In this document: piece after piece, positions 1 through 64,000 of the stretch
Position numbering within the stretch: the first letter of the stretch is position 1
Layout of the letters: every line of letters starts with the position of its first letter
Assembly (NCBI GenBank): GCA_965370045.1
Contig: CBDUSI010000004.1
Location: 4,787 to 68,786, forward strand
Direction of reading: 5' to 3'
Length of the DNA: 64,000 bases
Source of the DNA: an uncultured bacterium
GTDB lineage: Bacteria; Planctomycetota; SZUA-567; JAKLDR01
Notes under the pieces: generated by a model
Database searches by the model: none
What the model was told of the DNA's origin: nothing
What the model saw: the letters and a program-made list of their open reading frames with translations, nothing else
Made by a program: the position numbers and the translations under genes

Positions 1-2
1 CC

Positions 3-1394
3 AAGGGGCCCGACGATAAGCCGTTCAAATTCGGTCGCCCGGCCGTGGGCAGCGGGATCAAGGCGGGGATCGACTGCCAAGGGGTTGTCTCGCTGGGCGT
101 CAACAAGACCAACGTGCCGGGGCCGGCGCGCGGCAGGCACGGGCTCCTCGACTTCCTGGACGTGGACGGCGACCGGAAGCCGGAGATCCTGGCCTACTTC
201 GCCAGTTCGATTGACAAGTCCACCACGATTTACGCCTGCAAGCCCGACGGCAGCGCGGCCAAGGGGTTCCCCCTGAAGCTGAAAGGCGCCGTGGCGCCGC
301 GGGTGGTGGACATCAACGGCGACGGCAAGCCGGAGATCGTCCGACTCATGGGCAACCAAATCGAGGTGCTGGACCTGGCCGGCAAGCCGGTCAAGGGCTT
401 CCCGGTAAACAGCGGCGGCGGGACGTTCAAGTCCATCGACGTCGCGGACATCACCGGCAACGGCCGCATGGAGATCATCGTCTCCCGCTGGATGCAGAGG
501 GAAATCAAGGCCTGGGATGCGAAGGGCAAGGCGCTCAAGGGCTTCCCCGTGAAGTTCCCCAAGTGGCGTGACAACGTGATGTACACCATGGCCTTGGCCA
601 AGGTGGACAAGGGCTCCTCGCGGCGACACATCCTGACCATGCACGGTGGCGGGGGCCTGGTGCTGATCAACGGCTTCGGGCGCTTCGCCCGGGGCTGGCC
701 GGTGTCGGTGGAGAAGGCCGGCAAGCTCTTCTACGGGGGCGGCAAGATGGGCGCCGACCTCGACGGCGACGGCGTCGACGAGATCTTCGCGCAGGTTTGC
801 AGCAAGGCCGGCTCGCGGGACTACGAGCTGCTGGTCCTGGACCGCAGCGGCAAGCCTCGCGAAGGTTTCCCGATACCCTACAGCGTGGTCCCGGTCCGCA
901 AGAACATGCTGGGCGGCCGGTACGCGGTGACCGGTCCGGTCGTCAGCCTGGGTGACGTGGACGGCGACGGCAAGAAGGAGATCACCTGGGTCGACCCCGC
1001 GGCCTACCTCCACGCCGTCAAGGCCGACGGCAGCTCTCTGGAAGGCTATCCGCAGCCGGTGCGCCACGGCAACAAGCAGCACGTCATAACCCAGCCGATG
1101 CTCTGGGACCTGAACGGCGACAAGACCAAGGAGATCATCTACCTGGTTCACGGCGCCGACGGTGACGGGTACACGCTGCGCGTCTACGACAAGGCGGGCA
1201 ACGACATCGCGAAGGACCTGGGCCTCAAGCTTACGATAGCCGGCGTGGCCATCGAGGACGCCCGCATAGCCGACCTCGACGGCGACGGCAAGCCGGAGAT
1301 CGTCTGCTACACCAAACCCGGAAAGTTCAACCGGGCGACCATGTGGAACCGCAAGGTCATGGCCTTCAGCCTGAAGGCCAACGGCAAGAAGTAG
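3..1394 (+). CDS. FG-GAP/VCBS repeat protein, 5'-truncated at the window edge
   Basis: Repeated DxDGDGxxEI motifs (DVDGDRKPEI, DINGDGKPEI, DLDGDGVDEI, DVDGDGKKEI, DLNGDKTKEI, DLDGDGKPEI) interleaved with GxPxxGFP motifs. The frame is open upstream of 45 to the window edge. Confidence 0.85.
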   Translation, partial: KGPDDKPFKFGRPAVGSGIKAGIDCQGVVSLGVNKTNVPGPARGRHGLLDFLDVDGDRKPEILAYFASSIDKSTTIYACKPDGSAAKGFPLKLKGAVAPRVVDINGDGKPEIVRLMGNQIEVLDLAGKPVKGFPVNSGGGTFKSIDVADITGNGRMEIIVSRWMQREIKAWDAKGKALKGFPVKFPKWRDNVMYTMALAKVDKGSSRRHILTMHGGGGLVLINGFGRFARGWPVSVEKAGKLFYGGGKMGADLDGDGVDEIFAQVCSKAGSRDYELLVLDRSGKPREGFPIPYSVVPVRKNMLGGRYAVTGPVVSLGDVDGDGKKEITWVDPAAYLHAVKADGSSLEGYPQPVRHGNKQHVITQPMLWDLNGDKTKEIIYLVHGADGDGYTLRVYDKAGNDIAKDLGLKLTIAGVAIEDARIADLDGDGKPEIVCYTKPGKFNRATMWNRKVMAFSLKANGKK

Positions 1395-1411
1395 TCTCGA
1401 CCCCGCGACGG

Positions 1412-1440
1412 GCTCCGGCCGGCAGCGGGCCGGTCGGAGC
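1412..1440 (+). terminator. GC-rich stem-loop after the FG-GAP gene
   Basis: GCTCCGGCCGGC-AGCGG-GCCGGTCGGAGC, a 12-bp stem with one G-U pair. No clear U-tract. Confidence 0.35.
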
Positions 1441-1485
1441 TCTCTCCCGGGCCAGCGTTCAACAGACACAGGGGAGGGAATCGCC

Positions 1486-2661
1486 GTGCTCAAGCACTTG
1501 TCGCTGGTCGTGCCTCTCTTGGCCTGGAGCGGATTCTGCGCGGCGGCGGCAGAGCCTCGAAGCGGCGCTGCGAGACTGGCCGTCGCCGTGCGCAAGGACG
1601 TCGCACGCGCGGACGATCACAAGGACGTCGAACGCAGGGACGATCGCCCGGATATCGGTCTGCCCAGTTCTCGAGACGCGGGCCCCAAGCCGCGGCTGGA
1701 GGTCACTCGTGACGCTGCCGGGGCCATACGCAAGGCGGTAAGCTTTCTGTCGAAGCGCCAGGACAAGGACGGCTCGTTCTCCGTACGGGGCGGCCGGCAC
1801 CGCGCGGCCATCACCGGGTTGGCGGGGATGGCCTTCCTCTCGGCCGGGCACGTTCCGGGCCGGAGCCGGCACGGTCGGGTCGTCGAGCGGGCGGCCAGGT
1901 ACCTGCTCAAGATTCAGGACAAAGAGGGCTGCTTCGCCTCTCCGGGCGGGCGGACCATGCACGGTCACGGATACGCGCTGCACTTCATGGCTGAGGCCTA
2001 CGGCATGACCCGCGACCCGGGGCTGGCCCGGAAGCTGCGGGAAAGTGTGAAGGCCGGCGTGCGCTTGACCTGCCGCACGCAGAGCACCTCCGGCGGGTGG
2101 TGGTACCAGCCGGTTGCGGGCAGCCAGCACGAGGGCTCCATCACCGTCACCCAGGTGCAGGCCATCTGGGCCGCCCGGCAGGCGGGCATCACCGTCCCCC
2201 AGAAGACCATCGACAAGGCCATCGGCTACATGCGCAAGAGCCAGATGGGCGACGGGGGCATCGCCTACGCGCTCAATCGCAAGAAACTCGGCAGCCGCCC
2301 GGCCATCAGCGTGGCCGGGGTGATGGTCTTCTGTGGATTGGGCAAGCGCGAGAGCCGCGAAGCCCGCAGGGCGGTCGGCTACATGCGCCGCATGCTGGCC
2401 GGCCGGGCCCGGGCCAGGAACGGGAAAGTGCATCCCTACAACCGGCTCGACCCCTACACCACCATGTACATGGCCCAGGCCCTCTATCAGGCGGGCGAGC
2501 CCGAGTGGTCGGCGCATTACCCCGGGCTGCGCGACACCATCATCAAGGCCCAGAAGGAGGACGGCAGCTGGACCAGCGGTCGCGGGCAGGTCTACGGGAC
2601 CGCCTGCCAGGTCCTGGCCCTGGCGGTTCCCTACCAGTACCTGCCCAGCTTCCAGCGCTGA
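1486..2661 (+). CDS. Secreted prenyltransferase/squalene-oxidase repeat protein
   Basis: Signal peptide. QW-like repeats (FLSKRQDKDGSF, YLLKIQDKEGCF, TQSTSGGWWY, KAQKEDGSW). C-terminus PYQYLPSFQR, typical of the planctomycete family. Confidence 0.85.
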   Translation: MLKHLSLVVPLLAWSGFCAAAAEPRSGAARLAVAVRKDVARADDHKDVERRDDRPDIGLPSSRDAGPKPRLEVTRDAAGAIRKAVSFLSKRQDKDGSFSVRGGRHRAAITGLAGMAFLSAGHVPGRSRHGRVVERAARYLLKIQDKEGCFASPGGRTMHGHGYALHFMAEAYGMTRDPGLARKLRESVKAGVRLTCRTQSTSGGWWYQPVAGSQHEGSITVTQVQAIWAARQAGITVPQKTIDKAIGYMRKSQMGDGGIAYALNRKKLGSRPAISVAGVMVFCGLGKRESREARRAVGYMRRMLAGRARARNGKVHPYNRLDPYTTMYMAQALYQAGEPEWSAHYPGLRDTIIKAQKEDGSWTSGRGQVYGTACQVLALAVPYQYLPSFQR

Positions 2662-2676
2662 GGCCGCTCCTTCCGC

Positions 2677-2704
2677 TTGAGACCGGGCTCCGGGCGAGTA
2701 CAAT
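2677..2704 (+). promoter_or_regulatory. Putative sigma70 promoter of pabB (leaderless)
   Basis: TTGAGA-16 nt-TACAAT, ending 6 nt before GTG 2711. No SD sequence. Confidence 0.5.
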
Positions 2705-2710
2705 CCGCCG

Positions 2711-4141
2711 GTGATGAGCAGCCAAGCCCGGATACTCACCCGCCGCCTGGGGCCCGGACCGGAGCCACACCTGGTCCTGCGCGCCCTGGCGGACCGTCCC
2801 GGAGCCTTTCTTCTCGAAAGCGCCCTGCGGGGGGGGGCCGGCCGCGCGCGCTGGAGCTACCTGGGCGCCGAGCCGTTCCTGACCCTGGCCGCCAAGGGGC
2901 ACGAGACCTGGACTGCGCGGGACGGGGACCGCACCGGCCTGGGCGGCACCGCTTTCAACGAGCTGCGCCCGCTCCTCGACGGATTCAGGGCGGCTCGGCC
3001 GTCCGCGGAGGATGCTCCCGAGTTCCTGGCCGGGGCGGTGGGCTACTTCGGCTACGAGCTGGGCCGCCTGATCGAAAAACTCCCCGGCCGGGTCCCCGAC
3101 GAGCTGGGCCTTCCCGACATGCACCTGGGCTTCTACGACTGCGTCTTAGCTTTCGACCACCGGGCCGGGGTCTGGCACGCTTCGGCGGTCGATTTCGACG
3201 GGGGCAGCCCCGAGGTCCGGATTGAGTCCGCCGCGGCGCTGCTGGCCGCGCCGGCCGTGGCTGCCGCCGGCGGGTCCGAGCAGGGGGCCTCCGCGGCCGA
3301 GTCGCTGCGCAGCAACTTCAGCGCCCCGGAGTACGAGGCGGCCGTCGCCCGGGTCATCGAGTACATCCGCGCGGGGGACATCTTCCAGGCAAGCTTCACC
3401 CAGCGCTTCACCGCCGACTGGCCGCGGGGGGCGCTGGACCTCTACGAGCGCCTGCGCGCGGTCAACCCCGCTCCCTTCGCGGGCTATTACGACTTCGGCG
3501 AGGGGCAGGTGGTCAGCGCGTCGCCGGAGCTTTTTCTTCACGTGGCGGGCAGGCGCGTTGAAACCCGGCCGATCAAGGGCACCCGCCCGCGGGGCAGCGC
3601 TCCCGACGAGGACCGCCATCTGGCCGCGGAGCTGCAGGCCAGCCCCAAGGACCGCGCCGAGCTGACCATGATCGTGGACCTGGAGCGCAACGACCTCGGG
3701 CGGGTCTGCTCTTACGGCTCGGTGCGCGTCGCCGGCCACCTGGAGCTGGAGAGCTACCCGACGGTGCACCACCTGGCCTCCACCGTCGTTGGCGAGCTGC
3801 ACGAGGATCGTGACCTGGTGGACCTGCTCAAGGCGGCGTTCCCCGGCGGCTCGATAACCGGCGCCCCCAAGGTGCGGGCCATGGAGATCATCGACGAGCT
3901 GGAACGTTCGGCGCGCGGAGTCTACACCGGGGCGGTGGGCTTCATCGGCTTCGAGGGCACGACTGAGCTCAACCTGCCGATCAGGACCTTCACCGTGGCG
4001 GACGGCCGGGCGCACTTCGGGGTGGGCGGCGGGGTGGTGGCCGACAGCACCCCGGCGGGCGAGTACCAGGAGTCGCTGGACAAGGCCCGCGGACTGATAG
4101 CCGCGCTGGAGCGCGCTCCGGTGGGCGAGGTGGTTCGATGA
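2711..4141 (+). CDS. pabB: Aminodeoxychorismate synthase component I
   Basis: Chorismate-binding domain motifs: SASPELFL, TRPIKGTRPRG, KDRAELTMIVDLERNDLGRVC, FPGGSITGAPKVRAMEII. Confidence 0.9.
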   Translation: MMSSQARILTRRLGPGPEPHLVLRALADRPGAFLLESALRGGAGRARWSYLGAEPFLTLAAKGHETWTARDGDRTGLGGTAFNELRPLLDGFRAARPSAEDAPEFLAGAVGYFGYELGRLIEKLPGRVPDELGLPDMHLGFYDCVLAFDHRAGVWHASAVDFDGGSPEVRIESAAALLAAPAVAAAGGSEQGASAAESLRSNFSAPEYEAAVARVIEYIRAGDIFQASFTQRFTADWPRGALDLYERLRAVNPAPFAGYYDFGEGQVVSASPELFLHVAGRRVETRPIKGTRPRGSAPDEDRHLAAELQASPKDRAELTMIVDLERNDLGRVCSYGSVRVAGHLELESYPTVHHLASTVVGELHEDRDLVDLLKAAFPGGSITGAPKVRAMEIIDELERSARGVYTGAVGFIGFEGTTELNLPIRTFTVADGRAHFGVGGGVVADSTPAGEYQESLDKARGLIAALERAPVGEVVR

Positions 4142-5019
4142 GCGGCGGACGCGTTTATATCGACGGGGAGTGCTGCAACGAGGCCGAGGCCCGCGTGCCG
4201 GTGGCCGACCGCGGCTTTCTATACGGCGATGCGCTCTTCGAGACGCTGCGAACCTATAGCGGTGTCCCTTTCCTGCTTGAGCGCCACCTCGAACGACTGC
4301 TGGCCTCCTGTCGGGACCTGGGCATCCGCCCGCGGGAGAGCCGCGCCGAGCTGGTCGAGGCAGTGGCAGGCCTGATGGAGCAGGTCGGCCCCGAGTGCTA
4401 TCTACGCGTGGCAGTAACCCGCGGCTCGGGCTTCGGCCCCTGGCCCCGGGAAGGGGCGGGGGAGGGGCACGGTCGGACGGTGATCGTCGCCCGGCCGCTC
4501 TTGACGTATCCCGAAGAGCTTTACGCCCGCGGGCTGCGCCTGGTGACCAGCTCGGTTCCCAGGACGCAGCTCTCGCCGCTGGCCGGGCACAAGACCGCCA
4601 ACTATCTCACCTCGATCCTGGCCAGGCGGGAGGCCGCCGGGAAGGGCGCCGACGAGGCCCTGATGCTGAACACCAACGGCCGCGTCGCCGAGCTGGCCGC
4701 GGCCAACGTCTTTGTGGTGCGTGATGGCCAGCTGCTGACCCCCTCGCTGGAGGAAGGTCCCCTGCCGGGGGTGACCCGCGGCCTGGTGCTGGAGCTTGCG
4801 GAGGACATGGCGATTCCCGTGCGCGAGGCCCGGCTGGAGCCCGAGCAGTTGGCCGGCGCCGAGGAGGCATTCGCGACGAACTCGATACTGGAAATCTGCC
4901 CGGTTTCGGAACTCGACGGGCGGCGCATCGCGGGCTCGGTGCCCGGAGAGCTGACCGCCCGACTACAGAAGGCTTATCGCCAGGAGGTCGCGCGCCAGTG
5001 CGCCCCGTCCGCGCGGTAA
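4138..5019 (+). CDS. pabC: Aminotransferase class IV, probable 4-amino-4-deoxychorismate lyase
   Basis: DRGFLYGDALFETLR, PLP lysine in HKTANYL, GPLPGVTR. ATGA overlap with pabB. Confidence 0.75.
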   Translation: MSGGRVYIDGECCNEAEARVPVADRGFLYGDALFETLRTYSGVPFLLERHLERLLASCRDLGIRPRESRAELVEAVAGLMEQVGPECYLRVAVTRGSGFGPWPREGAGEGHGRTVIVARPLLTYPEELYARGLRLVTSSVPRTQLSPLAGHKTANYLTSILARREAAGKGADEALMLNTNGRVAELAAANVFVVRDGQLLTPSLEEGPLPGVTRGLVLELAEDMAIPVREARLEPEQLAGAEEAFATNSILEICPVSELDGRRIAGSVPGELTARLQKAYRQEVARQCAPSAR

Positions 5020-5708
5020 CCCTCGACGCCTACGGGACCCTCTTCGACTTCGAAGGGGATCTCCGGACGGACGCGGTCCGGGACATCCTGCACATGGCCG
5101 GCGCGCCCGAGCACAGCCCGGAGAGCTTCGCGGACGCCTGGGGAGTGAACTTCCACGCGCGCTACGAGGAATGCGGCCGCCAGGGGTGCGAGAAGTTCGT
5201 GAGCATTGCCAAGCTCACCGCGGAGGCCCTGGCCGACACCTACCGGGAGCACGGCCTGGAGCTCGACCCGGGCCGCGGGACCGAGCTGTGGCTCGACCGG
5301 TTGGGCGGGGTGCACATCTTCCCCGAGGTGCCGGCTGTGCTTGAGGCCCTCTCGCAGCGCTTCCCGCTGGCGATGGTCAGCGACATAGACGACCGGGTGA
5401 TCGCGCCTGCGCTGGAGCGCCTGGGCTGGGACTTCGAGTTCGTGTTGACCAGCGAGGGCCAGAGGTGCTACAAGCATCACCCCGATGCGCTCATCTTCCG
5501 GCGCGCCGCCGAACGGCTGGGCCTGCCTACTGAGTCGGTGGTCCACGTCGGCGACTCGCCCGCGGACGTCTCCGGGGCCAGGCTGGCGGGCATGCGCGTC
5601 GCCTGGGTGAACCGCTACGGGCGCCGGCTTCCCGAAGACTGCCCGCGTCCCGACTGGGAGATAGAGGACCTTTCCGCCCTGCCCGAGCTGCTGGAGGCCC
5701 CGGCGTGA
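4998..5708 (+). CDS. HAD-superfamily hydrolase
   Basis: Motif I VTLDAYGTLFD, motif III K in CYKHHPD, motif IV HVGDSPADVSGARLAG. Confidence 0.85.
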   Translation: MRPVRAVTLDAYGTLFDFEGDLRTDAVRDILHMAGAPEHSPESFADAWGVNFHARYEECGRQGCEKFVSIAKLTAEALADTYREHGLELDPGRGTELWLDRLGGVHIFPEVPAVLEALSQRFPLAMVSDIDDRVIAPALERLGWDFEFVLTSEGQRCYKHHPDALIFRRAAERLGLPTESVVHVGDSPADVSGARLAGMRVAWVNRYGRRLPEDCPRPDWEIEDLSALPELLEAPA

Positions 5709-6214
5709 GCAAGCAGAAGCGCAAGGCCCGGCCGACCGGGAACGAGGCGGAAGAGCCCGGACGGCGGCGGGTGGCCGTCAACAAGAAGGGTCTGTTCAAG
5801 TTCCAGGTGATCGAGAAGTTCGAGGCCGGCATGGAACTGCGCGGCACCGAAGTCAAGAGCCTGCGCCAGCGGAACGTCAGCTTCACGGACAGCTACGCGC
5901 GGTTCCGGGGCGGCAACCTCTACCTCTACAACCTGAACATCTCCCGCTACGACCCGGCCTCCTTCGCCAATCACGAGCCGACCCGCCCGCGCCGCGTACT
6001 GCTCCACCGGCGGGAGTTGGACAAGCTGATTCCCCGTTTGCAGCAGAAGGGGTACACGCTGGTGCCGATTTCTATCTATTTCAGCGGCGGCTGGGCCAAG
6101 GTCGAGCTGGCCCTGGTCACCCACAAGACCGCCGGTGACAAGCGCCGCACTATCCGTGAAAGAGAGACCAAGCGGGACATGGACCGCGCCCGCAAGCTGC
6201 GTGGACGGGACTGA
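5705..6214 (+). CDS. smpB: SsrA-binding protein
   Basis: VAVNKK...FEAGMELRGTEVKSLR, NHEPTRPRRVLLHRREL, DKRRTIRERE. Confidence 0.95.
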   Translation: MSKQKRKARPTGNEAEEPGRRRVAVNKKGLFKFQVIEKFEAGMELRGTEVKSLRQRNVSFTDSYARFRGGNLYLYNLNISRYDPASFANHEPTRPRRVLLHRRELDKLIPRLQQKGYTLVPISIYFSGGWAKVELALVTHKTAGDKRRTIRERETKRDMDRARKLRGRD

Positions 6215-6285
6215 GGCCGCCCCGCCGGCTACTTGCCCCCTCGCTTGGCCGTGACTTGCCGCCTTCCTCAGCGTGCCGGCGTCGA

Positions 6286-6359
6286 TGGATAGGCATCTAT
6301 CCAATTTTCAATCACTCATCCCGTTTCACGCACTTGCGCGCGAAAAGTTGTATGGATAG
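6286..6359. promoter_or_regulatory. Putative operator upstream of the purF-like gene
   Basis: Perfect inverted repeat TGGATAG-gcat-CTATCCA (6286-6303) plus a third TGGATAG at 6353-6359, in an AT-richer intergenic region. Confidence 0.4.
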
Positions 6360-6421
6360 ACTCGGGCGCAGTGAGAACTCTGACCGGGGGGATTGACGGA
6401 CAGTAAGGAGGTCGCAGGACA

Positions 6422-7822
6422 ATGGGTGGTTTCTTCGCGGTAGCGTCCAAGGAAGATTGCGTCGTCGACCTCTTCTACGGAACCGATTACCACTCCCACC
6501 TGGGCACCGTGCGCGGGGGACTGGCGGTCCGGAACGGCGAAGGCATCACCCGCTTTATCCACGACATCACCAACGCGCAGTTCCGCGCAAAGTTCGAGGA
6601 CGACATCGGCAAGATGAACGGCGGGCGCGGTATCGGAGTCATAAGCGACTACGACGACCAGCCGCTGATCATCGGCTCGCATCTGGGGGCCTACGCGATC
6701 GTCACCGTGGGCGTCGTGCAGAACGCCGCGGAGTTGGCCAAGAAGGCCTTCAGCAAGCGCACCACCCATTTCTCGGAGATGAGCGGCGACGAGATCAACC
6801 CCACCGAACTGGTGGCCACGCTCATCAACGGGGAGGCCAGCTTCACCGAAGGCATCGCCGCCGCGCAGGACGCGGTCGAGGGCTCCTGCTCCATGCTGCT
6901 GTTGACCGACGAGGGGATCTACGCGGCGCGCGACCGCCTGGGGCGCACCCCGGTCATTTTGGGCAAGAAGAAGGGCTCCTGGGCGGCCACCATGGAGACC
7001 TGCGCGTTCCCCAACCTGGACTTCGAGGTCGACCGGGATCTGGGCCCCGGTGAGATCGTGCGCATCACCGAGGAGGGCATCGAAAGCGTAAGACCTCCCG
7101 GCGACCGCATGCAGATGTGCTCCTTCCTGTGGGTCTACTACGGATATCCGGCCTCCAGCTACGAGGGCATCAACGTGGAGGCGTCTCGCAACCGCTGCGG
7201 CGCGGCCCTGGCCCGGCGCGACGACGTGGATATCGACATGGTCGCGGGCATCCCCGACTCCGGCACCGGCCACGCCATCGGCTACGCCTCAGAGGCCGGC
7301 GTTCCCTACCGGCGGCCCTTCGTCAAATACACGCCTACCTGGCCGCGCTCCTTCATGCCCCAGGATCAGCGTATACGCGACCTCGTCGCCAAGATGAAGC
7401 TGATCCCCGTACGCGAGCTGGTCAAGGGCTCGCGGATGCTGTTCTGCGAGGACTCCATCGTCCGCGGAACGCAACTGCAAGACACCGTCCAGCGGCTTGT
7501 CGATGCCGGGGCGGAGGAAGTGCACATGCGCCCGGCCTGCCCGCCACTGTGCTACGGGTGCAAGTTCCTGAACTTCTCGCGCTCGCGCAGCATCATGGAC
7601 CTGGCCACCAGGAAGGGCGTCAAAATACTGGAAGGGCAGGCCGAGGAGATCGATCCGGCCTACGCCGACCCGGACAGCGACAAGCACAAGGCCATGGTCG
7701 GGGCCATCTCCGACCGGCTGAAGCTCACCACCCTGCGCTACCAGCGCCTGGACGATCTGGTCGAGGCCATTGGCCTGCCGAAAGAGAAGCTCTGCACCTA
7801 CTGCTGGGACGGCGCTGAGTAG
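6422..7822 (+). CDS. purF: Amidophosphoribosyltransferase-like protein lacking the N-terminal Cys
   Basis: Ntn-type N-domain (YAARDRLGRTP), GIPDSGTGHA, PRPP motif FCEDSIVRGT, Fe-S cysteines (QMCSF, CYGC, CTYCWDG), SD AAGGAGG. Starts MGGFF instead of MCG. Confidence 0.8.
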   Translation: MGGFFAVASKEDCVVDLFYGTDYHSHLGTVRGGLAVRNGEGITRFIHDITNAQFRAKFEDDIGKMNGGRGIGVISDYDDQPLIIGSHLGAYAIVTVGVVQNAAELAKKAFSKRTTHFSEMSGDEINPTELVATLINGEASFTEGIAAAQDAVEGSCSMLLLTDEGIYAARDRLGRTPVILGKKKGSWAATMETCAFPNLDFEVDRDLGPGEIVRITEEGIESVRPPGDRMQMCSFLWVYYGYPASSYEGINVEASRNRCGAALARRDDVDIDMVAGIPDSGTGHAIGYASEAGVPYRRPFVKYTPTWPRSFMPQDQRIRDLVAKMKLIPVRELVKGSRMLFCEDSIVRGTQLQDTVQRLVDAGAEEVHMRPACPPLCYGCKFLNFSRSRSIMDLATRKGVKILEGQAEEIDPAYADPDSDKHKAMVGAISDRLKLTTLRYQRLDDLVEAIGLPKEKLCTYCWDGAE

Positions 7823-8019
7823 GTTCTTTCACCCCTGAACTGATCGGGCGCCGGTCGCGTCCCCGTGGTTACGACGTTGTCGTCATTCGGCTCCCAAGTG
7901 CCGCGCACTAAGCGAAAAGTGCGAAAACCGAGGCATCCGAAAGGCGTTTGACAGCACGTTTGCGGGTCATTAGATTGGTCAGCCGGAGGGGGAGGCGGCA
8001 CGCAGCCGCCGGGAATCGC

Positions 8020-9405
8020 ATGCCTGACGACATTGACATCGGCAAAGTTATCCAAAGCGGGTCCCGCCAGATGGACCTGGGTGATCTGGCTAAGCTGGGT
8101 CACAAGAAGGTCCGGGTTATCGACGAGCGCCGCATCAACGAACTCATTTCCCAGGCCGTCCAGAACGCCATTGAGCGCGAGGGCGCCGACTCCGCCGGAC
8201 GCCTCCGCCGCGAGGCCGCCGAGAAGGCCAAAGCGGAGCTCGAAGCCCAGCTCGCCGAGCATCAGGCCCGTCTCGACGTGGAGTCGCTGGCCAGCAAGGA
8301 GGTCGAGAAGCTCCGCGTCGAGGTCGCCGGGCTGCAGGGCCAGCTGAAGGAAAGCACCGCCGTCATCGAGACGGAGAAGCAGCGCATAGCCGCGGACAGC
8401 CAGAAGGAATTCCAGCGCCTGCTCAAGAGCACCCAGCAGGGGCTGGAGGAGAAGAAGGGCGCCTACGAGAAGGCCCTGCGGGGCATGCTCGAGCGCGCCG
8501 ACCAGTCCATCCCCAAGGAGGAGCTTGCGGACCTGCCGGTGGTCGCCGTCGGCGAGGAGGTCCAGGCCGCACATATGCTGGAAGCCCTCAACCGCCGCGT
8601 CGAGAAGCTGGGCACCCTGCTGGGGACAGCCAAGGCGGAAGTCGCCGGCCGCGACCAGGACATTGCCATGGCCGCCGCCGAGCACCATCGCCAGAAGAAC
8701 GAGATCGAGCGCCTCAAGAAGGAAGGCGAGAATCTGCGCCTGGATCTCCGCGACAAGGAGCGCCAGTTCGACGGCCGCGAGCAGGACCTGGCCGTGGCCG
8801 CCGGCGAGCGGCGCAAGCAGAAGGAAGTCGTCGAGCGCCTCGGCAAGCAGCTCGACGAGATGCGCGACGAGCTGCGCGACAAGGAGCGCCAGTTCGACGC
8901 CCGCGAGCAGGACGTGACCATGGCCGCGCTGGAGCAGCGCCGGCTGCGCGACGAGACCAAGCACCTCCGCGAGGAGGCCGGCAAGGTCGCGGAGCTCTCC
9001 GGCGAAGTGCGGCGGATGACCAGCGAGCGCGAGCTGCTCATGGCGCGCATCGAGGAGTATCGTGATCGCGAGCGCACGGCCAGCGACCAGGTCACGGACA
9101 TGGCTGGCAAGCTGGCCGAGGTGCAGACTGGCGGCACGCAGAGCAGTGGCGAGCTGATGGAAGCCATCAGCGGCATGAAGGGCTCGCTCACCGAAGAGAT
9201 CGCCCGGCAGATATCCTGGGCGCTCTCCGCCCAGAAGACCGGCGCCACCGGGATCGACCCGGGCCTGCAGCTCGAGGCCCTCTTCAGCCAGGAGATCGAA
9301 ACCAACATCGAGTCGGTCAAGATCGAGGAGCGCACGGGCAAGACCCTTACCGATAAATTGGCCAAGCTCCGCGAGGCGCGGAACCAGGGACTGGGCCAGA
9401 GCTAG
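8020..9405 (+). CDS. Long coiled-coil protein with 42-aa internal repeats
   Basis: Rich in E/K/R/L/A heptads, with host-like codon usage. Start taken at ATG 8020 (MPDDIDIG) inside ORF 7948-9405. Confidence 0.8.
   Translation: MPDDIDIGKVIQSGSRQMDLGDLAKLGHKKVRVIDERRINELISQAVQNAIEREGADSAGRLRREAAEKAKAELEAQLAEHQARLDVESLASKEVEKLRVEVAGLQGQLKESTAVIETEKQRIAADSQKEFQRLLKSTQQGLEEKKGAYEKALRGMLERADQSIPKEELADLPVVAVGEEVQAAHMLEALNRRVEKLGTLLGTAKAEVAGRDQDIAMAAAEHHRQKNEIERLKKEGENLRLDLRDKERQFDGREQDLAVAAGERRKQKEVVERLGKQLDEMRDELRDKERQFDAREQDVTMAALEQRRLRDETKHLREEAGKVAELSGEVRRMTSERELLMARIEEYRDRERTASDQVTDMAGKLAEVQTGGTQSSGELMEAISGMKGSLTEEIARQISWALSAQKTGATGIDPGLQLEALFSQEIETNIESVKIEERTGKTLTDKLAKLREARNQGLGQS
8650..8980 (+). 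repeat. 126-nt (42-aa) tandem repeat, about 2.6 copies
   Basis: Units start at 8650, 8776 and 8902 (RDQDIAMAAAE, REQDLAVAAGE, REQDVTMAALE). The first two units end with LRDKERQFD. Confidence 0.85.
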
Positions 9406-10632
9406 ATGGCGCAGGGGAGGACACCGGTGGAAAAGGAAGACCGCCAGGACGTTCAGGAGCAGCCCCCGGAAGTCGAGGACGGGACCCCGGAGAGCAGCGA
9501 GGCGGACGCCGCGGAAGGCGCCGCTTCCTCCGAGCAAGCTGAGGAGGTTACTGCCGTGGAAGAGAAGGCCAAAGAGAAAGTCGCCGCTAAAGCCAAGGAT
9601 GCCCCCAGCAAGGCCTCCGCCGGGGGGGGCGAGGACGAGCTGGCCATGGGCCGGGGGTTGGACATCGGCACCTGCAACCTGGTCAGCGCCGCGCAGCGCA
9701 CCAGCGACGAGACCCTGACCTACCGCTCGCTGCGCAACGCCTTCCTCGACGTGGACATCAACGATTTCACCAAGAAGATGCTCACCAAGCTGGGCGTGCA
9801 GTACGTTATGCACAACCGGCGCATGTACGTGCTGGGCTCGCCGGCCTTCGAGCTGGCCAACATCTTCAACCGCGATACGCGGCGGCCGATGTCCTCCGGG
9901 CTAATCTCCCCCAACGAGGCCGACGCGCTGCCCATCATCCGCCTGCTGATCACCCAGGTGCTGGGCGCGCCGGCCCGCGAGAACGAGCTCTGCTTCTACT
10001 CCATCCCCGGCGAGCCGGTCGACTCGCAGATGAACGTGGTCTATCACCGCGACATCTTCGACGGGTTGCTGCGCAAGCTGGGCTTCCAGCCGCAGCCCAT
10101 GGCCGAGGGTCACGCGCTGGTCTTCGCGGAGCTGGCCGACGACGACTTCACCGGCATCGGCATCTCCTGCGGCGCGGGCATGTTCAACATCTGCGTGGCT
10201 TACAAGACCGTGCCCGCGGTGGTCTTCTCCACCAGCCGGGGCGGCGACTGGGTGGACAACAACGCGGCCATGGTCCTGGGCATGAAGGGCCCCCGGGTCA
10301 CGGCCATCAAGGAGAAGGGCATTGACCTCATGCATCCCAAGAACCGGGAGGAAGAGGCCATCGTCATCTACTACCGGAACCTGATCAACTACACGCTGGT
10401 CAACATCAAGCAGCGCTTCGAGTCCGCCGATGGCGTGCCCACCTTCCCGGACGCGGTGGACATCGTCTGCTCCGGCGGCACCAGCAAGCCCACGGGCTTC
10501 ATTGACCTCTTCACGGAGGAGTTCAAGCGCATCGAGTTCCCGCTGGAGGTCAAGAAGATCCGGCTGGCCGCGGAGCCCCTTAACGCGGTGGCCCAGGGCT
10601 GTCTGGTGGCGGCCATGAGCGGAATGGAGTAG
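9406..10632 (+). CDS. Actin-fold (ASKHA) ATPase, salactin/volactin-like
   Basis: Phosphate-1 GLDIGTCNLV, connect-1 MAEGHA, phosphate-2 GISCGAGMFNI, RGGDWVD, adenosine loop VCSGGTS, connect-2 EPLNAVAQG. The ATG directly abuts the upstream TAG. Alternative start at ATG 9646. Confidence 0.8.
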   Translation: MAQGRTPVEKEDRQDVQEQPPEVEDGTPESSEADAAEGAASSEQAEEVTAVEEKAKEKVAAKAKDAPSKASAGGGEDELAMGRGLDIGTCNLVSAAQRTSDETLTYRSLRNAFLDVDINDFTKKMLTKLGVQYVMHNRRMYVLGSPAFELANIFNRDTRRPMSSGLISPNEADALPIIRLLITQVLGAPARENELCFYSIPGEPVDSQMNVVYHRDIFDGLLRKLGFQPQPMAEGHALVFAELADDDFTGIGISCGAGMFNICVAYKTVPAVVFSTSRGGDWVDNNAAMVLGMKGPRVTAIKEKGIDLMHPKNREEEAIVIYYRNLINYTLVNIKQRFESADGVPTFPDAVDIVCSGGTSKPTGFIDLFTEEFKRIEFPLEVKKIRLAAEPLNAVAQGCLVAAMSGME

Positions 10633-10670
10633 CGCTCGCGGATCTTTCCGCTTTGGATTCAGGGACACAC

Positions 10671-10696
10671 CGGCGGCGGCCAGCGGGCCGCCGCCG
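10671..10696 (+). terminator. Probable terminator hairpin after the actin-like gene
   Basis: Perfect 11-bp stem CGGCGGCGGCC-AGCG-GGCCGCCGCCG followed by cgctttgct. Confidence 0.5.
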
Positions 10697-10789
10697 CGCT
10701 TTGCTCCCCGAATGTCTCTTGCGAAACGGCTCCGTTCGGGCTATCCTCCGGCTTCCAGGACAGAAGCGGTTTTCCGCGGAGAGCGAGGA

Positions 10790-11827
10790 ATGAGCGAGTC
10801 TGAGAGCGCCGCCCCCCTGCGACTGGCCGTCGCCGGTCTGGGCGGGTGGGGCAAGAATGTCCTGCGGGCCTTCTCGGGGGTCTCCGGCGCCGGGGTGGCG
10901 TGCGTGTGCGACGTGAGCTCCAAAGCGTTGGAGGCCGCAACTCGCAACTGCCCGGGGGCGGAGCCCACCGCGAGTTACGACGAGGTGCTGGCGGACCCGG
11001 CCATCGACGCCGTGGTCCTGGCCACACCTGCGCCGACCCACGCGGAGATGGGCGCCAAGGCCCTGTCCGCCGGCAAACACGTCTACGTCGAGAAGCCCAT
11101 GAGCCTGCGGGCCTCCGAGGCCCGCGAACTGGTGTCACTTGCCGGCGAAAAGAACCTTCGGCTGATGGTCGGGCACCTGCTGGAGTATCATCCGGCGGTG
11201 GGCGTCCTCAAGGAACTGGTGAGCGGCGGCGAGATCGGTGATATCCACTACATGTACTGCGAACGGATCAACCTGGGGGTGGTGCGCCGGGACGAGAACG
11301 CGCTGTGGTCGCTGGCCCCTCACGATGTCTCGATTATCTTGTACCTCTTCGGCGCCGAACCGGAAAGCGTCTCCGCGCGTGGCACCTGCTGCCTGCAGGA
11401 GGGCGTGGAGGACGTGGTCTTCACGAACCTGCGCTTCGCCGACGGGCGCATGGCCCAGATTCACAACTCCTGGCTCGATCCCCACAAGAAACGGCGCATG
11501 GTGGTGGTCGGCTCGCGGAAGATGGCGGTCTTCGACGACATGAGCGCCACCGAGAAGATCCGCGTCTACGACAAAGGCGCGGAGGTCAAGCGCGGGGCCA
11601 CCGACGCCATCGAGGCCATCAGCGTGCGCCACGGGGAAATCCGCATCCCGCTGGTCCCTTCCGCCGAGCCCCTGCGCATCGAGGCCCAGCACTTCGTGGA
11701 CTGCGTGCGCGAGGGCCGTACCCCGCGCAGCGACGGCCGCTCCGGCTTGCGGGTGGTCAACGTGCTGGCGGGGGCCACGGAATCCCTGAAGCAGGACGGG
11801 GCCCCGGTGAGGATCGCGGACCTGTGA
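10790..11827 (+). CDS. Gfo/Idh/MocA oxidoreductase (WlbA/WbpB-like)
   Basis: GLGGWG Rossmann motif, HVYVEKPM, MVGHLLEYHP. SD GAGGA before ATG 10790. Adjacent to WlbB- and WlbC-like genes. Confidence 0.85.
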   Translation: MSESESAAPLRLAVAGLGGWGKNVLRAFSGVSGAGVACVCDVSSKALEAATRNCPGAEPTASYDEVLADPAIDAVVLATPAPTHAEMGAKALSAGKHVYVEKPMSLRASEARELVSLAGEKNLRLMVGHLLEYHPAVGVLKELVSGGEIGDIHYMYCERINLGVVRRDENALWSLAPHDVSIILYLFGAEPESVSARGTCCLQEGVEDVVFTNLRFADGRMAQIHNSWLDPHKKRRMVVVGSRKMAVFDDMSATEKIRVYDKGAEVKRGATDAIEAISVRHGEIRIPLVPSAEPLRIEAQHFVDCVREGRTPRSDGRSGLRVVNVLAGATESLKQDGAPVRIADL

Positions 11828-12408
11828 GCGGGAAACCCCCTTTCGTGCACGAATCCAGCTACGTTGACGACGGCGCAGAGGTGGGCAGCGGCACCAAGGT
11901 ATGGCATTTCTCGCACGTCATGGCCGGCGCGAAAGTCGGTGAGCGCTGCGTCATCGGTCAGAACGTGAACATTGGCTCGGGCGCGGTCCTGGGGAGCAAC
12001 GTCAAGGTCCAGAACAACGTCAGCATCTACGATGACGTGGAGATCGAGGACGACGTCTTCTGCGGCCCCTCGATGGTATTCACCAACGTGCTTACCCCCC
12101 GCGCGCACGTGAGCCGCAAGAGCGAATACGGCCGCACGCTGGTGCGCCGCGGGGCGACGCTCGGCGCCAACTGCACTGTGGTCTGCGGCAACCAGATTGG
12201 CCGCTACGCGATGGTCGGCGCCGGCGCGGTGGTCACCAGGGACGTTGCCGATTACGCCCTGGTGGTGGGCAATCCCGCGCGAGGGATCGGCTGGGTCTGC
12301 AATTGCGGCGAGCGCATTGTCTTCGACGCTGGCGCGGCTGCCTGCGCGCGCTGCGGCAAGAAGTACCGCCAGAAGAGCGAGACGGAAATCGAGGAGAACA
12401 ATGGCTGA
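11824..12408 (+). CDS. Hexapeptide-repeat N-acetyltransferase (WlbB/WbpD-like)
   Basis: [56 protein letters not shown] overlap with the upstream gene. Confidence 0.9.
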
Positions 12409-13522
12409 GAGCGCGAGCGGCGTCCCGCTTCTGGACCTCAAGGCCCAGTACGCGACGATCAAAGAGGAAGTCAAGGCCGCCATCGAGGGAGTGCTGGAAA
12501 GCCAGCGTTTCATCGGCGGCCCGGAGATCGAGGGGCTGGAGTCGGAGCTCGCCGGGTACTCCGGCTGCGAGTGCGGAATAGGAGTGACGTCGGGAACCGA
12601 CGCGCTGCTCCTCTCGCTGATGGCTTTGGGCGTGGGGCCCGGTGACGAGGTAATCACCACGCCCTTCACGTTCTTCGCGACCGCGGGCTGCGTCTCCCGC
12701 CTGGGGGCCAAGCCGGTTTTCGTGGACATCGAGCCGGGCGGGTTCAACATCGATCCGGCCAAAGTCGAAGCGGCGGTCACTGACAGGACCAAGGCGATCA
12801 TCCCCGTGCACCTCTTCGGCCAGTGCGCGGAGATGGACCCCATACTGGAGATTGCGAAGAAGCGCAAGTTCCTGGTGATCGAGGACGCCGCCCAGGCCAT
12901 CGGCTCGGAGTACAAGGGCCGGCGCGCCGGAGCCATGGGCACCGTCGGCTGCTTCAGCTTCTTTCCCTCCAAGAACCTGGGTGGGTTCGGCGACGGGGGC
13001 ATGATCACCACCAACGACCAGGAGCTTGCCGCGAAGCTCAAGATGCTCCGCAATCACGGCGCGAAACCCAAGTACTACCACGCGCTGGTCGGCGGGAACT
13101 TCAGGCTGGACGCCATCCAGGCCGCGATCCTGCGCGTGAAGCTCAAGCACCTCGACGACTGGAGCGCCGCACGACAGCGGAACGCCGCGCGTTACCGCGA
13201 GCTCTTCGCGGGCATGGATGCAGTCAAGTGCCCCGCCGAGCTTCCCGAACGGCGGCACATATATAACCAGTTCTCGATCCGCGTCCCGCGCCGCGACGAG
13301 CTTCGGGCCTATCTCGCCGAAAGGAAGATAGGCTGCGAGATCTACTACCCGGTGCCGCTACACGTTCAGGAGTGCTTCGCGGACCTGGGCTACGCAAAGG
13401 GCGACATGCCCGAGAGCGAGCGGGCCGCCGCCGAAGTCCTGGCCCTGCCGGTCTATCCGGAGTTGACCGGGGAGCAACAGGGCGTGGTGGTCGACGCGAT
13501 TGCTGGATTTCTGAGCCACTAA
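12401..13522 (+). CDS. DegT/DnrJ/EryC1/StrS aminotransferase (WlbC/WbpE-like)
   Basis: [51 protein letters not shown]. Confidence 0.92.
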
Positions 13523-13549
13523 GCGCCCCGGCATTCACGGAGAGCTTCG

Positions 13550-14596
13550 ATGAAGGGATGGCAGATAGCACTGCTGGTCGTGGGCTGTTCGGCGCTGGCC
13601 GGCACGGGCGTCTATTTCGCGGTCAGGAAAGACCCAGCCGCGGAGCCGCGCACCGAATCCGACGCCAAGGGCAATGGGGAAGCCTCCACCGCGAAGACGC
13701 CCAAGGGCTCCCCGCCCGCGCCGGTGCTTACCGGCAGGAAGGGCAAGACTTACCGCCACGTGGCCGGGTTCACGTTCTGGTACCCGGACGGGTGGACGGT
13801 CAAGGAGAATGGCGACGCCCTGGAGATCGCCCCGGTTGCCGGAAGGAAGACGGCCGAGGGCCCGGCGATGGTCTACGCCATCATCGGCGACAGCGTTGCC
13901 GGCCAGGGCATCAGCACGGGCGCCGACCCGCGCGTCGCCGCCTACCTGGACAAGGCGATGTTCCAGATTTCCAGAGCAACGCAATGCACGCTGAGCCGCG
14001 GCCGGGGCACCACCACCGTGAAGATGAGTTCCGGGCAGGGCGCCCTGTACGAGTGGAACGGGACTGATCATAAGCGGCAGGCGGTCCAGGTGCGGGCCTA
14101 CGCCTGCGTCCTGAAGGGCTGGGGAATCGCCCTGCTGGCTATTGGCCGCAAGGCAGGGGTGGAGGCCGCTGACCCGCGGACCCGCAAGATATTTGCCTCC
14201 TTCAACGTCGGTGCGGGACAGAAGGACGCCGCGCTGGCGGGTTCATGGCGGCTGCGCTCCACGTATTCGCTGCGCAACGAGTCGCCCTTCGAAACCGACT
14301 GGTCACGGGCGCAAATGGTTTCGGAATCGCAGAGCTACCTGCGCTTCAACGCAGACGGCACCTGGAAGCGCCTCGACAAGCACCACATGCTGGTCGGCGC
14401 CGGCGGGGTCTGGCTCGAGAGCAAGGAAGACAAGACCAGCGAAGGCACCTGGAACGCCGGGGACGGGACGCTGTTCATGTTGTGGAAGGACGGCTCTTGG
14501 AACGACTTCAAGTATCGCGTTGGCGGCGCGGGTGCCGCTCGCCGCCTGCGCCTGGTATCCGGCAAGCGCGGGGAAGTCTGGGCCCCGGCGAAGTAG
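13550..14596 (+). CDS. Membrane-anchored hypothetical protein (beta-rich; possible PsbP-like and lipocalin-like domains)
   Basis: N-terminal TM segment, FTFWYPDGWTVKE, C-terminal GSWRL...LRFNADGTW...EGTWNA pattern. Confidence 0.65.
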   Translation: MKGWQIALLVVGCSALAGTGVYFAVRKDPAAEPRTESDAKGNGEASTAKTPKGSPPAPVLTGRKGKTYRHVAGFTFWYPDGWTVKENGDALEIAPVAGRKTAEGPAMVYAIIGDSVAGQGISTGADPRVAAYLDKAMFQISRATQCTLSRGRGTTTVKMSSGQGALYEWNGTDHKRQAVQVRAYACVLKGWGIALLAIGRKAGVEAADPRTRKIFASFNVGAGQKDAALAGSWRLRSTYSLRNESPFETDWSRAQMVSESQSYLRFNADGTWKRLDKHHMLVGAGGVWLESKEDKTSEGTWNAGDGTLFMLWKDGSWNDFKYRVGGAGAARRLRLVSGKRGEVWAPAK

Positions 14597-14646
14597 ACAC
14601 CGAACGGTGCACAGCCGTCAGCGCTGCTCCTGGATCAGGAATTGCC

Positions 14647-14675
14647 TTGACGAGCGCAGGTGCGCTTTCTATGGT
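14647..14675 (+). promoter_or_regulatory. Putative sigma70 promoter with a palindrome in the spacer
   Basis: TTGACG-17 nt-TATGGT. The spacer contains AGCGCA-GG-TGCGCT. Confidence 0.5.
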
Positions 14676-14716
14676 GGGTTCGGGGGGAGAGCAAAGCGGG
14701 AGACGTATCCGCCGCC

Positions 14717-16066
14717 GTGAGAGCGATAAGGCTTCCTCATATCGTCCTGGCCGGGCTGGTGGCCCTGGCGGTGACCATCGCGGTCGCCGAGCTCTGGATG
14801 TACCGCACGCCGGCCCGCTCCGACGGCCGGGTGGAGATCACCTACTGGGAGAAGTGGAGCGGGTTCGAGTTCGACGCCATCCGCAGCGCGGTGGACGCCT
14901 ATAACGACGGGCAGGGCGGGAAGGACGGCGTCTATGTCCACTTGGTCAACGTCTCCCAGGTGGATCGCAAGACCATGCTGGCCATTGCCGGGGGGAATCC
15001 TCCCGACCTGGCCGGCAACTGGGCCATACACGTTGCGCCCTTCGCCGAGAAGAAGGCGCTGACCTGCCTGGACGGCTTCATCGCGCGCGACAAGTTTCCG
15101 CTGGAGGACTACGTCCCGCCATATTTGGAAACGTGCCGCTACGCAAAGAAGCTCTGGGCCCTGCCCATCGTGCCAGCGACCACGGCGCTTTTCTACAATC
15201 GCAAGATGTTCCGCGAGGCGGGATTGACGCGCCCGCCGCGGACCATTCAGGAGCTTGACGAGTTCGCCCGCAAGATCGACAAGTTCGACGAAGACGGCAA
15301 ACTGCTGCGCATGGGCTTCCTGCACACCGAACCGGGCTGGTGGAAGTGGTCATGGGGCTACTACTTCGGCGGGCGCATCACCGACGGGAACGGCAAGGTG
15401 CTGCCCGACCCGGCGCCCTGGGTCAAGTCCCTGGAGTGGGCGGGCCGCTACGCGGAGCACTACGGGCGCGACAAGCTGGGCAACATCAAGAGCGGCTTCG
15501 GGGATTTCGACTCGCCGCAGAACGCCTTCATAGCCGGCAAGGTGGGCATGGTCATCCAGGGCGTGTGGATGCCCAACTTCATCAACCGCTACAACCGCGG
15601 GCTGGAGTACGGCGTGGCTCCCTTCCCGTCCGAGAAGCCGCTGCCGGAGGGGCACCCCGTCACCCAGGTGGAGACCGACGTGATCACCATGCCCGCGGGC
15701 TGCCCGCATCCCGAGGAGGCCTGGAAGTTCATGAAGTGGCTGGCCGGGCCGGAGGGCGCGGGGATACTCTGCCTGGGGCAGGGCAAGCACACCTGCCTCC
15801 GAGACTTGCCGGAAGACTTCAAGAAGAAGAACCCCAACCCGCACATCGGATTCTTTCACAAGCTGGCTTTCAGCCGCAACGCCTACGTCTGCGGACGTTT
15901 CCCTATTTACTCGGAGTTCCGCCGGGAGATGGGCAACGCCTTCGACCGGGTATGGCAGAGCGAGGAGGTCGCGCCCAAGGACGCCATCAGGAACGCCCAG
16001 AAGCGGATCCAGGAGGCCCTGGACCGGAACTTTCGCAGGACCGAGCGCAGGCCGCCGGCGCAGTAG
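14717..16066 (+). CDS. Sugar ABC transporter substrate-binding protein
   Basis: N-terminal TM anchor, EITYWEKWSG, AGGNPPDL, ALFYNRKMFREAGL, FIAGKVGMVIQGVW. Start codon uncertain (GTG 14717 chosen). Confidence 0.85.
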   Translation: MRAIRLPHIVLAGLVALAVTIAVAELWMYRTPARSDGRVEITYWEKWSGFEFDAIRSAVDAYNDGQGGKDGVYVHLVNVSQVDRKTMLAIAGGNPPDLAGNWAIHVAPFAEKKALTCLDGFIARDKFPLEDYVPPYLETCRYAKKLWALPIVPATTALFYNRKMFREAGLTRPPRTIQELDEFARKIDKFDEDGKLLRMGFLHTEPGWWKWSWGYYFGGRITDGNGKVLPDPAPWVKSLEWAGRYAEHYGRDKLGNIKSGFGDFDSPQNAFIAGKVGMVIQGVWMPNFINRYNRGLEYGVAPFPSEKPLPEGHPVTQVETDVITMPAGCPHPEEAWKFMKWLAGPEGAGILCLGQGKHTCLRDLPEDFKKKNPNPHIGFFHKLAFSRNAYVCGRFPIYSEFRREMGNAFDRVWQSEEVAPKDAIRNAQKRIQEALDRNFRRTERRPPAQ

Positions 16067-16077
16067 GGGAGGGGAGT

Positions 16078-16986
16078 TTGAGCCGCCGCAAGAACCTCAT
16101 CGGGCTGCTCTTCGTCTCGCCGTGGCTCTTCGGCCTGGCGGTGCTGATCGCCTACCCGTTCCTGGCCTCGCTCTTCTACAGCTTCACCGATTACTCCGTG
16201 CTCCAGGACCCGCAATGGACCGGCGCTGAGAATATCACGACGCTGGCGGGAGACAGCGTCTTCTGGCAATCGCTCAAAGTGGTGCTGCTCTTCGCGCTCT
16301 TCTCCATACCGCTTGCGGTGGTGGCGGCCCTCTCGCTGGCCATCATGCTGTCAGCCGGCAAGCGGGGAGTGTCCGCCTACCGGGCCATCTACTACCTGCC
16401 GCAGCTGACGCCCACCGTGGTTGTGGCCATCCTGTGGGTGTGGCTCTTCAACGCCGATTTCGGGCTGGTCAACCACATCCTGCGCGTACCCCTGGACGCC
16501 ATCAACGCGATCTTCGGCTCGGAGCTGACGCCTCCCGGCTGGCTGGCCAGCTCCAAGTGGGCACTGTGGGCGCTGGTCTTCATGAGCGTGTGGCAGGTGG
16601 GGCAGATGACAGTGATTTACCTGGCCAAGATCCAGGACGTGTCCCAGGAGCTCTACGAGGCCGCGGAGTTGGACGGCGCCGGCTTCTGGAGCAAGCTGCG
16701 GCACGTCACCCTGCCGCAGATCTCCCCGATAATCCTCTTCAACGTGGTCATGGCCATCATCGGCGCCTTTCAGGTGTTCACCGAGCCGTACATCATGACT
16801 CAGGGAGGCCCGGCGCGGGCCACGCACTTCCTGTCGCTGTACATCTTCGAGCTGGCCTTCCTCGACTACCGCATGGGCTACGCCTGCGCCGTGGCCCTGG
16901 TGCTTTTCTTGGTGATCCTGGGACTCACGCTTCTGGCGCTGCGCATCGCGCGCGGGCGGGTGTATTATGCGAGCAAAGAAGGATAA
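16078..16986 (+). CDS. Carbohydrate ABC permease (MalF/UgpA-type)
   Basis: GLLFVSPWL, EAA loop LYEAAELDGAGFWSKLRHVTLP. TTG start after GGGGAG. Confidence 0.9.
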   Translation: MSRRKNLIGLLFVSPWLFGLAVLIAYPFLASLFYSFTDYSVLQDPQWTGAENITTLAGDSVFWQSLKVVLLFALFSIPLAVVAALSLAIMLSAGKRGVSAYRAIYYLPQLTPTVVVAILWVWLFNADFGLVNHILRVPLDAINAIFGSELTPPGWLASSKWALWALVFMSVWQVGQMTVIYLAKIQDVSQELYEAAELDGAGFWSKLRHVTLPQISPIILFNVVMAIIGAFQVFTEPYIMTQGGPARATHFLSLYIFELAFLDYRMGYACAVALVLFLVILGLTLLALRIARGRVYYASKEG

Positions 16987-18424
16987 GCTCGCCGAGCAGC
17001 TGCGCACCACCCGCCACGGGTGGGTGTTCCACTTCCCGCTGATAATCGGCGCGGCGGTGTTCCTGCTGCCCCTGGTCTGGATGCTGGCCATCAGCGTCAA
17101 GCCCCTGGACCAGACCATGGACCCCAGCTTCGATCCGCTGCCCCGGGCCTTTTACATCGAGACTGAGGACGGACGGAGGATACAGGTCTACCGCGAGAAG
17201 CTGTTGGCCGAGCGGCGCTCTTTGGTGAAAGTCACTCGGGCGGAATCCAAAGGTCTGACAGGTTCTACTCACTGGGTTTTGTCCAAGAACGTCGAGCTGG
17301 AAAAGGGGGTCGCCGAGCTTGATGACGGCCAGCTCGTTGAAACCGAAACGTACCGCACCCGCTTGGCAGATGGTGATCTGGTCGAAGTGGAGGTTTTGCG
17401 GGAGAAGGTGGTGGCCGAGCCGGGGTATTTGGTAAAGGTGGCCCGTGCTCAGTTCGGGCAACTGGAGGGCAGCACTCACTGGGTTCGCGCTGCGGACCTC
17501 GACGAAAAGGAAAAGGTCCTCAGTCTGAGCGATGGCCGAGAAGTCAGAGTCAAGGAAGCCCGCCTGGCAGATGGCCAATTAGTGGACGTAGAGGTGCTCC
17601 GTCGAGTCGAGGGGGAAAGCCCCCTCTGGCTGGTGCGCGAGTGGAAGGACGAGGACGTCGACACCAAGCTGGTCAGCGCGGTGCAGACCGATCCCGACCG
17701 TTATGTAGACTGCGTCAGGCCGGACCGGATCACCCGCTCGATCCGGCCGATGTGGCAGAACTATCCCACGGCCCTGCGGCGAATGAACTTCTGGAAGGCG
17801 CTCTTCAACACGCTGCTGGTCTGCGTCATGGGCGTGCTGGGGGTGACCACTGCCAGCGTACTGGTGGCCTACGGGCTGGCCTTCATCGACTTCAAGGGCC
17901 GCAAGCTGCTCTTTGTCGTGACCCTGGCCACCATGATGATCCCCTTCCCGGCGACGATGGTGCCGCTCTTCGGCCTGTTCAACAAGCTCGGCTGGGTGGG
18001 AAGCCTGAAGCCCCTGTGGGTGCCGGCCTGGTTCGGCTCGGCGTTCTTCATTTTCCTGCTGCGCCAGTTCTTCCTGGGGATCCCCAAAGACCTGTTGGAC
18101 TCCGCCCGGCTGGCGGGCGCCTCGGAGCTGCAGATACTCTGGCACGTGGTCCTGCCGCTCTCGCGGCCGGCGCTGGCCATGGTGGGCCTGTTCCACTTCC
18201 TGTACATGTGGAAGGACTTCATGGGCCCGCTGATCTACCTCAACGGCAAGGAGCGCTACACACTGTCACTGGCCCTGCAGAACTTCCACACCGAGCAGGG
18301 CGGCACTCCCTGGCACCTGATGATGGCCGCCAGCGTGGTCTTCTCGCTGCCGCTCATCGTGCTCTTCTTCCTGACCGTGAAGACCTTCATCCGTTCGATT
18401 ACCATGACCGGGCTCAAGGGATAA
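16967..18424 (+). CDS. Carbohydrate ABC permease (MalG/UgpE-type) with a large extracytoplasmic insert
   Basis: FLLPLVWMLAIS, EAA-like LLDSARLAGAS, MMAASVVFSLP. An extra ~180 aa lies after TM1. Confidence 0.9.
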   Translation: MRAKKDKLAEQLRTTRHGWVFHFPLIIGAAVFLLPLVWMLAISVKPLDQTMDPSFDPLPRAFYIETEDGRRIQVYREKLLAERRSLVKVTRAESKGLTGSTHWVLSKNVELEKGVAELDDGQLVETETYRTRLADGDLVEVEVLREKVVAEPGYLVKVARAQFGQLEGSTHWVRAADLDEKEKVLSLSDGREVRVKEARLADGQLVDVEVLRRVEGESPLWLVREWKDEDVDTKLVSAVQTDPDRYVDCVRPDRITRSIRPMWQNYPTALRRMNFWKALFNTLLVCVMGVLGVTTASVLVAYGLAFIDFKGRKLLFVVTLATMMIPFPATMVPLFGLFNKLGWVGSLKPLWVPAWFGSAFFIFLLRQFFLGIPKDLLDSARLAGASELQILWHVVLPLSRPALAMVGLFHFLYMWKDFMGPLIYLNGKERYTLSLALQNFHTEQGGTPWHLMMAASVVFSLPLIVLFFLTVKTFIRSITMTGLKG

Positions 18425-18436
18425 AGAGGTAGAGAA

Positions 18437-19528
18437 ATGGCAGAGACAATTCTCGAAAACGTCAGCAAGGTCTTCCCGCCGGACGTCATCGCGGTGAAGG
18501 ACGTGTCCCTCACCGTGCGGGACAAGGAGTTCGTCGTCCTGGTGGGGCCCTCCGGCTGCGGCAAGAGCACCGTGCTGCGCATGGTCGCGGGGCTGGAGGA
18601 ACCCACCGGCGGGAAGATTTCCATCGGCGGCCGGGACGTCTCGCACGTCGCTCCCAAGGACCGCGACGTGGCCATGGTCTTCCAGAACTACGCGCTCTAC
18701 CCGCACATGGACGTCTACCGCAACCTCAGCTTTGCCCTGCGCATGCGCCGCACGCCCAAGGACGAGGTCGACGGGCGGGTCAGGCGGGCCGCCGAGTTGC
18801 TGGGGCTCACCGAACTGCTGCGCCGCAAGCCGGCGGAACTCTCCGGCGGCCAGCGCCAGCGCGTGGCCGTGGGCCGGGCCATCGTGCGCGACCCGGCGGT
18901 GTTCCTGTTCGACGAACCCCTGAGCAACCTGGACGCCAAGCTCCGCGCCGAAACGCGCATTGAGCTCAAGAAGCTCCACCAGCGCCTCCAGGCCACGGTC
19001 ATCTACGTGACCCACGACCAGGTCGAAGCCATGACCCTGGCCGAGACCGTGGTGATCATGAAGGACGGGATCATCCACCAGACCGGGGCGCCGCTGGAGG
19101 TCTACGAGAAGCCCGCCGACAGGTTCGTCGCCGGCTTCCTGGGCTCGCCGCCCATGAACTTCCTGTCCGGCGAGCTCCAGGCCGCTGACGGCGGGCTGGT
19201 ATTCACCGACGGTGAGCTGCGCCTGCCGATCTCAAACGAGCTGGCGGCGCGCCTTTCCGATGCGAAAGCTTCCCGCGTGGAGCTGGGCGTCCGGCCGGAG
19301 CGACTCAATCCCGCCGGGAAGGGCGCGGTCGCGATTCGCGCCAAGGTCGGAGTTGTCGAGGCCCTGGGCAGCGAGCAGTTGGTTTATCTGGTCACCGGGA
19401 AGCAGGAGATCGTCGCGCGCTACGACGCCCGGCAGGCCGTTTCCCTCGGGGAGGAGATCGAGCTCTCGGTGGAGCCGGAGTTCATTCACCTCTTTGACGC
19501 GGGAACCGGGAAGAGCCTGACCGCCTAG
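18437..19528 (+). CDS. Sugar ABC transporter ATP-binding protein (MalK/UgpC family)
   Basis: Walker A GPSGCGKST, signature LSGGQRQR, Walker B VFLFDEP, YVTHDQ, TOBE tail. Confidence 0.95.
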   Translation: MAETILENVSKVFPPDVIAVKDVSLTVRDKEFVVLVGPSGCGKSTVLRMVAGLEEPTGGKISIGGRDVSHVAPKDRDVAMVFQNYALYPHMDVYRNLSFALRMRRTPKDEVDGRVRRAAELLGLTELLRRKPAELSGGQRQRVAVGRAIVRDPAVFLFDEPLSNLDAKLRAETRIELKKLHQRLQATVIYVTHDQVEAMTLAETVVIMKDGIIHQTGAPLEVYEKPADRFVAGFLGSPPMNFLSGELQAADGGLVFTDGELRLPISNELAARLSDAKASRVELGVRPERLNPAGKGAVAIRAKVGVVEALGSEQLVYLVTGKQEIVARYDARQAVSLGEEIELSVEPEFIHLFDAGTGKSLTA

Positions 19529-19534
19529 CAGACC

Positions 19535-20392
19535 GTGGACATCGCCCGACTGGAGTCACTGGCAAATCCCTGCCGGCTGTGCCCGCGGGAGTGCCGGGTT
19601 GACCGCGGGGCGGGCGAGTTGGGTTTCTGTAAGTGCACGGCGACGCCTCTGATCGGCTCGGTCGGCCCGCACTTCGGCGAAGAGGACGTCCTGGTGGGGC
19701 GGGGTGGCTCGGGGACTATCTTCTTTGCGGGCTGCAACCTGGGCTGCCGCTTCTGCCAGAACTGGTCGCTCTCGCACATGCTCGACGGCAAGGCCTTCAC
19801 GATTGACGACATCGCCCACGCGATGACCGCGCTGGCCTCGCGCGGCTGCGAGAACATCAACTTCGTCACGCCCACGCATTTCGCGCCGGCGGTGGCCGCG
19901 GCGGTCAAGCTGGCCCGGGAGTGGGGAGTGGAAGTCCCCATCGTTTACAATTGCGGCGGCTACGAATCGGTCGAGGTGCTGGAGTGCCTTGAGGGATTGA
20001 TAGAGGTCTACATGCCGGACCTCAAGACGCTGGACGCCGACTTCGCCAAGCGCGCGCTGCTGGCTGAGGATTATCCGCAGAAGGTCCGCGCGGCGCTCAT
20101 CGAGATGCAGCGCCAGGTAGGCGATCTGGTCACTGATGAACGCGGCGTCGCTCGGCGCGGCCTGCTGGTCCGGCACCTGGTCATGCCCGGGCAGACGGAG
20201 GACTCAGCCTCGTGTCTGGACTTCCTGGCCCGAGAAGTCTCGCCTGGCGCTCTGGTGAACGTAATGGCCCAATACGGCCCGCGCGGCGAGGCCGATCGCG
20301 TGGCCGGCATCGACCGACGGCCCACGGCCGAGGAGGCCGCTTCCGCTCGGGCGCACGCAAGACGCCTGGGTCTGCGGCTGGCAAGAGACTGA
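19535..20392 (+). CDS. Radical SAM protein, PflX-like
   Basis: CRLCPRECRVDR, HFGEE, GSGTIFFAGCNLGCRFCQN, LLVRHLVMPG. Confidence 0.88.
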   Translation: MDIARLESLANPCRLCPRECRVDRGAGELGFCKCTATPLIGSVGPHFGEEDVLVGRGGSGTIFFAGCNLGCRFCQNWSLSHMLDGKAFTIDDIAHAMTALASRGCENINFVTPTHFAPAVAAAVKLAREWGVEVPIVYNCGGYESVEVLECLEGLIEVYMPDLKTLDADFAKRALLAEDYPQKVRAALIEMQRQVGDLVTDERGVARRGLLVRHLVMPGQTEDSASCLDFLAREVSPGALVNVMAQYGPRGEADRVAGIDRRPTAEEAASARAHARRLGLRLARD

Positions 20393-20555
20393 CTATTCAT
20401 CTAACACGTTGCTGTACAGAGTGATATGCAAGAGGGCGGCTGCTGCTAGGCGGTTGTACGGTTGTCCGGTCATTTTGCGGGGAACTAGATCGCCGTGGCG
20501 GTGTAGTGAATATGGAGTAGGTGCTTCCGGTCCAGACCTCAGGGAGGGACTCAAG

Positions 20556-23500
20556 ATGATCTCGAGATGCTGCGGCGTATTCCGGCTGGTAATCGCGGGC
20601 GCGGTCCTCAGTTGGACGGTTCAGGCCGGTGAGCTGTCGGTGAAGCTTACCGTCAGGGAGCCAGCCGGGGTGGCCCGCAAGAGCGCGCCGGCCTGCGGTG
20701 GCATTCCGCTCCCCCGGGGCAAGTTCAAGAAGGGCCAGGATTTCGCTGTCTTTGACGGCGGCCGGGAGATTCCCGCGCAGGTGCTGCCCCTGGTGGTCGA
20801 TGAGAAGGGCTTCCTGCGCTGGGTGCTGGTCGATTTCCAGACCGACCTGGCCGCGGGCGCCAGGAAGGAGTTCGCCCTGAAGGCCGTCAAGGGCACGGCC
20901 AAGCCGGCCAGCCCCTTGAAGCTGGTGGATGACGCGGCCGGCGTGACCGTCGATACAGGACGGGTGAAGTTCACCATCGCCAGGGGGGAGCCCTTCGTCC
21001 TCTTCAACTCGGTGAAGGTCGGCGGCAAGCTGGTGGCCTCCGGCAGCCGGGTCAGCTACACCGACTGCACCATGGACAACGCCGGTGGCAAGCGCTACCT
21101 GGCGGGTAAGCCGTCCAGCATCGTGGTGGAGTACTCCGGGCCGATGCGCGTTACGGTTTGCGTGCGCGGCGGCTTCCAGGGCGACGAGCAGACCAAGATG
21201 GGCTACGTCGCGCGCTTCACCGCCTGGGCGGGGCGCAGCGACGTGCACGTCAAGTACTCGCTGTCGAACAGCAACGGGAAGCACTACTGCTATCGGCAGA
21301 TCAAGGACTCTTCCATCGAGTTGAAGCTGGCCGGGGAGGTCACGAGTACGACCCTGGGGCTCAAGGAGGCCAAAGAGGTCCCGGGCCCAGCCTGGATGCA
21401 CCAGGGGTTGCGAATGTTCGACACGTACCAGCCGATCTTCGGCCACTCCAGGGCGGGGCGATAAGCTCATCTGGACCGGCGACGGCCCGCAGAACCGGCC
21501 CCAGGGCTGGATAGCGGCCAAGGCCGGCGGCGGAACGGTGGCGGCCTGCGACATGGTATTCGCGGACGACCCGGCGCGGCGGTTGGAGACCAAGAAGGAT
21601 GCGCTGATCCTCACCGGCGTTACGGAGCGCTTCGAGGGCCACAAGGACAAGAAGTTCAAGAAGGACTTGTTCGTGGGCCGCCCCTACGGGGACAAGTGGC
21701 GCTGGATATTCGACTGCTCGCACCTCAGCTCGCAGTACGTCCTCGACTTCGCGGCCCCGAGCGGGGCGAAGGCGCTCGGCGAGTTCGGGCGCCGGGGGCG
21801 CGGTCGGCTTCACGTCATGGCCCCGCCGGCCTGGTATTCCGAGACAGAGAGCCTGGCGGTCGGGAAGTTCGGCGCCCAGAGCGACGAGCTGAAGTGCTAC
21901 GAGACCTGGGGCTGGAAGCACGATCCCGGGACAGCCCCCAAGGAGCCCAACCGGAATATACCCGTAAGGCGCTACGTCCCGGGCGCAAACAACCACTACG
22001 ACACCGAGCAGGACACGCTCGAAGGGCTGGTGCTCATGTACCTGCGGACCGGGAGCCGAAACTTCTTCACCGTTTCCCGGGCCTGGGCCAATTACGAGAT
22101 GGACCTCCAGAAGTGGCGCACCGACGGCTGGCGCTGGAAGGACGGCGGGGTCTGGTGGCACAGCGGGCCGTTGGGCAACACCCCCCAGCGCGAGAAGGAT
22201 CCGGTCACCGGCCGGCGGAACACCCTCGTCGCCAAGTGGGCCAAGGAGTTTAAGGAACCCTTCGACAAGGGTTCGGTGACCGATCTCTGGACCCAGGCCC
22301 AGTCCAAGCAGTGCTACTGCCACAACTACGGCGCGGGGCTGGCCGCCTGGTTCTGCATCACCGGCGAGCGCGACGCCTTCGAGGCCTGCATTGACTCGGT
22401 CGAACAGAACTACGACACCCAGAAGCGGGCCAGGTACCGGTCGAAGGTTCCCGGCAAGAGCAACAGCTACTCGCGCGACTTCACGCGCTCCTGCTACCTG
22501 GTCAACGGCATCCGCATGATCGCGCCGGCCGACCCCTACGTGGTCGAGGCCAGCGACTTCCTGGCGAGCGTCTTCCTCAAGCGCCCGCGGCCGGATGCGC
22601 GCGGGCTGGTCAACGGGAACAACAAGATAACCATGAAGGGCTTCGGAGCCTTCAGTGGGCTGGACAAGTTCGTGGGGCCAAAGGGTCTCGCCGAGATGAA
22701 GCGTCTGGGCGTGACCATGGACCCGGACGATGGCCACCTCACCGACCCCAAGACCGGCAAGACCTGGTACCCGATCGTCGACCCCAACCTGTGGATGTTC
22801 GTCTACCAGTCGGGGGCCATGGACACCTACTACGGCATCACCGGCAACGAGGATGCTCACGACTGGGTGGTCGCCTATGGGCAGGCCGCTGCCCGCCTGC
22901 TCTTCCAGGAGCGCCACGGTCAGCTCGGCTATCGCCGGATGATAGCTGACTTCCCGCTCCGGGGCGTGGTCAAGGACTACTTCACGTGGAACCTGCCCGA
23001 GGGCGCCAAGAACGGCGAGGGCATGAAGATCTCCGGGCGGCTGGCGCGCTTCCACCCGGACATCTGCGCGCGAGCCTACTCGCTCACGGGCGAGACGTTC
23101 CTCAAGAAGCGGGCCTACGACTACTGGTACTACGGCTCACATCGCAGCTACCAGGCCAAGCGGATGCACAAGCTCGGCGGCGTGGGCAGATGGGTGAACG
23201 TCTACAACGTCAACGACGAGTCGGTGTGCCTCTCCGGCCGGACCTTCTACGAGTGGAGCCACCCGCGTAAGGACGCGCTGCCTCCCGCGGCGGTCAAGAA
23301 CCTCAAGGTGTCGGTGGCCGGCGGGGAGGCCACGGTGTCCTTCACCGCGCCGGCCGACGCCGGCGGCGGCAGGGTGACGCGCTACCAGGTAAAGTGCTCG
23401 GACCGCAAGATCCTGGAGTACCAACCCTTCCTGAAGATATACAACGACCACAAGGAAGCCGGCTTCTGCAACTGGTTCCTGGCCGCGAACCTGAAGGGCG

Positions 23501-23637
23501 AACCCAAGCCCAAGGCACCGGGGGCCAAGGAAAGCTTCACGGTTACGGGCGTGCCCACGGGCGCCAAGTTCTTCGCGGTGCGGGCCTTCGACGACAGCTC
23601 CAACCGCAGCGGAATCAGCAACGTGTCCGGCAGGTAG
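20556..23637 (+). pseudogene. Large secreted protein (RIFT-barrel/exo-rhamnogalacturonan-lyase-like N-terminus, FN3-like C-terminus), split by an apparent +1 frameshift near 21455-21458
   Basis: ORF 20556-21464 has a signal peptide and LTVREPAGVARKSAPACGGIPLPRG. It continues in another frame as GDKLIWTGDG... into ORF 21538-23637. Removing one G from GGGG at 21455-21458 joins them. May be a sequencing error. Confidence 0.7.
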
Positions 23638-23676
23638 GCGGAGGCTACGTCACGTGGGTCGGGAAGAAACTCGCGG

Positions 23677-24273
23677 TCAGCGCGGAGCCGTCCCGCCGGT
23701 AGCGGGTTCCTCCCCGCAAATCGTCTTGTAGATGCTCTCGCGCGAGAGGGCCGGATTCCTGCCCAGCCAGGATTTCACCAGCACCGCGCCGGCCATGCCC
23801 GCCCGGCAAGTCTTGAGATGCTTGGAGTGGCCGCTGACCCCTTCGAACGCGGAGACGATCCCCCGCGCCTCGCCCAGCCGGGCAAAGGCCCTGGGCGTGA
23901 GGTCTTCGCCCTGCTTGGCGGGCTCCTCTTCGGCCTGGTCGGCAGCCTGCTTGCGCCGGCGGGTTGGGGCGGCCTTGGTGGACGCGTCAACGGCGTCCAT
24001 CTGGGGGCCGGCCACTTCGAACACATTGCGGACCAGGTTCTTGACCGCGGACCGCCGGGCGCGATCCGACATGTCTTCCTCCAGCCGCGCGGCCCGGTGG
24101 AGGATGTCCGACTTCCTGCGTCGCGACAGGTTGCCCAGGACGGCGGAGCGCAGTTCGCTCCCCGCGCCGACCAGCGCCTGGGCTATCAGGTCGTCAGGCG
24201 TCTTGAGCAGCGCGCGCTGCAGATCCGGCCCGGCAATGCGGACCAGATCGCCCTCGTCGTAGGCCTTGGGCAT
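23677..24273 (-). CDS. Protein with an N-terminal FliG C-terminal-like domain
   Basis: DLQRALLKTPDDLIAQALVGAGSELRSAVLGNLSRR resembles the FliG-C pattern (IQRVLR..D..LALALKGAS.ELR.KI..NMS.R). Confidence 0.55.
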   Translation of the reverse strand: MPKAYDEGDLVRIAGPDLQRALLKTPDDLIAQALVGAGSELRSAVLGNLSRRRKSDILHRAARLEEDMSDRARRSAVKNLVRNVFEVAGPQMDAVDASTKAAPTRRRKQAADQAEEEPAKQGEDLTPRAFARLGEARGIVSAFEGVSGHSKHLKTCRAGMAGAVLVKSWLGRNPALSRESIYKTICGEEPATGGTAPR

Positions 24274-24339
24274 GGAGACTATATAGCGCGAAAACCGGCA
24301 CGAATCAAGTGTGCGCGTTGAATGTCCTGCAGTAGGCGG

Positions 24340-25839
24340 CTACTCGCCCATCAACTCCTTGGCCAGCGCGCGGAGGTTGCCCGCGGCTTCCTTGCCGTAG
24401 CGCGCCGCGCCCCGAGCTACTTCCCAGCGGATGTGGCCCAGGGCCATCAGGCGGTTGGCCTTGATGGTCTTGATCCATTGCGCGTGGTCCTTGTGTTTGG
24501 GATACGCCGCGCAGGAGCGGACCGCCGCGTGGACGGCCGCGGCGCGTTCCAGGGGAACGTTGCCGTTGAGCACCAGCCCGCAGCGCGAGATGACCGGACT
24601 GTGGTACATGTCCGTGTAGATGTTCAGGGGCATGACCTCGTTGAGATACGCGGGACTCTCCCGGTAGACGATGGTCCAGCCCTGCGACTCGAAGAACTCC
24701 TTGCGCCATATCTTCTCCAGCGCGGCGGCCTCCTTGGGATAGAGCAGGTGAGATTGCGCGGCCTCGGCCGGGTCGGCGGGATCGCGTATCGTGGCCATCG
24801 ACCGGTCGCCCGGCAGGCGCCGTCCGGTGCTGAGCGCTTCGACCAGCCTCCCGGAGGTCCGGGCCTTGAACTCGGCAGCGCCCATGGACTTCTTCAGCGG
24901 ATTCTTCGCGAAATCCGAGATGGGCAGGGCCATGAGCGGCGCGGTGCCCCGCGCGACAGCTTTTCCGCCCTCTGCCTTGGAACCACGCGCCGGCGGCAGT
25001 TTCGCGATGTAGGTCGTCCAGAGCATGTCGCCCTTGCGGTAGATCACGAAGACGTCGTGGATGGGATGCTTTCCGGTGTTGACCAAGAGGTAGTCCTTGC
25101 TGGCACGAAAGGCCGCTCTGACCCAGGTGCCCGGCGGCAGGATAGTAACCGCGGGCACCTCGCGGGTGCGGCCCTCGTAGAAGACGTAGCGCTCGCATTC
25201 CTTCCCGTTGGACACGTACCAGGCGTCGACCTCGCGGGCGAGGCGCGCCCAGTGGTCGGCGGGCAGCTTGGCCCCCGGGAGGGTGGCACTCTTGGGGAGC
25301 TTCTTGGTGAGCGTCAGCCGGCTCCAGACCAGCTCGAAACGCTTGTCGTCGGGGACGGAAGTCAGCTTGTTTCCCCAGCGCCGCCGGCCGTGCTTCTTCT
25401 TCCAGGCCGCCCAGTCCACCGGCTTGGCCTTGGCGACCTGGGCCGGCGTGCGATAGGTGTTCACCTGCGGCCACCACGACCAGGCCCGGCCCCGGGCGAA
25501 GCGCACCTCCACGCCTACCGGCACCTTACCGGCCCGCTCCCACTGCGGGTAGAAATAGAGGATGGGCTTCTTCCGTAAGCCTGAATCCGGCGGCATATCC
25601 TTGGTGCGCTGGCCCTTCACCGGGACCGGCTTGCCGGGCTTCTTGTCGGTGTACATGTACGCCGGGAAGTCGGGCGCGGGCGGCTTGGCCGCCGACCAGT
25701 CGAACTGGTTGACGCCCCACTCATGAACGTGAAGCGGCTGGGCGAACCAGAGCCCTCCACTGGCGGCCATCCCTGCACCCAGGACCAGTGCCAGCATCAG
25801 CCCGCCAGCGGCCAGCATCTTCCTCGCGCGGAAATTCAT
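24340..25839 (-). CDS. Secreted hypothetical protein
   Basis: Signal peptide, SD GGAGG, conserved-looking motifs VHEWG, KKPILYFYP, VEVRFARG..WSWWPQ. Host-like codon usage. Confidence 0.75.
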   Translation of the reverse strand: MNFRARKMLAAGGLMLALVLGAGMAASGGLWFAQPLHVHEWGVNQFDWSAAKPPAPDFPAYMYTDKKPGKPVPVKGQRTKDMPPDSGLRKKPILYFYPQWERAGKVPVGVEVRFARGRAWSWWPQVNTYRTPAQVAKAKPVDWAAWKKKHGRRRWGNKLTSVPDDKRFELVWSRLTLTKKLPKSATLPGAKLPADHWARLAREVDAWYVSNGKECERYVFYEGRTREVPAVTILPPGTWVRAAFRASKDYLLVNTGKHPIHDVFVIYRKGDMLWTTYIAKLPPARGSKAEGGKAVARGTAPLMALPISDFAKNPLKKSMGAAEFKARTSGRLVEALSTGRRLPGDRSMATIRDPADPAEAAQSHLLYPKEAAALEKIWRKEFFESQGWTIVYRESPAYLNEVMPLNIYTDMYHSPVISRCGLVLNGNVPLERAAAVHAAVRSCAAYPKHKDHAQWIKTIKANRLMALGHIRWEVARGAARYGKEAAGNLRALAKELMGE

Positions 25840-25968
25840 GACATACCTCCCTCACCCCGCAATGCGGCATTTGCCCACTATACACGTAGACGCGCGAGCC
25901 GCGCAACGGTTTCGGCAAATCGCCGAAATCCCGGGGAACGGGCCTACGACTGCGCCCGCCGGGCCGTC

Positions 25969-25997
25969 TTGACTTGGGGCCGTTTTGCGGGTATTCT
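25969..25997 (+). promoter_or_regulatory. Putative sigma70 promoter of the GT4 pair
   Basis: TTGACT-17 nt-TATTCT. Confidence 0.5.
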
Positions 25998-26038
25998 GGC
26001 CCCTGCAGCCGGAGAAAGGGAAGGACGGGGAGCCCATC

Positions 26039-27256
26039 ATGCGTCCCATCGTGATGATTTCTAGCTGGCCGCCGCGCATGTGCGGCATCGCCACCTTCGC
26101 CGAGGAGGCCCTGGAGTTCATCCGCAAGGCCGATCCCCAGCGCCCCGCCTTCGTGATCAGCCACACCGACGGCGAGGGCGAGAACGTCTTTCCGCTCATC
26201 GACATGGACCGCGAGGACTGGTACGCCCCGGTGGTCGAGAAGATCAAGGAACTCGACCCCGAAGTGGTGCACATCGAGCACGAGTACGGCCTCTACAACT
26301 ACGTGGACAAGCAGGGCGAGGGCGACGGCAACCGCGGCTTCCTGAAAATGCTGGAGCTCCTGGCCGACTTCCCCACGGTGGTCGAGCCGCACACGATTCA
26401 CGGGCGCATGAAGGAGAGCGAGGAGGAGTTCGTGCGCGACCTCGCCGCGCGCTGCTCGGTGCTGCTCTTCAAGTGCCACTACCAGAAGTGGCGCCTGCAG
26501 TGGAACTTCGACAGCCGCGGCTGGCCCATGCCCGAGAACGTCATGATCGTGCCCCACGGTGCGCGGCCCGACCGGCGCTGGGGCATCGACCAGGCCGACG
26601 ACCTGAAGCGCGAGCTGGGCCTGGGGGATTTCGTCGGCGAGCGCATCATCGGGCTGGTGGGGTGGATCCAGTCCAACAAGCGCTGGGACCTGCTCACCAG
26701 CATGTGGGAGGAAATCTACTACGAGATCCGCGAGAAGACCGGCGAGAAGTGGCACCTGTTCGCCGCCGGCTCCATGCGCGACCCCAACCACAAGCAGGAC
26801 TACGAGAAGTACGTCGACGAGCTCAAGCTCCTGGAGCGCGAAGGCATGGCCCGCTACTTCGAGTTCGTGCCCCGCGGAGACATCTACTACAAGGTGATGG
26901 CCATCTGCGACTTCATCGTGCTGCCCTCGCTGGACGAGACCCAGTCGGGCACCCTGGCCCGGATCATCGCTCTGAACAAGCCCTACGTGACCACCGCGCC
27001 GATGGAGGGGCTCACCGCCCAGACTGTGGAGAGCGAGGGAGGGCTGCTGTTCACCACCAAGGAGGGGCTGCGCCGCCAGGTCGTGCGCCTGGCCACCGAC
27101 GAGGGCCTGCGCATGCGCATCGGCAATAACCTGACAAACTACCTCGACCAGGTAGTCAGTTGGGAGGTGGTCGCCCGCCAGTACGCGGAGGCCCACCGCA
27201 TGGCCAGCGACAAGATCCGCAAGGGCAAGCAGATTTACATCCGCCCGGAGTTCTAG
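26039..27256 (+). CDS. Glycosyltransferase family 4-like protein
   Basis: SSWPPRMCGIATF, HIEHEYG, IVPHG, LPSLDETQSGTLARIIALNKPYVTT. Paralogous to the next gene. Confidence 0.8.
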   Translation: MRPIVMISSWPPRMCGIATFAEEALEFIRKADPQRPAFVISHTDGEGENVFPLIDMDREDWYAPVVEKIKELDPEVVHIEHEYGLYNYVDKQGEGDGNRGFLKMLELLADFPTVVEPHTIHGRMKESEEEFVRDLAARCSVLLFKCHYQKWRLQWNFDSRGWPMPENVMIVPHGARPDRRWGIDQADDLKRELGLGDFVGERIIGLVGWIQSNKRWDLLTSMWEEIYYEIREKTGEKWHLFAAGSMRDPNHKQDYEKYVDELKLLEREGMARYFEFVPRGDIYYKVMAICDFIVLPSLDETQSGTLARIIALNKPYVTTAPMEGLTAQTVESEGGLLFTTKEGLRRQVVRLATDEGLRMRIGNNLTNYLDQVVSWEVVARQYAEAHRMASDKIRKGKQIYIRPEF

Positions 27257-27330
27257 CGCTTCGCGACGGGGGAGGGGACAGAGCGGGAGACGATTGGTCG
27301 GCGGATTGCTATAAGGGGGTGTCGGGATAA

Positions 27331-29583
27331 ATGGCGCGCAAGAAGGACTACCATGTTAACTCTATCGCGGTAATCGGAAACTATCTGCCGCGGCAGTGCG
27401 GCATCGGCACCTTCACCACCGACCTGTGCAACGCGCTGGCCGGGAGCATGCCGGACGGCCAGGTGCTGGCCCTGGCCATGGACGACATCGAGGGCGGCTA
27501 CGACTATCCCGAGCGGGTCAAGTTCCAGTTGCGGGCCAACGTGCAGGCCGACTATCTGCGCGCCGCGGAGTTCCTGAACGTCAACCAGTTCGACGTGGCC
27601 GTGCTCCAGCACGAGTACGGCATCTTCGGGGGAAAGTTCGGCAGGCACATCCTCCACCTGGTCGGCGAGCTGCGCATGCCGGTGCTGACCACCCTGCACA
27701 CCGTGCTGGCCGAGCCCAACAAAGATCAGCGGGACATCATCTCGGACCTGGCGGAGTGCTCCGAACGCCTGGTGGTCATGAGCCGCAAGGCCCACGAGCT
27801 CCTGCGCGACGTCTACGGGGTCCCCGAGGCCCGGGTGGCGTTGATTCCCCACGGCATCCACGACGTGCCCTTCGTGGACCCCAGCTTCCATAAAGACCAG
27901 TTCGAGTTGGAGGACCGCAAGGTAATCCTCACCTTCGGGCTGCTCTCGCCGGGCAAGGGCATCGAGAAGATGATCGAGGCCATGCCGGGCATCGTCGAGA
28001 AGCACCCCGACGCGGTCTACCTGGTGCTGGGCGCCACCCACCCGCACGTCCGGCGGGAGTTCGGCGACGCCTACCGCATCGGGCTGCAGCAGCGCGCCGG
28101 GCGGCTGGGGATGGAGGACCACGTCATCTTCCACAACTTCTTCGTGGATGTGAAGCTGCTCTGCGAATACATCGGCGCGGCGGACATCTACGTCACGCCC
28201 TACGTCAGTGAGGCGCAGATCACCTCCGGGACCCTGGCCTACGCGCTGGGCGCCGGCAAGGCGGTGGTCTCGACGCCCTACTGGCACGCCGCCGAGCTGC
28301 TGGCCGAGGATCGCGGCCGGCTGGTGCCCTTCGGGGATACCCAGGCCATGTCCGACGCGATAGTCGATCTGCTTTCCAACGACGTCGAGCGCAACGCCAT
28401 GCGCAAGCGGGCCTATCAGTACTGCCGCCCGATGGTCTGGAGCCAGGTGGCCGGGGCCTACAGGGAACTGGCTGGCGAGGTCATGAAGCAGCGGACCAAC
28501 GCGCCCAAGCCGCGCATCGAGGCCGGCAGCATACCGCGGCTCCTCAAGGAGCTGCCCGACGTCAAGCTCGGACACCTTCGCAACATGACCGACGCGGTGG
28601 GCATGCTCCAGCACGCCAAGTACGCCACCCCGGACCGCGCGCACGGCTACTGCACCGACGACAACGCCCGCGCGCTGATCGCCGCCACCATGTACGGCGC
28701 GCTCCGCGAGGACGCGGGCGTGCTGCCCCTGGTGCACACCTACATGAGCTTCATGCTCCACGCCTTCAACCGCGAGACCGGCTGCTTCCGCAACTTCATG
28801 TCCTACGAGCGCAAGTGGCTCGAGGAGGCCGGCAGCGAGGACTCCCACGGACGCGCGCTGTGGGGCCTGGGCAAGGCGGTCAAGTACAGTCCCAAGGGCG
28901 CGCTGCGCAACATGGCCACGCGCCTGTTCAACGACGCCATGCCCGCGATGGAGGGCTTCATCTCCCCGCGCGCCTGGGCCTTCGCGCTGGTGGGGCTACA
29001 CGCCTATCTCGAGGTATACGGCGGCGACGCGGCGGCGCGGCGCCTGCGGGCGCTGCTGGCCGAGCGCCTGCACCGGCTGTTCAAGGACCACGCCGACGAG
29101 GAGTGGCCCTGGTTCGAGACGGCGGTGACCTACGCCAACGCCAAGGTGCCCCACGCGCTGATCATGGCCGGGCAGTGGATGCCCGACGCGGACATCTTCG
29201 AAACCGGCATCAAGACGCTGCGCTGGCTGGTCGAGCAACAGACCTCGCCGGAGGGCAACCTGTCCACTATCGGGAACCTCGGCTGGTTGACCCGCGAGGG
29301 AGCCCGCGCCACCTTCGACCAGCAGCCCATCGAAGCCATGGCCCTGGTGGAGGCCTGCGCGGAAGCCTACCGCTCCACCGACGACGAGTACTGGCTGAAG
29401 TCCACGCAGCGCTGCCTGGAGTGGTTCATGGGTCGCAACGACCTGTCCGTGCCGCTGTATGACTTCCAGACCGGCGGCTGCTCCGACGGGCTTAACCCCA
29501 ACGGGGCCAACGCCAACCAGGGCGCGGAATCCACCCTGGCCTGGCTGGTTTCGCTGCTCACTCTGATGGAGATACTGGGTTAG
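27331..29583 (+). CDS. GT4 glycosyltransferase fused to a C-terminal (alpha/alpha)6-type domain
   Basis: GNYLPRQCGIGTFT, QHEYGIFGG, TFGLLSPGKGIE, EAQITSGTLAYALGAGKAVVSTPY. C-domain GYCTDDNARALI, EDSHGRALW, FDQQPIEA, NQGAESTLAW. Confidence 0.88.
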   Translation: MARKKDYHVNSIAVIGNYLPRQCGIGTFTTDLCNALAGSMPDGQVLALAMDDIEGGYDYPERVKFQLRANVQADYLRAAEFLNVNQFDVAVLQHEYGIFGGKFGRHILHLVGELRMPVLTTLHTVLAEPNKDQRDIISDLAECSERLVVMSRKAHELLRDVYGVPEARVALIPHGIHDVPFVDPSFHKDQFELEDRKVILTFGLLSPGKGIEKMIEAMPGIVEKHPDAVYLVLGATHPHVRREFGDAYRIGLQQRAGRLGMEDHVIFHNFFVDVKLLCEYIGAADIYVTPYVSEAQITSGTLAYALGAGKAVVSTPYWHAAELLAEDRGRLVPFGDTQAMSDAIVDLLSNDVERNAMRKRAYQYCRPMVWSQVAGAYRELAGEVMKQRTNAPKPRIEAGSIPRLLKELPDVKLGHLRNMTDAVGMLQHAKYATPDRAHGYCTDDNARALIAATMYGALREDAGVLPLVHTYMSFMLHAFNRETGCFRNFMSYERKWLEEAGSEDSHGRALWGLGKAVKYSPKGALRNMATRLFNDAMPAMEGFISPRAWAFALVGLHAYLEVYGGDAAARRLRALLAERLHRLFKDHADEEWPWFETAVTYANAKVPHALIMAGQWMPDADIFETGIKTLRWLVEQQTSPEGNLSTIGNLGWLTREGARATFDQQPIEAMALVEACAEAYRSTDDEYWLKSTQRCLEWFMGRNDLSVPLYDFQTGGCSDGLNPNGANANQGAESTLAWLVSLLTLMEILG

Positions 29584-29595
29584 TCGCGGGCGCCG

Positions 29596-31368
29596 TCAGT
29601 CACCGGGCGGAAGTCCGGGAAGCTCGCGGGCCAACGTGCCGTCGGCCCGGACCGGCCGGCCGCTGACCCAGGCGCCAGAAACGGTTTCCTCATCATCGAA
29701 ATGCAGGTACATGGTCTGGCTCGGCGCAAAGTCGTAGTAGAAGACGCGCGCCCCGTTCCGGTTCGTGGGCTCGCCTATCAGCTCGATGACCCGGTCCCCG
29801 GTAAGCCGGTGGCGCAGGCATATAGCCCCGACCTGGGCGGCCCTTTCCGGGGAAGAGTCATTCCCGAACCAGTTCTCCAATACCTGGAGCTCGTCCCCGG
29901 TCAGCTTCTCGGGGTTCTGGATTGCGGCCTCCGGCTTTCGAGCTCCCCGCAGCATCATCGGCCCGGTGACCAGCAGGCACAACCATGCCACGGCGCAGGC
30001 GGTCAGCCCGGTCAGCAGCCCGACCTTGAGCCACTCCAGGAAGGTGGCCCGGGTGCGGTAGCGCTTCTCCATCATGCCCAGAGCCACGATGTTGGCGGTG
30101 GAGCCGATCATGGTGATGTTCCCGCCGAAGCAGGCCCCGAAGAGCAGCGCCCACCACAGGGGATGCGGCCCCGAGCCGGCCAGCTGCTTGACCACCGGGA
30201 TGAAGGCGGCCACGAAGACCACGTTGTCCACGAAGGCCGAGCCCAGCGCGGAGACCAGCAGCACCGCGGGGGTCAGCAATTCCGCCCGGCCGCCCACCAG
30301 GTTGGAAAAGCCCGCGGCCATCTCCTTGTTGACGCCCACGCTCTCCAGGGTGCCGGCCACCGCGAAGAGCAGCAGGAAGAAGGTCAGGGTCCACCACTCG
30401 ACCTCGCGTTCGATGTAGTGTCGGGCGCGCTCCCGCCGCCAGATCATCAGCAGCCCCGCGGCGATCAGCGGGGCCATATAGAGCACGGCGTTGGCTTCTT
30501 CCGTCAGGCCCAGCAGCCTCTCCAGGCGGTGGTGGGCGGCGATCAGGCCGAGGGTCCCCAGGATGACGATCAGGCCCTTGCCGTAGGGCACGGTCACGGT
30601 GGGTCCCAGCCCCAGGGCGTGCCGCCGCCGGTGAACCATGCGCTCGGTGAGCTGGTTGATTTCCTTGCGATACCAGAACATCAGCAGCCCGACGGTGGAG
30701 GTCAGCGAGACCAGCATCACCGGGAAAGCCCAGATAATGAAGTCCTCGAAGGTCAAGCCCGCCTTGTCACCGATGAGGATGCCCACCGGGTTGCCCAGCA
30801 TGGTCCCCGCCGAACCCACGTTGGTGGCCATGACGCAAATTATGAGGAACGGAGTGGGCCGCACCTTGAGCGTATCGCAGACCTGGAAGATCAACGCGGC
30901 CATGAACAGGATGCTGGTCACCTCGTCCACCGCGCAGGCGGTCAGCGCCGAGACCAAGGTGGTCACCAGCACGAAACGCGGACCGGTCATGCCCTTCATC
31001 TTGAGAATGCCCTGGATTATCCAGGTGAAGAAACCCAGGTCGCGCAGCACCCCGACCACCACCATCATGCCCACCAGGAACATGATAACCTGCAACGAGC
31101 TGTGGTGCCGGAAACCCTCCAGGGTCAGCGACTTGGTCATCACCAGAGCGGCCAGGCCCAGGAAGGCGATGGCCAGCCGGAAGGTCCAGAAGAACAGCGT
31201 AGAGAGGATGATCACCAGGAAGACCGTGACCGCGGTGGTCTGGGCGGACGACAGACTCCACTGGAAACGGCAGAGAAGCGCCACGGCACCGGCGGCGGCG
31301 GCGATGACCGCCATGCGCAGCAGCATGGCGCGCAGGGGCATCACCTGGCTGTCGGCGTCGGTGGTCAT
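29596..31368 (-). CDS. ArsB/NhaD (SLC13/CitMHS-like) permease with a soluble C-terminal extension
   Basis: Many TM helices, VDEVTSIL, TNVGSAGTMLGNPVGILIG, SAFVDNVVFVA, GACFGGNITMIGSTANIV. Confidence 0.88.
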   Translation of the reverse strand: MTTDADSQVMPLRAMLLRMAVIAAAAGAVALLCRFQWSLSSAQTTAVTVFLVIILSTLFFWTFRLAIAFLGLAALVMTKSLTLEGFRHHSSLQVIMFLVGMMVVVGVLRDLGFFTWIIQGILKMKGMTGPRFVLVTTLVSALTACAVDEVTSILFMAALIFQVCDTLKVRPTPFLIICVMATNVGSAGTMLGNPVGILIGDKAGLTFEDFIIWAFPVMLVSLTSTVGLLMFWYRKEINQLTERMVHRRRHALGLGPTVTVPYGKGLIVILGTLGLIAAHHRLERLLGLTEEANAVLYMAPLIAAGLLMIWRRERARHYIEREVEWWTLTFFLLLFAVAGTLESVGVNKEMAAGFSNLVGGRAELLTPAVLLVSALGSAFVDNVVFVAAFIPVVKQLAGSGPHPLWWALLFGACFGGNITMIGSTANIVALGMMEKRYRTRATFLEWLKVGLLTGLTACAVAWLCLLVTGPMMLRGARKPEAAIQNPEKLTGDELQVLENWFGNDSSPERAAQVGAICLRHRLTGDRVIELIGEPTNRNGARVFYYDFAPSQTMYLHFDDEETVSGAWVSGRPVRADGTLARELPGLPPGD

Positions 31369-31375
31369 CTCTCTC

Positions 31376-32305
31376 CTAAGCGCGCATGACCTTGTTGATG
31401 AAATCCTGCATGGTGATGACCCCCAGCAGCTTGCGGCCGCGGACCACCAGCACCTGGCGGACCTCGCGCTTCATCATCACCTTGGCGACCTGGACTGCGG
31501 GGGTCTTCTCTTCCACGGTGGCGTAGCGGTCGCTCATCATCATGATCTCGACCACCGGGGCTTCCGCCTCGGTCTTGAGCACCTCGGCGAAGGGTTCGAA
31601 GTGCAGGATGGGCGAAAGGTCGTCCATCCAGGTGATGTAATCGGGCAGGCATACCCGCAGGAGCTCGTCCTCGCTGACCACCCCGGCGAGGTCGCCCTCC
31701 TCGTCGATCACCGGGATCTCGCTGATGCTCAGGCGAACGAACTCGTCAATGGCCTTGCGCAGCGGATCACTGGTCCTGAGGCGCGGGTAGCTGCGGTTCA
31801 TCATGTCCCGCGCGGAAACGTAGTCGGAAAGCTGCCCCCCGTTCTGGTCGAAGGCCTTCCAGACCTCCGCTGGCTCCTCCAACGCGGCGAGATGCTCGAC
31901 GATGTCCTGGTGCTGCGAGCAGGCCCGGGCCAGGGCCGCCTGGGCCTGAAGGTAGCCGCCGGGATCCTCGGCGGGAGTGAGGATCAGCACGATCAGCCTG
32001 GCGGGGTGCTCGTCGGGCGTGGGGAAAGTGATGCCCTCGCGGCTGGTGGCCACGGCCACGTGCAGGCCGGGCAGGCCCTCCAGGCGCGCGTGTGGCACCA
32101 CGATGCCCGGCGCCAGCGCGGTGGGGCCCAGCTTCTCGCGCGCCAGCACCAGGCGGTAGGCCTCGCCGATGTCGCTGAGGTCTCCGGTGACGGCAACCAA
32201 CTCCACTAGCCGCTTGATGGCCTCGTCGCGGCCCACGCCGGTAAGGTTACAGATTACCTGTTCGGGACCGAAGAGCGAGGAGAACTTGATACCCTTGTCC
32301 GGCAC
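31376..32305 (-). CDS. PTS EIIA (Ntr/Fru-type) domain fused to a CBS pair
   Basis: LAREKLGPTALAPGIVVPHARL with the conserved His. CBS motifs (IPVIDEEGDLAGVVSEDEL, VLVVRGRKLLGVITMQD). Confidence 0.88.
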   Translation of the reverse strand: MPDKGIKFSSLFGPEQVICNLTGVGRDEAIKRLVELVAVTGDLSDIGEAYRLVLAREKLGPTALAPGIVVPHARLEGLPGLHVAVATSREGITFPTPDEHPARLIVLILTPAEDPGGYLQAQAALARACSQHQDIVEHLAALEEPAEVWKAFDQNGGQLSDYVSARDMMNRSYPRLRTSDPLRKAIDEFVRLSISEIPVIDEEGDLAGVVSEDELLRVCLPDYITWMDDLSPILHFEPFAEVLKTEAEAPVVEIMMMSDRYATVEEKTPAVQVAKVMMKREVRQVLVVRGRKLLGVITMQDFINKVMRA

Positions 32306-32425
32306 GGAGGCACCTCACAGGAGTTCAGACTGTACAGCCCGGCGGCACCAATGCTAATTGGCAAACGGGCGGCGCGCAAGGACCTGTTGGATTGCGCGGG
32401 GGCCGGTCCTTCTCCATTGCAGCAG

Positions 32426-33169
32426 TCAGGGGGTCTGTGGAGGCGACGTCTCGCTGCCGGACGGCGCCGCGCCCAGCCACTTCATGCGTCCGGCGCCCCG
32501 GTAGATGAAGTATCCGGCGAAGCCGATCAGGAAGATGCCGCAGATGACGATCAGCAGCCGGTAGACGCGGTCTGTCAATAGCCGGCGGCCCCTGGAGACC
32601 GTCCAGGTCACCATCCAGTACCAGAGCAGGTCCGCGGTGATGTGCGCCACGAAGAAGACCGCTATGCCCCGCCAGCCCAGGGTGGCGGCGAGCGTGACGC
32701 AGAAGAGCCCCGTGGTGATCCACCACGCGATCCAGTAGGGATTGGCCAGGCTGACCAGCGCCCCGGAGAGCACCGCACTCGCGGCGGCCAGCCGTCGCCG
32801 GCCGGGCGCGTCCTTGTCCCGGGCCTGGGTGAGGCTCGCCGCGCTGGCCTTTCCGACGCTGCGCAGCATCAAGAACCCCATGGCCAGGAGCATGGCCCCG
32901 CCCACGAAGGCCACCGCCGCGAACGGCACGTCGCGCTTGAGAAACTGGCCCAGCCCCAGGTACACCAGCACCACCACCGTGGCTTCCAGTATCCCGTGCC
33001 CCAGGGTCAAGAGTGGCCCGGCGCGGTGACCCTGGCGAGCACCCTCGCGCACCGCGGCGACCAGCAGGGGCCCGGGCATCAGCGCCCCGGAGAGGGCTAT
33101 CACGAACGAGCCGGCGGCCAGCCCCACCAACCCCGCGGCCTCGACCCAGTTGCTGAGAAAATCGGGCAA
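32426..33169 (-). CDS. LysE-family translocator
   Basis: ALSGALMPGP, GPLLTLGHGILE, SLANPYWIAWW. TTG start after GAGGAG. The 769-aa ORF call includes an antisense shadow upstream. Confidence 0.85.
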   Translation of the reverse strand: MPDFLSNWVEAAGLVGLAAGSFVIALSGALMPGPLLVAAVREGARQGHRAGPLLTLGHGILEATVVVLVYLGLGQFLKRDVPFAAVAFVGGAMLLAMGFLMLRSVGKASAASLTQARDKDAPGRRRLAAASAVLSGALVSLANPYWIAWWITTGLFCVTLAATLGWRGIAVFFVAHITADLLWYWMVTWTVSRGRRLLTDRVYRLLIVICGIFLIGFAGYFIYRGAGRMKWLGAAPSGSETSPPQTP

Positions 33170-33304
33170 GTGTTCTCTCCTCGCGACAATTGTAACCGGG
33201 CGGGGCGGACAAGCGGGGACGTTTTTCCACTGTGGACCGGCCGCGCCGCGCGGCGTAGAATGTGCCCAGCGGGGCGCGGCGCGTCCCCGGAGGAGGAGAG
33301 GCCC

Positions 33305-34603
33305 TTGCCCGGCGAGGACCCCCACAGCGACCGCTTCTACAAGAGCCTGATCAGCGAGATACGCCGCTCGCGGCGGCCGGTGACCATCATGTTCACCGAC
33401 GTGGAGGGCTCCACGCACTACTGGGACGCGCACGGGGACGTCAAGGGCCGGCTGATGGTCGACCTGCACAACCGCCTGATCTGCCCGGTCATCACCCGCT
33501 ACCGTGGCAAGGTGGTCAAGCACGTGGGCGACGCGATCATGGCCTCCTTCACCTCGCCGGGGAACGCGCTCAAGGCAGCCATCGGGATTCAGCAGATTCT
33601 GCACCAGCGCCGCAGCAAGGAGGGCAGCCTGCTCCCCAAGGTGCGCGTCGGCGTGCACACCGGCAAGGCGCTGGTGGAGAGCGATGACGTCTTCGGCGAC
33701 ATGGTCAACGTGGCCGCCAGGGTGGGGGACTACGCCAAGGGCTGCGAGATATGCGTCTCGGGCAGCACCGCCGCCAAAGTGAAGAAGAAGGCCTTCAAGC
33801 TGGCCAAGACCGGATCGTTCCTGCCCAAGGGCAAGCGCAAGCCGATCACCATCTACGAGTGCCAGTGGCGGGCGCACCCCAGCCTGATCGACGACGTGGA
33901 CGAGCGCCGCCCGCTGCCGCTTATCCGCCGGCAGAAGCTGGAGCTCGCCGGCTACTTCCTGGCCGCGATGGGCGTCTTCTATTTTCTGTGCCACCGCTAC
34001 GCGCGCCACCTGGCGCTCGACAACGAACGCCTGGCCGTGCTGGCCCGCAAGCTCTGGGCCGCCAACCTGTCCATATCGCTTGTGCTGGCGGCGGTCGCCG
34101 CCGCGGCCCTGGGCCTCCTGGTCTGGCGAAAAGCGCGTTCCAGCCAGCTTCCTTTTCGCATACTCAAGGGCGGGTTCGGGTTCGCGGTGGCCTTCACCCT
34201 TTTCTACCTGCCGGCCGAGTTCCTGCCCCTGGACATCGGTCCCAAGTGGGACGAGGAGATTGATGGCGCGCGGCACCCCTTCGTCCGCGTCGAGCAGGAC
34301 GAAGTCGGGGTCCACCAGGAGCCAGTGCAGACCTCGCCGACGGTCGGCAGGGCCAACGCGGGCGACATCCTGATTCTCGCGACCGTGGCCGACAAGGGCA
34401 AGCGCAGCTGGTTCAAGGTGCTGCTTGACCGGGACGTGTACGGCTGGATTCCCGAGGAGGTCCCGCCCACGATTGGCGAGCCGGGCCGGCGGCTGGCGAC
34501 CATCACCGAGTTCTCGTTCAAGTACAGGGACCTCTACGCGCTGGCCGCCGGACTGCTGGGCTTCCTGTGGGGCGCGCTGAGCTTCAGAATCCGGCCGGCT
34601 TGA
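33305..34603 (+). CDS. Class III adenylate cyclase with TM helices and a C-terminal SH3b-like domain
   Basis: TIMFTDVEGST, VKHVGDAIMA, RVGVHTG, DVFGDMVNVAAR. TTG start after GGAGGAGGAG (ATG 33260 is an alternative). SH3-like VHQEP...ANAGDILILAT...WFKVLLDRDVYGWIP. Confidence 0.85.
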   Translation: MPGEDPHSDRFYKSLISEIRRSRRPVTIMFTDVEGSTHYWDAHGDVKGRLMVDLHNRLICPVITRYRGKVVKHVGDAIMASFTSPGNALKAAIGIQQILHQRRSKEGSLLPKVRVGVHTGKALVESDDVFGDMVNVAARVGDYAKGCEICVSGSTAAKVKKKAFKLAKTGSFLPKGKRKPITIYECQWRAHPSLIDDVDERRPLPLIRRQKLELAGYFLAAMGVFYFLCHRYARHLALDNERLAVLARKLWAANLSISLVLAAVAAAALGLLVWRKARSSQLPFRILKGGFGFAVAFTLFYLPAEFLPLDIGPKWDEEIDGARHPFVRVEQDEVGVHQEPVQTSPTVGRANAGDILILATVADKGKRSWFKVLLDRDVYGWIPEEVPPTIGEPGRRLATITEFSFKYRDLYALAAGLLGFLWGALSFRIRPA

Positions 34604-34616
34604 GGGGAGAGGGGAC

Positions 34617-35015
34617 TTGAGCAAGTCGCAGCGGTTCGAGTTGATGATCACGATAACTCCGGACCTGCGTACGCTGTTCTCCGCATTCGCGCGCGTGTTG
34701 GGCGTTAAGTTCAAAGAGGAGGAAGTCGCGCACATCTTCGTTGACGCTGAGACAGACCCCGAAGGGTTCGTGGACTCCTCTGAGAAGAGCTATGTATTCT
34801 ATGACAGGGGCAAGCTGGTGGTCAGGGGTGAAGTTGGCGAATATGAACCCGAAACCATAGAACTTGTCATAGAAGGGGCCAAGCGGTTTCACGGCAAGCT
34901 GTCACAGGTCTACAAGGATTTCGAATGGCTCTCAGGAGCCTGCGAACGGTCCGGCGAAGAAAACATGGCGCTCTTCAGGAAGGCAACCGCCGGCATCGTC
35001 GACTGGGATAAGTAA
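34617..35015 (+). CDS. Hypothetical protein
   Basis: 132-aa ORF with TTG start after GAGGGGA. It fills the gap between genes and is visibly more AT-rich. Confidence 0.55.
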   Translation: MSKSQRFELMITITPDLRTLFSAFARVLGVKFKEEEVAHIFVDAETDPEGFVDSSEKSYVFYDRGKLVVRGEVGEYEPETIELVIEGAKRFHGKLSQVYKDFEWLSGACERSGEENMALFRKATAGIVDWDK

Positions 35016-35076
35016 GCCGCCTGTCGCACTACTTCCCTGCGGCTTGAGCGTCGGCCCGTGGAATTCCCCCGCCCGC

Positions 35077-36483
35077 TCAGGCGATGATTTCCACCTCGCC
35101 GAGCTCGTACCAGCCATCGTCGGCGCGGCCCTCGTTGGCCAGCAGGACCCGCGGGCGGCGGTCGTGCGGACAGAGCAGCGCGGTGCGCAGCCGGTAGCGG
35201 CCGGGGGCCGCGTCCGGCGGAAGCGGCAGGTCCTTTTCGATGTGCTGATAGCCGGGCAGCCAGCCGGCGGTGCTGGCGGCCAGCTCCAGGACGTGCTCGG
35301 CCTTCTCGCTCTTGAGCCCCAGCGCCGCGGGGTATCCCGCGTACGGCGGGGCCACGCCGCGGTTCTCCCAGGTAGCTTCGACGTGCAGACCCTCACCGGC
35401 GCGCACCTCGGCTGGCCAGACCAGCCGGCGCAGGGCGATGCGGTAGCCCATGTTCCCGAGCAGGCGGTTGATCTGGGGCCAATACTCCTCGGGCACCGCC
35501 GAGGACTTCAGGTTGATCGAGGTCACGTGCCAGCGGAGCGCCTGGTCGACTATGTAATCGATGTCCCAGCCCTCGTCGAACCACTTGCCCATCACCCAGC
35601 AGGTCTCCAGCGAGACCGGGCCGCGCTTCCAGGCCTCCTGCGTCCCGGCGGCGCACAGCGCCTGGTTGTAGAAGTCGAGCATGTGGTTCCACTCGGGGTT
35701 GAAGCCGCCCATGTCTCCCCAGCAGTCCAGCCGCCAGCCGCAGCCCCGCTCGCAGGCGTAGGCCATCCGCGGGTGCTTGGAGATGAGCATGGCCTTGCGG
35801 GTCGTGGGCCAGGCCTCCAGGCAGAGGTCGATGCCTCTCTCCCACAGCTCCGGCGGACCCATGCGGCCGTCCGAGCGGTGCCACTCGCCCCAGTGTCCGA
35901 AGAGGGCCACGTCTATCATGTTGATCCGCGGGTCGCCGTCGTAGCGCTCGCCGATTGCGCGGATCATCCCCCCGAAGTGATCCAGGTAGGCGGGGTCCTC
36001 GTAGTCCGGCAGCCACTTGCCGGCCGCGCCGCCGGGCGGCGGGCCTGAGGGCCCCGCGGACCACTCGTCTATCTGCCGGCCCTTGGCCGTCCCGCCGCGC
36101 CCGACCTTCTCCTTGTACCAGTCGGGGACGGTGACCTCCCCGTTGTGGGGCATGATGCGCAGGTCGAGCTGCTGGCCGCGGGCGGCCGCCGAGCGGCAGG
36201 CGTTCTCGATGATCTCCCAGCGCACGACGCCGGGCTCGGGGTTGAGCGTCGCCCAGTACCAGCGGCAGTAGGCGATGGTGGTCTCCGGGAAGTCCGGGGC
36301 GGGGGCGGGCCGGCAGTCACCGGGCGGCGCGCCGGCATGCGGGAACTCCTCGGGGCCGAACTCTGACCACGTCTGCCCGGGAAAGAGCGGGTCGCCGTTG
36401 AAGCGCTGGAAGGTGGTGAACCCCATGTTGGGGTTCACCAGCAAGTCGTCGATCAGCTTGGGACGGGCCTTGCGCGTATCCAT
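35077..36483 (-). CDS. DUF4832-type putative glycoside hydrolase (GH42-like TIM barrel)
   Basis: LVNPNMGF, YCRWYWATLNPEPG, PDYEDPAYL, RYDGDPR, FGHWGEWH, GWRLDCWGD, LGNMGYRIALR. Confidence 0.75.
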   Translation of the reverse strand: MDTRKARPKLIDDLLVNPNMGFTTFQRFNGDPLFPGQTWSEFGPEEFPHAGAPPGDCRPAPAPDFPETTIAYCRWYWATLNPEPGVVRWEIIENACRSAAARGQQLDLRIMPHNGEVTVPDWYKEKVGRGGTAKGRQIDEWSAGPSGPPPGGAAGKWLPDYEDPAYLDHFGGMIRAIGERYDGDPRINMIDVALFGHWGEWHRSDGRMGPPELWERGIDLCLEAWPTTRKAMLISKHPRMAYACERGCGWRLDCWGDMGGFNPEWNHMLDFYNQALCAAGTQEAWKRGPVSLETCWVMGKWFDEGWDIDYIVDQALRWHVTSINLKSSAVPEEYWPQINRLLGNMGYRIALRRLVWPAEVRAGEGLHVEATWENRGVAPPYAGYPAALGLKSEKAEHVLELAASTAGWLPGYQHIEKDLPLPPDAAPGRYRLRTALLCPHDRRPRVLLANEGRADDGWYELGEVEIIA

Positions 36484-36487
36484 CGCT

Positions 36488-36521
36488 TCAGACTCCCCCT
36501 CAGACTCCCCCTAAACTCCCC
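36488..36521. repeat. 12-nt tandem repeat at a gene junction
   Basis: TCAGACTCCCCC twice, plus TAAACTCCCC. Confidence 0.7.
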
Positions 36522-37239
36522 ACGTCGCCTTGACCAGCAGCCTGATCCCCAGGAGCACCAGCAGCACCAGCATTATCTTGCGGAAGAGCTTGGGATTTAT
36601 GTACCTGTCCAGCAGCAGGCCGGCAGTGATCCCCACGGCCAGCCCGGGCAGCGAGGCCAGGTAGCCCTTGAAGACCTGCGCGGTGAGGTTCCCGTAAATC
36701 GCGTGGGTTATCAATATGACCACGTTGCAGGCCGAGAAAAACCCCTGGAGGTTGGCCTTGAACTCCTCGCGGTCCCACTTGCGGCAGCTCCCGTAGACGA
36801 TTACCGGGGGTCCGTTGGTCGAATAAGCCCCGCCGAGCAGCCCGGCGAGGAAGCCCGCGCCGTACGCCCAGGCGTTGTGCTTGAGCTCGGGCATCTTCGG
36901 CTGCGCCAGGGCGTAAAGGGCGTAGGCCACCAGCACGGCGCCCAGCAGCCCCAAGACCACGTTCTCGTTCATGCGCCTCAGGCCGTAGACGCCGATGGGG
37001 ATGCCGATGAAGGCGGTCAGCGCCAGGCGCCACATCGCGCCCAGCCGCAGGGAGCGCCGGTAGCGAATCAGGAGCACTATCTGCATGGTCCCGGAGGCCA
37101 GGGCCATGAGCGGCGCGGCCTCCCGCGGGCCAACTATGGTCAGCAGGAAGGGCATGGCCACCAGCGCGGAACCGAAGCCGGAGAGGCTCTGCGCAAACGA
37201 ACCGGCCAGCAGGACCAGGGCGATCAGCACGTACTCCAT
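36511..37239 (-). CDS. TauE/SafE sulfite-exporter family membrane protein
   Basis: FAQSLSGFGSALV, GFLAGLLGGAYSTNGPPVI. About 8 TM helices. Confidence 0.88.
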   Translation of the reverse strand: MEYVLIALVLLAGSFAQSLSGFGSALVAMPFLLTIVGPREAAPLMALASGTMQIVLLIRYRRSLRLGAMWRLALTAFIGIPIGVYGLRRMNENVVLGLLGAVLVAYALYALAQPKMPELKHNAWAYGAGFLAGLLGGAYSTNGPPVIVYGSCRKWDREEFKANLQGFFSACNVVILITHAIYGNLTAQVFKGYLASLPGLAVGITAGLLLDRYINPKLFRKIMLVLLVLLGIRLLVKATWGV

Positions 37240-37435
37240 GGGGCCGGGATTCTAGCCGCCGCCGGGCCGCGCGGCAAGCGTGCCGACTGCGCGACGCGCT
37301 CGGCGACCTGGCCGGCGACGAGGATATCCGCATCACCATCGGCAAGTCGGTATAGAGCAGCGCGTTGCTCCTCGAATCGGAACTCCCTGGATCAGAACGT
37401 CCCGCCGTTCTTGACCCACGACTGGGGCCCGCGCC

Positions 37436-37711
37436 TCAGATTTCGCCTTTTCCGCGACCTTCCGGCGGGACAGGGGAGCTTGCTTCGTGGCGGGCCTGCT
37501 CTTCACGCAGCAGCGTGACCAGTTTCTTGAGACGCCAGGCAATCAGCGCGAGCACTCCAAGCACCAGCACCAGCAGAAGCAGGGCGCCGGTCGGAAAGGC
37601 GCGCTCGCGGGGATAGGCCGCCGCCGGGGGCGCCCCGAAGGCATCGGAGCGATACCGTGCCGTGATCGCTCCGCTGGCGTCCGCCCCGGCCGCCTTCGGA
37701 CAACAGATCAC
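37436..37711 (-). CDS. Small membrane protein or C-terminal gene remnant
   Basis: GTGA overlap with the upstream gene. One TM helix (GALLLLVLVLGVLALIAW) followed by RLKK. Confidence 0.35.
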   Translation of the reverse strand: MICCPKAAGADASGAITARYRSDAFGAPPAAAYPRERAFPTGALLLLVLVLGVLALIAWRLKKLVTLLREEQARHEASSPVPPEGRGKGEI

Positions 37712-40227
37712 TCCCAGGTGATCTCAGTCCAGCCTACCCAACTAGGGGATTTTCTGGTGGTTACCCGAACCGCCGCCACCTTTTCCAGCGGAGGGTCAAA
37801 CTTGGCCCGCAACACGACACCGCTTTTGGTCGGACCAGTGAAGGTATGCACGATCTTCTCCGACCCGTCGATGAAGGTGGCCTTTACCTCGTGGATGGTG
37901 TTCCCCGCTGGCTTCTGGCTGACGGTGAGGGCCAGTCCCTTCACCAGGCTGGGTTTCTTGAAGCGAAACTCGATCCAGGCCGGCGGAAGACTTCCCGCGT
38001 TCCAGCCCGTGTGGGGATCGCCGTCGAAAGCGTCTTTCGGGGAACTCAGGGCACTGATGCCACTCGCCTTGACCTCCTTGAGTCCCAGGGCCTTCATGGG
38101 ATCTCGCATGCCCTCTTGAACCAGAATCAACTGAGCGGCCGCGGCGGCCTTCTTGGGGTCATACTTCTCGGGATTCCAGGTGTACATGGCAACGGTGAGG
38201 AGAGTGAACTCGGCATTGCGAGTGGCTTTCCCCCAACGGGTCTCCGCCTTGTTGAGGTTGGCGACGTAGCCTGCAACCTCCTTGTACAACTTGGCTTCCC
38301 GGCCCGAGAGAGGCTGGCGTTTGTTCGCGAAGCGGATGGGGTCATTGTCCCAGAAAAAGGGCTTGCGGCCCGCGGCCTCCCCGCACTTCTTCGCTCCCTC
38401 CGCGGTTACCTTCGGCGAGAATACGCCGCCATCCCCTGTCCAGAACAAAGGCACGTCCCGAGGGAGCTTGGCCTTCACTACCCCAAAGTAGCTCTGCCCG
38501 GCCTCCTTGCTGCAGAAACGGAATCCTTTCTCCGGCAGCCCCCCGTAGGGAATGGGGCACATTATCAGCCGCACGTTCGGATCCAGCTTCCGTAGATACC
38601 GATATACGGCTGCGGTTGCGCCAGCATGTATGTTGGCCGCGGATCGACCCTGCTCTGCGGTCTTGAGACTGGAATCGTCGAAGTTCACAGTGAAGCTCCT
38701 GAAACCCAGCCGGTAGCGCTCATCGTAGTATTTCAAGAGCTTCTCGCGCGAGAGTTTCGACAAAACATCCTTGCGGCCCAGGTGGGCACAATATTCGATG
38801 TGATGGGCTTTGCAGAACTTCTGGACCGCCTTCATCTGCCTCACCACCTTCTCATGGAGACTATCACGGGCGCCCTCTCCCTGGAAGTAGTTGAGCTTGA
38901 AACGCGAGGCCAAGCTGAGCACCCGCAGGACCGACTCGGTCCTGTCGAAGAATATCAGCCCCCGGCGCTTGAAGGCCGGCCAATCCTTGATCTTGACCGC
39001 GCGGACGCGCACTCCGGACCGGTCCTTCAGAGCAAGCTGCCGCAGCGACTGGAGCGCGTAGAACGCCCCGGCCTCGTCGCCGCCAGTGATTTCGATCACC
39101 GCGCCGTTTGTGGCCTTGGAGATGGAGAGCTTGTAGCCCTGCGGACCATTCGCCTCGGATCGCTTGGCGGCCTCCAGGGCCGACCCATGCCGGATCTTGA
39201 TCGTGGAGTAATTCCGGGCCCGCTGCCTGGAAACCACCTTGACGCCCCATTCCCCGGCCACCTTCCCAAGAGTGACCGCCAACCTCTCCGAGGCAGGCCC
39301 AATCAGGACGATCTCCTTGCCGAGCGGCACAAGCTCACTCCCGTAGTGAGCATTCTGCGGCTCGGGAAAGACATGGGGAAGGATGGCTGGCCCTGCGGCT
39401 GGCTTTTTCTCCTTCTCCGCCGCCCAGATGGCCTGCACGGTCGCGGGCACGCCCGCCGAGACCACCACCGCCGCGCCGATCAGCGCCGCGGCTATCTTCA
39501 CTTTCGCCCAGAACATCATTTTTAGTGCTCCTTCCGCCAGGGCCGGAACGCCCGTTCCCGTCGCCCCGGCTGCGGCACCCGCCGCGGCTATCTTCGAGGC
39601 GACCGCCAGGGACGGAAGGAGCGTTGCGGGCACGGCCCCCTGGGCCTCACCCTCCAGCAGCCCGACCAGCATCACCCCACTGAGCACCGAGCCCCGCCCG
39701 GCCAGCCGCTGGCGCAGCCGCTCCAGTCCCCGGCTGGCCCGCTTGGAAAGCGTGCCCTGCGGGCAGCCGGCCAGCCGCGCGGCCTCCTCCTGGCTGCGGT
39801 CCTCCAGGTAGCGGAGGATGACCGCTTGGCGCTGGGGAGCAGGCAGGGAGCCCAGCTCCTGATCGAGCCACTCTAGGGCTCGGTCGCCCTCCGGGCCGAC
39901 CGCCCCCTGCTGCTCGCGGGCCTGAACCATGGCCGCCTCCTTCTCGCGCTTGGCGCGCCTCGACCGAGCCTGGAGAGAGCGCAGCGAGACGTTCCGGGCG
40001 ACGCTGTGCAGCCATGCCGCCAGGTTGACCTCGCGCCGCAGGGAGCGCGCCTTCCGCGCCAGAACCACGAAAACCGCCTGGGAGGCGTCCTCGGCTTCGT
40101 GGGAGTCAGACAGCATGCGCATGCAGATGCGATAGACCATGACCCCGTGCCGGCGAGTCAGCTCGGCAAAGGCGTCCTCGTCTCGCGTGGCCGCGTAGGC
40201 GGCCACCAGCTTCGCATCTGTACGCAT
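37708..40227 (-). CDS. ECF sigma factor fused to TM, GH20b, GH84-like barrel and discoidin (F5/8-type) domains
   Basis: sigma2 DEDAFAELTRRHGVMVYRIC...EAEDASQAVF, sigma4 LPAPQRQAVILRYLE...GTLSKRASRGLERLR. TM near 39420-39500. GH20b FPEPQ...GYKLSI...GAFYALQSL...DWPAFKRRG. GH84-like FDD, CPIPYGG, FWTGDG, FFWDND. Discoidin-like AFDGDPHTGW. Confidence 0.85.
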   Translation of the reverse strand: MRTDAKLVAAYAATRDEDAFAELTRRHGVMVYRICMRMLSDSHEAEDASQAVFVVLARKARSLRREVNLAAWLHSVARNVSLRSLQARSRRAKREKEAAMVQAREQQGAVGPEGDRALEWLDQELGSLPAPQRQAVILRYLEDRSQEEAARLAGCPQGTLSKRASRGLERLRQRLAGRGSVLSGVMLVGLLEGEAQGAVPATLLPSLAVASKIAAAGAAAGATGTGVPALAEGALKMMFWAKVKIAAALIGAAVVVSAGVPATVQAIWAAEKEKKPAAGPAILPHVFPEPQNAHYGSELVPLGKEIVLIGPASERLAVTLGKVAGEWGVKVVSRQRARNYSTIKIRHGSALEAAKRSEANGPQGYKLSISKATNGAVIEITGGDEAGAFYALQSLRQLALKDRSGVRVRAVKIKDWPAFKRRGLIFFDRTESVLRVLSLASRFKLNYFQGEGARDSLHEKVVRQMKAVQKFCKAHHIEYCAHLGRKDVLSKLSREKLLKYYDERYRLGFRSFTVNFDDSSLKTAEQGRSAANIHAGATAAVYRYLRKLDPNVRLIMCPIPYGGLPEKGFRFCSKEAGQSYFGVVKAKLPRDVPLFWTGDGGVFSPKVTAEGAKKCGEAAGRKPFFWDNDPIRFANKRQPLSGREAKLYKEVAGYVANLNKAETRWGKATRNAEFTLLTVAMYTWNPEKYDPKKAAAAAQLILVQEGMRDPMKALGLKEVKASGISALSSPKDAFDGDPHTGWNAGSLPPAWIEFRFKKPSLVKGLALTVSQKPAGNTIHEVKATFIDGSEKIVHTFTGPTKSGVVLRAKFDPPLEKVAAVRVTTRKSPSWVGWTEITWE

Positions 40228-40467
40228 GACCCTTCCAAGCCTACCGGATGCTCTTTCCGTCTACAAGGTGTTCCGCGCGCGGTCCGGATTTGCGCCCCTT
40301 TTTCCGGGAAAACCGCGCCCGGCAAATACGTTTGAATTTGATTGAGCGCCGTGGGCGCTTCGAATCGGCCCCAGCGACAAAATGAGGAGGTCAGATGTCG
40401 GTGACATATTAGCGCCGCATACATTACCGATTCGATACGATATGTGAAGCCCTGTAGCCCGTTGCGT

Positions 40468-40495
40468 TTGATTGTGGAGTAGGACAGTATAGAAT
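40468..40495 (+). promoter_or_regulatory. Putative sigma70 promoter of the homocysteine module
   Basis: TTGATT-16 nt-TAGAAT, with SD AAGGAGG downstream. Confidence 0.45.
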
Positions 40496-40531
40496 CGCGT
40501 CCACTGTACCGGCTAAGGAGGAAGCGCAGTC

Positions 40532-41746
40532 ATGGCCAAGACCATTGCGGAGATCAACGAGCGCATCAAGAGCGGCAAGGCGGTGGTGGTCACCGGCGCG
40601 GAGATGGTGGACATCGTCAAGAAGGACGGCACCGCGAAGGCCGCCGAGAAGATCGACGTGGTCACCACCGGGACCTTCGGTCCGATGTGCTCCAGCGGGG
40701 CCTACTTCAACTTCGGGCACGCCACCCCTCGCTGCAAGATGCAGAAGGTCTGGCTCAACGACGTGCAGGCCCACGCGGGCCTGGCCGCGGTCGACGTCTA
40801 CCTGGGATGCACCGAGCTGCAGGAAGGCGACCCGACCAACAGCCGCTATCCCGGGGACTTCCCCTACGGCGGGGCCCACGTAATCCACGACCTGGTCGCC
40901 GGCAAGGAGGTCCACCTGCGCGCCACCGCCCACGGGACCGACTGCTACCCCAACAAGGAGGTCGATACCTGGGTGAAGCTCGAAGACCTCAACGAGGCGG
41001 TGCTGTTCAACCCGCGCAACTGCTACCAGAACTACGCGGTCTCCGTGAACGCGTCTGACAAGTCAATCTGCACTTACATGGGCCAGCTCAAGCCCAAGTT
41101 GGGCAACGCCTACTACTGCTCGGCGGGGCAGCTCTCGCCGCTCTTGAACGATCCCTTCTACCGCACGCTGGGGCTGGGCACCCGCATCTGGCTGGGCGGG
41201 GGAGTGGGCTACATCGTCTGGCAGGGCACCCAGCACAACCCCGGCGTGCCCCGCGACGAGAACGGCATCCCCAAGGGCCCGGCGGGGACCATCGCGGTGA
41301 TGGGCGACCTCAAGCAGATGAAGCCCCAGTGGCTGGTGGGCGCCAGCGTCCGGGGCTACGGGGTTTCAATGGCCGTGGGTATCGGCGCGGCCATTCCCAT
41401 TCTCGACGAGGAACTGGCGCGCACCACCGGCCTGGGCGACGCGGACCTCCGCGCTCCGGTCGTCGAGTACTCGGAGTGCTACCCCTACGGCAAGCCGCAG
41501 CCCTACGGCTCGGCCAGCTACGCGCAGCTCAAGACCGGAGAGATCGAGGTCGATGGCAAGGCCGTGCCGGTGAGCTCGCTGAGCAGCTACCCCAAAGCGG
41601 TCGAGATCGCCAACGAGCTCAAGGAGTGGGTCGAGAAGGGCGAGTTCACTCTGGTCGAGCCGGTCTTCACGCTGCCGGGACCGGACAGCGGCGCCAAGTT
41701 CAAACCCCTGCCGCAGCGTGGGCCCAGCGGCTTGCAGGAGGGCTAG
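40532..41746 (+). CDS. Homocysteine biosynthesis protein (DUF39 / MA1821-like, aspartate-semialdehyde sulfurtransferase)
   Basis: KTIAEINERIKSGKAVVVT, VDVVTTGTFGPMCSSGA, AHGTDCYP, NPRNCYQNY, YCSAGQLSPLLNDP. Confidence 0.9.
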   Translation: MAKTIAEINERIKSGKAVVVTGAEMVDIVKKDGTAKAAEKIDVVTTGTFGPMCSSGAYFNFGHATPRCKMQKVWLNDVQAHAGLAAVDVYLGCTELQEGDPTNSRYPGDFPYGGAHVIHDLVAGKEVHLRATAHGTDCYPNKEVDTWVKLEDLNEAVLFNPRNCYQNYAVSVNASDKSICTYMGQLKPKLGNAYYCSAGQLSPLLNDPFYRTLGLGTRIWLGGGVGYIVWQGTQHNPGVPRDENGIPKGPAGTIAVMGDLKQMKPQWLVGASVRGYGVSMAVGIGAAIPILDEELARTTGLGDADLRAPVVEYSECYPYGKPQPYGSASYAQLKTGEIEVDGKAVPVSSLSSYPKAVEIANELKEWVEKGEFTLVEPVFTLPGPDSGAKFKPLPQRGPSGLQEG

Positions 41747-41748
41747 AG

Positions 41749-42159
41749 ATGCGCACCAAGCGATTCGTGATGACCTTCCCGCCGGAGGAGGTCGAGCGCC
41801 CCTACATGTACAGGCTGGTCAAGGAATTCGACCTCATGCCCAACATCCTGCGGGCGACCATCAGCCCCCAGGACGTGGGCCACATGGTGTTGGAACTGGG
41901 CGGCAAGGGCCCGGCCATCGACAAGGGCCTGGAGTTCCTCAGGACCCAGGGCATCAGGATCGAGCCGCTGGGCCAGGACATCAAGATGAACGAGGAGAAG
42001 TGCATCCAGTGCGGCTGCTGCGCCGGCTTCTGCCCCACGGGCGCGCTGCGCCAGGAGAGGCCCAGCATGAAAGTGGTCTTCGAGGAAGACAAGTGCGTGG
42101 CCTGCGAGCTGTGCCTGACGGCCTGCCCCACGCGCGCCATGGAGGGCCACTTCGAGTAG
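41749..42159 (+). CDS. NIL domain plus 2[4Fe-4S] ferredoxin (MA1822-like)
   Basis: NIL motif PNILRATI, CIQCGCCAGFCP and CVACELCLTACP. Confidence 0.9.
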   Translation: MRTKRFVMTFPPEEVERPYMYRLVKEFDLMPNILRATISPQDVGHMVLELGGKGPAIDKGLEFLRTQGIRIEPLGQDIKMNEEKCIQCGCCAGFCPTGALRQERPSMKVVFEEDKCVACELCLTACPTRAMEGHFE

Positions 42160-42173
42160 CCGACGGGAGAATC

Positions 42174-42287
42174 AACCACCAAGACACCAAGACACCAAGG
42201 GCACAAAACCAGTTTTCAGTTCTCGGTTTTCAGTTTTCGGGACTACTGAACACCGAACACTCGTCTTCTTGGTGCCTTGGTGGTGAA
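42174..42287. repeat. Nested palindromic (REP-like) element between convergent genes
   Basis: Outer arms AACCACCAAGACACCAAGACACCAAG (42174-42199) and CTTGGTGCCTTGGTGGTGAA (42268-42287). Inner arms are CAGTTTT-type repeats (42210-42238) and ACTGAACACCGAACACT. Confidence 0.85.
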
Positions 42288-42297
42288 GAATCCGGCG

Positions 42298-42891
42298 CTA
42301 GAAGTTCTCGACCATTTCCTTCTCTTTCTTGGGGTCCTTCTTGGGCGCTTTGGGTTTGTCTTCGCCGCGCGGCCGGCGGGGGCGCCGCACGCGGGTGACC
42401 TCCCACTCGACCTCGCCCGACTTGAGCTTGCCGCTCCAGAGCTTGAGGCCGGGCAGGACCTCGCCGTCGCCGGGCTTCACCTCGACGGTGGCCCAGACGG
42501 TGTACTTGCCCTTGGCCGGGAAGTTCACGGTCCGGGTGCGGCAGTTGATCTCCACGCTCTGGCCGGTCTTGAGCACGGTGATCGTGGCGCCCTTCTCCCC
42601 GTCCTTCTTCTTCTCGGCGGCGGGGGCTTCGCGCTCGGGAACCGCCTTGCCCTCGGCGTCCTTGGCGTGGAGCTTGACCTCCAGCGGGGCGGGCAGCAGG
42701 ACGGTCTTCTTGCCCTCGTTTTTCACGGTAAGAATGAGCGCGTCAACGGTCCGCTCGCGACCGCGCCACCTCCGCTTAACCTTCTTCTTGGCCAGCGTGG
42801 CGGTGAGCCCCTTGGGCTTGGCGTCCTCGCCGGCCGAGGCGGTCGCCAGGGCGACCAGCACCAGCGCCGCCAGTGTCGTGGCTAATCTCAT
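42298..42891 (-). CDS. Secreted hypothetical protein (Ig-like beta-sandwich)
   Basis: ATG 42891 after AGGAGGGG, signal peptide, beta-strand pattern with FPAKGKYTVWAT. Confidence 0.7.
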   Translation of the reverse strand: MRLATTLAALVLVALATASAGEDAKPKGLTATLAKKKVKRRWRGRERTVDALILTVKNEGKKTVLLPAPLEVKLHAKDAEGKAVPEREAPAAEKKKDGEKGATITVLKTGQSVEINCRTRTVNFPAKGKYTVWATVEVKPGDGEVLPGLKLWSGKLKSGEVEWEVTRVRRPRRPRGEDKPKAPKKDPKKEKEMVENF

Positions 42892-43033
42892 ACTTCCCCT
42901 CCTGATCATCAAGGCCGTGCCCCCGGCATCCGTAATCATATATCATACAGGTGAGGCCCCCGGAGGGGCAAGGGAAAAGAGGGGGACCAAACGCGGATGC
43001 GCTTGGAGCGGAGAAAGGTCTGGGCGGTTTCGC

Positions 43034-43900
43034 TCAGCGCCCCGGCGCGGTGTGGCCCAGGGCGTCGTCGCCGGCCTTGATGGGCTCCTTGCGCTCGACT
43101 ATGGTCGCGCCCGCGAAGCTCTCCCACACGGTGGTGATCCGCACCTTGCCGATGTAGCGGTCGTTGCGATGAATGAGGAATATGGAGCCCTTCTTCACGC
43201 CGCTGTCCGTGCCCGCGCCCAGGGCCACATGGCCGGTCTTGGGCCGCACGGCGACCACCTTGGTGCGGATGTCCGGAATGCGCCCCATCTGGCGAACCTT
43301 GGGATACAGCTTCTTGAGCCGGTTAATCTTGCGGTTCAGCTCCGCGGCCCGGGCGCGCTGCTTGTCGGCCTCGGCCTTCTTGCCCTTCTTCTCCAGCTCC
43401 GCGGCGGCGGCGTTGGCCTTGTCGGCCAGGTCCCGGAGCCGGATGACCTCCTTGCGGATGAAGGCCCGGACCGCGTTGCCGGTCGTGCAGAGCTTCCTGA
43501 AGGCCTTGTCTTTCTCGATCTGGGCGATGGCCTTGCCGGCGCGGGCCACCACCTCGGCGTCCTTGCTCTTGAGCGCCGCGCGCAGCTGGGGCAGGGCCTT
43601 GAGCCCGAAGGTCAGGACCCTCTCCGAGGCGGCCTTGCGGACGCCGGAATCGTCGGAACCGAGCTCGGCGATGACCTTCGCGATGCGCTTCTTCTTCTCG
43701 GGAGTCGGCGGGGCCGTGTGCTTGAACCAGGCCTCGACGAGTTCCCGGAGACGTTTCGTGCGTTGCTCTGCGGGCGAGAGGTCGCGAGGGGGACGGGGCT
43801 TCACCCGCTTCTCGCCGGCGACTGCGGGAACAGAGAGGCAGAGGGTCAACAGCGCCAAGGCCGCCCTTATCAAGACAGGTCTCCCGAAAGGCCCTTCCAT
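43034..43900 (-). CDS. Secreted HEAT-repeat protein with coiled coil and a C-terminal beta domain (FlgT-C-like)
   Basis: Signal peptide, HEAT IAELGSDDSGVRKAASERV...LPQLRAALKSKDAEVVARA, C-terminal VALGAGTDSGVKKGSIFLIHR. Confidence 0.7.
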   Translation of the reverse strand: MEGPFGRPVLIRAALALLTLCLSVPAVAGEKRVKPRPPRDLSPAEQRTKRLRELVEAWFKHTAPPTPEKKKRIAKVIAELGSDDSGVRKAASERVLTFGLKALPQLRAALKSKDAEVVARAGKAIAQIEKDKAFRKLCTTGNAVRAFIRKEVIRLRDLADKANAAAAELEKKGKKAEADKQRARAAELNRKINRLKKLYPKVRQMGRIPDIRTKVVAVRPKTGHVALGAGTDSGVKKGSIFLIHRNDRYIGKVRITTVWESFAGATIVERKEPIKAGDDALGHTAPGR

Positions 43901-43950
43901 TTCTCTTCATTCAGTATGACCCAACTGAGCGGGGGAGTCAAGGATTACCT

Positions 43951-43988
43951 CAGTGTTCAGTGGCCAGAAAACCGACAACTGAAAACTG
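43951..43988. repeat. CAGTTTT-family inverted repeat
   Basis: CAGTGTTCAGT (43951-43961) pairs with ACTGAAAACTG (43978-43988). Confidence 0.7.
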
Positions 43989-44264
43989 TAGTCAAGTTAG
44001 CCCTCCCCCGAAAATCCCCGGAAATCTTCTCGCTGAAACCGCGCGGGTTAGATGTCTTCCTGCCTGCAAACGTGGCCATCCGGGGGCTAAGACCCCCTGT
44101 AGTAATGGACAGTGTCAGCGTTCTGAGGAGAGAGGAGTTTTCCTTCTTGGCCAAAAGTGCGAAAAATGAGAATTTCGGAGCCCGAGAATGCGCGACTTAC
44201 GGCCCGCGCCATCCCGTTTCGTGAACAGGTGCTCATAGTACTTATGAGGGGGTACCATGATTTA

Positions 44265-44291
44265 GGATTTCGGATTGCGGAGTTCGGATTT
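44265..44291. repeat. 7-nt-period CGGATT(T/G) repeat
   Basis: GGATTTCGGATTGCGGAGTTCGGATTT. A partial inverted partner AATCCGCA lies near 44383. Confidence 0.6.
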
Positions 44292-44416
44292 CCGTGGATC
44301 AGCGCAAAATGAGAATTGTATCTCGGTCATTCCGCGTCGCTTGCGGAAAGAAAGTGTGAGCCAGGAGCCGCGTATGGAGGAAAAATCCGCATAACTAATA
44401 GAGGGACTGCTTTTCT

Positions 44417-45424
44417 AACCACAGAGTACACGGAGTACACAGAGGAATGATCAGGCCGCGGACATCGATGCCAGAGCAATCGGGAGACGCTCCCCGCGAG
44501 GGAAGCCCTGCCCCCGCCTCCGTGTCCTCTGTGTCCTCTGTGTCCTCCGTGGTGAAATTGCCCTTCCCCCGCGACCTGCTCATCCACGCTGCCCGCATGC
44601 GCGCGCGGGGCATTTCCTGGGAGACAATCGCCGCGCGAACGCCGCACACCGCGGCCGACCTCGCCCGACTGCCCTTTGACCACCCGGAAATCTGGGAGCC
44701 GCTGTACCGTCGCGCCGAAAAGCTCGCGCTTCAGGAAGCCGAAGGCCAGATGTTCAAGGCGCTCAACGTGCTCCTCGAAGGCGAAAACGTCCACGCCGCC
44801 GAAAAGGCCGCAAGAGAGCTATTGCTGCATCGCAGACACATCGAGAGACGGCGTTATCAACCACCAAGACACCAAGGCACCAAGAACCTGGGGGGCGTGA
44901 ACGCGGCTGAAGCCGCTCACGAAACCCGCGCGCTCTCCCGCGACCCAGCTTCCAACTTGGTGCCTTGGTGCCTTGGTGGTGAAAAGGAAACTCCCGAAGA
45001 ACTAAGAGTCCCCATCATCCAACTGGCCTGCTGCCGCGCGCAGGGCGAAGACCTGCTTTCAACAGCGGCGGAGATCGGCCGCCATCACGAGGAAGTCGCC
45101 CGCTGGCCATTTCTTTACGTGAAAAGCTGGGACCGGCACTGGCGCACTGCGCGCCTTGAAACCGCGCGCTTCTATGCGGCCCGCGCAATCAGAAGACTCA
45201 CCGACCTCGCGTTCGACCCCGACCGACAGCTCGCCGCCCGCGCGGCGCGAACGCTCTTGATACATCGCCGGCACATGCACTGGGCTAATCAACCACCAAG
45301 ACACCAAGAACACCAAGAAGCGAAGAACTGTGCGATCTTGAACGCGGACGAGGCCGCTCGCGAAGCCAGCGCGCTTTCCCGCGACCCGAGTCCCAACTTG
45401 GTGCCTTTGTGTCTTGGTGGTGAA
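44417..45424. repeat. Array of three long hairpin elements with AACCAC...GTGGTGAA ends
   Basis: Elements at 44417-44556, 44859-44983 and 45291-45424. Arms are built of 9-nt (ACACAGAGG-type) or 8-nt (ACACCAAG-type) tandem units. Confidence 0.85.
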
Positions 45425-45454
45425 AGAGGTTGGAAATCCCGCGACGGGCCTTGA
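44447..45454 (+). CDS. Hypothetical protein with two diverged ~100-aa helical (HTH-like) modules, each followed by hairpin-derived sequence
   Basis: The modules align: AARMRARGISWETIAA...ARLPF...W...AARELLLHRRH versus ACCRAQGEDLLSTAA...ARWPF...W...AARTLLIHRRH. Codon usage is less GC-biased than flanking genes. Confidence 0.55.
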   Translation: MIRPRTSMPEQSGDAPREGSPAPASVSSVSSVSSVVKLPFPRDLLIHAARMRARGISWETIAARTPHTAADLARLPFDHPEIWEPLYRRAEKLALQEAEGQMFKALNVLLEGENVHAAEKAARELLLHRRHIERRRYQPPRHQGTKNLGGVNAAEAAHETRALSRDPASNLVPWCLGGEKETPEELRVPIIQLACCRAQGEDLLSTAAEIGRHHEEVARWPFLYVKSWDRHWRTARLETARFYAARAIRRLTDLAFDPDRQLAARAARTLLIHRRHMHWANQPPRHQEHQEAKNCAILNADEAAREASALSRDPSPNLVPLCLGGERGWKSRDGP

Positions 45455-45465
45455 GCCCGGGGCGC

Positions 45466-45493
45466 TTGCCCCCGCGCGCGCGCGACCTATAAT
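45466..45493 (+). promoter_or_regulatory. Putative leaderless promoter of the ECF sigma gene
   Basis: TTGCCC-16 nt-TATAAT, ending 6 nt before GTG 45500. Confidence 0.55.
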
Positions 45494-45499
45494 GCCGCC

Positions 45500-46219
45500 G
45501 TGGCCAAGAGACGCAAAAGCACCCGGACCATGCTGCCCGCCGCCGCCGGCGCGGACATGAAGGATCTCAATGACGAGGACCTCATGCTGCGCTGCCAGGA
45601 GGGCGACGACCTGGCCTTCGACGAGCTCTTCAAGCGCTACGAGGCGCCCACCCTGGCGCTGCTCTGCCGCCTGGTCGGCGACCGGGCCAGCGCCGAGAGC
45701 CTGGCCCAGGAGGCCTTCCTGCGCATCTTCCGCGACGCGGACAAGTACGAGTACCCCCGGCGCTTCTCCACCTGGTTCTTCACCATCGTGCGCAACCTGG
45801 CCAAGAACGAATTGCGCTACCGCCAGCGCCACCCGGCCCGCAGTCTGGAGCAGAGCTCCAGCGGCAAGCGGGAGACCGACCGCCCCGCGCTGATCAACGA
45901 GGTCCGGGCGGCCACGCGCACGCCGCTGTCCAGCATCGTCAGCAACGAGGTTCTGGACCGCGTCCACCGGGCCATCGCCGAGCTGCCCGAGGCCGAGCGC
46001 GAGGCGCTGATCCTGCACCGCTTCAGCAACCTCAAGTACCGGGAGATCGCCGAGATCGTGGGCACGCGCCTGGGCACCGTGCGCTCCCGGCTGCACTCCG
46101 CGCTCAACCGCCTGCGGCGCAATCTGGCGGACCTGGAGGATCGCTTCACCGGAGGAGGCGCCCGCGGCTCCACCAACGGAAAAGGGGAGGGGAGCGAAGA
46201 GGACCAGACCGGAGGTTGA
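45500..46219 (+). CDS. ECF RNA polymerase sigma factor
   Basis: DEDLMLRCQEGDDLAFDELFKRY, AQEAFLRIF, FSTWFFTIVRN, LPEAEREALILHRFSNLKYREIAEI. Confidence 0.92.
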   Translation: MAKRRKSTRTMLPAAAGADMKDLNDEDLMLRCQEGDDLAFDELFKRYEAPTLALLCRLVGDRASAESLAQEAFLRIFRDADKYEYPRRFSTWFFTIVRNLAKNELRYRQRHPARSLEQSSSGKRETDRPALINEVRAATRTPLSSIVSNEVLDRVHRAIAELPEAEREALILHRFSNLKYREIAEIVGTRLGTVRSRLHSALNRLRRNLADLEDRFTGGGARGSTNGKGEGSEEDQTGG

Positions 46220-46283
46220 ACGAACAAATGCCGCACCACCGGTGTAAGCAATAGCAGCAGAGCAGAAAGGCTTTGAAGCGATA

Positions 46284-47198
46284 ATGGCCAGCAAGGAATG
46301 CGACCGGCTCCGACCCTACCTGATGGACTACGTGGTCGGTGAGCTGGATCCCTCCGCGGCCCAACAGGCCGACATCGAGAAGCACCTGGCTGACTGCGAG
46401 GAGTGCCGCAGCGCCGCCGAGGAACTGCGCGGCACCGGCCGCGCCCTGGAGGCGGTCAGGACCTTCGACACCCGCCTGGACGAGGATCTCCGCAAGAATA
46501 TCACCAGCCGCGCGCGCGTCGAGGCCCAGCTGGTGCGCGCCACCCGCCAGCACGAGAGGATCGCTGAAGGGGGCTCGGCGCGGCGCGTCCCGCTTGCCGC
46601 CTGGGCGGTGCTGGTCCTGGGCACCGTCGGGGCCCTGGTCCTGGCGACGCTGATTCCCAAGCTGGACACCTTCGCCCCCCAGCCGGCCGGCAAGGTGCTG
46701 GGCTGTGCGCTTCTCAAGGGAGCTTCCAACAACGCCTTCAGGAAGGACTGGCCGGAGGGCCGCGAACTCGAACCCGGCGAGGAGATATCGGTGCCCCGGG
46801 GGGTGGTGCTCTGTCTCAAGTTGGGCGACCACAGCCGCCTGGACGTCTGCGGCCCGGCCGAGGTGCGCTTCGCGAAGGAGGGCCGGCCCCTCTGCATCAC
46901 CAAGGGCAAGGCCTACCTGGAGGCCAGGAGCAACCTGGCCGTGGAACTCGCGCCGCTCAAGAAGCTGCGCCTGTCCGCCGGCTCCAAGGTCTGCCTGGCG
47001 GCCGACCCGGTCGGCGACTGCGCCGCGCGGGTCACCGTGCTGGCCGGCTCGGCGGACTACTCGACGGGCGAAGGCGATAGCAGGCTGGAGGTGGGCAAGA
47101 CCCTGGAGGTCGACGGCCGCAGCTCCAGGGTCAAGGTCCGGGCCATGGAAGAAGCCGAGCGGGATCTCTGGCGCCCGCCGGAAGTGCGCACGTTATAG
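46284..47198 (+). CDS. Anti-sigma factor (zinc-finger HC2, TM, FecR-like)
   Basis: HLADCEEC ZAS motif, TM helix, FecR-like LKLGDHSRLDVCGPAEV...ITKGKAYLEA. Confidence 0.88.
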   Translation: MASKECDRLRPYLMDYVVGELDPSAAQQADIEKHLADCEECRSAAEELRGTGRALEAVRTFDTRLDEDLRKNITSRARVEAQLVRATRQHERIAEGGSARRVPLAAWAVLVLGTVGALVLATLIPKLDTFAPQPAGKVLGCALLKGASNNAFRKDWPEGRELEPGEEISVPRGVVLCLKLGDHSRLDVCGPAEVRFAKEGRPLCITKGKAYLEARSNLAVELAPLKKLRLSAGSKVCLAADPVGDCAARVTVLAGSADYSTGEGDSRLEVGKTLEVDGRSSRVKVRAMEEAERDLWRPPEVRTL

Positions 47199-47205
47199 CG
47201 AAGAG

Positions 47206-48186
47206 TCAGTCGCGCTGGCCGAGGACGCCGGCCTGCTCGGCGAAGTCGAAGACGATCTCGCAGGAGGGCAGCACCTCGGCCACCGTCGGGCCCCAGGGCC
47301 GCTCGCCGCGCAGTGCGGCCACCAGGGCCTCGACCTCCGCGTAGGGCCCGGCGGTGACGTCGCGGGGCTCGTCCGCCGGGACCGCCTGGTCGATGACCAG
47401 CGTCCCCTCCCGCCAGCAGCGCAGGGTGCTGCCCGGACCGAAGAAGCCGTTGGCGATGGGGAATACCGCATGGGCCCGGAAGCCTTCTCCGAAAATGTCG
47501 TAGCTCTCCTCCTGCATTCCGGCGGTGGTGACGATGTCCAGCCGGCCGCGCGCGCCGCTGGTGAAAACGTAATCCTCCTGGTACCAGCGGGCGGCCAGCG
47601 CGGGGTCCTGCTGCACGGCGAGCCGGGCGCTACTGACGTCGCCGGCGATGTAGCGCAGAGCGTCGACGCTGTGCAGGGCGGTGCCCCACACGAAGCTGGG
47701 CTCGACCCGCTTCTTGCGGATCATCGCCGCGCGCACATAGCGCACCTCGCCCTGCTCACGGGCCCAGGAGATGGCCCGGTTGAGCAAGGGCGCGAAACGG
47801 CGGTTGACCGAGACCATGTGCGGCGCGCCGGTCTCGGCGGCGACCTCAGCCAGGCGGCGGACCTCTTCCCGGCCGTTCCCCGGCGGCTTCTCGACCGTGC
47901 TGGGGATCCCCCGCCGGAATACCCGTTCGGCGGTCTCCGCCACCAGGGGCACGGGCAGCACCACGATGCAGGCGTCGGGCTTCTCGACGTCCAGCATCTT
48001 CTCGGCGTCGCGGTAGGCGCGCTCGAATCCGTACTTCTGCCGGAAGAGCGCGGTGCGTTCCGCTTCGAGATCGCAGCAGGCGGCGAGCTCTATCTCGCCG
48101 GGGTGGGCCTTCGCGTAACGGGCCAGGGAGATGGCGTGACCGATTTCCGAGTGGGTCCCGCAGCCGATGAGCGCCAGCTTGAACAT
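47206..48186 (-). CDS. Gfo/Idh/MocA oxidoreductase
   Basis: KLALIGCG, TVEKPPG, MVSVNRRFAP. Confidence 0.85.
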   Translation of the reverse strand: MFKLALIGCGTHSEIGHAISLARYAKAHPGEIELAACCDLEAERTALFRQKYGFERAYRDAEKMLDVEKPDACIVVLPVPLVAETAERVFRRGIPSTVEKPPGNGREEVRRLAEVAAETGAPHMVSVNRRFAPLLNRAISWAREQGEVRYVRAAMIRKKRVEPSFVWGTALHSVDALRYIAGDVSSARLAVQQDPALAARWYQEDYVFTSGARGRLDIVTTAGMQEESYDIFGEGFRAHAVFPIANGFFGPGSTLRCWREGTLVIDQAVPADEPRDVTAGPYAEVEALVAALRGERPWGPTVAEVLPSCEIVFDFAEQAGVLGQRD

Positions 48187-48258
48187 GGCGGCTTTATGCC
48201 GCACGGCGGGTTCGATGTCAAGACACTAAAGCCGGGACGTGCGCGGTGGGGGTGCGCG

Positions 48259-48753
48259 CTACTCGCTCGGGGGTGGCTCGGCCTGGCCCAACTCGCCATC
48301 GCCCGGGAACTCGTCCCAGGCTTCGACCTCCACGGCGTCCTCGTCGTCGCTCAGCGGATTGGACTGGTAGCCCGGCTGGCTTGCGCGGGCCACCTCCTCC
48401 TCGTAGGCGGCGATGACTTTCTGGTGGAAGAGCTCCCGGCACTCCGAGGTGATGGGGTGGGCCACGTCGGCATAGAGTTTGACCCGGCCGCGCCCGTTGA
48501 GAGCGGCGCGAGGCGCCGACAGCCGTGACCCGCAGTTGTTGCAGTACTTGCCGCGCAGGTGGTTCTTCGCGTTGCAGCGCGGGCAGCAGAAGGTCAGCTT
48601 GCGGCTGGGCATGGCCACGAAGAGCCCCGAGGGGCGGCTGATCACCTTTATGTCGCGGATAACGAAGCAGTTGTCCAGCGACACGCAGGCGAAGGCCTTC
48701 AGCTTGTTGTCCCTGCTGTTTACCAGTCGGATACGGACTGCGGTGAGTTCCAC
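48259..48753 (-). CDS. spoVG: SpoVG-family nucleic-acid-binding protein with a zinc-ribbon insert
   Basis: ELTAVRIRL...KLKAFACVSLDNCFVIRDIKVI...GLFVAMPSRK, insert CPRC...CNNC, YADVAHPI. Confidence 0.88.
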   Translation of the reverse strand: MELTAVRIRLVNSRDNKLKAFACVSLDNCFVIRDIKVISRPSGLFVAMPSRKLTFCCPRCNAKNHLRGKYCNNCGSRLSAPRAALNGRGRVKLYADVAHPITSECRELFHQKVIAAYEEEVARASQPGYQSNPLSDDEDAVEVEAWDEFPGDGELGQAEPPPSE

Positions 48754-48804
48754 AGCTAGTTTACCTTCCCGCCGGCACAAGCCGACTTATACTGCGCGGT
48801 TCAA

Positions 48805-49704
48805 TTACCCCCAACTCGCGACGGAACCGACGGCCAGAATCACACCGGAGCGCAGCTTCTCCTCAAGTTCGGCCTTCAGCCCGTCCGCCGCCTCCGGAGT
48901 CGTCAGCACGAAGACGGTTGACCCCGAACCGGAGAGCAGCGTTCCAAGCGCTCCCTCGCCTGTCAAGACACTCCTGGCGGCCGCCAAGTCGGGATAAAGC
49001 TCAAATACCGGCTCCTCCAACCGGTTGAAGAGCTCCCGGCCGCCATCCTCGAAGGCGCCTTGTTTCAGCGCCTTAGTAATAGTATGACACGAACGCCGCC
49101 CGCTTGTCAAGGGCATTCTCAGCCGGGCGTAGATATCCCTTGTGGCTACTTGACGTTGCGGAATATACAGCAAAACATTAATAGCATGGTGTACTTCCAG
49201 CGGCTCGACGAGTTCTCCCCGGCCCCGGCAGACCGCCGTCCCGCCGCTCAGGAAGAAATTCACGTCGCTGCCCAGTTTGGAGCCGATATTCGCGAGATCC
49301 TCGCGCCGCGCTCCGAGCCCCCAGAGGCGGTCGAGGCCGCGCAGGGCCGCTGCCGCGTCGCTGGAGCCGCCACCCAGCCCACCGCCGACCGGGATGCGCT
49401 TCTCCAGGTGGATGTGAATTCCCTCCTGCTCGCCGGACTCCCGGGCCAGTAGGCGGGCGGCGCGCAGGGCCAGGTTGTCCTCGTCCGCGGGCGCGGGCCC
49501 GCCGGCCACCGATATGCTGAACTCGCCCGCCGGCCGGCGCCAGAACTCCAGGCGGTCCGAGAGTCCCACGGCCTGCATGACCGTTTCGATCTCGTGGTAG
49601 CCGTCCTCGCGCTTGCCGAGTACCTCCAGGAAGAGGTTTATCTTGGCGGGAGCATCGAGCCCCAGCTCCGGCGGGCCGGAGGGGCGCTCTGGCGCGGCCG
49701 TCAT
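48805..49704 (-). CDS. ispE: 4-diphosphocytidyl-2-C-methyl-D-erythritol kinase
   Basis: APAKINLFLEV...DGYHEIET, KRIPVGGGLGGGSSDAAA, GSDVNFF, LSGSGSTVF. Confidence 0.95.
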   Translation of the reverse strand: MTAAPERPSGPPELGLDAPAKINLFLEVLGKREDGYHEIETVMQAVGLSDRLEFWRRPAGEFSISVAGGPAPADEDNLALRAARLLARESGEQEGIHIHLEKRIPVGGGLGGGSSDAAAALRGLDRLWGLGARREDLANIGSKLGSDVNFFLSGGTAVCRGRGELVEPLEVHHAINVLLYIPQRQVATRDIYARLRMPLTSGRRSCHTITKALKQGAFEDGGRELFNRLEEPVFELYPDLAAARSVLTGEGALGTLLSGSGSTVFVLTTPEAADGLKAELEEKLRSGVILAVGSVASWG

Positions 49705-50966
49705 TTCCTGACCTTCTTGTCCTTCTTGACCTTCTTGCCCGGCGCTTCGCGGAACTCAGGCGGCGGCTCCTCGTCCTCGTTGTACTCCGCGGGAGGCCAC
49801 CACTCCAGCGTTCGGCGCTTGCCGCGCTTGCGGAGCGTGCCCCAGCGGGTGAGGTACCCGCGCGCGTCGAAGTGCACGTAGCTCCTGCATGACTCCGGGC
49901 CGTCGAAGGCGTAGACGCCGGTGCCCCCGGTGCGGACCCGCCCGGCCTTCTCCAGCTTGCGCAGCGAGTGGCCGATCACCAGGCCGTCCTTCTCGTCGAC
50001 CTTGCCGTCGCCGGTGATGTCGTCGCAGACCTCGTCGCCGTCCTCGTCTATCATGACGTCGGCGGCGTCGCCGTAGATGTGCCGGCTGAAGATCCCCCCG
50101 CCGACCCGGCGGTTGTAGTAGGGCGCGCGGAAGGCGCTGTTGACCGCCAGGCGCTTGAACTTCACTTTTCGCGCAAGGAGTTCCCGGCTGAGCATCTCCA
50201 TTTTGTAGATGAAGTGCCGGTTGGGCGGGAACCACGAGGTATGCCGGCGCTTGGGCTTCTTCTTGTTCTTCTGGGTGATGAAGCCGACCATCTGTCCGAC
50301 CGTCACGTGTGGGGCCATGAGCAGCTTCTCGTTCTTCGGCGTGATTCTCATCCAGAAGCGCGGGGGGTTGAAGAGGTGCTTATGCTTCCTGACCCGCCAG
50401 CTCTTGGCCTTCTCGGGATTGGGATAGGTGCCGATGACATGTTTGCCGACCTTGACCCGCCACGCGCCGGTCTTCTTCGTCCGGGTGATCTCGGCCTCGT
50501 GGAGGATGACGATGGGGAAGACAACCTTCGTCCCCGGATTACCCTTGTCCGCGGCGGATGGGGGATAGAAAGTCAACTTCAGGCTGAAGCTGTCGCCGGA
50601 AACCTGGGGGCTGAAGAGCTCAATCCCCCCGCCCTTGAGTTTCGTAGTGGTTCCCCCCGCCTTCTTCCACCTGCCCCGGTCGGTCAGTTGCCAATCGGGA
50701 GGCCCGCCGCCCGAGGCGGGGCCGACCAGCGTCACCTTGCACGCCGGCGGGAGGCACAGCAGGTCGCCCGACCAGAAGCGGCCGGAAAGCTCCGGGACGC
50801 CCGCGATTTCGACTTTGAGGATCGTTCCGTGAGAAGACGTGAGGGTCGGTTTGACGGGAGCCTTCCCGGCGGGGGGCTTCACGGGCGGTGCGGCCGGTTC
50901 ACCGCCCAGCGGGCAGCCGGCGGCCAGGAACAGGAGCAGCGGAACGAGGCCCAGTTGGCGCAACAT
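49701..50966 (-). CDS. Putative lipoprotein with a C-terminal peptidase M15-type Zn metallopeptidase domain
   Basis: Lipobox LAAGC, NSAFRAPYYN, SRHIYGDAAD, YVHFDARG. Confidence 0.75.
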   Translation of the reverse strand: MLRQLGLVPLLLFLAAGCPLGGEPAAPPVKPPAGKAPVKPTLTSSHGTILKVEIAGVPELSGRFWSGDLLCLPPACKVTLVGPASGGGPPDWQLTDRGRWKKAGGTTTKLKGGGIELFSPQVSGDSFSLKLTFYPPSAADKGNPGTKVVFPIVILHEAEITRTKKTGAWRVKVGKHVIGTYPNPEKAKSWRVRKHKHLFNPPRFWMRITPKNEKLLMAPHVTVGQMVGFITQKNKKKPKRRHTSWFPPNRHFIYKMEMLSRELLARKVKFKRLAVNSAFRAPYYNRRVGGGIFSRHIYGDAADVMIDEDGDEVCDDITGDGKVDEKDGLVIGHSLRKLEKAGRVRTGGTGVYAFDGPESCRSYVHFDARGYLTRWGTLRKRGKRRTLEWWPPAEYNEDEEPPPEFREAPGKKVKKDKKVRK

Positions 50967-51136
50967 GTCTCTATTCTGGGCGGGGGGGGAGGCGATGTCC
51001 AGCGTTTTCCGGGAAGGGGTGCAACCTGGAGCGGGCATTTCCCATTGAAAGGCCGCACCTGACGGATAAGCTTAACGTTAGCTCCTCCAGACCGTCCGGA
51101 GGAGCGCGCTGTTAACTGGCGGAAAGGGAGAGATTT

Positions 51137-52213
51137 CTGGCCACGGGAGCGAAAATCAAGCGCCGCAGGACCCGCCGGGTGCGCGTCGGGCCGCTGGTTA
51201 TTGGCGGCGGCGCGCCGCTGTCCGTCCAGAGCATGACCAAGACGCCCGCCGAAGACGTGGCCGGAACCGTGAAGCAGGTGAAACTGCTAGCCCGCGCCGG
51301 CGCGGAGCTGGTGCGCCTGGCCGTGCCGGACCTCGCCGCCGCGGCGGCTTTCGCCAAAGTCAGGAAACGCAGCCCGGTCCCCCTGGTGGCCGACACGCAC
51401 TTCGACCCGCGCATAGCCCTGGCCGCCCTGGAGGCCGGAGCCGACAAGGTCCGGGTCAACCCCGGAAACACCCGCAAGGCGACCCTCAAGGACTTCGCGC
51501 GAGAGAGCGCCCGCCGCAAGGTCCCGGTGCGCATCGGCGTCAATTCCGGATCGGTCTACCACCGAAAGGGCAAGAGGCGCGACCTGGCGCGGGACATGGT
51601 CCGCGCGGCGCTTTCTGCGGCGAAACGTTTCGAGGACTGGGGCCAGCGGAGCATCGTGCTTTCAATGAAGGCGCCCAACGTGACCGACACCGTGCGCGCC
51701 TACCGACTGGCGTCTGAGAAGAGCGACTACCCGCTGCATCTGGGGGTCACCGCCGCGGGTCCGGCGGACCTGGCCGCCGCCAAGAGCCATGCGGCGCTGG
51801 GAGCCCTGCTGCTCGACGGCATCGGCGATACTCTGCGTTTCAGCTACACTGGCGACCCGGTCGCGGAGGTCGAAGCGGGCATCGCGCTGCTCCGCGCCCT
51901 GGGATTGCGGCGCGACGGTCCCGAGCTGATAAGTTGCCCGACCTGCGGGCGCTGTCGGGTGGATCTCGAAAAGCTGGTTGGCAAGGCGCGCCGCGCGTTG
52001 CGAGACCTCAAAACGCCGCTGACCGTCGCGGTGATGGGCTGCGTGGTCAACGGCCCGGGCGAGGCCCGGGACGCGGACGTGGGCATGGCCGGCGCGGCCG
52101 ACGGCAGCATGGTGCTCTTCGCCGGCGGGAGGCGCTTGCGGCGCATCAAGGGCCAGGCTGCTGCCATCCGCGCGCTGGTGGCCGAGGTCAAGAAGAAGGG
52201 GCGGGGGAAGTGA
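51137..52213 (+). CDS. ispG: (E)-4-hydroxy-3-methylbut-2-enyl-diphosphate synthase
   Basis: IGGGAPLSVQSMT, VADTHFD, RIGVNSGS, GIGDTLR, SCPTCGRC, MGCVVNGPGEA. The conserved N-terminal KIKRRRTR lies upstream of GTG 51179, so a CTG start at 51137 is inferred. Confidence 0.93.
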   Translation: MATGAKIKRRRTRRVRVGPLVIGGGAPLSVQSMTKTPAEDVAGTVKQVKLLARAGAELVRLAVPDLAAAAAFAKVRKRSPVPLVADTHFDPRIALAALEAGADKVRVNPGNTRKATLKDFARESARRKVPVRIGVNSGSVYHRKGKRRDLARDMVRAALSAAKRFEDWGQRSIVLSMKAPNVTDTVRAYRLASEKSDYPLHLGVTAAGPADLAAAKSHAALGALLLDGIGDTLRFSYTGDPVAEVEAGIALLRALGLRRDGPELISCPTCGRCRVDLEKLVGKARRALRDLKTPLTVAVMGCVVNGPGEARDADVGMAGAADGSMVLFAGGRRLRRIKGQAAAIRALVAEVKKKGRGK

Positions 52214-53361
52214 AGCGCATCGCCGTCCTGGGCTCGACCGGCTCAATCGGCCGGAGCACGCTGGAGGTGGCCGCCGCTCTCCCCGGCGAGGTGGAGGTCG
52301 CGGCCCTGGCCGCGGGCTCCAGCTGGGAGAAACTCGCCGCGCAGTGCCGGGAGCTGGACTCCACCCCGCTGCTGGCCATGGCCGACGCGGGGGCCGCGGT
52401 CAGGCTCGAAGGCGAGCTGGGGCTGGCCGCCGGCGCCGTGCGCGTGGGCGTCGAGGGCGTGGCCGAGCTGGCCGCGCACCCGGACGTGGACCTGGTGGTT
52501 ACTGCCATGGTCGGCGTCGAGGGGCTGCGGCCGACTCTCGCCGCGGTGGAAGCCGGCAAGAGCGTCGCCCTGGCCAACAAGGAGCCGCTGGTCGCCGCCG
52601 GAGAGCTGGTGGTGGCCGCGGCGAAGAAGAGCGGCGCGACGATCCTGCCGGTGGATAGCGAGCACAGCGCGCTCTTTCAGCTCTTGCAGTGCGGCCGGCG
52701 GGAGGATCTGGTCCGGGCGACGCTCTGCGCCTCCGGCGGTCCCTTCCGCGAGTGGCCCGCCGAGAAGATCGAGATCGCCAAGGTGGCCGACGCGCTCAAT
52801 CATCCCACCTGGAACATGGGACCGAAGATAACCGTGGACAGCGCCACGCTGATGAACAAGGGCCTGGAGGTCATCGAGGCCCACTGGCTTTTCGGCCTGC
52901 CTTTTGAGGCCATCGACGTGCTGGTGCAGCCGCAGTCCGTGGTGCACGCCATGCTCGAGTTCTGCGACGGCACCATGCTCAGCCACATGGGCCTGCCGGA
53001 TATGCGCGTGCCCATCCAGTACGCGCTGACCTGGCCGGAGCGCCGGGCGCGCCCCGGCCCGGGGATGACCCTGACCGACCTCAGCGGTTTGAGCTTCCAT
53101 CGCCCCGACACGACGCGTTTTCCCTGCCTGGAGCTGGGCTATCGCGCGGGGCGGGCGGGGGGCACCGCCGGCGCGGTGCTCAACGCCGCCAACGAAGCCG
53201 CGGTGGGGCTTTTCCTGGCCGAGAAGATCCCCTTCGGGCAAATACCGCGGCTGGTGGCCACAGCCCTTGATCAATGCGAACCTGGGGCCGCCGGCAGCCT
53301 CGAAGCCGTGCTCGCCGCCGACCGCCGGGCGCGCGAGTTCGTGGAACGGAGTGCAAGCTAA
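52210..53361 (+). CDS. dxr: 1-deoxy-D-xylulose-5-phosphate reductoisomerase
   Basis: VLGSTGSIG, LANKEPLV, PVDSEHSA, HPTWNMGPKITVDSATLMNKGLEVIEA. Confidence 0.96.
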   Translation: MKRIAVLGSTGSIGRSTLEVAAALPGEVEVAALAAGSSWEKLAAQCRELDSTPLLAMADAGAAVRLEGELGLAAGAVRVGVEGVAELAAHPDVDLVVTAMVGVEGLRPTLAAVEAGKSVALANKEPLVAAGELVVAAAKKSGATILPVDSEHSALFQLLQCGRREDLVRATLCASGGPFREWPAEKIEIAKVADALNHPTWNMGPKITVDSATLMNKGLEVIEAHWLFGLPFEAIDVLVQPQSVVHAMLEFCDGTMLSHMGLPDMRVPIQYALTWPERRARPGPGMTLTDLSGLSFHRPDTTRFPCLELGYRAGRAGGTAGAVLNAANEAAVGLFLAEKIPFGQIPRLVATALDQCEPGAAGSLEAVLAADRRAREFVERSAS

Positions 53362-55245
53362 GTGCTGACGCCACTGGAACCTTACTGGCTGATGGTTGTG
53401 CCCACCCTGGGCACCATGGTGGGGCTGGGCTTCCTGCTCTTCATCCACGAGTTCGGCCACTTCGCGGTGGCCAAGCGCGCGGGGGTTAAGGTCGAGATCT
53501 TCTCCCTGGGCATCGCCCACTTCATCTTTTCCTGGACCTGGAACGGGACGGTCTACGCGTTGAGCTGGCTGCCGCTGGGCGGCTACGTGCGCATGGCCGG
53601 GCAGCAGGACCTGGCTCCTCCGCCTAATCACAAGCCCAAGCCCTGGGAGTACGGCGCCAAGAAGCCCCTGGTGCGCATGGCCATCATCGTCGCCGGGGTG
53701 ACCATGAACTTCATCGGCGGGTGGCTGTGCTACTCGGCCTCGTTCGCGATCGGCCGGGACGTCGACCCGCCCTGGATCGGCAAGTTGGACATCGAGAAAC
53801 CCGGTCACAAAATGGCCCACGACGCGGGTTTCAGGAGCGGCGACAAGGTCCTGGAGGTGAACGGCGACCGGGTCTACACCCGCGTGGGCCTGGACATGCG
53901 CGTGGCCCGCATCACCCCCAAGACGGAGATAGAGCTGCTGGTCGAGCACCGCGACGGCAGGAAAGAGACCGTGCGCGTCAGGACGCTGCCCCGAATGAAG
54001 GGCATCTCGACCCTCACCATCCTCGATCCGGAGCTCATGCCCTGGAAGTGGGAGACCTTACGGGCCGGTTTCACCGCCGAGCCCGTAATGGTCATCACCC
54101 CTCTGCCCGAAGAGCTGGAGAGTAAGGACTTCCGGGAATGGGCCAAGGTCTTCAAGCCGGCGGACATCATCGAGTCCGCCAATGGCAAACGCTGTCGGAG
54201 GCCGGCGGACTTCGACGAGGTGCTTCGGCACTGCGGCGGCCAGCCCATCCGCTTGAAGGTGCTGGGAGTCGACGGGACCAGGCGGGAAGTGCTTCTGGCC
54301 GTCCTGGGAGCGGACCTGATCGGAGTGAAGTTCGCCGCGGCCGAGGGCCCCGCCACTGTAGTGGGACTGGAGCCGGGCTTCCCGGCGGACAAGGCGGGCA
54401 TCAAACCGGGGGACCGGCTCTACCTCGGCAAGGGACGCAAGTCCACTTCGGTTGAAGAGTTCAAGGCGGCGGTGCAGCGGGCCAAGGGTCGGCCCATCGC
54501 CATCACTGCGGTCAGTCCCGGCGGCGAGGAGCGCCTCCTGCGCATCGCCCCCAGAGGCGTGTGGTTCTCCGACCCCGGTGGCAAGCGCATCACATACTAC
54601 AAATCGCCGATGGGCTTCGCGCAGATCGTCAGGAAGGTCGACCCCGACTCGATGGCCGAGCGCAAGGGGCTCAAGCCCGGCGCCATCCTCCGCACGATCG
54701 TGCTGGCGCGCGATCCGGCGGCACCGATATACGCGACCTGGGCCCACAAGGAGGAGGAGTACGGTCCCCATAAACTGGAGCTCCGGGAAGAGGGCTCCTC
54801 GATCACCTGGAGAAAGCGGACCCAGATCAGGCTGGATCTGGGCGTGGGCGAGTCACTGGTTGCCGGCTGGTCGGAGACCACCGAGACGCTGCTGAGCACC
54901 ACGGTCATCCTGCGCAAGGTGATGAACCGCGAGGTCAGCCCCGGGAAGACGCTCTCCGGGCCGATCAGCATCGTGCGCGTGGCCTACCAGTCGGCGCAGA
55001 AGGGCTTCGGGCGGATGCTCTGGCTCCTGGGGCTCATCGGAATCTCGCTGGCTTTCTTCAACCTCCTGCCCATCCCGGTGCTCGACGGCGGGCACCTGGT
55101 ATTCCTGGGCTACGAGGCCATCTTCCACCGGCCGCCGCCGCCCCGCGTGGTGGAGATCGCCCAGTACACGGGACTGATCCTGATACTGTGTCTCTTCGTT
55201 TTCGTGTTCGGCAACGATATCTTCAGGTGGGTACAGGGCAGGTAG
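53362..55245 (+). CDS. rseP: RIP metalloprotease RseP with multiple PDZ domains
   Basis: HEFGH, LPLGGYVRM, AGVTMN, NLLPIPVLDGGH, several PDZ-like segments. Follows dxr. Confidence 0.9.
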   Translation: MLTPLEPYWLMVVPTLGTMVGLGFLLFIHEFGHFAVAKRAGVKVEIFSLGIAHFIFSWTWNGTVYALSWLPLGGYVRMAGQQDLAPPPNHKPKPWEYGAKKPLVRMAIIVAGVTMNFIGGWLCYSASFAIGRDVDPPWIGKLDIEKPGHKMAHDAGFRSGDKVLEVNGDRVYTRVGLDMRVARITPKTEIELLVEHRDGRKETVRVRTLPRMKGISTLTILDPELMPWKWETLRAGFTAEPVMVITPLPEELESKDFREWAKVFKPADIIESANGKRCRRPADFDEVLRHCGGQPIRLKVLGVDGTRREVLLAVLGADLIGVKFAAAEGPATVVGLEPGFPADKAGIKPGDRLYLGKGRKSTSVEEFKAAVQRAKGRPIAITAVSPGGEERLLRIAPRGVWFSDPGGKRITYYKSPMGFAQIVRKVDPDSMAERKGLKPGAILRTIVLARDPAAPIYATWAHKEEEYGPHKLELREEGSSITWRKRTQIRLDLGVGESLVAGWSETTETLLSTTVILRKVMNREVSPGKTLSGPISIVRVAYQSAQKGFGRMLWLLGLIGISLAFFNLLPIPVLDGGHLVFLGYEAIFHRPPPPRVVEIAQYTGLILILCLFVFVFGNDIFRWVQGR

Positions 55246-55248
55246 AGC

Positions 55249-56523
55249 ATGGCCAGGAAGAAGAAGGTCCGCCGCGACACCGAGCGGCTCAGGAAGGCGG
55301 AGGTCGAACGCGCCCGGGAGGTCACCGAGATACTGCGCGAGGAGCGCGGCGAGGTGACCGGCGAAGTCATCGACATCGCCGCGCGGGACACCGAGCGCTC
55401 CCCCGACAAGCAGGAACTCCTGGACCGCGAGCGCTCCAAGCGGGAGAGCTTCTACTCGGACCTGATCTACAGCCTCTGCAACATCCGCTACGTCGAGCAT
55501 GAAGCCCGTCTCCTGTGGGTGAACCTGCTGGCCCACAAGACGGAGATGAGCGACCGGCTGGGCCGCAACGTGGGCATCCGGGTGGCGGCCCTGGACTACT
55601 TCAAGAACATCGTGGGGATGCTCGACGAGGTCAAGATCGTCGGCGGATCGGAGTTCGTCGAAACCGAGCGGCTGGCCGTAACCGACGGGCTGACAGGGGC
55701 TTTCAACCACCGGTACTTCCAGGACCGCCTGGAGAGAGCAGTCACGCGGGCGCGCGAGCTGTCGCAGCCCCTGTCCCTTTTAATGATTGACATCGATTAC
55801 TTCAAGCAATACAATGACTTAAACGGCCACATTGCTGGGGATGTGGCCCTCCGTGAGATGGCTGCCATCCTCCGCCGCTCGGTCAAGCGCGAGGACACGG
55901 TGGCGCGCTATGGCGGGGAGGAGTTCGCCCTGGTCCTGTTCGAGACCGACAGGACCGAGGCGCGCGGGGTGGCTGAGCGGCTCCGCAAGGCCGTCGAGGA
56001 GGTCGACTTCCCCAACGAGCGGGTGCTTCCCGGCAGGCACCTGACGGTTAGCGTGGGGCTGGCCAGCTTCCCGGATGACGCGACCGAGCGGGCCGCGCTG
56101 ATTGCCCGGGCCGATCAGGCCCTGTACACGGCCAAGCGCTCCGGGCGAAACCGGGTGTGCTGGCGCTTGGACGACTGCCGGGAAACCGAGCGCATCGCGG
56201 CTGCGCAGTTGGGCGCCTTCTGGCGGCCAGAGAACGCCGCGGAAGGGGAGATACACCGCGCCCGGGTGCGGGACATCTCCCCACAGGGCGCGGCCCTCTC
56301 GGTGGAAGCCGCGCCCGCGCCCGGTGAGTTGATGAGGCTGACGCTTACCGGAGACTTCGTCGGCCGGCAACTGGAGGTTCCCGCGCGGGTCCTCTGGAAG
56401 CAGACCGTGCCCGGAGCCGGGAGCCTGATCGGCGTCGGTTTTGAGCCGCAGGTTGGCGGGGTCCGCGAGGAGCTCAAGAAGCTGGTTTCGGACGCGACCG
56501 GCGGCGACGGGACGGAGAAATGA
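55249..56523 (+). CDS. Diguanylate cyclase (GGDEF) with a C-terminal PilZ domain
   Basis: TDGLTGAFNHRYF, DIDYFKQYND..GH..GD, RYGGEEF, AKRSGRNRV. PilZ motifs RETER and DISPQG. Confidence 0.92.
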   Translation: MARKKKVRRDTERLRKAEVERAREVTEILREERGEVTGEVIDIAARDTERSPDKQELLDRERSKRESFYSDLIYSLCNIRYVEHEARLLWVNLLAHKTEMSDRLGRNVGIRVAALDYFKNIVGMLDEVKIVGGSEFVETERLAVTDGLTGAFNHRYFQDRLERAVTRARELSQPLSLLMIDIDYFKQYNDLNGHIAGDVALREMAAILRRSVKREDTVARYGGEEFALVLFETDRTEARGVAERLRKAVEEVDFPNERVLPGRHLTVSVGLASFPDDATERAALIARADQALYTAKRSGRNRVCWRLDDCRETERIAAAQLGAFWRPENAAEGEIHRARVRDISPQGAALSVEAAPAPGELMRLTLTGDFVGRQLEVPARVLWKQTVPGAGSLIGVGFEPQVGGVREELKKLVSDATGGDGTEK

Positions 56524-56556
56524 AGGAACAGGCGAGGGGGATGGGAGCGGGAGAGC

Positions 56557-57684
56557 ATGCCTGAAAAAGGTCAGGAACTCTTCGACATCATGGATGCGGC
56601 CCTCAAGCGCCAGCGCGAGGGTGTTGACGCCACGCAGAAGCGGCAGAAGACCACGCCGGCCAAGCCCAGCGCCCGGCCCGTGAGCCCGTCGGAGATAACA
56701 CCCCAGCCAACCCAGCCGGCCCCTTCGGGGTCGGTGACTCAGGTGCAGCCCATTGCGCCGGTGGCGCCGATGGGCGGACCGCCGCCGCAACCTCAGCCCG
56801 CAGACTCCGGGCGAGTCTCTTCGGTCTACACGGAGCGCCTCAGCAGGGTCCCCGACTCGGCCCGCACCGCGCCGGCCGCCGGGACGCTCAGCCCCGGCGA
56901 GGTGCTGCGCGGCACGGTCTTCACCAGCCAGAAGCCGATTCCCGGCAGCGAGGTCATCGAGCCGGTTGTCGCACCGGACGGCCCGCCGCAGCCCGCCTCG
57001 GTGCGGGTACCGGGCTCCAGCGTGCTGCGTCCGCAGGGCGGACCGATAAGCACGGTGGGTTCGACCATGAGGCCCTCGGGCATATCCGGCGTTTCGACGG
57101 TGTCCGGGGTCCAGTCCGGGGTGTCCGGCCCGCAGCGCAGCGCGGCGATGGCCGGGCAGGGCAGCAAGGCGGGCATCTTCATTTCCACTGAGTTGGCCGT
57201 GCTGGCGGTCATCGGCATGACCCTGGGCCTGGTTTGCGCCTTCTTCCTCGGCTGGCGCGTCGGCGGACGCGCGAAGGATACCATGAGCCCTCCCCGCAGC
57301 ACCCGCAACGGCAAGACGAACGGTGAATCCAACGGCGACCTCAAGATCCTCGACCCCAATGGCATGCAACACGTCAACGTGGGCGACAAGCCCAAGACGA
57401 ACGGCAAGCGTCCGGTTTCGGTTTCGAAGTCCGGGACGGGGAAGTGGACCGTGGAGGTCATGAGCTACGCCAGGGAGCGTCCGGCCAAGGCCATGGTCGG
57501 AAGGCTGGCGCGCGACTACAACGTCACCGGCGCGCGCATTGAGCGCCGCGGCCGGAACTTCGCCGTGTGCATAGGCCGGTACAAGAGAGCCGACGACCCC
57601 GAAGCCCTCAGGGTGAAGAGGGCCATTATCGCCAAGAACCCCCGAACCTTTAGCGGTCCGACGGGTATCGTGAAGCTGCGGTAA
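56557..57684 (+). CDS. Pro-rich membrane protein with a C-terminal SPOR-like domain
   Basis: Low-complexity N-terminus, TM LAVLAVIGMTLGLVCAFFLGW, C-terminal WTVEVMSY...AKAMVGRL...FAVCIGRY. Confidence 0.65.
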   Translation: MPEKGQELFDIMDAALKRQREGVDATQKRQKTTPAKPSARPVSPSEITPQPTQPAPSGSVTQVQPIAPVAPMGGPPPQPQPADSGRVSSVYTERLSRVPDSARTAPAAGTLSPGEVLRGTVFTSQKPIPGSEVIEPVVAPDGPPQPASVRVPGSSVLRPQGGPISTVGSTMRPSGISGVSTVSGVQSGVSGPQRSAAMAGQGSKAGIFISTELAVLAVIGMTLGLVCAFFLGWRVGGRAKDTMSPPRSTRNGKTNGESNGDLKILDPNGMQHVNVGDKPKTNGKRPVSVSKSGTGKWTVEVMSYARERPAKAMVGRLARDYNVTGARIERRGRNFAVCIGRYKRADDPEALRVKRAIIAKNPRTFSGPTGIVKLR

Positions 57685-57748
57685 GGAGCGACGGAGCTTG
57701 CCCCCCAAGTCACGCCCGGAAGCGACGGCCACCGCGCACTGCGTGCCC

Positions 57749-58600
57749 ATGCGCCCGGAGTGCGTGCCCTGCGCGCTCAAGAGCGCGCTGACCGCCGTCC
57801 GCCAGGTCTCCAGCGACGACTGGCTGGCTGCCAAGGTCCTCCAGACGGTGATGGCTGACATGCCCGAGGTGGACCCCGAGCGCAGCCCGGCGGAATACTC
57901 CATGGAGGTGCTGGGCAAGGCCCTCAAGGTGGCCGGCAACGCCGATCCCTACAAGGAGGAGCGCGCCCGCCAGAACGCCGCCGCCCGCGAACTCCTGCCG
58001 CTGGCCGAGAAAGCCCTCGACGGCTCCGACGACCGGCTGGAGACCGCCGCGCGGCTGGCCCTGGCCGGGAACTGCTTCGACCCGCTGCTCGAAGAATTCG
58101 ACCCCGCCGAGTACCTGGAGCGCGCCCTGTCCGAGAAGTCCGCGCGCTTCGACTACGCCGACTTCCGCCAGGCGGCGCGCGCGGCCGAAAGCATCGTCTA
58201 CGTTCTGGACAACTGCGGCGAGGCGGTCTTCGACAAGCTGCTGGTCCGCGAGCTGGCCGGCAAGGACCGCTCCATCAGCGTGGCCGTGCGCCACTCGCCG
58301 GTGCTCAACGACGCCACCCGCCAGGAGGCCGAGGAGCTGTCCTTCAGCGACGAGAGCACCATCATTGATCCCGGCAAGGCCATGCTCGGCGTGGTGCTCA
58401 GTTACGCCTCCGCGCAGTTCCGCGAGACGTTCAAGTCCGCGGACATGGTCATCGCCAAGGGCCAGGCCAACTACGAGACGCTGGCCGCGGCCGAGCGGGA
58501 CATTTTCTTTCTCTTACAGGTCAAGTGCCAGGTTGTGGCCCAGCATCTGGGCCTTGCGTGCGGCGATGCCTGCCTGGCCTACAGGCGTTCGGGAAGCTAG
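57749..58600 (+). CDS. ARMT1-like / DUF89 damage-control phosphatase
   Basis: PECVPC, ADPYKEER, ALAGNCFD, YVLDNCGE, PVLNDAT, KGQANYETL. Confidence 0.85.
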   Translation: MRPECVPCALKSALTAVRQVSSDDWLAAKVLQTVMADMPEVDPERSPAEYSMEVLGKALKVAGNADPYKEERARQNAAARELLPLAEKALDGSDDRLETAARLALAGNCFDPLLEEFDPAEYLERALSEKSARFDYADFRQAARAAESIVYVLDNCGEAVFDKLLVRELAGKDRSISVAVRHSPVLNDATRQEAEELSFSDESTIIDPGKAMLGVVLSYASAQFRETFKSADMVIAKGQANYETLAAAERDIFFLLQVKCQVVAQHLGLACGDACLAYRRSGS

Positions 58601-58619
58601 AAACACGGAGAGGGGCACC

Positions 58620-58922
58620 ATGAGTCTGCATTCGAGTCTCAAGAAATCAAACGCTGCCGGCGGGCACCGCAACGTGCTCACGCGCGAGGAGCGTCTGGCC
58701 AAGCTCGCCGACGAGGAGAAGTGGGGCGAGAGCACCGACTCCATCTACGGCCTGCCCAAGGTGCGCAGCATCAAGCTGCGCGTCAAGAAGAAGCCCAAGA
58801 AGAAGGACGTCGAGGGCGAGGGCGAGGCTGTGGCCGGTGAGGAGATCGCCGGTGCCGCTGACGCCGCAGCCGCTCCCGGGACCGCTGCGCCCAGCGCCGG
58901 AGGGGCCGAGAAGAAGAAATAG
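58620..58922 (+). CDS. PVC-type small basic protein
   Basis: MSLHSSLK....GGHRNVLTREERL...KW.....IYGLPKVR matches the Chlamydiae/Verrucomicrobia/Planctomycetes small basic protein pattern. Confidence 0.85.
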   Translation: MSLHSSLKKSNAAGGHRNVLTREERLAKLADEEKWGESTDSIYGLPKVRSIKLRVKKKPKKKDVEGEGEAVAGEEIAGAADAAAAPGTAAPSAGGAEKKK

Positions 58923-59033
58923 CGCTTCGGCCGGGGCCAGCTGGTTCTCACGCAGAAGGGGATAGTACATGTCCGCCGAGGCCGCCGAGCGGGTGCGCCG
59001 CGCGCTGCTGGATGAGTCGCTGGGGGCCGCATC

Positions 59034-60158
59034 GTGATCTCGAAGCGGGCCCGGAACATGGACTTCTCCGGCATCCGCAAGGTATTCGACCTGGCCAGGG
59101 AGGTCGAGAACCCCCTGGACCTCTCCATCGGCCAGCCGGACTTCGACGTGGCCGACCAGCTCAAGGCCGTCGCCCTGGAGGCGCTGGAGGCCGGCAGGAA
59201 CAAGTACGCGCCCACCATGGGGCTGCCGGAGTTCCGCGAGGCGGTCGGCGCGCACCTGAAAGACCGCTACGGCCTGGCGCCCGGGGAATTCCTGATCACC
59301 GCTGGCGTCTCCGGGGGCTTGGCCCTGTCCATGCTCGCGCTCCTGGAGCCCGGCGACGAAGTGCTGGTGCCCGACCCCTACTTCGTGAGCTACAAGCAGC
59401 TGGCGACGCTCAGCGGAGCGAAGCCGGTCTTCTACGATATTTACCCCGACTGGCGGCCGGACGCCTCCAGGATCGAACCGCTGGTCACCGAGCGGACCAA
59501 GGTCCTGCTGGTCAACTCGCCGAGCAACCCCACCGGCGCGGTCATCGCCGAGGACGACCTCAAGGGACTCGCCGATCTCGCGCGGCGGCACAACCTGACA
59601 GTGGTCAGCGACGAGATCTACGACGATTTCTTTTACGACGGCGAACCGGTGCCGAGCTTCGGTACGCTCTATCCGCAGACGGTGGTGCTCAACGGCTTCT
59701 CCAAGAGCCAGGCCATGACCGGCTGGCGGGTGGGCTGGGCCGCGGGCCCCAAAGAGATCATCGCGGCCATGGCCAAGATACAGCAGTTCACCTTCGTCAC
59801 CGTGCCGCCGCCTTTCCAGCTGGCGGCCGCCCACTCCCTGCGGGCGGGGGGCGCGCCGGCCGCGGGGCACCTGGAAGCCTACCGCGCCAAGCGCGACCTC
59901 ATGCACGGGCTCCTGGCGCCCCGCTTTGAGCTCGAGCGGCCCGCGGGAGCCTTCTATGCGTTTCCACGGGCGCCCTGGGGCACGGCGCGGGAGTTCGTGG
60001 CCGCGGCCATCGCGCGCCGGGTGCTGGCCATTCCGGGGTCGGTGTTCTCAGAGAAGGACAGCCATTTTCGCCTGTCCTTCGCGGCCAATGACGAGGTCAT
60101 AAGAGAGGGCTGCGGGATTCTCTGCGAGCTGGCCGAACGGGGGCAATCGAAGGCCTGA
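59034..60158 (+). CDS. Aminotransferase class I/II (aspartate aminotransferase-like)
   Basis: SGIRKVFDLA, LSIGQPDF, VNSPSNPTG, SDEIYD, GFSKSQAMTGWRVGW. Confidence 0.92.
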   Translation: MISKRARNMDFSGIRKVFDLAREVENPLDLSIGQPDFDVADQLKAVALEALEAGRNKYAPTMGLPEFREAVGAHLKDRYGLAPGEFLITAGVSGGLALSMLALLEPGDEVLVPDPYFVSYKQLATLSGAKPVFYDIYPDWRPDASRIEPLVTERTKVLLVNSPSNPTGAVIAEDDLKGLADLARRHNLTVVSDEIYDDFFYDGEPVPSFGTLYPQTVVLNGFSKSQAMTGWRVGWAAGPKEIIAAMAKIQQFTFVTVPPPFQLAAAHSLRAGGAPAAGHLEAYRAKRDLMHGLLAPRFELERPAGAFYAFPRAPWGTAREFVAAAIARRVLAIPGSVFSEKDSHFRLSFAANDEVIREGCGILCELAERGQSKA

Positions 60159-60269
60159 CCCTTGAGCCCTGCCGTCAGCAGGGCGTTCGCTGAGAGCTGA
60201 GGACGGTCCTGGAAAGGGCTGGCAAAGACGCTTTCCAGGCGCTAGAATTCCGCGCGGGAGCGTCAGGCA

Positions 60270-60977
60270 ATGAGCACGAAACTGGTTGACAGCCGCACCG
60301 GCCGGGAGCACCTCGTAACCGAGGAAGGCACCACTATAGGCCGCCACGCGGACAACGTCATAGCCCTGCCCGGCCGGGCGGTGAGCCGCTTCCACGCCGA
60401 GATCAGCCTGGGTGAGCCGGGCTGGGTGCTGGAGGACCACGGCAGCACCTACGGCACCTACGTCAACGGCGAGAAGGTCGAGGGCGTGGTGCCCGTCAAG
60501 GACGGCGACAAGATACGCCTGGCGGTTTCGCGCTCCTCGCCCGAGGGCGAGTTCAACTTCGTGTTCCGCTGCGAGAAGAGCGGGGTGGGCACGCGCGTCA
60601 AGCGCGCCGCCCGGGCCATCGTCGGCCGCAAGAAGGTGGACCTGGGCAGGCTGATCTTCGAGCGCAACGAAGGCGTGCTGCTCGTGCGCATGAACGGGAT
60701 ATTCCGCCGTCGGGAGGTCGACGCTCTGGAGAAGGGCATCGCCAAGCAACTCGCTGAGGGCGATCGCAACGTGGTCCTGGACCTCGGCGCGGTCATCTAC
60801 ATGAACAGCTACGGCCTGGCCTGCCTCGTGAAGCTGGCCTCCCGGCAGCGGGAACGTGGCAAATCCCTGCGGGTCTTCAGCGCCGCGGGCACCGTGCTCA
60901 AACTGCTGAAGATGGTCGGTTCGGAAAGCCCCATCGAACTCAAGGCCAGCGAAGAGGAGGCCCTCCAGGGCACCTGA
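60270..60977 (+). CDS. FHA domain plus STAS domain protein
   Basis: FHA IGRHADNVI...VSRFHA...LEDHGSTYGTYVNG. STAS VVLDLGAVIYMNSYGLACL. Confidence 0.88.
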   Translation: MSTKLVDSRTGREHLVTEEGTTIGRHADNVIALPGRAVSRFHAEISLGEPGWVLEDHGSTYGTYVNGEKVEGVVPVKDGDKIRLAVSRSSPEGEFNFVFRCEKSGVGTRVKRAARAIVGRKKVDLGRLIFERNEGVLLVRMNGIFRRREVDALEKGIAKQLAEGDRNVVLDLGAVIYMNSYGLACLVKLASRQRERGKSLRVFSAAGTVLKLLKMVGSESPIELKASEEEALQGT

Positions 60978-61092
60978 GCGCTTCGCCCCGCCGTTGTCTT
61001 ATTTGCCCACTCGGCCGGGGCAGTGCCTTTGGCCTTGACGCGAAGCCGCCGGGGAGCGATATTCGAACCTGAGAGGCCGTCAGGAGACGCTC

Positions 61093-62592
61093 ATGTCCGC
61101 TCCGGGTATCCGCAGCCTGGTCGACGTCTGGAACGAGTGCGTGCGGCGCTTCCCGCGCCGTGTCGGGGTGCGCGCGGCGGGGAGCGTCTGGAGCTACGCG
61201 GAACTCGGCGCCCGGGCCGGCTCGCTGGCCGGGGCGCTGGTAGAGCGCTTCGGCGTGAAGAAGGGCGACCGGGTCGGCATCTACATGGAGAACTCGCCCG
61301 AGTTCTTCCTGGCCTACTGGGCGGCCCACCTGGCCGGCGGGATCGCCTGCGCGGTCAGCCCCCGGCTGGGAGAGCGCGAGGCCGCCTACGTGCTCCGCAC
61401 CACGGCCCCCCGCGTCGTATTTCACGACGACGGCGCCCCACCGCCCGTCGAGAAGGACGTAGTCGCGCACTTCCTCTCCCGCGAAGAGCTTGCGTCACTG
61501 GCGGACGAGGGGCTTCCCCCGCCGGCCGCGCCGGATACCGCCGGCGGCGACCTGGCCGTCCTGGCGCACACATCAGGAACCACCGGCGAGCCCAAGATCG
61601 CCGAGGTCACCCACGAGAATCTGCTCTTCAACCTGCGAACCGCCATCTTCGCCCACTCGCTGCGCCACGAGGACGCGATTCTCCTGGGCGTGCCCATGTT
61701 CCACTGCACGCCGCTCTACAGCCTGATGCCCGCGGCCGCCTACCTGGGCTCGACGCTGGTGATCACCGCCGAAACCAGCGCCGTCAAGCTGGCCCGCGTC
61801 GCCGCGCGCGAGGACGCCAGCGTCTGGTTCGGCGTGCCGACTACTTTCCACCAGCTGGCCGCCGCGCCGGGGCTGGAGGAGGGGGCGCTCGACGGACTGC
61901 GCCTCCTGGCATATGCCGGCAGCCCCATGCGCCCGGACACCATCCGGCGGCTGAAGGCGCGTTGGCCGCGCCTGGCGCTGCACAACTTCTTCGGGCTTAC
62001 CGAGACCATCTCCATGACCCACGTCCTGCCGGCCTGCGACGCGCTGGAGCGCGCGGACTCGGTAGGCAAGACGCTGCCCGAGGTCTACCTGCGCATCGTT
62101 GGCGAGGACGGCAGTGAGGCGCCCCGCGGCGAGGTCGGCGAGCTGTGTTTTTACCGCTCGAACGTCATTGGCGCTTACTGGGCCAAGCCGGAGCTGCTGG
62201 AGCAGTCCTTCGACGGCGACTGGTTCCGCACCGGCGACCTGGCCAGCGAGGACGCCGACGGCTACCTCTACATGAGGGGCCGCAGCAAGGACATGATCAT
62301 CGTCTCCGGCGAGAACGTCTACGCCGCGGAGGTCGAGGCGGTGCTGGCCCGCTGCCCCGGCGTCTCCGACGTCGCCGCCGTCGGCGTCCCCGCCGAGGGG
62401 GTGCGCGCCTCGCTCGGCGAGCTGGTCAAGGCCGTCGTGGTGCGCGCGCCTGACGTCCAGCTGGCCGAGCTCGACGTGAAGCGCTTCGCCTCCAAGGAGC
62501 TGGCCAGCTACAAGGTGCCCCACATCGTGGAGTTCCGCGACGAGCTGCCCCGCAACCCGTCGGGCAAGGTGCTCAAGGAGAAGCTGAGATGA
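61093..62592 (+). CDS. AMP-dependent acyl-CoA synthetase (class I adenylate-forming enzyme)
   Basis: HTSGTTGEPK, FGLTET, WFRTGDL, GRSKDMII.SGENVY, LPRNPSGKVLK. Confidence 0.92.
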   Translation: MSAPGIRSLVDVWNECVRRFPRRVGVRAAGSVWSYAELGARAGSLAGALVERFGVKKGDRVGIYMENSPEFFLAYWAAHLAGGIACAVSPRLGEREAAYVLRTTAPRVVFHDDGAPPPVEKDVVAHFLSREELASLADEGLPPPAAPDTAGGDLAVLAHTSGTTGEPKIAEVTHENLLFNLRTAIFAHSLRHEDAILLGVPMFHCTPLYSLMPAAAYLGSTLVITAETSAVKLARVAAREDASVWFGVPTTFHQLAAAPGLEEGALDGLRLLAYAGSPMRPDTIRRLKARWPRLALHNFFGLTETISMTHVLPACDALERADSVGKTLPEVYLRIVGEDGSEAPRGEVGELCFYRSNVIGAYWAKPELLEQSFDGDWFRTGDLASEDADGYLYMRGRSKDMIIVSGENVYAAEVEAVLARCPGVSDVAAVGVPAEGVRASLGELVKAVVVRAPDVQLAELDVKRFASKELASYKVPHIVEFRDELPRNPSGKVLKEKLR

Positions 62593-63971
62593 TCAGGCAA
62601 CTGGCCGCCGCGATTCTGGGCTGCGCACTTCTCTCCGCCGCCGGTTCCGACGGCGAGGGCGGGGAGGAGCGCCGGAAGGAGATCACCTTCTGGCACATCC
62701 AGAACAAGGACCCCATGAAGGGGGTGGTCGCGGCCGCCGTCAAGCGCTTCGAGGCTGCGCATCCCGGTTTCTTGGTGAAGGTCACCGCCCTGGAGAACAA
62801 CGCCTTCAAGGACAAGCTCAAGGTGGCCATGGCCGCGGGCTCGCCGCCGGACGTCTTCCACACCTGGGGCGGGGGAATGCTGGCCGCCGACGCCGGGGCT
62901 GGGCGGGTGCTAGACCTGAACGGGCGCGTGGGGGCCGCGCACCTGGCCAAGCTCAATCCCGCGGCGCTGGAATTCTGCCGCTCGAAGGGCAAGCTCTACG
63001 CCCTGCCCGCCGACGTGGCCGCGGTGGTCTTCTGGTACAACAGGGAGATATTCAAGAAGCACGGCGTGACACCGCCGAAGACCTATAAGGAATTCCTGGC
63101 CGTCTGCGGGAAGCTCAAGGCCGCCGGGGTCACGCCCATAGCCCTGGGCAACACCAAGATGTGGCCCGGCGCTTTCTGCTTCATCTACTTCTCGCTGCGG
63201 CTGGGTGGGATGCAGCCCTTCCGGGACGCGGTCGCTCGCGCACAGGGTCCGGGCTTCGAGCACGAGTCCTTCATACGCGCCGGCGCGCTGGTCCGCGAAC
63301 TGGCCAGCAAGGAGTATCTCTCGCGCGGCTTCAACGGCATTGACTACACCCAGGCCCGGGGGCAGTTCTTCGACGGCAGCGCGGCAATCATCCTGATGGG
63401 GCCCTGGATCCTGGGTCACGCGCGGACGGGCGCGCCGGAGGGTTTCGTCGAGAAGATGGGCTGCTTCCCCTTCCCGGCGCTGGCGGAAGGGAAGGGCGAT
63501 CCCACCGCCGTCGTCGGGGGAGTCAATGCCGCCTATGCGGTGGCGGCGAGATGCAAACACCCCGCAGAAGCCGCGGCGCTGCTCCTGGATCTCACCTCCG
63601 TCCGGACCGCGGAGGCCTGGGCCAAGACCGGGCGCATCCCGGCGCTGAAGACGGAAATCGCCGCGCCGCTGCTGCCTCCCGAGACCCGCGAGGTGGCGGC
63701 AATTCTGGGCGCGGCCAAGAGCATTCAGCTCTACTACGACCAGGCCCTCCCGCCGGACATGGCCGTGCTCCACAAGAGCACCACGCAGGGGCTGTTTGCC
63801 GGCACCAAGACCCCGGAGGAGGCCGCGCGGCTCATGGAGCAAAAGGCCGGCGGCGTCCGGGCGGGGTCGAAGCTGGTCGGCACACCGGTTTTTCTGGCGC
63901 TTCTGGTGCTGGTCGCGATCGTCCTGGGGCTCAAGCTGCGCCGGCGGCGCGGAGAGCGCGCGGCCAAGTGA
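62589..63971 (+). CDS. Sugar ABC substrate-binding protein with a C-terminal TM anchor
   Basis: EITFWHIQ, AAGSPPDVF, FWYNREIFKKHG..PPKTY, GVTPIALG. C-terminal VFLALLVLVAIVLGL followed by KLRRRR. Confidence 0.85.
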   Translation: MIRQLAAAILGCALLSAAGSDGEGGEERRKEITFWHIQNKDPMKGVVAAAVKRFEAAHPGFLVKVTALENNAFKDKLKVAMAAGSPPDVFHTWGGGMLAADAGAGRVLDLNGRVGAAHLAKLNPAALEFCRSKGKLYALPADVAAVVFWYNREIFKKHGVTPPKTYKEFLAVCGKLKAAGVTPIALGNTKMWPGAFCFIYFSLRLGGMQPFRDAVARAQGPGFEHESFIRAGALVRELASKEYLSRGFNGIDYTQARGQFFDGSAAIILMGPWILGHARTGAPEGFVEKMGCFPFPALAEGKGDPTAVVGGVNAAYAVAARCKHPAEAAALLLDLTSVRTAEAWAKTGRIPALKTEIAAPLLPPETREVAAILGAAKSIQLYYDQALPPDMAVLHKSTTQGLFAGTKTPEEAARLMEQKAGGVRAGSKLVGTPVFLALLVLVAIVLGLKLRRRRGERAAK

Positions 63972-64000
63972 GCGCGATTGCGGGACGCTCCCGGCGGGCG

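What the first reader, a model, noticed from the sequence alone, without database searches (positions are those of the whole stretch)
8020..9405. Coiled-coil protein with 42-aa (six-heptad) repeats, coupled to the actin gene
Seen: 126-nt repeats start at 8650, 8776 and 8902. Non-repetitive N-terminal (MPDDIDIGKVI...) and C-terminal (ETNIESVKIEER...KLAKLRE) caps bracket a long rod. The TAG at 9403-9405 directly abuts the actin ATG, and a hairpin closes the two-gene unit. Inference: a two-component filament system (actin plus scaffold or adaptor, analogous to MamK/MamJ or intermediate-filament-like proteins) whose rod length changes by repeat number.
Basis: partly seen in the sequence, partly recalled or inferred. 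Interest (0 to 1): 0.7.

Follow-up and report, generated by a model that had tools for sequence, protein, structure and literature searches.

The report
Volactin-type actin with coiled-coil partner
An uncultured planctomycete encodes a coiled-coil protein with 42-residue repeats directly in front of a volactin-family actin gene; the same gene pair occurs in about 93% of related loci, so it is probably an unstudied bacterial filament-plus-adaptor system.

Summary
Gene 8020-9405 encodes a 461-aa helical rod protein. It has 42-aa (126-nt) units at 8650, 8776 and 8902, and conserved N- and C-terminal caps. Its TAG abuts the ATG of a 408-aa Volactin-family actin (PF25216, E 8e-88). A promoter-like site lies upstream and a strong hairpin downstream.

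The pairing is not chance. Of 91 non-redundant loci of this volactin clade, 85 have a cap-bearing coiled-coil gene immediately upstream. One locus has the two genes fused in frame, without the C-cap.

Only the caps are conserved. The rod between them ranges from 66 to 471 aa. In the window's own family the rod changes by whole 42-aa units (1 to 5).

AlphaFold2 orders the C-cap only when the actin is present (pLDDT about 40 alone, about 73 with actin).

Best reading: a dedicated volactin adaptor. The C-cap docks on the actin, the rod is a length-variable spacer, and the N-cap binds something unknown.

The partner has no Pfam family, and I found no paper on it. Binding, filament formation and cellular role are untested.

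Other agents in this scan reached the same reading of this module in other genomes.

The parts
7948..7976 (+). Promoter-like site TTGACA-17-TAGATT, 44 nt upstream of the ATG
   Evidence: 10 of 12 consensus matches; the only hit in 3.2 kb (shuffles give a mean of 0.2). Consensus match only, not shown to function.
8020..9405 (+). Gene for the 461-aa coiled-coil partner protein (P0001)
   Evidence: homologues of 326-626 aa in Planctomycetota metagenome-assembled genomes. No Pfam family. Only weak generic coiled-coil hits in NCBIfam, PADLOC and PHROGs.
8020..8184 (+). N-cap (residues 1-55; conserved core G27, V31, V33, I43: 'LAKLGHKKVRVIDERRINELISQAV')
   Evidence: invariant columns. Iterated HMM finds it in 102 ORFs of the fetched loci, almost all directly upstream of volactin genes. 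AlphaFold2 confidence is low with or without the actin.
8125..9132 (+). Helical rod: helices 36-86 and 92-163, Pro-containing break 164-182, helix 183-371
   Evidence: AlphaFold2 secondary structure in both models; pLDDT up to 96 in residues 190-250 of the protein-alone model.
8650..9027 (+). Three 126-nt / 42-aa (six-heptad) units at 8650, 8776 and 8902
   Evidence: The units show positional orthology (first, middle and last types). Copy number among orthologues changes by gain or loss of middle units.
9166..9402 (+). C-cap (residues 383-461; invariant E427, N429, L447, L450: 'LQLEALFSQEIETNIESVKIEERTGKTLTDKLAKLREAR'); proposed actin-docking element
   Evidence: conserved. It always lies at the extreme C-terminus (median 5 aa of tail). 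pLDDT of residues 421-440 rises from 37-42 without the actin to 73-75 with it, and a beta-strand appears at 436-440.
9403..9408 (+). TAG-ATG junction: stop of the partner gene abuts the start of the actin gene, in the same frame
   Evidence: 24 other loci also have a single in-frame stop between the two ORFs.
9406..10632 (+). Gene for the 408-aa volactin-family actin (P0002)
   Evidence: PF25216, E 7.7e-88; 998 or more homologues, 54-90% identical, in Planctomycetota; the modelled fold resembles MreB, MamK, BeeR and actin (TM 0.62-0.70 on the target).
9406..9645 (+). Acidic, disordered N-terminal extension of the actin (80 aa, net charge -13)
   Evidence: pLDDT below 50. Extensions of 35-180 aa are general in this clade. 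The true start within this stretch is not verified.
10638..10698 (+). Terminator-like hairpins closing the two-gene unit
   Evidence: -45.2 kcal/mol over 86 nt, z = -3.56. No U-tract after the long stem.

Best explanation
The two genes form one operon. It encodes a volactin-family actin-like ATPase, presumed to form filaments, and its dedicated adaptor.

The adaptor has three parts:
- a roughly 55-aa N-cap;
- an alpha-helical, presumably dimeric coiled-coil rod;
- a roughly 60-80-aa C-cap at the extreme C-terminus.

The proposed mechanism has three parts.
1. The C-cap (short helix, beta-strand, basic helix ending in LAKLR) docks on the actin domain.
2. The rod acts as a spacer. In this lineage its length is set in steps of six heptads (42 aa, about 6 nm) by gain or loss of repeat units.
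3. The N-cap connects the filament to a second, unknown target, or makes the adaptor self-associate so that it cross-links filaments.

Shown here: gene structure, the repeats, family membership of the actin, phylum-wide gene linkage, cap conservation, rod variability, and repeat-number variation.

Inferred: co-transcription, physical binding through the C-cap, dimeric coiled coil, filament formation, and the cellular role.
For: Linkage:
- 85 of 91 non-redundant clade-1 volactin loci have a cap-bearing gene directly upstream on the same strand.
- In a 401-genome sample of the phylum, 28 of 29 genomes with an N-cap match also have volactin, against 148 of 401 overall (Fisher p = 2.6e-12).
- Flanking genes are not conserved.

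Fusion: L098 encodes N-cap, coiled coil, a Pro-rich linker and the actin in one frame, and lacks the C-cap. This is expected if the C-cap's job is to hold the actin.

AlphaFold2:
- The adaptor alone has a C-cap with pLDDT 48/42/37/60 (residues 411-450) and no strand.
- The natural read-through fusion with the actin was folded with a partly paired alignment from 24 loci. There the same residues score 59/73/75/71 and gain helix 414-422 and strand 436-440.
- The N-cap does not improve with the actin.

Architecture: the caps have invariant residues. The rod ranges from 66 to 471 aa in the fetched loci. Family members in the protein library reach 1338 aa.

Repeats: orthologues have 1-5 units in exact 42-aa register.

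Operon signals: TAG-ATG junction, promoter-like site and terminal hairpin.

Published context: volactin forms dynamic filaments in Haloferax, and its binding factors are described as 'as-yet unknown' (PMC10869688).
Against: - No experiment exists for any bacterial volactin or for this partner.
- The tools give no model coordinates, so the claim that the C-cap docks on the actin rests only on confidence and secondary-structure changes. The two AlphaFold2 runs also differ in their alignments (paired rows and actin rows were present only in the fusion run).
- The fusion is a single contig from one metagenome-assembled genome.
- All loci come from uncultured genomes.
- Two loci (L027, L030) lack the upstream partner. 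Three Omnitrophota-labelled loci carry only a short C-cap gene downstream.
- A second volactin clade lacks the cap family altogether.
Confidence: 0.65

Rival explanations
1. ParMRC-like DNA-segregation module. The partner would be a ParR-like adaptor whose N-cap binds DNA (a centromere or the chromosome) and whose C-terminus captures the actin filament end.
For: The layout is the same as ParR: an N-terminal domain plus a C-terminal actin-binding element, and it fits the AlphaFold2 result for the C-cap. The N-cap has a basic stretch, KKVRVI, followed by a helix. The haloarchaeal actin salactin is reported to aid DNA partitioning (cited in PMC10869688).
Against: - No ribbon-helix-helix or helix-turn-helix family matches.
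- The N-cap has net charge -1.
- There are no iterons or direct repeats in the 197-nt upstream region.
- The locus is chromosomal, single-copy and flanked by housekeeping genes.
- Among plasmid records, the actin matches only haloarchaeal megaplasmids.
Confidence: 0.1
2. Tropomyosin-like side binder or ruler. The coiled coil would lie along the filament, each 42-aa unit contacting one actin subunit, to stabilise the filament or measure its length.
For: Periodic 42-aa units, about 6.2 nm of coiled coil each, are near the roughly 5-5.5 nm subunit repeat of actin-like strands (my own knowledge). Unit number varies among orthologues much as pseudo-repeat number varies among tropomyosin isoforms.
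Against: The repeats exist only in the window's own family. Most partners have short, non-repetitive rods (median 157 aa), and rod sequence is not conserved while the caps are. No tropomyosin family matches.
Confidence: 0.08
3. Membrane tether. The basic C-terminal helix would bind the membrane and the rest would hold the filament, like the CdpA-like membrane protein next to archaeal volactin.
For: Haloarchaeal volactin genes have an upstream four-TM CdpA-like/DUF7139 protein (PMC12126565). Haloferax volactin filaments touch the membrane by their tips (PMC10869688). The last 22 residues of the partner have charge +3.
Against: The terminal helix has a low hydrophobic moment (0.17-0.26) and negative mean hydrophobicity. 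No TM segment is evident in the sequence or the models. The C-cap becomes ordered in the presence of the actin in the model, without any membrane.
Confidence: 0.07
4. Independent intermediate-filament-like polymer (crescentin or FilP type) that is only co-expressed with the actin, or an assembly factor that does not stay bound.
For: It is a long coiled-coil rod with non-helical ends in a co-oriented two-gene unit.
Against: Rod length is not conserved, which is unlike intermediate-filament rods. There is a natural fusion to the actin. The C-cap orders only with the actin present. Foldseek finds no significant structural match (best E 0.24).
Confidence: 0.07

Closest known systems
Volactin (VolA, HVO_2015) of Haloferax volcanii with the adjacent CdpA-like membrane protein HVO_2016 (PMC10869688; PMC12126565)
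   Same: The actin is a member of the same Pfam family (PF25216) and is 40% identical to haloarchaeal homologues. In both domains of life a partner gene lies directly upstream on the same strand.
   Different: The archaeal partner is a four-TM DUF7139/CdpA-like membrane protein with an acidic tail. The planctomycete partner is a soluble coiled coil with two caps. The resemblance between the tails ('VDxAVxGLRGLxGG' against 'LxDKLAKLRxAxG') is not significant (hmmsearch E 0.04-0.4, hhalign probability 0.3%). The bacterial actin also has an acidic N-terminal extension.
MamK / MamJ, and Mad28 with the coiled-coil Mad20/23/25/26 proteins of magnetosome chains (PMC12748827)
   Same: An actin-like filament works with dedicated acidic or coiled-coil adaptors encoded nearby. 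The modelled actin fold resembles MamK (5ljv, TM 0.70).
   Different: There are no magnetosome genes in the window and the flanks are housekeeping genes. The partner matches no Mam or Mad family in Pfam.
ParM / ParR (plasmid R1 type II partition)
   Same: A two-gene actin-plus-adaptor unit in which a short C-terminal element of the adaptor is proposed to bind the actin.
   Different: The adaptor gene is upstream rather than downstream. There is no RHH domain and no centromere-like repeats. The adaptor has a long coiled-coil spacer. The locus is chromosomal and conserved across a phylum.
Tropomyosin
   Same: A coiled coil with a period of about 40 residues whose number of periods differs between forms.
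   Different: No sequence family match. The repeats are lineage-specific, and the conserved parts are the termini.

Membership tests
Volactin family of actin-like ATPases (Pfam PF25216) - downstream gene | Full-length match to the family profile above the curated cut-off | tested here: met
   295.5 bits against a cut-off of 35; profile positions 1-321 of 321; E 7.7e-88.
Volactin family of actin-like ATPases (Pfam PF25216) - downstream gene | Actin fold with nucleotide-binding motifs (GLDIGT; GIGISCGxGMFN; GGTS) | tested here: met
   The motifs are visible in the sequence and invariant in the alignment. In the AlphaFold2 model residues 543-870 have pLDDT 80-94 and resemble MreB, MamK and actin.
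Volactin family of actin-like ATPases (Pfam PF25216) - downstream gene | Dynamic filament formation in vivo and a role in cell shape | not testable with these tools
   Shown only for Haloferax VolA (PMC10869688).
CdpA-like / DUF7139 membrane partners of archaeal volactin (PF23600) - upstream gene | N-terminal four-TM DUF7139 domain | tested here: not met
   P0001 has no Pfam hit, and the sequence is hydrophilic and modelled as helical rod throughout. The haloarchaeal neighbours match PF23600 at E 1e-36 to 1e-48.
CdpA-like / DUF7139 membrane partners of archaeal volactin (PF23600) - upstream gene | Homologous cytoplasmic tail | tested here: inconclusive
   hmmsearch ranks two of the three archaeal neighbours first, but with E 0.04-0.4. 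hhalign gives probability 0.3% and E 0.23 over 28 columns.
ParR-type centromere-binding adaptors | Ribbon-helix-helix DNA-binding domain and cognate repeats (parC) next to the operon | tested here: not met
   No RHH family in Pfam or NCBIfam. No direct repeats in 7780-8060.
SMC / MukB / Rad50-type coiled-coil ATPases | Score above the family cut-off, and ATPase head domains | tested here: not met
   TIGR02168 scores 27 bits against a cut-off of 567. The hits cover only the rod.
Undescribed 'cap - rod - cap' partner family (defined here) | N-cap (G27, V31, V33, I43) and C-cap (E427, N429, L447, L450) at the two ends, with a helical rod between them, encoded directly upstream of a clade-1 volactin gene | tested here: met
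   In the library of 1.84 billion cluster representatives (one protein per 50%-identity cluster), 417 match the family profile at E <= 1e-10 and 95 at E <= 1e-30, mostly end to end.

The most novel reading that the evidence does not exclude
The cap-rod-cap protein would be the founding member of a family of volactin-binding adaptors. Its C-terminal docking element would be shared, in degenerate form, with the CdpA-like membrane partner of archaeal volactin. The actin-adaptor pair would then be a core cytoskeletal machine (division, budding or internal-membrane organisation) of FtsZ-less Planctomycetota. The rod would act as a molecular ruler, tuned in 6-nm steps by 42-aa repeat gain and loss.
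Probability: 0.15. Interest if true: 0.85.

Novelty: new variant of a known kind. Interest (0 to 1): 0.6.

Why it matters
Volactin was described only in 2024 in one haloarchaeon, and its binding partners are described there as unknown. Here a bacterial phylum that lacks FtsZ, and whose division machinery is an open question, carries volactin genes in 148 of 401 sampled genomes. In the main clade the gene comes with a dedicated, uncharacterised partner.

The conserved caps and the free-length rod give concrete constructs to test: C-cap peptide binding, N-cap target, and rod-length swaps. The natural series of 1 to 5 repeats is a ready-made set of rod-length variants. If binding is confirmed, this would be the first volactin-binding factor and a new adaptor architecture for prokaryotic actins.

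Tried and rejected
- **Family searches for the partner.** Pfam, NCBIfam, PADLOC and PHROGs gave only sub-threshold generic coiled-coil hits (SMC, JetC, tape measure). All were rejected as compositional.
- **Sequence search of the actin against solved structures.** Nothing relevant.
- **Foldseek of the partner model against the PDB.** No hit below E 0.2.
- **Unpaired alignment for AlphaFold2.** I aligned the read-through fusion with separate partner and actin homologues. MAFFT placed the partner rows on the actin part (A2, A3), so these were discarded. The fix was to add 24 in-frame read-through pairs as bridging rows (A5, A6).
- **Homology between the planctomycete C-cap and the tail of the haloarchaeal upstream protein.** Not significant; kept only as a lead.
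- **parC-like iterons upstream.** None.
- **C-terminal helix as a membrane-targeting amphipathic helix.** Low hydrophobic moment.
- **Long family members (up to 1338 aa) as possible actin fusions.** None has a Volactin domain; they are simply longer rods.
- **Literature.** No paper in the library holds both 'Planctomycetota' and 'volactin'.

Full report
**1. What is in the sequence**

The + strand ORF 8020-9405 encodes a 461-aa protein, P0001. ATG 8020 is the real start. All aligned homologues begin at the equivalent M-P/A-x-D-x-D-I. The upstream TTG at 7948, which would extend the ORF, is the -35 hexamer of the only promoter-like site in the region, TTGACA-17-TAGATT at 7948-7976.

Tandem Repeats Finder reports a 126-nt period at 8642-8927. 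Units 1 and 2 share 73% of nucleotides and 55% of residues. Unit 3 is diverged (56% nt, 24-29% aa). Self-identity at lag 42 is 37 of 84 residues, against at most 21 in 500 shuffles.

The TAG at 9403-9405 abuts the ATG of a 408-aa protein, P0002, which is in the same reading frame. The 86 nt after its stop fold at -45.2 kcal/mol (z = -3.56). They contain a small hairpin at 10638-10651 and a 12-bp G+C stem at about 10670-10698.

**2. The downstream gene is a volactin-family actin**

- Residues 81-403 of P0002 match Pfam PF25216 (Volactin) end to end: 295 bits, cut-off 35, E 7.7e-88.
- The first 80 residues are acidic (net charge -13) and are modelled as disordered.
- Homologues 54-90% identical are abundant in Planctomycetota metagenome-assembled genomes. 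NCBI names some of them 'disk-shape morphogenesis protein volactin'.
- The modelled fold resembles MreB, MamK, BeeR and actin.
- In a 401-genome sample of the phylum, 148 genomes have a volactin gene.
- The window's own genome has one volactin copy and a genuine MreB. No FtsZ or tubulin was detected in this 88%-complete assembly.

**3. The upstream protein is an undescribed cap-rod-cap family**

P0001 has no Pfam family. NCBIfam, PADLOC and PHROGs give only far-sub-threshold coiled-coil hits.

Its close homologues (326-626 aa) share a conserved N-terminal and a conserved C-terminal segment. They differ by whole 42-aa blocks. A wider alignment shows the parts that are invariant across families:
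- N-cap: G27, V31, V33, I43 ('LAKxGxxxVxVLDxxxIxxLIxEAV').
- C-cap: E427, N429, L447, L450 ('LxALFSxxxE(T/N)NxxxVxVxxxKxxxxxxxLAKLR').

A profile of this alignment finds 417 cluster representatives (50%-identity clusters) at E <= 1e-10 among 1.84 billion representative proteins. Most match end to end, with lengths of about 150-1338 aa. The longest members are longer rods, not actin fusions.

**4. Linkage to the actin**

I fetched 40 volactin neighbourhoods from about 35 families of the phylum. I fetched 80 more by a pattern scan of the species-representative genomes. Three more came from look-ups of partner homologues.

I built cap HMMs from the window's family and iterated them on the six-frame ORFs of these loci. 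Among 91 non-redundant loci of the main volactin clade with at least 1500 nt of upstream sequence:
- 85 have a cap-bearing ORF directly upstream on the same strand. Of these, 70 have one actin gene and 15 have two actin genes in tandem.
- One locus (L098) is an in-frame fusion.
- Three loci labelled Omnitrophota carry a short C-cap-only ORF after two actin genes.
- Two loci (L027, L030) have no partner nearby, and their actins carry long acidic or Glu/Arg/Lys-rich (ER/K-type) N-terminal extensions.

Flanking genes differ between loci. In the 401-genome sample, even the narrow family profile hit 29 genomes, and 28 of them have volactin (Fisher p = 2.6e-12).

A second, lower-scoring volactin clade has no cap partner. 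It has a different conserved upstream protein of about 190 aa.

**5. What varies and what does not**

In 85 distinct partners the distance between the caps ranges from 66 to 471 aa (median 157). The C-cap always lies at the extreme C-terminus, with a median tail of 5 aa.

In the window's own family the rod carries 1 to 5 units in exact 42-aa register. The units show positional orthology, with a first, a middle and a last type:
- Proteins with two units lack the middle type.
- The window has one middle unit.
- P0003 and P0006 have two middle units, which are 71% and 52% identical to each other.
- The P0009 lineage expanded independently.

Each step adds six heptads, about 6 nm of coiled coil by standard geometry, and keeps the heptad phase. 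Across the phylum the rod is better described as a free-length spacer.

**6. Evidence on mechanism**

(a) The L098 fusion keeps the N-cap and the coiled coil, but replaces the C-cap with a proline-rich linker that runs into the actin. This is what one expects if the C-cap's function is to hold the actin.

(b) In the window the two genes are in frame, so reading TAG as a residue gives an 870-aa chain. The actin's own 80-aa disordered extension serves as the linker.
- I built a partly paired alignment from 24 other loci with a single in-frame stop between the genes, plus unpaired homologues of each protein. I folded the fusion with it.
- As a control I folded P0001 alone with the same partner rows.
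- Alone, residues 411-450 have pLDDT 48/42/37/60 and no strand.
- With the actin, the same residues score 59/73/75/71 and gain helix 414-422 and strand 436-440.
- The N-cap does not improve (53-70 alone, 47-60 fused).

This points to the C-cap as the actin-docking element. The evidence is indirect. The tools give no coordinates, the two runs differ in alignment content, and the link is in cis.

(c) The terminal helix is basic (+3 over 22 residues) but has a low hydrophobic moment. That argues against a membrane-targeting helix.

(d) There are no direct repeats upstream and no DNA-binding family match, which argues against a ParR-like role.

**7. Comparison with what is known**

Volactin (VolA, HVO_2015) forms dynamic filaments that touch the membrane by their tips. 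It affects the rod-to-disk transition in Haloferax volcanii, and its binding factors are called 'as-yet unknown' (PMC10869688).

The gene next to it, HVO_2016, is a CdpA-like four-TM protein. The authors of the CdpA paper noted this adjacency and also pulled down volactin with CdpA (PMC12126565).

I found the same arrangement on three haloarchaeal megaplasmids. There the actin is 40% identical to P0002, and a DUF7139 membrane protein lies directly upstream. Its tail has a 'VDxAVxGLRGLxGG' motif that looks like the planctomycete 'LxDKLAKLRxAxG'. The similarity is not significant, so I keep it only as a lead.

Functionally the nearest analogues are MamK/MamJ, Mad28 with the coiled-coil Mad proteins (PMC12748827), and ParM/ParR. 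The partner belongs to none of these families.

No paper in the library combines Planctomycetota and volactin. A search for a planctomycete actin homologue with a coiled-coil partner found nothing on this pair.

**8. Earlier notes of this scan**

After forming my reading I looked at earlier notes. Several agents reached the same conclusion for this module in other genomes, including a docking C-terminal helix and partner-actin fusions. These are unchecked AI notes, not independent evidence. They agree with the results here and pointed me to the CdpA-like neighbour, which I then verified in the paper and in three loci.

**9. Verdict**

This is a real two-gene unit. The actin is a new bacterial member of a named family. 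The partner is a large, undescribed family whose two caps and variable rod suggest an adaptor or spacer.

The window's particular feature, 42-aa repeats whose number varies among orthologues, is genuine. Binding, polymerisation and cellular role remain to be shown.

I rate it as a new variant of a known kind (actin plus adaptor), with interest 0.6.

Noticed in passing
L035-L043 (loci of a second volactin clade): A lower-scoring volactin clade (250-290 bits against my planctomycete actin HMM) never has the cap-rod-cap partner. Instead it has its own conserved upstream protein of about 190-200 aa ('MWIVKN..RG.L.F.G...AFEEGYL...LS.AEIRARLAFL...DLLS'), which may be a second, different actin-partner pair.
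   Followed up: partly
L055, L056, L070, L076, L082, L094, L101, L102, L105-L107, L109, L110, L118-L120, L124: Many loci have the order partner - actin A - actin B. The second actin carries a 135-180-aa N-terminal extension and has no partner gene of its own.
   Followed up: partly
L098:2891-4993: A natural in-frame fusion of N-cap, coiled coil, a proline-rich linker and the volactin domain, lacking the C-cap. The same metagenome-assembled genome also has an unfused partner-actin-actin locus (L119).
   Followed up: partly
L027:1466-4267 and L030:2832-4238: In two lineages the actin has no upstream partner. It carries a long N-terminal extension instead: 590 aa, acidic and then Glu/Arg/Lys-rich (ER/K-type), in L027, and 127 aa, acidic, in L030. 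In one search, genomes of the same families (f57, f33) had their N-cap matches on a different contig from their volactin gene.
   Followed up: partly
L114, L117, L123 (records labelled Omnitrophota): The order is actin - actin - short ORF that has only the C-cap, on the same strand, with no N-cap. I did not test this.
   Followed up: no
L127:2800-3699, L128:2926-3834, L129:2980-3903: Haloarchaeal megaplasmid volactin genes each have an upstream four-TM DUF7139 (CdpA-like) protein. Its acidic tail ends in a conserved 'GLLxRxRSLF'.
   Followed up: partly
own genome, contig C14:26926-27909: The genome has a canonical MreB (469 bits) in addition to volactin. No FtsZ or tubulin match was found in the 88%-complete assembly.
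   Followed up: partly
P0205 (1338 aa), P0186 (942 aa): Giant members of the partner family, with rods several times longer than in the window and no other Pfam domain.
   Followed up: partly
window 7798-9813 (- strand): A 671-aa open frame lies antisense to the partner gene. It is Gly/Ala/Leu-rich, as expected for a shadow frame in G+C-rich DNA, and I did not treat it as a gene.
   Followed up: no

What the first reader, a model, noticed from the sequence alone, without database searches (positions are those of the whole stretch)
9406..10632. Salactin/volactin-like actin homolog in a bacterium
Seen: all five actin-fold ATPase motifs are present (GLDIGT, AEG, ISCGAG, SGGTS, EPLNAVAQG). The internal segments LANIFNRDTRRPM, FYSIPGEPVD, ELADDDFTGIGIS and RGGDWVD differ from MreB, FtsA and DnaK. 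From memory they match the haloarchaeal salactin/volactin pattern, a dynamic filament-forming actin linked to cell shape or DNA handling. No mreC/mreD or par genes flank it. Inference: this is an uncharacterised cytoskeletal actin in a planctomycete-like bacterium.
Basis: partly seen in the sequence, partly recalled or inferred. Interest (0 to 1): 0.8.

Follow-up and report, generated by a model that had tools for sequence, protein, structure and literature searches.

The report
Bacterial volactin-type actin with partner
This planctomycete gene encodes a bacterial member of the "volactin" family of actin-like filament proteins, studied so far only in salt-loving archaea. It sits in a two-gene unit with an undescribed coiled-coil partner that accompanies it in almost every related bacterium.

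Summary

It is a full-length member of Pfam PF25216 "Volactin" (295.5 bits against a cut-off of 35; 321/321 positions). No other Pfam family matches at E<=1. It is 41% identical to Haloferax volcanii volactin itself (E 4e-97).

Its predicted fold is closest to the filament formers MamK and MreB.

Published trees place salactin next to MamK as a separate clade.

The family is not rare in bacteria:
- 114 of 301 sampled Planctomycetota genomes carry it.
- NCBI already names some planctomycete copies "volactin".
- Two huge phages encode homologues.

It encodes a coiled-coil protein with a conserved N-terminal module and a conserved C-terminal helix. This protein is linked to the actin in all 80 related bacterial loci.

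Eleven natural fusions keep the N-module but drop the C-module. This suggests that the C-terminal helix is the actin-docking element.

Haloarchaea instead have a CdpA-like membrane protein upstream.

The genome also has a canonical MreB, and no FtsZ was detected.

Verdict: a real, experimentally uncharacterised bacterial branch of a known actin family, with a different adaptor. Cellular role unknown.

The parts
7948..7976 (+). Sigma-70-like promoter (TTGACA, 17 nt spacer, TAGATT) in front of the two-gene unit
   Evidence: The only promoter-like site in 7700-10900, matching 10 of 12 positions; 0.2 expected from shuffles. The -35 and most of the -10 are conserved in the nearest relative L007, although the gene upstream of it differs.
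7977..8019 (+). Conserved leader with a short GC hairpin (GGCGGC 7994-7999 / GCCGCC 8005-8010) before the partner's ATG
   Evidence: Nearly identical between the window and L007, while sequence further upstream diverges. Read directly from the sequence.
8020..9405 (+). Partner gene: 461-aa coiled-coil protein. Its stop TAG (9403-9405) directly abuts the actin ATG.
   Evidence: No Pfam family; only weak SMC-like coiled-coil matches in NCBIfam. The AF2 model is almost all long helices: 36-163, 183-253, 261-370, 376-406. A homologue lies directly upstream of the actin in 76 of 80 GTDB loci. The start at ATG 8020, rather than TTG 7948, follows from the promoter position and from homologues whose N-module begins at residue 4.
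8029..8181 (+). Partner N-module (residues 4-54). Family consensus: ..KVIEKSTSKVTLDELAKKGFKKVKVLDEAAIRELIDEAVE..
   Evidence: Conserved across loci (jackhmmer hits in 80 loci; HMM match to residues 4-54, E 1.6e-21). Low AF2 confidence for residues 1-35, so it probably orders only on binding or dimerisation.
8642..8927 (+). 126-nt (42-aa) tandem repeat, 2.3 copies, in the variable coiled-coil middle of the partner
   Evidence: Tandem Repeats Finder: period 126, 77% matches, score 316. The middle region varies in length between homologues (partners of about 210-700 aa).
9253..9390 (+). Partner C-module (residues 412-457), ending in a short helix ..LTDKLAKLREARNQ..; proposed actin-docking element
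   Evidence: HMM match E 3.2e-17. Helix 443-456 in the AF2 model. Present in unfused partners but absent from all 11 natural partner-actin fusions.
9406..10632 (+). Volactin-family actin-like ATPase gene (408 aa)
   Evidence: PF25216, 295.5 bits, full length. 41% identity to H. volcanii volactin. AF2 core pLDDT about 80-95. Top Foldseek hits are MamK, MreB, BeeR and actin.
9406..9645 (+). Acidic, disordered N-terminal tail of the actin (residues 1-80; 22 D+E against 9 K+R; pI 4.2)
   Evidence: pLDDT below 50 for residues 1-76. Composition. Tails of variable length occur in most homologues. The proximal half is conserved with L007, where the Met81 codon is CTG, so translation there must start upstream.
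9655..9672 (+). Phosphate-1 motif GLDIGT (residues 84-89)
   Evidence: G84, D86, G88 and T89 are invariant in 37 homologues and aligned with volactin GLDVGT.
10162..10179 (+). Phosphate-2 motif ISCGAG (residues 253-258), with Ser where MreB and MamK have Asp
   Evidence: I253, S254, G256 and G258 are invariant. Volactin has VSFGAG. The same D-to-S change is reported as the hallmark of Mad28 (PMC10653835).
10471..10485 (+). Adenosine-binding motif SGGTS (residues 356-360)
   Evidence: G357 and G358 are invariant and aligned with volactin TGGTS.
10638..10698 (+). Two terminator-like hairpins after the actin stop: 10638-10651 with a T-rich tail, and a 12-bp GC stem at 10670-10698
   Evidence: Terminator scan. 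RNA fold -45.2 kcal/mol, z -3.7, with 0 of 200 shuffles as stable.

Best explanation
ORF 9406-10632 encodes a bacterial member of the volactin family of actin-like ATPases.

Shown:
- Family membership, an intact nucleotide-binding motif set and an actin fold closest to filament-forming MamK and MreB.
- A compact two-gene unit (promoter-like site, partner gene, actin gene starting at the partner's stop codon, terminator-like hairpins).
- Near-universal linkage of the same partner family to this actin in bacteria.

Inferred:
- The protein polymerises with ATP into dynamic cytoplasmic filaments, as its 41%-identical archaeal relative does in vivo.
- The coiled-coil partner is its adaptor. The short C-terminal helix docks on the actin, in the manner in which ParR's C-terminal helix docks on ParM. 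The long, length-variable coiled coil acts as a spacer or dimeriser. The conserved N-module binds the structure to be positioned or anchored (membrane site, DNA or another complex).
- The acidic N-terminal tail of the actin probably modulates assembly or partner binding.

The genome also encodes a canonical MreB and has no detectable FtsZ. This is therefore a second, separate actin system. Its cellular role (shape, division or budding, or positioning of DNA or another cargo) is unknown.
For: Family and fold:
- PF25216, E 7.7e-88, 321/321 positions, and no other Pfam hit at E<=1.
- 41% identity, E 4e-97, to H. volcanii volactin, which forms dynamic filaments in vivo (PMC10869688).
- AF2 model with a confident core. 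The top PDB fold matches are MamK filament 5ljv (TM 0.72 on the target), MreB, BeeR and F-actin.
- The motif residues are invariant across 37 homologues.

Partner linkage:
- A homologue with the N- and C-modules lies directly upstream in 76 of 80 GTDB loci. One locus has a fusion, and three have a C-module ORF after tandem actins. The same pair occurs in metagenome loci L002-L006 and L087.
- Ten 50%-identity clusters plus L058 are natural fusions of N-module, linker and actin. None retains the C-module.

Operon structure and genome background:
- Stop TAG 9403-9405 is followed at once by ATG 9406. The promoter-like site is conserved in L007. Hairpins follow the actin gene.
- One copy in the own genome, a canonical MreB elsewhere and no tubulin/FtsZ domain found.

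Archaeal parallel:
- Archaeal volactin genes also have a conserved upstream gene built as anchor, linker and small C-terminal domain (CdpA-like; PMC12126565).
Against: - No experiment exists for any member of the bacterial clade that I could find. Polymerisation is extrapolated from a 41%-identical archaeal protein and from fold similarity.
- EutJ, which is not known as a filament former, also appears among the fold hits (rank 12).
- The adaptor model rests on gene linkage and fusion patterns only. No complex was modelled, because only single chains can be folded here.
- The partner's N- and C-modules have low AF2 confidence on their own.
- The similarity between the bacterial C-module and the archaeal CdpA-like tails is weak: 5.3-5.6 bits, with 1 of 900 shuffles as high, and one of the three tails does not score.
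- The genome is only 88% complete, so absence of FtsZ is not proven.
Confidence: 0.7

Rival explanations
1. The pair is a chromosomal ParMRC-like (type II) DNA-segregation system. The partner would be a ParR-like DNA-binding adaptor whose N-module binds a centromere-like site and whose C-terminal helix captures filament ends. The filaments would push or pull DNA.
For: - The architecture (actin plus an adaptor with a terminal docking helix) parallels ParM/ParR. This comparison is from established knowledge, not tested here.
- The N-module has a basic strand followed by a helix (KKVKVL-DEAAIRELI), which loosely resembles a ribbon-helix start.
- Some longer paralogues carry a weak ParB-HTH head (P0127, E 3e-4, below cut-off).
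- An Omnitrophota locus has a ParA-like gene next to the module.
- Salactin, another haloarchaeal actin, aids DNA partitioning (PMC10746226).
Against: - No direct or inverted repeat array resembling a centromere lies upstream of the operon.
- The N-module has no Pfam match and no helix-turn-helix or canonical ribbon-helix-helix layout. AF2 runs the helix straight into the coiled coil.
- The adaptor is upstream of the actin, unlike parMR, alfAB and alp7AR.
- No par genes are nearby in this window.
Confidence: 0.15
2. It is a morphogenetic or division cytoskeleton: filaments tethered to the envelope through the partner shape the cell or take part in FtsZ-independent division or budding. This would be functionally analogous to volactin in Haloferax disk formation.
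For: - Volactin affects the rod-to-disk transition, and its filaments touch the membrane by their tips (PMC10869688).
- Its neighbour HVO_2016 is a CdpA-like membrane protein, and CdpA anchors the archaeal division ring (PMC12126565).
- No FtsZ was detected in this genome.
- The family is in 38% of sampled Planctomycetota genomes.
Against: - The bacterial partner has no predicted membrane segment and no recognisable membrane-targeting motif.
- The genome keeps MreB for shape.
- The family is missing from most families of the same class (0 of about 50 genomes in f2, f3, f102 and f103). It therefore cannot be a universal planctomycete division factor.
Confidence: 0.25
3. It is a non-polymerising ASKHA ATPase (chaperone-like as in EutJ or Hsp70, or a kinase or activase), and the coiled-coil neighbour is its substrate or co-chaperone.
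For: EutJ (3h1q) is among the fold hits (E 3.7e-12). The actin fold alone does not prove polymerisation.
Against: - No Pfam match to HSP70, BcrAD_BadFG, ROK, FGGY or sugar-kinase families even at E<=1.
- The best fold hits are filament formers.
- The nearest characterised relative forms filaments in vivo.
- Fusion to coiled-coil stalks, ParB-like heads and long tails is typical of cytoskeletal adaptors, not of enzymes.
Confidence: 0.07
4. It is an orthologue of salactin rather than of volactin.
For: Like salactin, it has a charged, disordered N-terminal tail (PMC10746226).
Against: - Salactin is reported as the sister of MamK, with 23% identity to MamK.
- Our protein has no phmmer hit to any MamK or MreB chain at E<=10, and only 18-20% identity in structural alignments.
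- It matches the volactin model end to end.
- Tails of this kind vary widely within the bacterial clade.
Confidence: 0.03

Closest known systems
Volactin (VolA, HVO_2015) of Haloferax volcanii; Pfam PF25216
   Same: - Same Pfam family, matched end to end.
- 41% identity, collinear, with only small gaps.
- Shared family signatures: Ser in phosphate-2 (ISCGAG / VSFGAG), RGGDW(V/I)D and FxxANIFxxxTRRPM.
- A conserved gene directly upstream encoding a protein with a long linker and a small C-terminal domain.
   Different: - Bacterial host that also has MreB.
- An 80-residue acidic N-terminal tail, which volactin lacks (it starts at our Met81).
- The upstream partner is a soluble coiled-coil protein, not a four-TM CdpA-like membrane protein.
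- No CetZ neighbour.
- The name 'disk-shape morphogenesis' cannot be transferred to this protein.
Mad28 (second actin-like protein of deep-branching magnetotactic bacteria)
   Same: - Published hallmarks match: phosphate-2 SxGxG instead of DxGxG, and connect-1 Glu without the following Pro (PMC10653835). Ours has ISCGAG and AEG.
- Works alongside coiled-coil Mad proteins.
- Forms filaments in vitro and in E. coli.
- Has an N-terminal extension.
   Different: - Membership of one family could not be tested, because no Mad28 sequence was obtainable here.
- This window has no magnetosome genes.
- Mad28 sits inside magnetosome gene clusters.
MamK and MreB
   Same: Best structural matches (MamK filament 5ljv, MreB 4czi/1jcf). 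Same four-subdomain actin fold without the large insertions of FtsA or Hsp70.
   Different: - No sequence-level match (phmmer against PDB finds nothing; no PF06723 hit at E<=1).
- Asp to Ser in phosphate-2.
- No mreCD, rodZ or magnetosome context.
- The genome has its own canonical MreB.
ParM/ParR (type II plasmid partition)
   Same: Two-gene actin-plus-adaptor logic. The proposed docking of a short terminal helix of the adaptor on the actin resembles ParR-ParM.
   Different: - No sequence relation.
- Chromosomal location.
- The adaptor is encoded upstream and is a long coiled coil.
- No centromere-like repeats were found.
Salactin (Halobacterium salinarum) and saltatorellin (Saltatorellus)
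   Same: Recently named prokaryotic actins outside the classic families. Salactin has a charged, disordered N-terminal tail. Saltatorellin is from the PVC-related Saltatorellota, which also keep MreB.
   Different: Both are described as MamK-like (PMC10746226; bioRxiv 10.1101/817700). Our protein is not MamK-like at the sequence level. No direct comparison was possible.

Membership tests
Volactin family (Pfam PF25216) | Score above the curated gathering cut-off (35 bits) over the whole model | tested here: met
   295.5 bits, E 7.7e-88, residues 81-403 on profile 1-321/321. Same result on the genome copy.
Volactin family (Pfam PF25216) | Direct similarity to the founding protein, H. volcanii VolA | tested here: met
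   BLASTP against P0338 (named volactin [Haloferax volcanii] by NCBI): 41% identity over 329 residues, E 4e-97.
Volactin family (Pfam PF25216) | Forms dynamic filaments in vivo | not testable with these tools
   Shown only for VolA-msfGFP in H. volcanii (PMC10869688).
Volactin family (Pfam PF25216) | Adjacent CdpA-like (DUF7139/CdpA_N) membrane protein, as in haloarchaea | tested here: not met
   All four archaeal loci have it. The window and 80 bacterial loci instead have a soluble coiled-coil partner with no Pfam match. This is a context feature, not part of the Pfam definition.
Volactin family (Pfam PF25216) | Role in disk-shape morphogenesis | not testable with these tools
   Phenotype known only in Haloferax. 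No basis to transfer it.
Salactin | Groups with H. salinarum salactin, sister to MamK | not tested
   The salactin sequence could not be fetched. Indirect evidence is against: no MamK or MreB hit by phmmer at E<=10, whereas salactin is 23% identical to MamK.
MreB (PF06723) | Match to the MreB_Mbl model, with mreCD/rodZ context | tested here: not met
   No PF06723 hit at E<=1. The genome's true MreB is elsewhere (G000:C14:26926-27909, E 6.6e-141). The neighbours are unrelated.
MamK | Sequence membership and a magnetosome gene cluster | tested here: not met
   Structural similarity only (5ljv, 20% identity). No phmmer hit. No magnetosome genes among the neighbours.
Mad28 | Phosphate-2 SxGxG and connect-1 xExx signature (PMC10653835) | tested here: met
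   ISCGAG and AEG are in the sequence. This is a motif match only.
Mad28 | Sequence clustering with Mad28 of RS-1, BW-1 or Mbav, and location in a magnetosome island | not tested
   No Mad28 sequence was available. The window has no magnetosome genes. The Omnitrophota relative examined shows none in 30 kb.
ParM / type II partition | Downstream ParR-type adaptor and an upstream centromere repeat array | tested here: not met
   The adaptor-like gene is upstream. No repeat family lies in 7800-8060.
FtsA / Hsp70 / sugar-kinase ASKHA enzymes | Match to the respective Pfam models | tested here: not met
   Only PF25216 is reported at E<=1. NCBIfam gives none.

The most novel reading that the evidence does not exclude
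The partner-plus-volactin pair is an ancient, self-contained cytomotive module of Planctomycetota and neighbouring phyla, with relatives in huge phages. A dedicated adaptor family captures the filament through a short basic C-terminal helix. The haloarchaeal CdpA-like neighbour of volactin uses the same docking mode. In FtsZ-less planctomycetes the module would position or anchor a major cellular structure (division or budding site, nucleoid or endomembrane). This would be the first adaptor-coupled actin system shared between Bacteria and Archaea.
Probability: 0.25. Interest if true: 0.8.

Novelty: new variant of a known kind. Interest (0 to 1): 0.55.

Why it matters
Planctomycetes divide and shape themselves without FtsZ, and how they do so is an open question. 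A second actin system, present in more than a third of sampled genomes of the phylum and always coupled to the same undescribed coiled-coil protein, is a concrete candidate. It occurs in complete single-contig genomes, which are probably from cultured strains, so it may be genetically testable. It also ties a newly described archaeal cytoskeletal protein to a large bacterial clade and to huge phages. [quoted passage not shown] On the sober side, the homology is already captured by Pfam and by NCBI's naming, so the actin alone is a new member of a known family.

Tried and rejected
- phmmer against all PDB sequences: only a chance hit to Timeless (E 0.07). No actin was found, so sequence search alone fails to link the protein to solved actins.
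- NCBIfam: no family for the actin.
- Salactin comparison: the sequence is not retrievable. The supplement holds figures only.
- Mad28 comparison: the supplements of PMC10653835 hold no sequences. I examined 30 kb around the Omnitrophota homologues (G347:C11) for magnetosome genes. I found ParA, FeoB and two-component genes but no obvious mam genes, so the Mad28 link stays a motif-level lead.
- Centromere-like repeats upstream of the operon: none.
- Internal start at Met81, which would give a tail-less isoform (suggested by earlier notes for long-tailed relatives): the Met aligns with volactin's Met1, and a GAGG lies 13 nt upstream. However, the codon is CTG in the nearest relative and the position is variable in the alignment. 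Not supported for this gene.
- Bacterial C-module HMM against archaeal CdpA-like tails: 5.3-5.6 bits in two of three, with 1 of 900 shuffles as high. Suggestive only.
- Word-based search with the partner's N-module: only 10 close hits, all 'hypothetical protein'. The tool is too insensitive for this short module; local jackhmmer on the fetched loci worked instead.
- Taxonomic naming of the roughly 80 intermediate representative sequences in the tree failed, because the cluster look-ups carry almost no names. The direction of any transfer between domains cannot be stated.
Full report
**1. The observation**

The window has an ORF at 9406-10632 on the + strand (408 aa, ATG start). In an alignment with 36 homologues the motif residues are invariant: G84, D86, G88 and T89 (phosphate 1); E234 and H236 (connect 1); I253, S254, G256 and G258 (phosphate 2); G357 and G358 (adenosine); G398 (connect 2). 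The flanking genes are unrelated housekeeping genes and include no mreC/mreD or par genes. Upstream lie a PabB-like gene, a class IV aminotransferase, a HAD hydrolase, SmpB and a PurF-like gene. Downstream lie a GFO/IDH/MocA oxidoreductase, a hexapeptide acyltransferase and a DegT aminotransferase.

**2. What the protein is**

hmmscan against Pfam returns one family at E<=1: PF25216 "Volactin". The match has E 7.7e-88 and 295.5 bits against a cut-off of 35, with residues 81-403 covering profile positions 1-321 of 321. NCBIfam has no model for it. phmmer against all PDB sequences finds no actin at all. The protein is therefore well separated from MreB, MamK, ParM, FtsA and Hsp70 at the sequence level.

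I recovered the founding member of the family through a haloarchaeal homologue. P0338 is named [quoted passage not shown]. The window protein is 41% identical to it over 329 collinear residues (E 4e-97). Our Met81 aligns with volactin's Met1.

An AlphaFold2 model built on the 37-sequence alignment has a confident core (blocks of pLDDT 80-96 from residue 77) and a disordered tail over residues 1-76. Its best matches among solved structures are the MamK filament (5ljv, TM 0.72 on the target), MreB, BeeR and eukaryotic F-actin. EutJ appears lower in the list.

Volactin forms dynamic filaments in vivo and affects the rod-to-disk transition of Haloferax (PMC10869688).

Salactin should be kept apart. 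Its authors place it beside MamK at 23% identity, as a clade distinct from Mad28, MreB and the rest (PMC10746226). [quoted passage not shown] I could not fetch the salactin sequence for a direct test.

**3. Distribution**

- The word-indexed protein search found 998 relatives. The best 120 all carry PF25216, and almost all that have a name come from Planctomycetota MAGs. A few are already named volactin by NCBI.
- The exhaustive search of 50%-identity representatives found 370 clusters at E<=1e-30.
- In whole genomes the family is over the cut-off in 114 of 301 sampled Planctomycetota genomes, including complete single-contig genomes.
- Within the window's own class it is patchy. It is present in families f1 (4/4), f100 (2/2) and f101 (1/1). 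It is absent from f2, f3, f102 and f103.
- The own genome has one copy.
- Homologues at about 40% identity lie on haloarchaeal megaplasmids.
- Homologues at 43% and 33% identity lie in two uncultured huge phages of 485 and 595 kb.

A maximum-likelihood tree of 110 sequences gives a well-supported planctomycete clade (SH-aLRT 99) that contains the window protein. It also gives a separate haloarchaeal clade (support 100). Many unnamed lineages lie between them. The MreB root branch is very long, so polarity cannot be read from this tree.

**4. The surroundings: a two-gene unit**

The ORF directly upstream ends with TAG at 9403-9405, and the actin's ATG follows at 9406. Its likely start is ATG 8020, giving 461 aa. 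Two observations support this start. A sigma-70-like site (TTGACA, 17 nt, TAGATT) lies at 7948-7976. It is the only such site in 3.2 kb, with 0.2 expected by chance. This site and the leader are conserved in the nearest relative L007, although the gene upstream of it is different. After the actin stop there are two hairpins. One has a T-rich tail, and the other is a 12-bp GC stem. The fold has a z-score of -3.7.

The upstream protein has no Pfam family. It contains a 42-aa repeat in 2.3 copies. It is predicted to be almost entirely long helices, with a poorly ordered first 35 residues and a short terminal helix at 443-456.

Comparison with the genes upstream of two distant homologues showed a conserved N-terminal module of about 50 residues and a C-terminal module of about 45 residues. 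These flank a middle of variable length.

Iterated profile searches over all ORFs of the fetched loci then gave these results for the 80 GTDB loci:
- The partner is directly upstream of the actin in 76 loci.
- It is fused to the actin in one locus (L058).
- It is represented by a C-module ORF after two tandem actins in the three loci labelled Omnitrophota.

It is also present in the metagenome loci L002-L006 and L087/L088. It is absent from the four archaeal loci.

**5. Natural fusions**

Among the representative sequences, ten clusters are natural fusions of the N-module, a linker and the actin domain. None of these, nor L058, retains the C-module. Nearly all unfused partners have it. The simplest reading is that the C-module attaches the partner to the actin, so a covalent link makes it dispensable. 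The N-module would then be the business end. This is inference from gene architecture; no complex could be modelled here.

**6. The archaeal counterpart**

In H. volcanii and on three haloarchaeal megaplasmids the gene upstream of volactin encodes a CdpA_N/DUF7139 protein. It has membrane segments, an acidic linker and a small conserved C-terminal region. The CdpA paper notes this adjacency (HVO_2016 next to HVO_2015) and reports volactin as enriched in CdpA pull-downs (p = 0.06) (PMC12126565).

Both domains therefore pair the actin with an upstream protein of the type "head - long linker - small tail", but the heads are unrelated. The bacterial C-module profile scores 5.3-5.6 bits on two of the three archaeal tails. 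Only 1 of 900 composition-preserving shuffles scores as high, and the third tail does not score. I treat this as a lead only.

**7. Genome background**

The genome has a canonical MreB on another contig (E 6.6e-141). It has no detectable tubulin/FtsZ domain, but it is only 88% complete. The FtsA-domain model hits MreB itself and other actin-fold proteins, with no clear FtsA. The volactin-type protein is thus an additional actin system.

**8. The N-terminal tail**

Residues 1-80 are acidic (pI 4.2) and disordered. Tails of very different lengths occur across the clade. The proximal half is conserved with L007. There the codon matching Met81 is CTG, so translation must begin upstream. I therefore accept the long form and find no support here for a conserved internal start.

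**9. Literature**

Searches for volactin, salactin, planctomycete actin homologues, MamK-like proteins and actin-like plus coiled-coil proteins found no paper describing this bacterial clade or its partner. The related items are:
- Saltatorellin, a MamK-like actin of Saltatorellota that forms filaments in E. coli (bioRxiv 10.1101/817700).
- The lokiactin-like protein of 'Ca. Uabimicrobium', which is a different family.
- Mad28 of deep-branching magnetotactic bacteria.

Mad28 is reported to have Ser instead of Asp in phosphate 2 and Glu without Pro in connect 1. It polymerises in vitro and works with coiled-coil Mad proteins (PMC10653835, PMC12748827, PMC12713370). The window protein has both motif signatures. 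I could not obtain a Mad28 sequence to test whether Mad28 belongs to PF25216.

**10. Earlier notes of this scan**

Notes from other windows describe the same module in at least 40 genomes. I used them only as leads. I re-derived the following independently:
- family membership;
- the partner linkage;
- the fusions;
- the phage homologues;
- the CdpA-like archaeal neighbour.

The Mad28 link and the shared docking helix remain untested or weak.

**11. Verdict**

The actin is a new member of a known, named family. The bacterial system differs from the archaeal one in three ways: a soluble coiled-coil adaptor, an acidic tail and coexistence with MreB. It has not been studied experimentally, so I class it as a new variant of a known kind. 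Filament formation is likely (about 0.75), the adaptor model is plausible (about 0.55) and the cellular role is open.

Noticed in passing
L015, L016, L036, L042, L054, L061, L062, L065-L067, L069, L070, L078-L080, L084 and others (20 of 80 loci): A second, longer volactin-type paralogue (about 470-930 aa) lies directly downstream of the first actin. The window's genome has only the single copy.
   Followed up: partly
P0176, P0188, P0245 (about 700-aa family members): The actin domain is split by an intein (Intein_splicing plus an HNH or LAGLIDADG endonuclease) inserted right after the phosphate-2 motif, at about profile position 180.
   Followed up: partly
P0127 and P0136: Unusual fusions of the volactin domain. 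P0127 has a weak ParB-HTH-like head (E 3e-4, below cut-off). P0136 (1160 aa) carries Wzz/GNVR and a ParA/MinD-like ATPase, resembling a BY-kinase module.
   Followed up: no
phage records LR745208.1:337426-338391 and LR756511.1:548798-549799: Two uncultured huge phages (485 and 595 kb) encode full-length homologues, at 43% and 33% identity to the window protein's core.
   Followed up: partly
G347:C11:135327-140211 (L097/L098; Omnitrophota MAG UBA10174): Variant layout on one strand: a ParA-like ATPase, a 292-aa ORF, two tandem volactin-type actins, then a 195-aa ORF with the partner's C-module. No obvious magnetosome genes within 30 kb.
   Followed up: partly
L095/L096 5744-6928 (H. volcanii chromosome): A CetZ tubulin-family gene lies about 700 nt downstream of volactin. 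The volactin gene there sits between a CdpA-like gene and a CetZ gene.
   Followed up: no
window 6422-7822: A PurF-like amidophosphoribosyltransferase homologue with only weak GATase_7 and Pribosyltran matches. Another first-stage note says that it lacks the N-terminal catalytic Cys.
   Followed up: no
window 10712-13522: Three consecutive genes (GFO/IDH/MocA oxidoreductase, hexapeptide acyltransferase, DegT aminotransferase) look like a WbpB/D/E-type pathway for an acetamido sugar nucleotide. They are not conserved next to the actin in other loci.
   Followed up: no
window 13550-14596: A 348-aa ORF with an N-terminal hydrophobic segment and no Pfam match.
   Followed up: no

What the first reader, a model, noticed from the sequence alone, without database searches (positions are those of the whole stretch)
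37708..40227. ECF sigma factor fused through a membrane helix to a GH20b-GH84-like-discoidin module
Seen: a cytoplasmic sigma domain, one TM, then an extracytoplasmic GH20b domain, a barrel with the adjacent catalytic Asp-Asp (FDD, 38674-38682) and GH84-like CPxxY, WTGDG and WDN motifs, and a discoidin domain. The GH84 N-terminal EGFYG and PKDD motifs are not recognisable. Established: planctomycetes have ECFs with membrane-anchored C-terminal extensions. Inference: a one-component glycan sensor in which a divergent beta-N-acetylglucosaminidase or binding domain controls release of the sigma factor, possibly by an RseP-type protease.
Basis: partly seen in the sequence, partly recalled or inferred. 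Interest (0 to 1): 0.7.

Follow-up and report, generated by a model that had tools for sequence, protein, structure and literature searches.

The report
Membrane-tethered sigma factor with hexosaminidase-like sensor
One gene of an uncultured planctomycete joins a transcription (ECF sigma) factor, through a membrane helix, to a complete exported GH84-type sugar-cleaving enzyme module; it is a one-off member of a large family of such "plug-in" sensors, and it probably also makes a second, sigma-less exported protein from a conserved internal start.

Summary
A single 839-aa ORF on the minus strand (37708-40227) encodes ECF sigma regions 2 and 4, a conserved 55-aa linker and one TM helix. These are followed by a GH20b domain, a GH84-like barrel and a discoidin/CBM32-like domain. 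The ectodomain model (pLDDT 88) matches solved GH84 enzymes (Foldseek E 1e-32 to 1e-25).

The barrel belongs to a distinct, otherwise secreted GH84-like clade. That clade keeps the catalytic Asp-Asp and most -1 subsite residues but has replaced three canonical sugar-binding positions.

No other sigma fusion to this module turned up in any database searched. The sigma-linker-TM cassette itself is a known planctomycete theme: 24 paralogues in this genome and 20-21 in close relatives. Their ectodomains are unrelated and include GH123 (three) and CE15 (two).

New here is a Shine-Dalgarno site plus ATG, selected at the nucleotide level, just before the TM. It predicts a sigma-less, signal-peptide-bearing twin of the ectodomain.

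Most likely mechanism (inferred): the tethered sigma is released by regulated proteolysis, with an SPase-like site after the TM and an RseP homologue 13 kb away. Release would follow sensing of an N-acetylhexosamine glycan.

This is a new variant of a known kind, of moderate interest.

The parts
37708..40227 (-). Whole ORF, 839 aa (P0001): ECF sigma, linker, TM, GH20b, GH84-like barrel, discoidin-like domain
39955..40158 (-). Sigma-70 region 2 (residues 24-91)
   Evidence: Pfam PF04542, 48 bits. TIGR02937 sigma70-ECF, 86.8 bits against a cut-off of 42.9.
39709..39873 (-). Sigma-70 region 4 (residues 119-173)
   Evidence: Pfam PF08281 and PF04545.
39520..39696 (-). Conserved cytoplasmic linker (residues 178-236). 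The model shows two helices, 184-195 and 203-217. Candidate in-cis anti-sigma or protease-recognition segment.
   Evidence: It is as conserved across 43 family members as the sigma domains. Helices are from the AF2 model. No Pfam or zinc-finger match.
39528..39534 (-). Internal Shine-Dalgarno site GAAGGAG, inside codons E232-G233-A234
   Evidence: Sequence. It lies in a run of five rare A-ending codons, P about 5e-6. GAAGGA encodes E-G at this site in 13 of 22 genes, against 1 of 82 E-G pairs elsewhere in the same genes. An SD core is present at 22 of 33 sites against 9.9+-2.5 by synonymous resampling.
39514..39519 (-). Internal start candidates ATG ATG (M237, M238), 8 nt after the SD
   Evidence: Met is conserved in 19 of 24 paralogues and is nearly invariant in the 43-sequence family alignment.
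39424..39516 (-). TM helix / signal-anchor (residues 238-268), with n-, h- and c-regions like a Sec signal peptide
   Evidence: Kyte-Doolittle maximum at 245-263. Long helix 227-273 in the model.
39421..39438 (-). VQAIWA (residues 264-269): AxA-type signal-peptidase-like site at the outer end of the TM. Paralogues carry similar A/V-x-A-type motifs (AVRA, AVKA, AVHA) at the same place.
   Evidence: Paralogue alignment. Whether it is cleaved is inferred.
38980..39378 (-). GH20b-type N-terminal domain of the hexosaminidase module (residues 284-416)
   Evidence: PF02838, 59 bits. AF2 and Foldseek.
38092..38979 (-). GH84-like (beta/alpha)8 barrel (residues 417-712)
   Evidence: PF07555, 95 bits. 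BtGH84 phmmer E 8e-20. Foldseek hits to GH84 structures at E 1e-32 to 1e-25, TM about 0.6.
38674..38679 (-). Asp517-Asp518, aligned with the catalytic pair D242/D243 of BtGH84
   Evidence: Invariant in all 35 clade and canonical sequences compared.
37723..38049 (-). Discoidin / F5/8 type C (CBM32-like) beta-sandwich (residues 727-835)
   Evidence: PF00754, 27.8 bits against a cut-off of 28.2. Beta-sandwich at ectodomain residues 481-569 of the model. 51% identical to the C-terminal domain of clade member P0072, 54% to the sigma-TM-discoidin protein P0112.
53362..55245 (+). RseP-type site-2 protease homologue (M50 with an insert), 627 aa. Candidate releasing protease; not adjacent to the gene.
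   Evidence: PF02163 matches of 97 and 89 bits at G000:C4:58202-59977, which equals window 53416-55191.

Best explanation
The gene is a genuine single-polypeptide signalling protein of the planctomycete 'ECF sigma - conserved linker - TM helix - variable ectodomain' family.

Its cassette has replaced the signal peptide of a complete secreted GH20b / GH84-like / CBM32-like hexosaminidase module. Homology to the secreted relatives starts at residue ~277, just where their mature chains begin.

In the full-length product the sigma domain is held at the inner face of the membrane. It is probably also masked by the conserved 55-aa linker. The GH84-like module faces the periplasm.

That module keeps the substrate-assisted catalytic pair (D517/D518) and the Tyr, Trp-x-Asn, Thr-Gly-Asp and Asn of the -1 subsite. 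It has exchanged three canonical sugar-hydroxyl and acetamido contacts:
- Y137 is lost.
- K166 is lost, and an Arg one residue later is common in the clade.
- D344 is replaced by Phe/Trp.

It therefore most likely recognises, and may cleave, a modified or different N-acetylhexosamine glycan rather than plain O-GlcNAc.

Occupancy of the module is proposed to license regulated proteolysis. Site 1 would be cleavage at the conserved AxA-type site just outside the TM helix. Site 2 would be cleavage by an RseP-type protease, after which the sigma factor is free to bind RNA polymerase. This is how IutY works, and how the RsgI/SigI polysaccharide sensors work.

A conserved internal Shine-Dalgarno site and ATG directly before the TM helix probably also yield a 603-aa sigma-less product with a signal-peptide-like N-terminus. 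That product would be the exported enzyme, or a decoy or partner of the sensor.

Shown: architecture, fold, clade membership, residue conservation, uniqueness of the fusion, the paralogue array, and nucleotide-level selection on the internal SD.
Inferred: topology, ligand, catalysis, both proteolytic steps, the second product and the regulon.
For: - Domain calls.
- Ectodomain model has pLDDT 88.2. Its Foldseek hits are all GH84 enzymes, the top one being the GH84+CBM32 tandem 2v5d at 6e-32.
- Active-site table over 26 clade members and canonical GH84: D242, D243, Y282 and N339 are invariant. C278 (C/T/V), the T310-G-D motif and W337 are kept in nearly all, and N372 in all. EGFYG and K166 are absent, an Arg at position 167 is common, and position 344 is Phe/Trp in nearly all.
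- Clade relatives are secreted proteins without a sigma domain. Several have the same GH20b-GH84-F5/8C order.
- The sigma-linker-TM cassette is 50-64% identical to about 200 Planctomycetota proteins with unrelated ectodomains. Conservation of linker and juxtamembrane motif equals that of the sigma domains and collapses after residue ~265.
- Copy number: 24 in this genome, 20-21 in three relatives.
- Other ectodomains in this genome include GH123 (three), CE15 (two), weak GH88-like (two) and PQQ propellers.
- Internal SD/ATG.
- An RseP homologue lies in the window, and three further M50 proteins are in the genome.
- In the N-terminal model, sigma2 and sigma4 superpose better on anti-sigma-bound ECFs (rmsd 8-12 A) than on holoenzyme-bound ones (~27 A). 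This is weak evidence, since pTM is 0.55.
- Precedents: IutY (PMC5411451; PMC8999054 section 3.5.3) and the RsgI6 GH10 sensor (PMC4711584).
Against: - No experiment of any kind bears on this protein.
- The fusion is a singleton. No orthologue was found in 60 relatives, in 80 named-genome loci holding the module, or in two large protein databases. Purifying selection on the fusion as such therefore cannot be shown.
- No recognised anti-sigma domain (ZAS, FecR, RskA, RsgI_N) is detected in the linker.
- No ECF-type autoregulated promoter or obvious target operon was found. The downstream permease gene has its own sigma-70-like promoter.
- This genome holds no second GH84 gene that could be a regulated enzyme.
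- Three canonical substrate contacts are missing, so activity on GlcNAc substrates may be nil.
- The signal-peptide-like TM with an AxA site could equally mean constitutive cleavage.
Confidence: 0.55

Rival explanations
1. Evolutionary by-product. A duplicated sigma-linker-TM cassette landed in front of a gene for a secreted GH84-like enzyme, the 'fortuitous insertion' route of Pinto & da Fonseca. The working product is the exported enzyme made from the internal start. The full-length protein is either inert or cleaved constitutively, with no glycan-dependent signalling.
For: - The fusion is a singleton.
- The catalytic pair and clade-specific residues are intact, as expected for a working enzyme.
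- There is a strong internal SD+ATG and a signal-peptide-like TM with an AxA site.
- It is the only GH84-type gene in the genome.
- A published model exists for such insertions (PMC7671368).
- Ectodomain GC3 (0.78) is lower than that of the cassette (0.86) and of neighbouring genes (0.91-0.94).
Against: - The internal SD, ATG and signal-anchor belong to the conserved cassette, not to the captured gene. They are shared by paralogues with unrelated ectodomains.
- The junction sits exactly where the mature secreted enzyme begins. This is the cassette's usual junction, pointing to a recurrent and selected design.
- 20-24 intact copies per genome in four genomes argue that full-length products are useful.
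Confidence: 0.22
2. Pseudo-enzyme sensor. The GH84-like barrel no longer hydrolyses anything and serves only as a carbohydrate-binding receptor, as described for the GH10 domain of RsgI6. There is no enzymatic role for either product.
For: - Canonical contacts Y137, K166 and D344 are lost.
- The NCBIfam GlcNAcase equivalog score is far below its cut-off (82.6 against 1000).
- RsgI6-GH10 has very low activity but binds xylan and cellulose (PMC4711584).
- One paralogue in this genome (alpha/beta-hydrolase ectodomain, contig C1) has GHGLGG in place of the nucleophile-Ser elbow (sequence).
Against: - D242/D243 are invariant through the whole clade, most of whose members are free secreted proteins with no signalling part. 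A pure lectin would not need both acids.
- The replacements (Arg common at 167, Phe/Trp at 344) are shared across the clade rather than random, as expected for changed specificity.
Confidence: 0.18
3. Assembly chimera. The MAG contig wrongly joins a sigma-TM gene to an unrelated hexosaminidase gene.
For: - Only one contig carries the gene.
- It comes from a metagenome-assembled genome with 210 contigs.
Against: - The frame is open across 2520 nt.
- The join falls precisely between the end of the conserved cassette and the first residue of the mature module, with a short Lys/Pro linker. A random mis-join would rarely do this.
- Identical architecture logic is seen in 23 other genes of the same genome.
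Confidence: 0.03

Closest known systems
Planctomycete ECF sigma factors with heterogeneous C-terminal extensions (Pinto & da Fonseca 2020, PMC7671368)
   Same: The sigma2/sigma4 regions are highly conserved. The C-terminal parts are unrelated among recent paralogues and carry diverse Pfam domains. There are many copies per genome, and nothing has been tested experimentally.
   Different: - That paper treats the extension as whatever lay downstream of a randomly inserted sigma copy. Here the mobile unit is larger: sigma, a conserved linker, an internal SD/ATG and a signal-anchor. The junction is always just outside the membrane.
- A GH84-like ectodomain was not found fused to a sigma factor anywhere else.
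IutY of Pseudomonas putida (ECF243 sigma/anti-sigma hybrid; PMC5411451, PMC8999054)
   Same: One polypeptide carries a cytoplasmic ECF sigma, one TM helix and a periplasmic part. It is the only characterised case in which such a protein is activated by sequential proteolysis (Prc, then RseP).
   Different: - IutY carries a FecR-type anti-sigma/periplasmic domain and receives its signal from a TonB-dependent receptor.
- Here there is no FecR domain. The periplasmic part is itself a large enzyme-fold module that could bind the signal directly.
ECF52/ECF53 of Actinobacteria (e.g. SCO4117; PMC5826349, PMC10766802)
   Same: An ECF sigma is fused through TM helices to an extracytoplasmic carbohydrate-binding domain, or in some members a predicted glycosyl-hydrolase domain. 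Release by proteolysis is proposed.
   Different: - They have a zinc-finger (ZAS) anti-sigma domain and a Pro-rich spacer, and are confined to Actinobacteria.
- None of these features is present here. The sigma core belongs to a planctomycete group.
RsgI6/SigI6 of Clostridium thermocellum (PMC4711584, PMC10328401)
   Same: A glycoside-hydrolase-family domain (GH10) on the outside of the membrane acts as polysaccharide sensor for an alternative sigma factor. RseP is the intramembrane protease.
   Different: - Sigma and anti-sigma are separate proteins.
- The sigma factor is SigI-type, not ECF.
- Site-1 is autoproteolysis in a conserved periplasmic domain that is absent here.
Bacterial GH84 beta-N-acetylglucosaminidases (BtGH84/BT_4395, C. 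perfringens NagJ with CBM32)
   Same: The order is the same: GH20b-type N-domain, (beta/alpha)8 barrel, then a CBM32-type domain. The catalytic Asp-Asp, Y282, W337, N339 and N372 are conserved, and Foldseek gives TM about 0.6.
   Different: - About 20-23% identity.
- EGFYG (Y137), K166 and D344 are replaced.
- It falls in a separate clade found in Planctomycetales, Kiritimatiellota and Chloroflexota MAGs.

Membership tests
ECF (group 4) sigma-70 factors | Sigma regions 2 and 4 only, no region 3 or 1.1 | tested here: met
   PF04542 and PF08281/PF04545 are the only sigma domains found. TIGR02937 scores 86.8 bits against a cut-off of 42.9. Foldseek of the N-terminal model hits ECF sigmas only.
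Planctomycete sigma-linker-TM-ectodomain fusion family | Conserved linker, LAEGxxKAMFWxKVK juxtamembrane motif and single TM after sigma4; unrelated ectodomain after it | tested here: met
   50-64% identity over residues 1-270 to about 200 proteins. Conservation profile. Paralogue alignment.
Glycoside hydrolase family 84 | Pfam NAGidase domain above its gathering score, and the GH84 fold | tested here: met
   95.2 bits against 25. Foldseek E down to 6e-32 against GH84 structures.
Glycoside hydrolase family 84 | Adjacent catalytic Asp-Asp (D242/D243 of BtGH84) | tested here: met
   D517/D518 are aligned with them.
Glycoside hydrolase family 84 | Canonical -1 subsite contacts Y137 (EGFYG), K166 (GPKDD) and D344 | tested here: not met
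   All three are replaced: a gap or 'FFDRT', 'GEGARD', and Phe. The NCBIfam GlcNAcase equivalog scores 82.6 against a cut-off of 1000. It is therefore filed as GH84-like, not as an O-GlcNAcase/NagJ orthologue.
Glycoside hydrolase family 84 | beta-N-acetylglucosaminidase activity | not testable with these tools
   Needs an enzyme assay.
CBM32 / F5/8 type C discoidin domain | PF00754 match and beta-sandwich fold | tested here: inconclusive
   27.8 bits against a cut-off of 28.2. The AF2 beta-sandwich has pLDDT about 90. The best Foldseek hit contains CBM32, but the domain was not searched separately.
IutY-type / FecR-type sigma/anti-sigma hybrids (ECF243) | FecR-like anti-sigma and periplasmic domain | tested here: not met
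   No FecR or other anti-sigma Pfam hit at E<=1.
ECF52/ECF53 | Zinc-finger (zf-HC2) anti-sigma domain between sigma4 and the TM; actinobacterial | tested here: not met
   No zf-HC2 hit. The linker 178-236 contains no Cys or His. Relatives are Planctomycetota.
Regulated intramembrane proteolysis substrates (RseA/RsiV/IutY-like) | Signal-dependent site-1 cleavage followed by RseP cleavage | not testable with these tools
   Only the prerequisites are seen: a single TM, an AxA-type site and an RseP homologue.

The most novel reading that the evidence does not exclude
The cassette is a two-in-one device. Every gene of this family would make both a membrane-tethered sigma-sensor and, from the conserved internal SD/ATG, a sigma-less exported twin of the same ectodomain. 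For this gene the twin would be a secreted GH84-like hexosaminidase. The twin could act as enzyme, decoy or dimer partner that sets the sensor's threshold. One ORF would then encode a complete self-calibrating glycan-sensing circuit. The organism would run an array of about 24 such circuits, at least six of them built on carbohydrate-active enzyme folds (GH84-like, GH123, CE15).
Probability: 0.3. Interest if true: 0.8.

Novelty: new variant of a known kind. Interest (0 to 1): 0.55.

Why it matters
How planctomycetes couple their large repertoires of polysaccharide-degrading enzymes to gene expression is essentially unknown. They lack the Bacteroidota SusR/HTCS and anti-sigma/TonB logic.

This gene shows an entire hexosaminidase module, catalytic residues included, wired directly to a sigma factor. 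The same chassis in the same genome carries GH123 and CE15 modules. That makes a concrete, testable model: enzyme folds used as receptors for an array of membrane-tethered sigma factors.

The internal start site, which is under selection at the DNA level, adds a mechanism not described in the ECF literature I could search. It also refines the published 'fortuitous insertion' model. The mobile unit includes its own ribosome-binding site, start codon and signal-anchor.

The GH84-like clade, with Arg common at position 167 and Phe/Trp at 344, is also a candidate for a new hexosaminidase specificity.

Tried and rejected
1. Orthologues of the fusion were sought four ways. None had a sigma part.
   - 60 relatives.
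   - 1.84 billion representative proteins.
   - The 5.8-billion-protein word index, twice.
   - 185k species genomes.
2. Synteny was checked around the neighbouring HcyBio gene in two family-level relatives. Only HcyBio itself is shared, so the time of acquisition could not be fixed. The DUF4832 neighbour has no match in relatives.
3. A shared ECF-type promoter was sought upstream of the 24 paralogues. Enriched words were a housekeeping-type -10 (TAGAAT) and the SD GGAAGGG, not a GGAAC..CGTC-type motif. For this gene no sigma-70-like promoter was picked up upstream. The regulon stays unknown.
4. GH5 genes lie beside two secreted clade members, but this genome has no homologue of them. The idea of a linked enzyme pair was dropped.
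5. The duplex-energy measure for the internal SD was only weakly discriminating. The Glu-Gly motif gives G-rich codons in any case. Codon-choice and SD-core tests were used instead.
6. The ORF 36500-37345 (281 aa) is an off-frame artefact. The real gene there is a TSUP/TauE-like permease at 36511-37239.
7. Whether discoidin identity says the domain came from a sigma-TM-discoidin ancestor (P0112) or with the GH84 module is undecidable. Identities are 54% against 51%.
9. The supplement of the ECF reclassification paper is not held. The ECF group number of this sigma core could not be assigned.
10. Model coordinates are not exposed. Docking of the linker on the sigma domains and the pocket geometry could not be measured.


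Full report
**1. Observation**

The stated interval holds one open reading frame of 839 codons on the minus strand, ATG to TGA. Pfam finds these domains:
- Sigma70_r2, residues 24-91.
- Sigma70_r4_2 / r4, residues 119-173.
- Glyco_hydro_20b, residues 284-416, 59 bits.
- NAGidase (GH84), residues 456-712, 95 bits.
- F5_F8_type_C, residues 727-835, 27.8 bits, which is 0.4 bit below the gathering score.

NCBIfam confirms an ECF-type sigma: TIGR02937 scores 86.8 bits against a cut-off of 42.9. The GlcNAcase equivalog scores far below its cut-off, 82.6 against 1000.

A single hydrophobic stretch peaks at residues 245-263. The only addition is the strand.

**2. The ectodomain is a GH84-fold module of a distinct clade**

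An AlphaFold2 model of residues 270-839, built on 18 homologues, has mean pLDDT 88.2 and pTM 0.78. Foldseek against the PDB returns only GH84 enzymes at the top:
- C. perfringens NagJ with its CBM32, 2v5d, 6e-32.
- CpGH84B.
- BtGH84.
- TM-scores are about 0.6 over about 450 columns.

phmmer aligns D517-D518 with the catalytic D242-D243 of BtGH84.

A search of 1.84 billion representative proteins found 39 proteins at E<=1e-30. Some of these match only the C-terminal discoidin-like domain. I aligned about 26 of the closest relatives with canonical GH84 sequences and read out the BtGH84 active-site positions.

All sequences compared keep D242, D243, Y282, N339 and N372. C278 (Cys/Thr/Val), the T310-G-D motif and W337 are kept in nearly all.

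The close clade, including the window's protein, differs consistently:
- It lacks EGFYG (Y137).
- It lacks K166 of GPKDD, and most members have an Arg one residue later.
- It has Phe or Trp where D344 sits in nearly all members.

Because these replacements are shared across the clade, this is changed specificity or a changed binding mode, not decay.

Every other clade member starts with a signal peptide or lipoprotein-like N-terminus and has no sigma part. Several have the same GH20b-GH84-F5/8C order: P0072, P0220, P0221, P0075 and P0078. Named genomes holding the clade are uncultured Planctomycetales/Planctomycetaceae, a Tichowtungia (Kiritimatiellota) MAG and Chloroflexia/Limnocylindrales MAGs.

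Homology of the window's protein to these relatives begins at about residue 277 (GPAILPHVFPEPQNAHYGSELVPLG). In P0072 that point follows directly on the signal peptide. The sigma cassette has therefore taken the place of the enzyme's own signal peptide.

**3. The N-terminal 270 residues are a reusable cassette**

Residues 1-270 are 50-64% identical to about 200 proteins, where named from Planctomycetota. Their C-terminal parts are unrelated:
- beta-helix/NosD-like
- WD40
- HEAT
- TPR
- BNR-sialidase-like
- serpin
- FGE-sulfatase
- LptA-like
- Kelch
- many with no Pfam match

A 43-sequence alignment shows three things:
- The linker (181-220) and the juxtamembrane motif LAEGxxKAMFWxKVK (231-250) are as conserved as the sigma domains, with a top-residue frequency of 0.57-0.67.
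- Conservation falls to 0.35 after residue ~260.
- Occupancy falls after ~275.

The window's own genome is a 4.46-Mb MAG, 88% complete. It has 24 open frames with this cassette. Three relatives of the same family have 20, 20 and 21. Another family of the class has 0-10, and a third has almost none, one match in one genome.

I scanned the ectodomains of 20 paralogues:
- Three carry GH123 N-terminal and catalytic domains.
- Two carry CE15 glucuronoyl-esterase-like domains. One of these has GHGLGG where the nucleophile Ser elbow should be (sequence).
- Two tandem genes carry weak GH88/(alpha/alpha)6-like matches.
- Two carry PQQ propellers.
- The rest have no hit.

No relative has the GH84-like module at all. 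The closest cassette, in G002 (64%, which is P0005), carries an unrelated ectodomain.

This pattern was described for Planctomycetes by Pinto & da Fonseca (PMC7671368): conserved sigma regions, unrelated extensions, recent duplications. They proposed that a duplicated sigma copy lands by chance in front of other sequence.

**4. A conserved internal ribosome-binding site and start codon**

Prompted by a note of an earlier agent on another genome, I read the DNA in front of the TM helix.

It is CTG GCG GAA GGA GCA CTA AAA ATG ATG. That gives AAGGAG, an 8-nt A-rich spacer, and then two ATGs at M237 and M238.

The five codons before the ATG all end in A, in a region with 87% GC3. Their usage in these genes is 27, 13, 7, 1.4 and 15%, a product of 5e-6. 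It is the longest run of A/T-ending codons in the gene.

The aligned Met is present in 19 of 24 paralogues. It is nearly invariant in the 43-sequence family alignment.

In 14 cassettes fetched from three related genomes, the string gcGGAAGGAG is almost invariant at the DNA level.

Pooling 33 sites:
- An AGGAG/GGAGG core lies at -24 to -4 in 22. Synonymous resampling that keeps the protein sequence gives 9.9+-2.5, and 0 of 5000 resamples reach 22.
- Glu-Gly is encoded GAAGGA at 13 of 22 sites. Elsewhere in the same genes it is 1 of 82.

A/T at third positions is also enriched: 32 against 20+-4 in this genome, and 29 against 11.7+-3.1 in relatives.

True 5' starts of the paralogues use the same GGAAGGG-type SD.

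Paralogues are not independent. However, at 40-60% protein identity their synonymous sites are long saturated, so this is selection on the nucleotide sequence.

The product from M237 would begin MMFWAKVKIAAALIGAAVVVSAGVPATVQAIWA/AEKEKK. It has a basic n-region, a hydrophobic core, a Gly/Pro-containing c-region and an AxA-type site. In form it is a Sec signal peptide. Paralogues carry similar A/V-x-A-type motifs (AVRA, AVKA, AVHA) at that place.

Two conclusions follow:
- The mobile unit contains sigma, linker, SD, ATG and signal-anchor.
- This gene probably also yields a sigma-less exported GH84-like protein of 603 aa before any cleavage.

This part is inference from sequence. No translation data were available.

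**5. How it most likely works**

Shown:
- The architecture.
- The fold.
- The conserved catalytic pair.
- The cassette family.
- The internal SD.

Inferred: the rest, as follows.

The full-length protein inserts with the sigma domain inside and the enzyme module outside.

The sigma part is kept inactive by the tether and probably by the conserved linker. In the N-terminal model (pLDDT 81, pTM 0.55) the linker forms two helices, 184-195 and 203-217, before the long TM helix. In that model sigma2 and sigma4 superpose on ECF sigmas taken from anti-sigma complexes (SigW/RsiW, SigE/RseA, CnrH/CnrY) at rmsd 8-12 A. They superpose on holoenzyme-bound sigmas at about 27 A. This is weak support for a closed, self-inhibited state.

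Activation would follow the only route demonstrated for a fused sigma/anti-sigma protein, IutY (PMC5411451; PMC8999054 section 3.5.3):
1. Trimming or cleavage outside the membrane.
2. RseP cleavage in the membrane.

An RseP-type M50 protease with the usual insert is encoded at 53362-55245 in the window, and three more M50 proteins are in the genome. The AxA site makes signal peptidase a candidate site-1 enzyme. From my own knowledge this is as in B. subtilis RsiV; I did not check it in a paper here.

There is experimental precedent for a glycoside-hydrolase fold as the receptor of an alternative sigma system. It is RsgI6 of C. thermocellum, whose GH10 domain binds xylan and cellulose with very low activity (PMC4711584).

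The ligand is most likely a glycan with a terminal or internal N-acetylhexosamine. The acetamido-polarising Asp and the pocket residues are kept. The changed O3/O4/O6 contacts (Arg, Phe) suggest a substituted or charged sugar. That last step is speculation.

The presence of GH123 (beta-N-acetylgalactosaminidase family), CE15 and GH88-like modules on sister cassettes fits an organism that monitors amino-sugar/uronic-acid polymers. This too is inference.

**6. What remains open**

- The regulon is unknown. No ECF-type promoter motif emerged upstream of the paralogues. The enriched words were a TAGAAT -10 and the SD.
- The downstream TSUP permease (36511-37239) has its own TTGCCG-17-TAGAAT promoter.
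- Upstream lies a divergent homocysteine-biosynthesis gene.
- There is no second GH84 gene in the genome.
- Synteny with relatives is absent.
- The fusion is a singleton, so selection on the fusion itself cannot be shown. A neutral or constitutive fusion remains a serious rival (0.22).
- An assembly chimera is unlikely given the exact, family-typical junction.

**7. Comparison and novelty**

It works like IutY, ECF52/53 and RsgI systems but is a member of none. It lacks the FecR domain, the zinc finger and RsgI_N.

It is a member of the planctomycete ECF-with-extension group already described computationally (PMC7671368). ECF-GH fusions have been predicted in Actinobacteria (PMC10766802).

New here:
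- The GH84-like module as ectodomain, unique in all collections searched.
- The co-occurrence of several carbohydrate-active-enzyme ectodomains on the same chassis in one genome.
- The definition of the cassette boundary.
- The nucleotide-level evidence for an internal start.

I rate it a new variant of a known kind, interest 0.55.

Noticed in passing
window 53362-55245 (+): RseP-type M50 site-2 protease homologue, 627 aa, with the M50 domain split by an insert. It lies 13 kb from the finding.
   Followed up: partly
window 37436-37711 (-): A 91-codon ORF whose GTG start overlaps the stop of the sigma-GH84 gene (GTGA). It encodes one TM helix (ALLLLVLVLGVLALIAW) and has coding-like GC by codon position (0.75/0.56/0.74). 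There is no paralogue in the genome. It is unclear whether it is real.
   Followed up: partly
G000 contigs C28:38876-42413, C69:729-4230, C16:24669-28272 (loci L019, L021, L023): Three paralogous sigma-linker-TM proteins whose ectodomains carry GH123 (beta-N-acetylgalactosaminidase family) N-terminal and catalytic domains. Whether their catalytic Asp-Glu is kept was not determined.
   Followed up: partly
G000 contigs C11:11585-13604 (L025) and C1:67023-68849 (L018): Two paralogues with CE15 glucuronoyl-esterase-like ectodomains. L025 keeps a GHSRG elbow. L018 has GHGLGG, so it lacks the nucleophile Ser and is probably a pseudo-esterase receptor.
   Followed up: partly
G000 contig C52:2828-7735 (L022, L027): Two tandem cassette genes with nearly identical TM and juxtamembrane parts and weak GH88/(alpha/alpha)6-like ectodomains. 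This looks like a recent tandem duplication.
   Followed up: no
protein P0112 (460 aa, from the representative library): A minimal ECF sigma-TM-discoidin protein from another metagenome. Its discoidin domain is 54% identical to the C-terminal domain here. This small domain also serves as sole ectodomain of a sigma fusion.
   Followed up: partly
loci L040 (9480-10610) and L041 (11300-12499): In two unrelated contigs a GH5 (PF00150) gene lies next to, or 1.5 kb from, a secreted member of the GH84-like clade. This may hint at the natural substrate. There is no GH5 homologue in the window's genome.
   Followed up: partly
window 40228-40300 (-) and 5' leaders of paralogues on C185, C113, C66, C11, C76: The about 45 nt before the start codon are alignable between this gene and its closest paralogue. 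Several leaders share a GACGGA(A/G)GGG-like element. The duplicated unit therefore seems to include the 5' leader.
   Followed up: no
window 32426-34735 (-): A 769-aa ORF in which only the last 200 residues match LysE. The 540-residue N-terminal part has no Pfam match, and the start may be miscalled.
   Followed up: no
window 31376-32305 (-): A PTS EIIA-2 domain fused to a CBS pair, next to a CitMHS-type transporter gene (29596-31368).
   Followed up: no
window 35077-36483 (-): DUF4832-containing protein without an obvious signal peptide. It has no homologue in three close relatives at E<=1e-30.
   Followed up: partly
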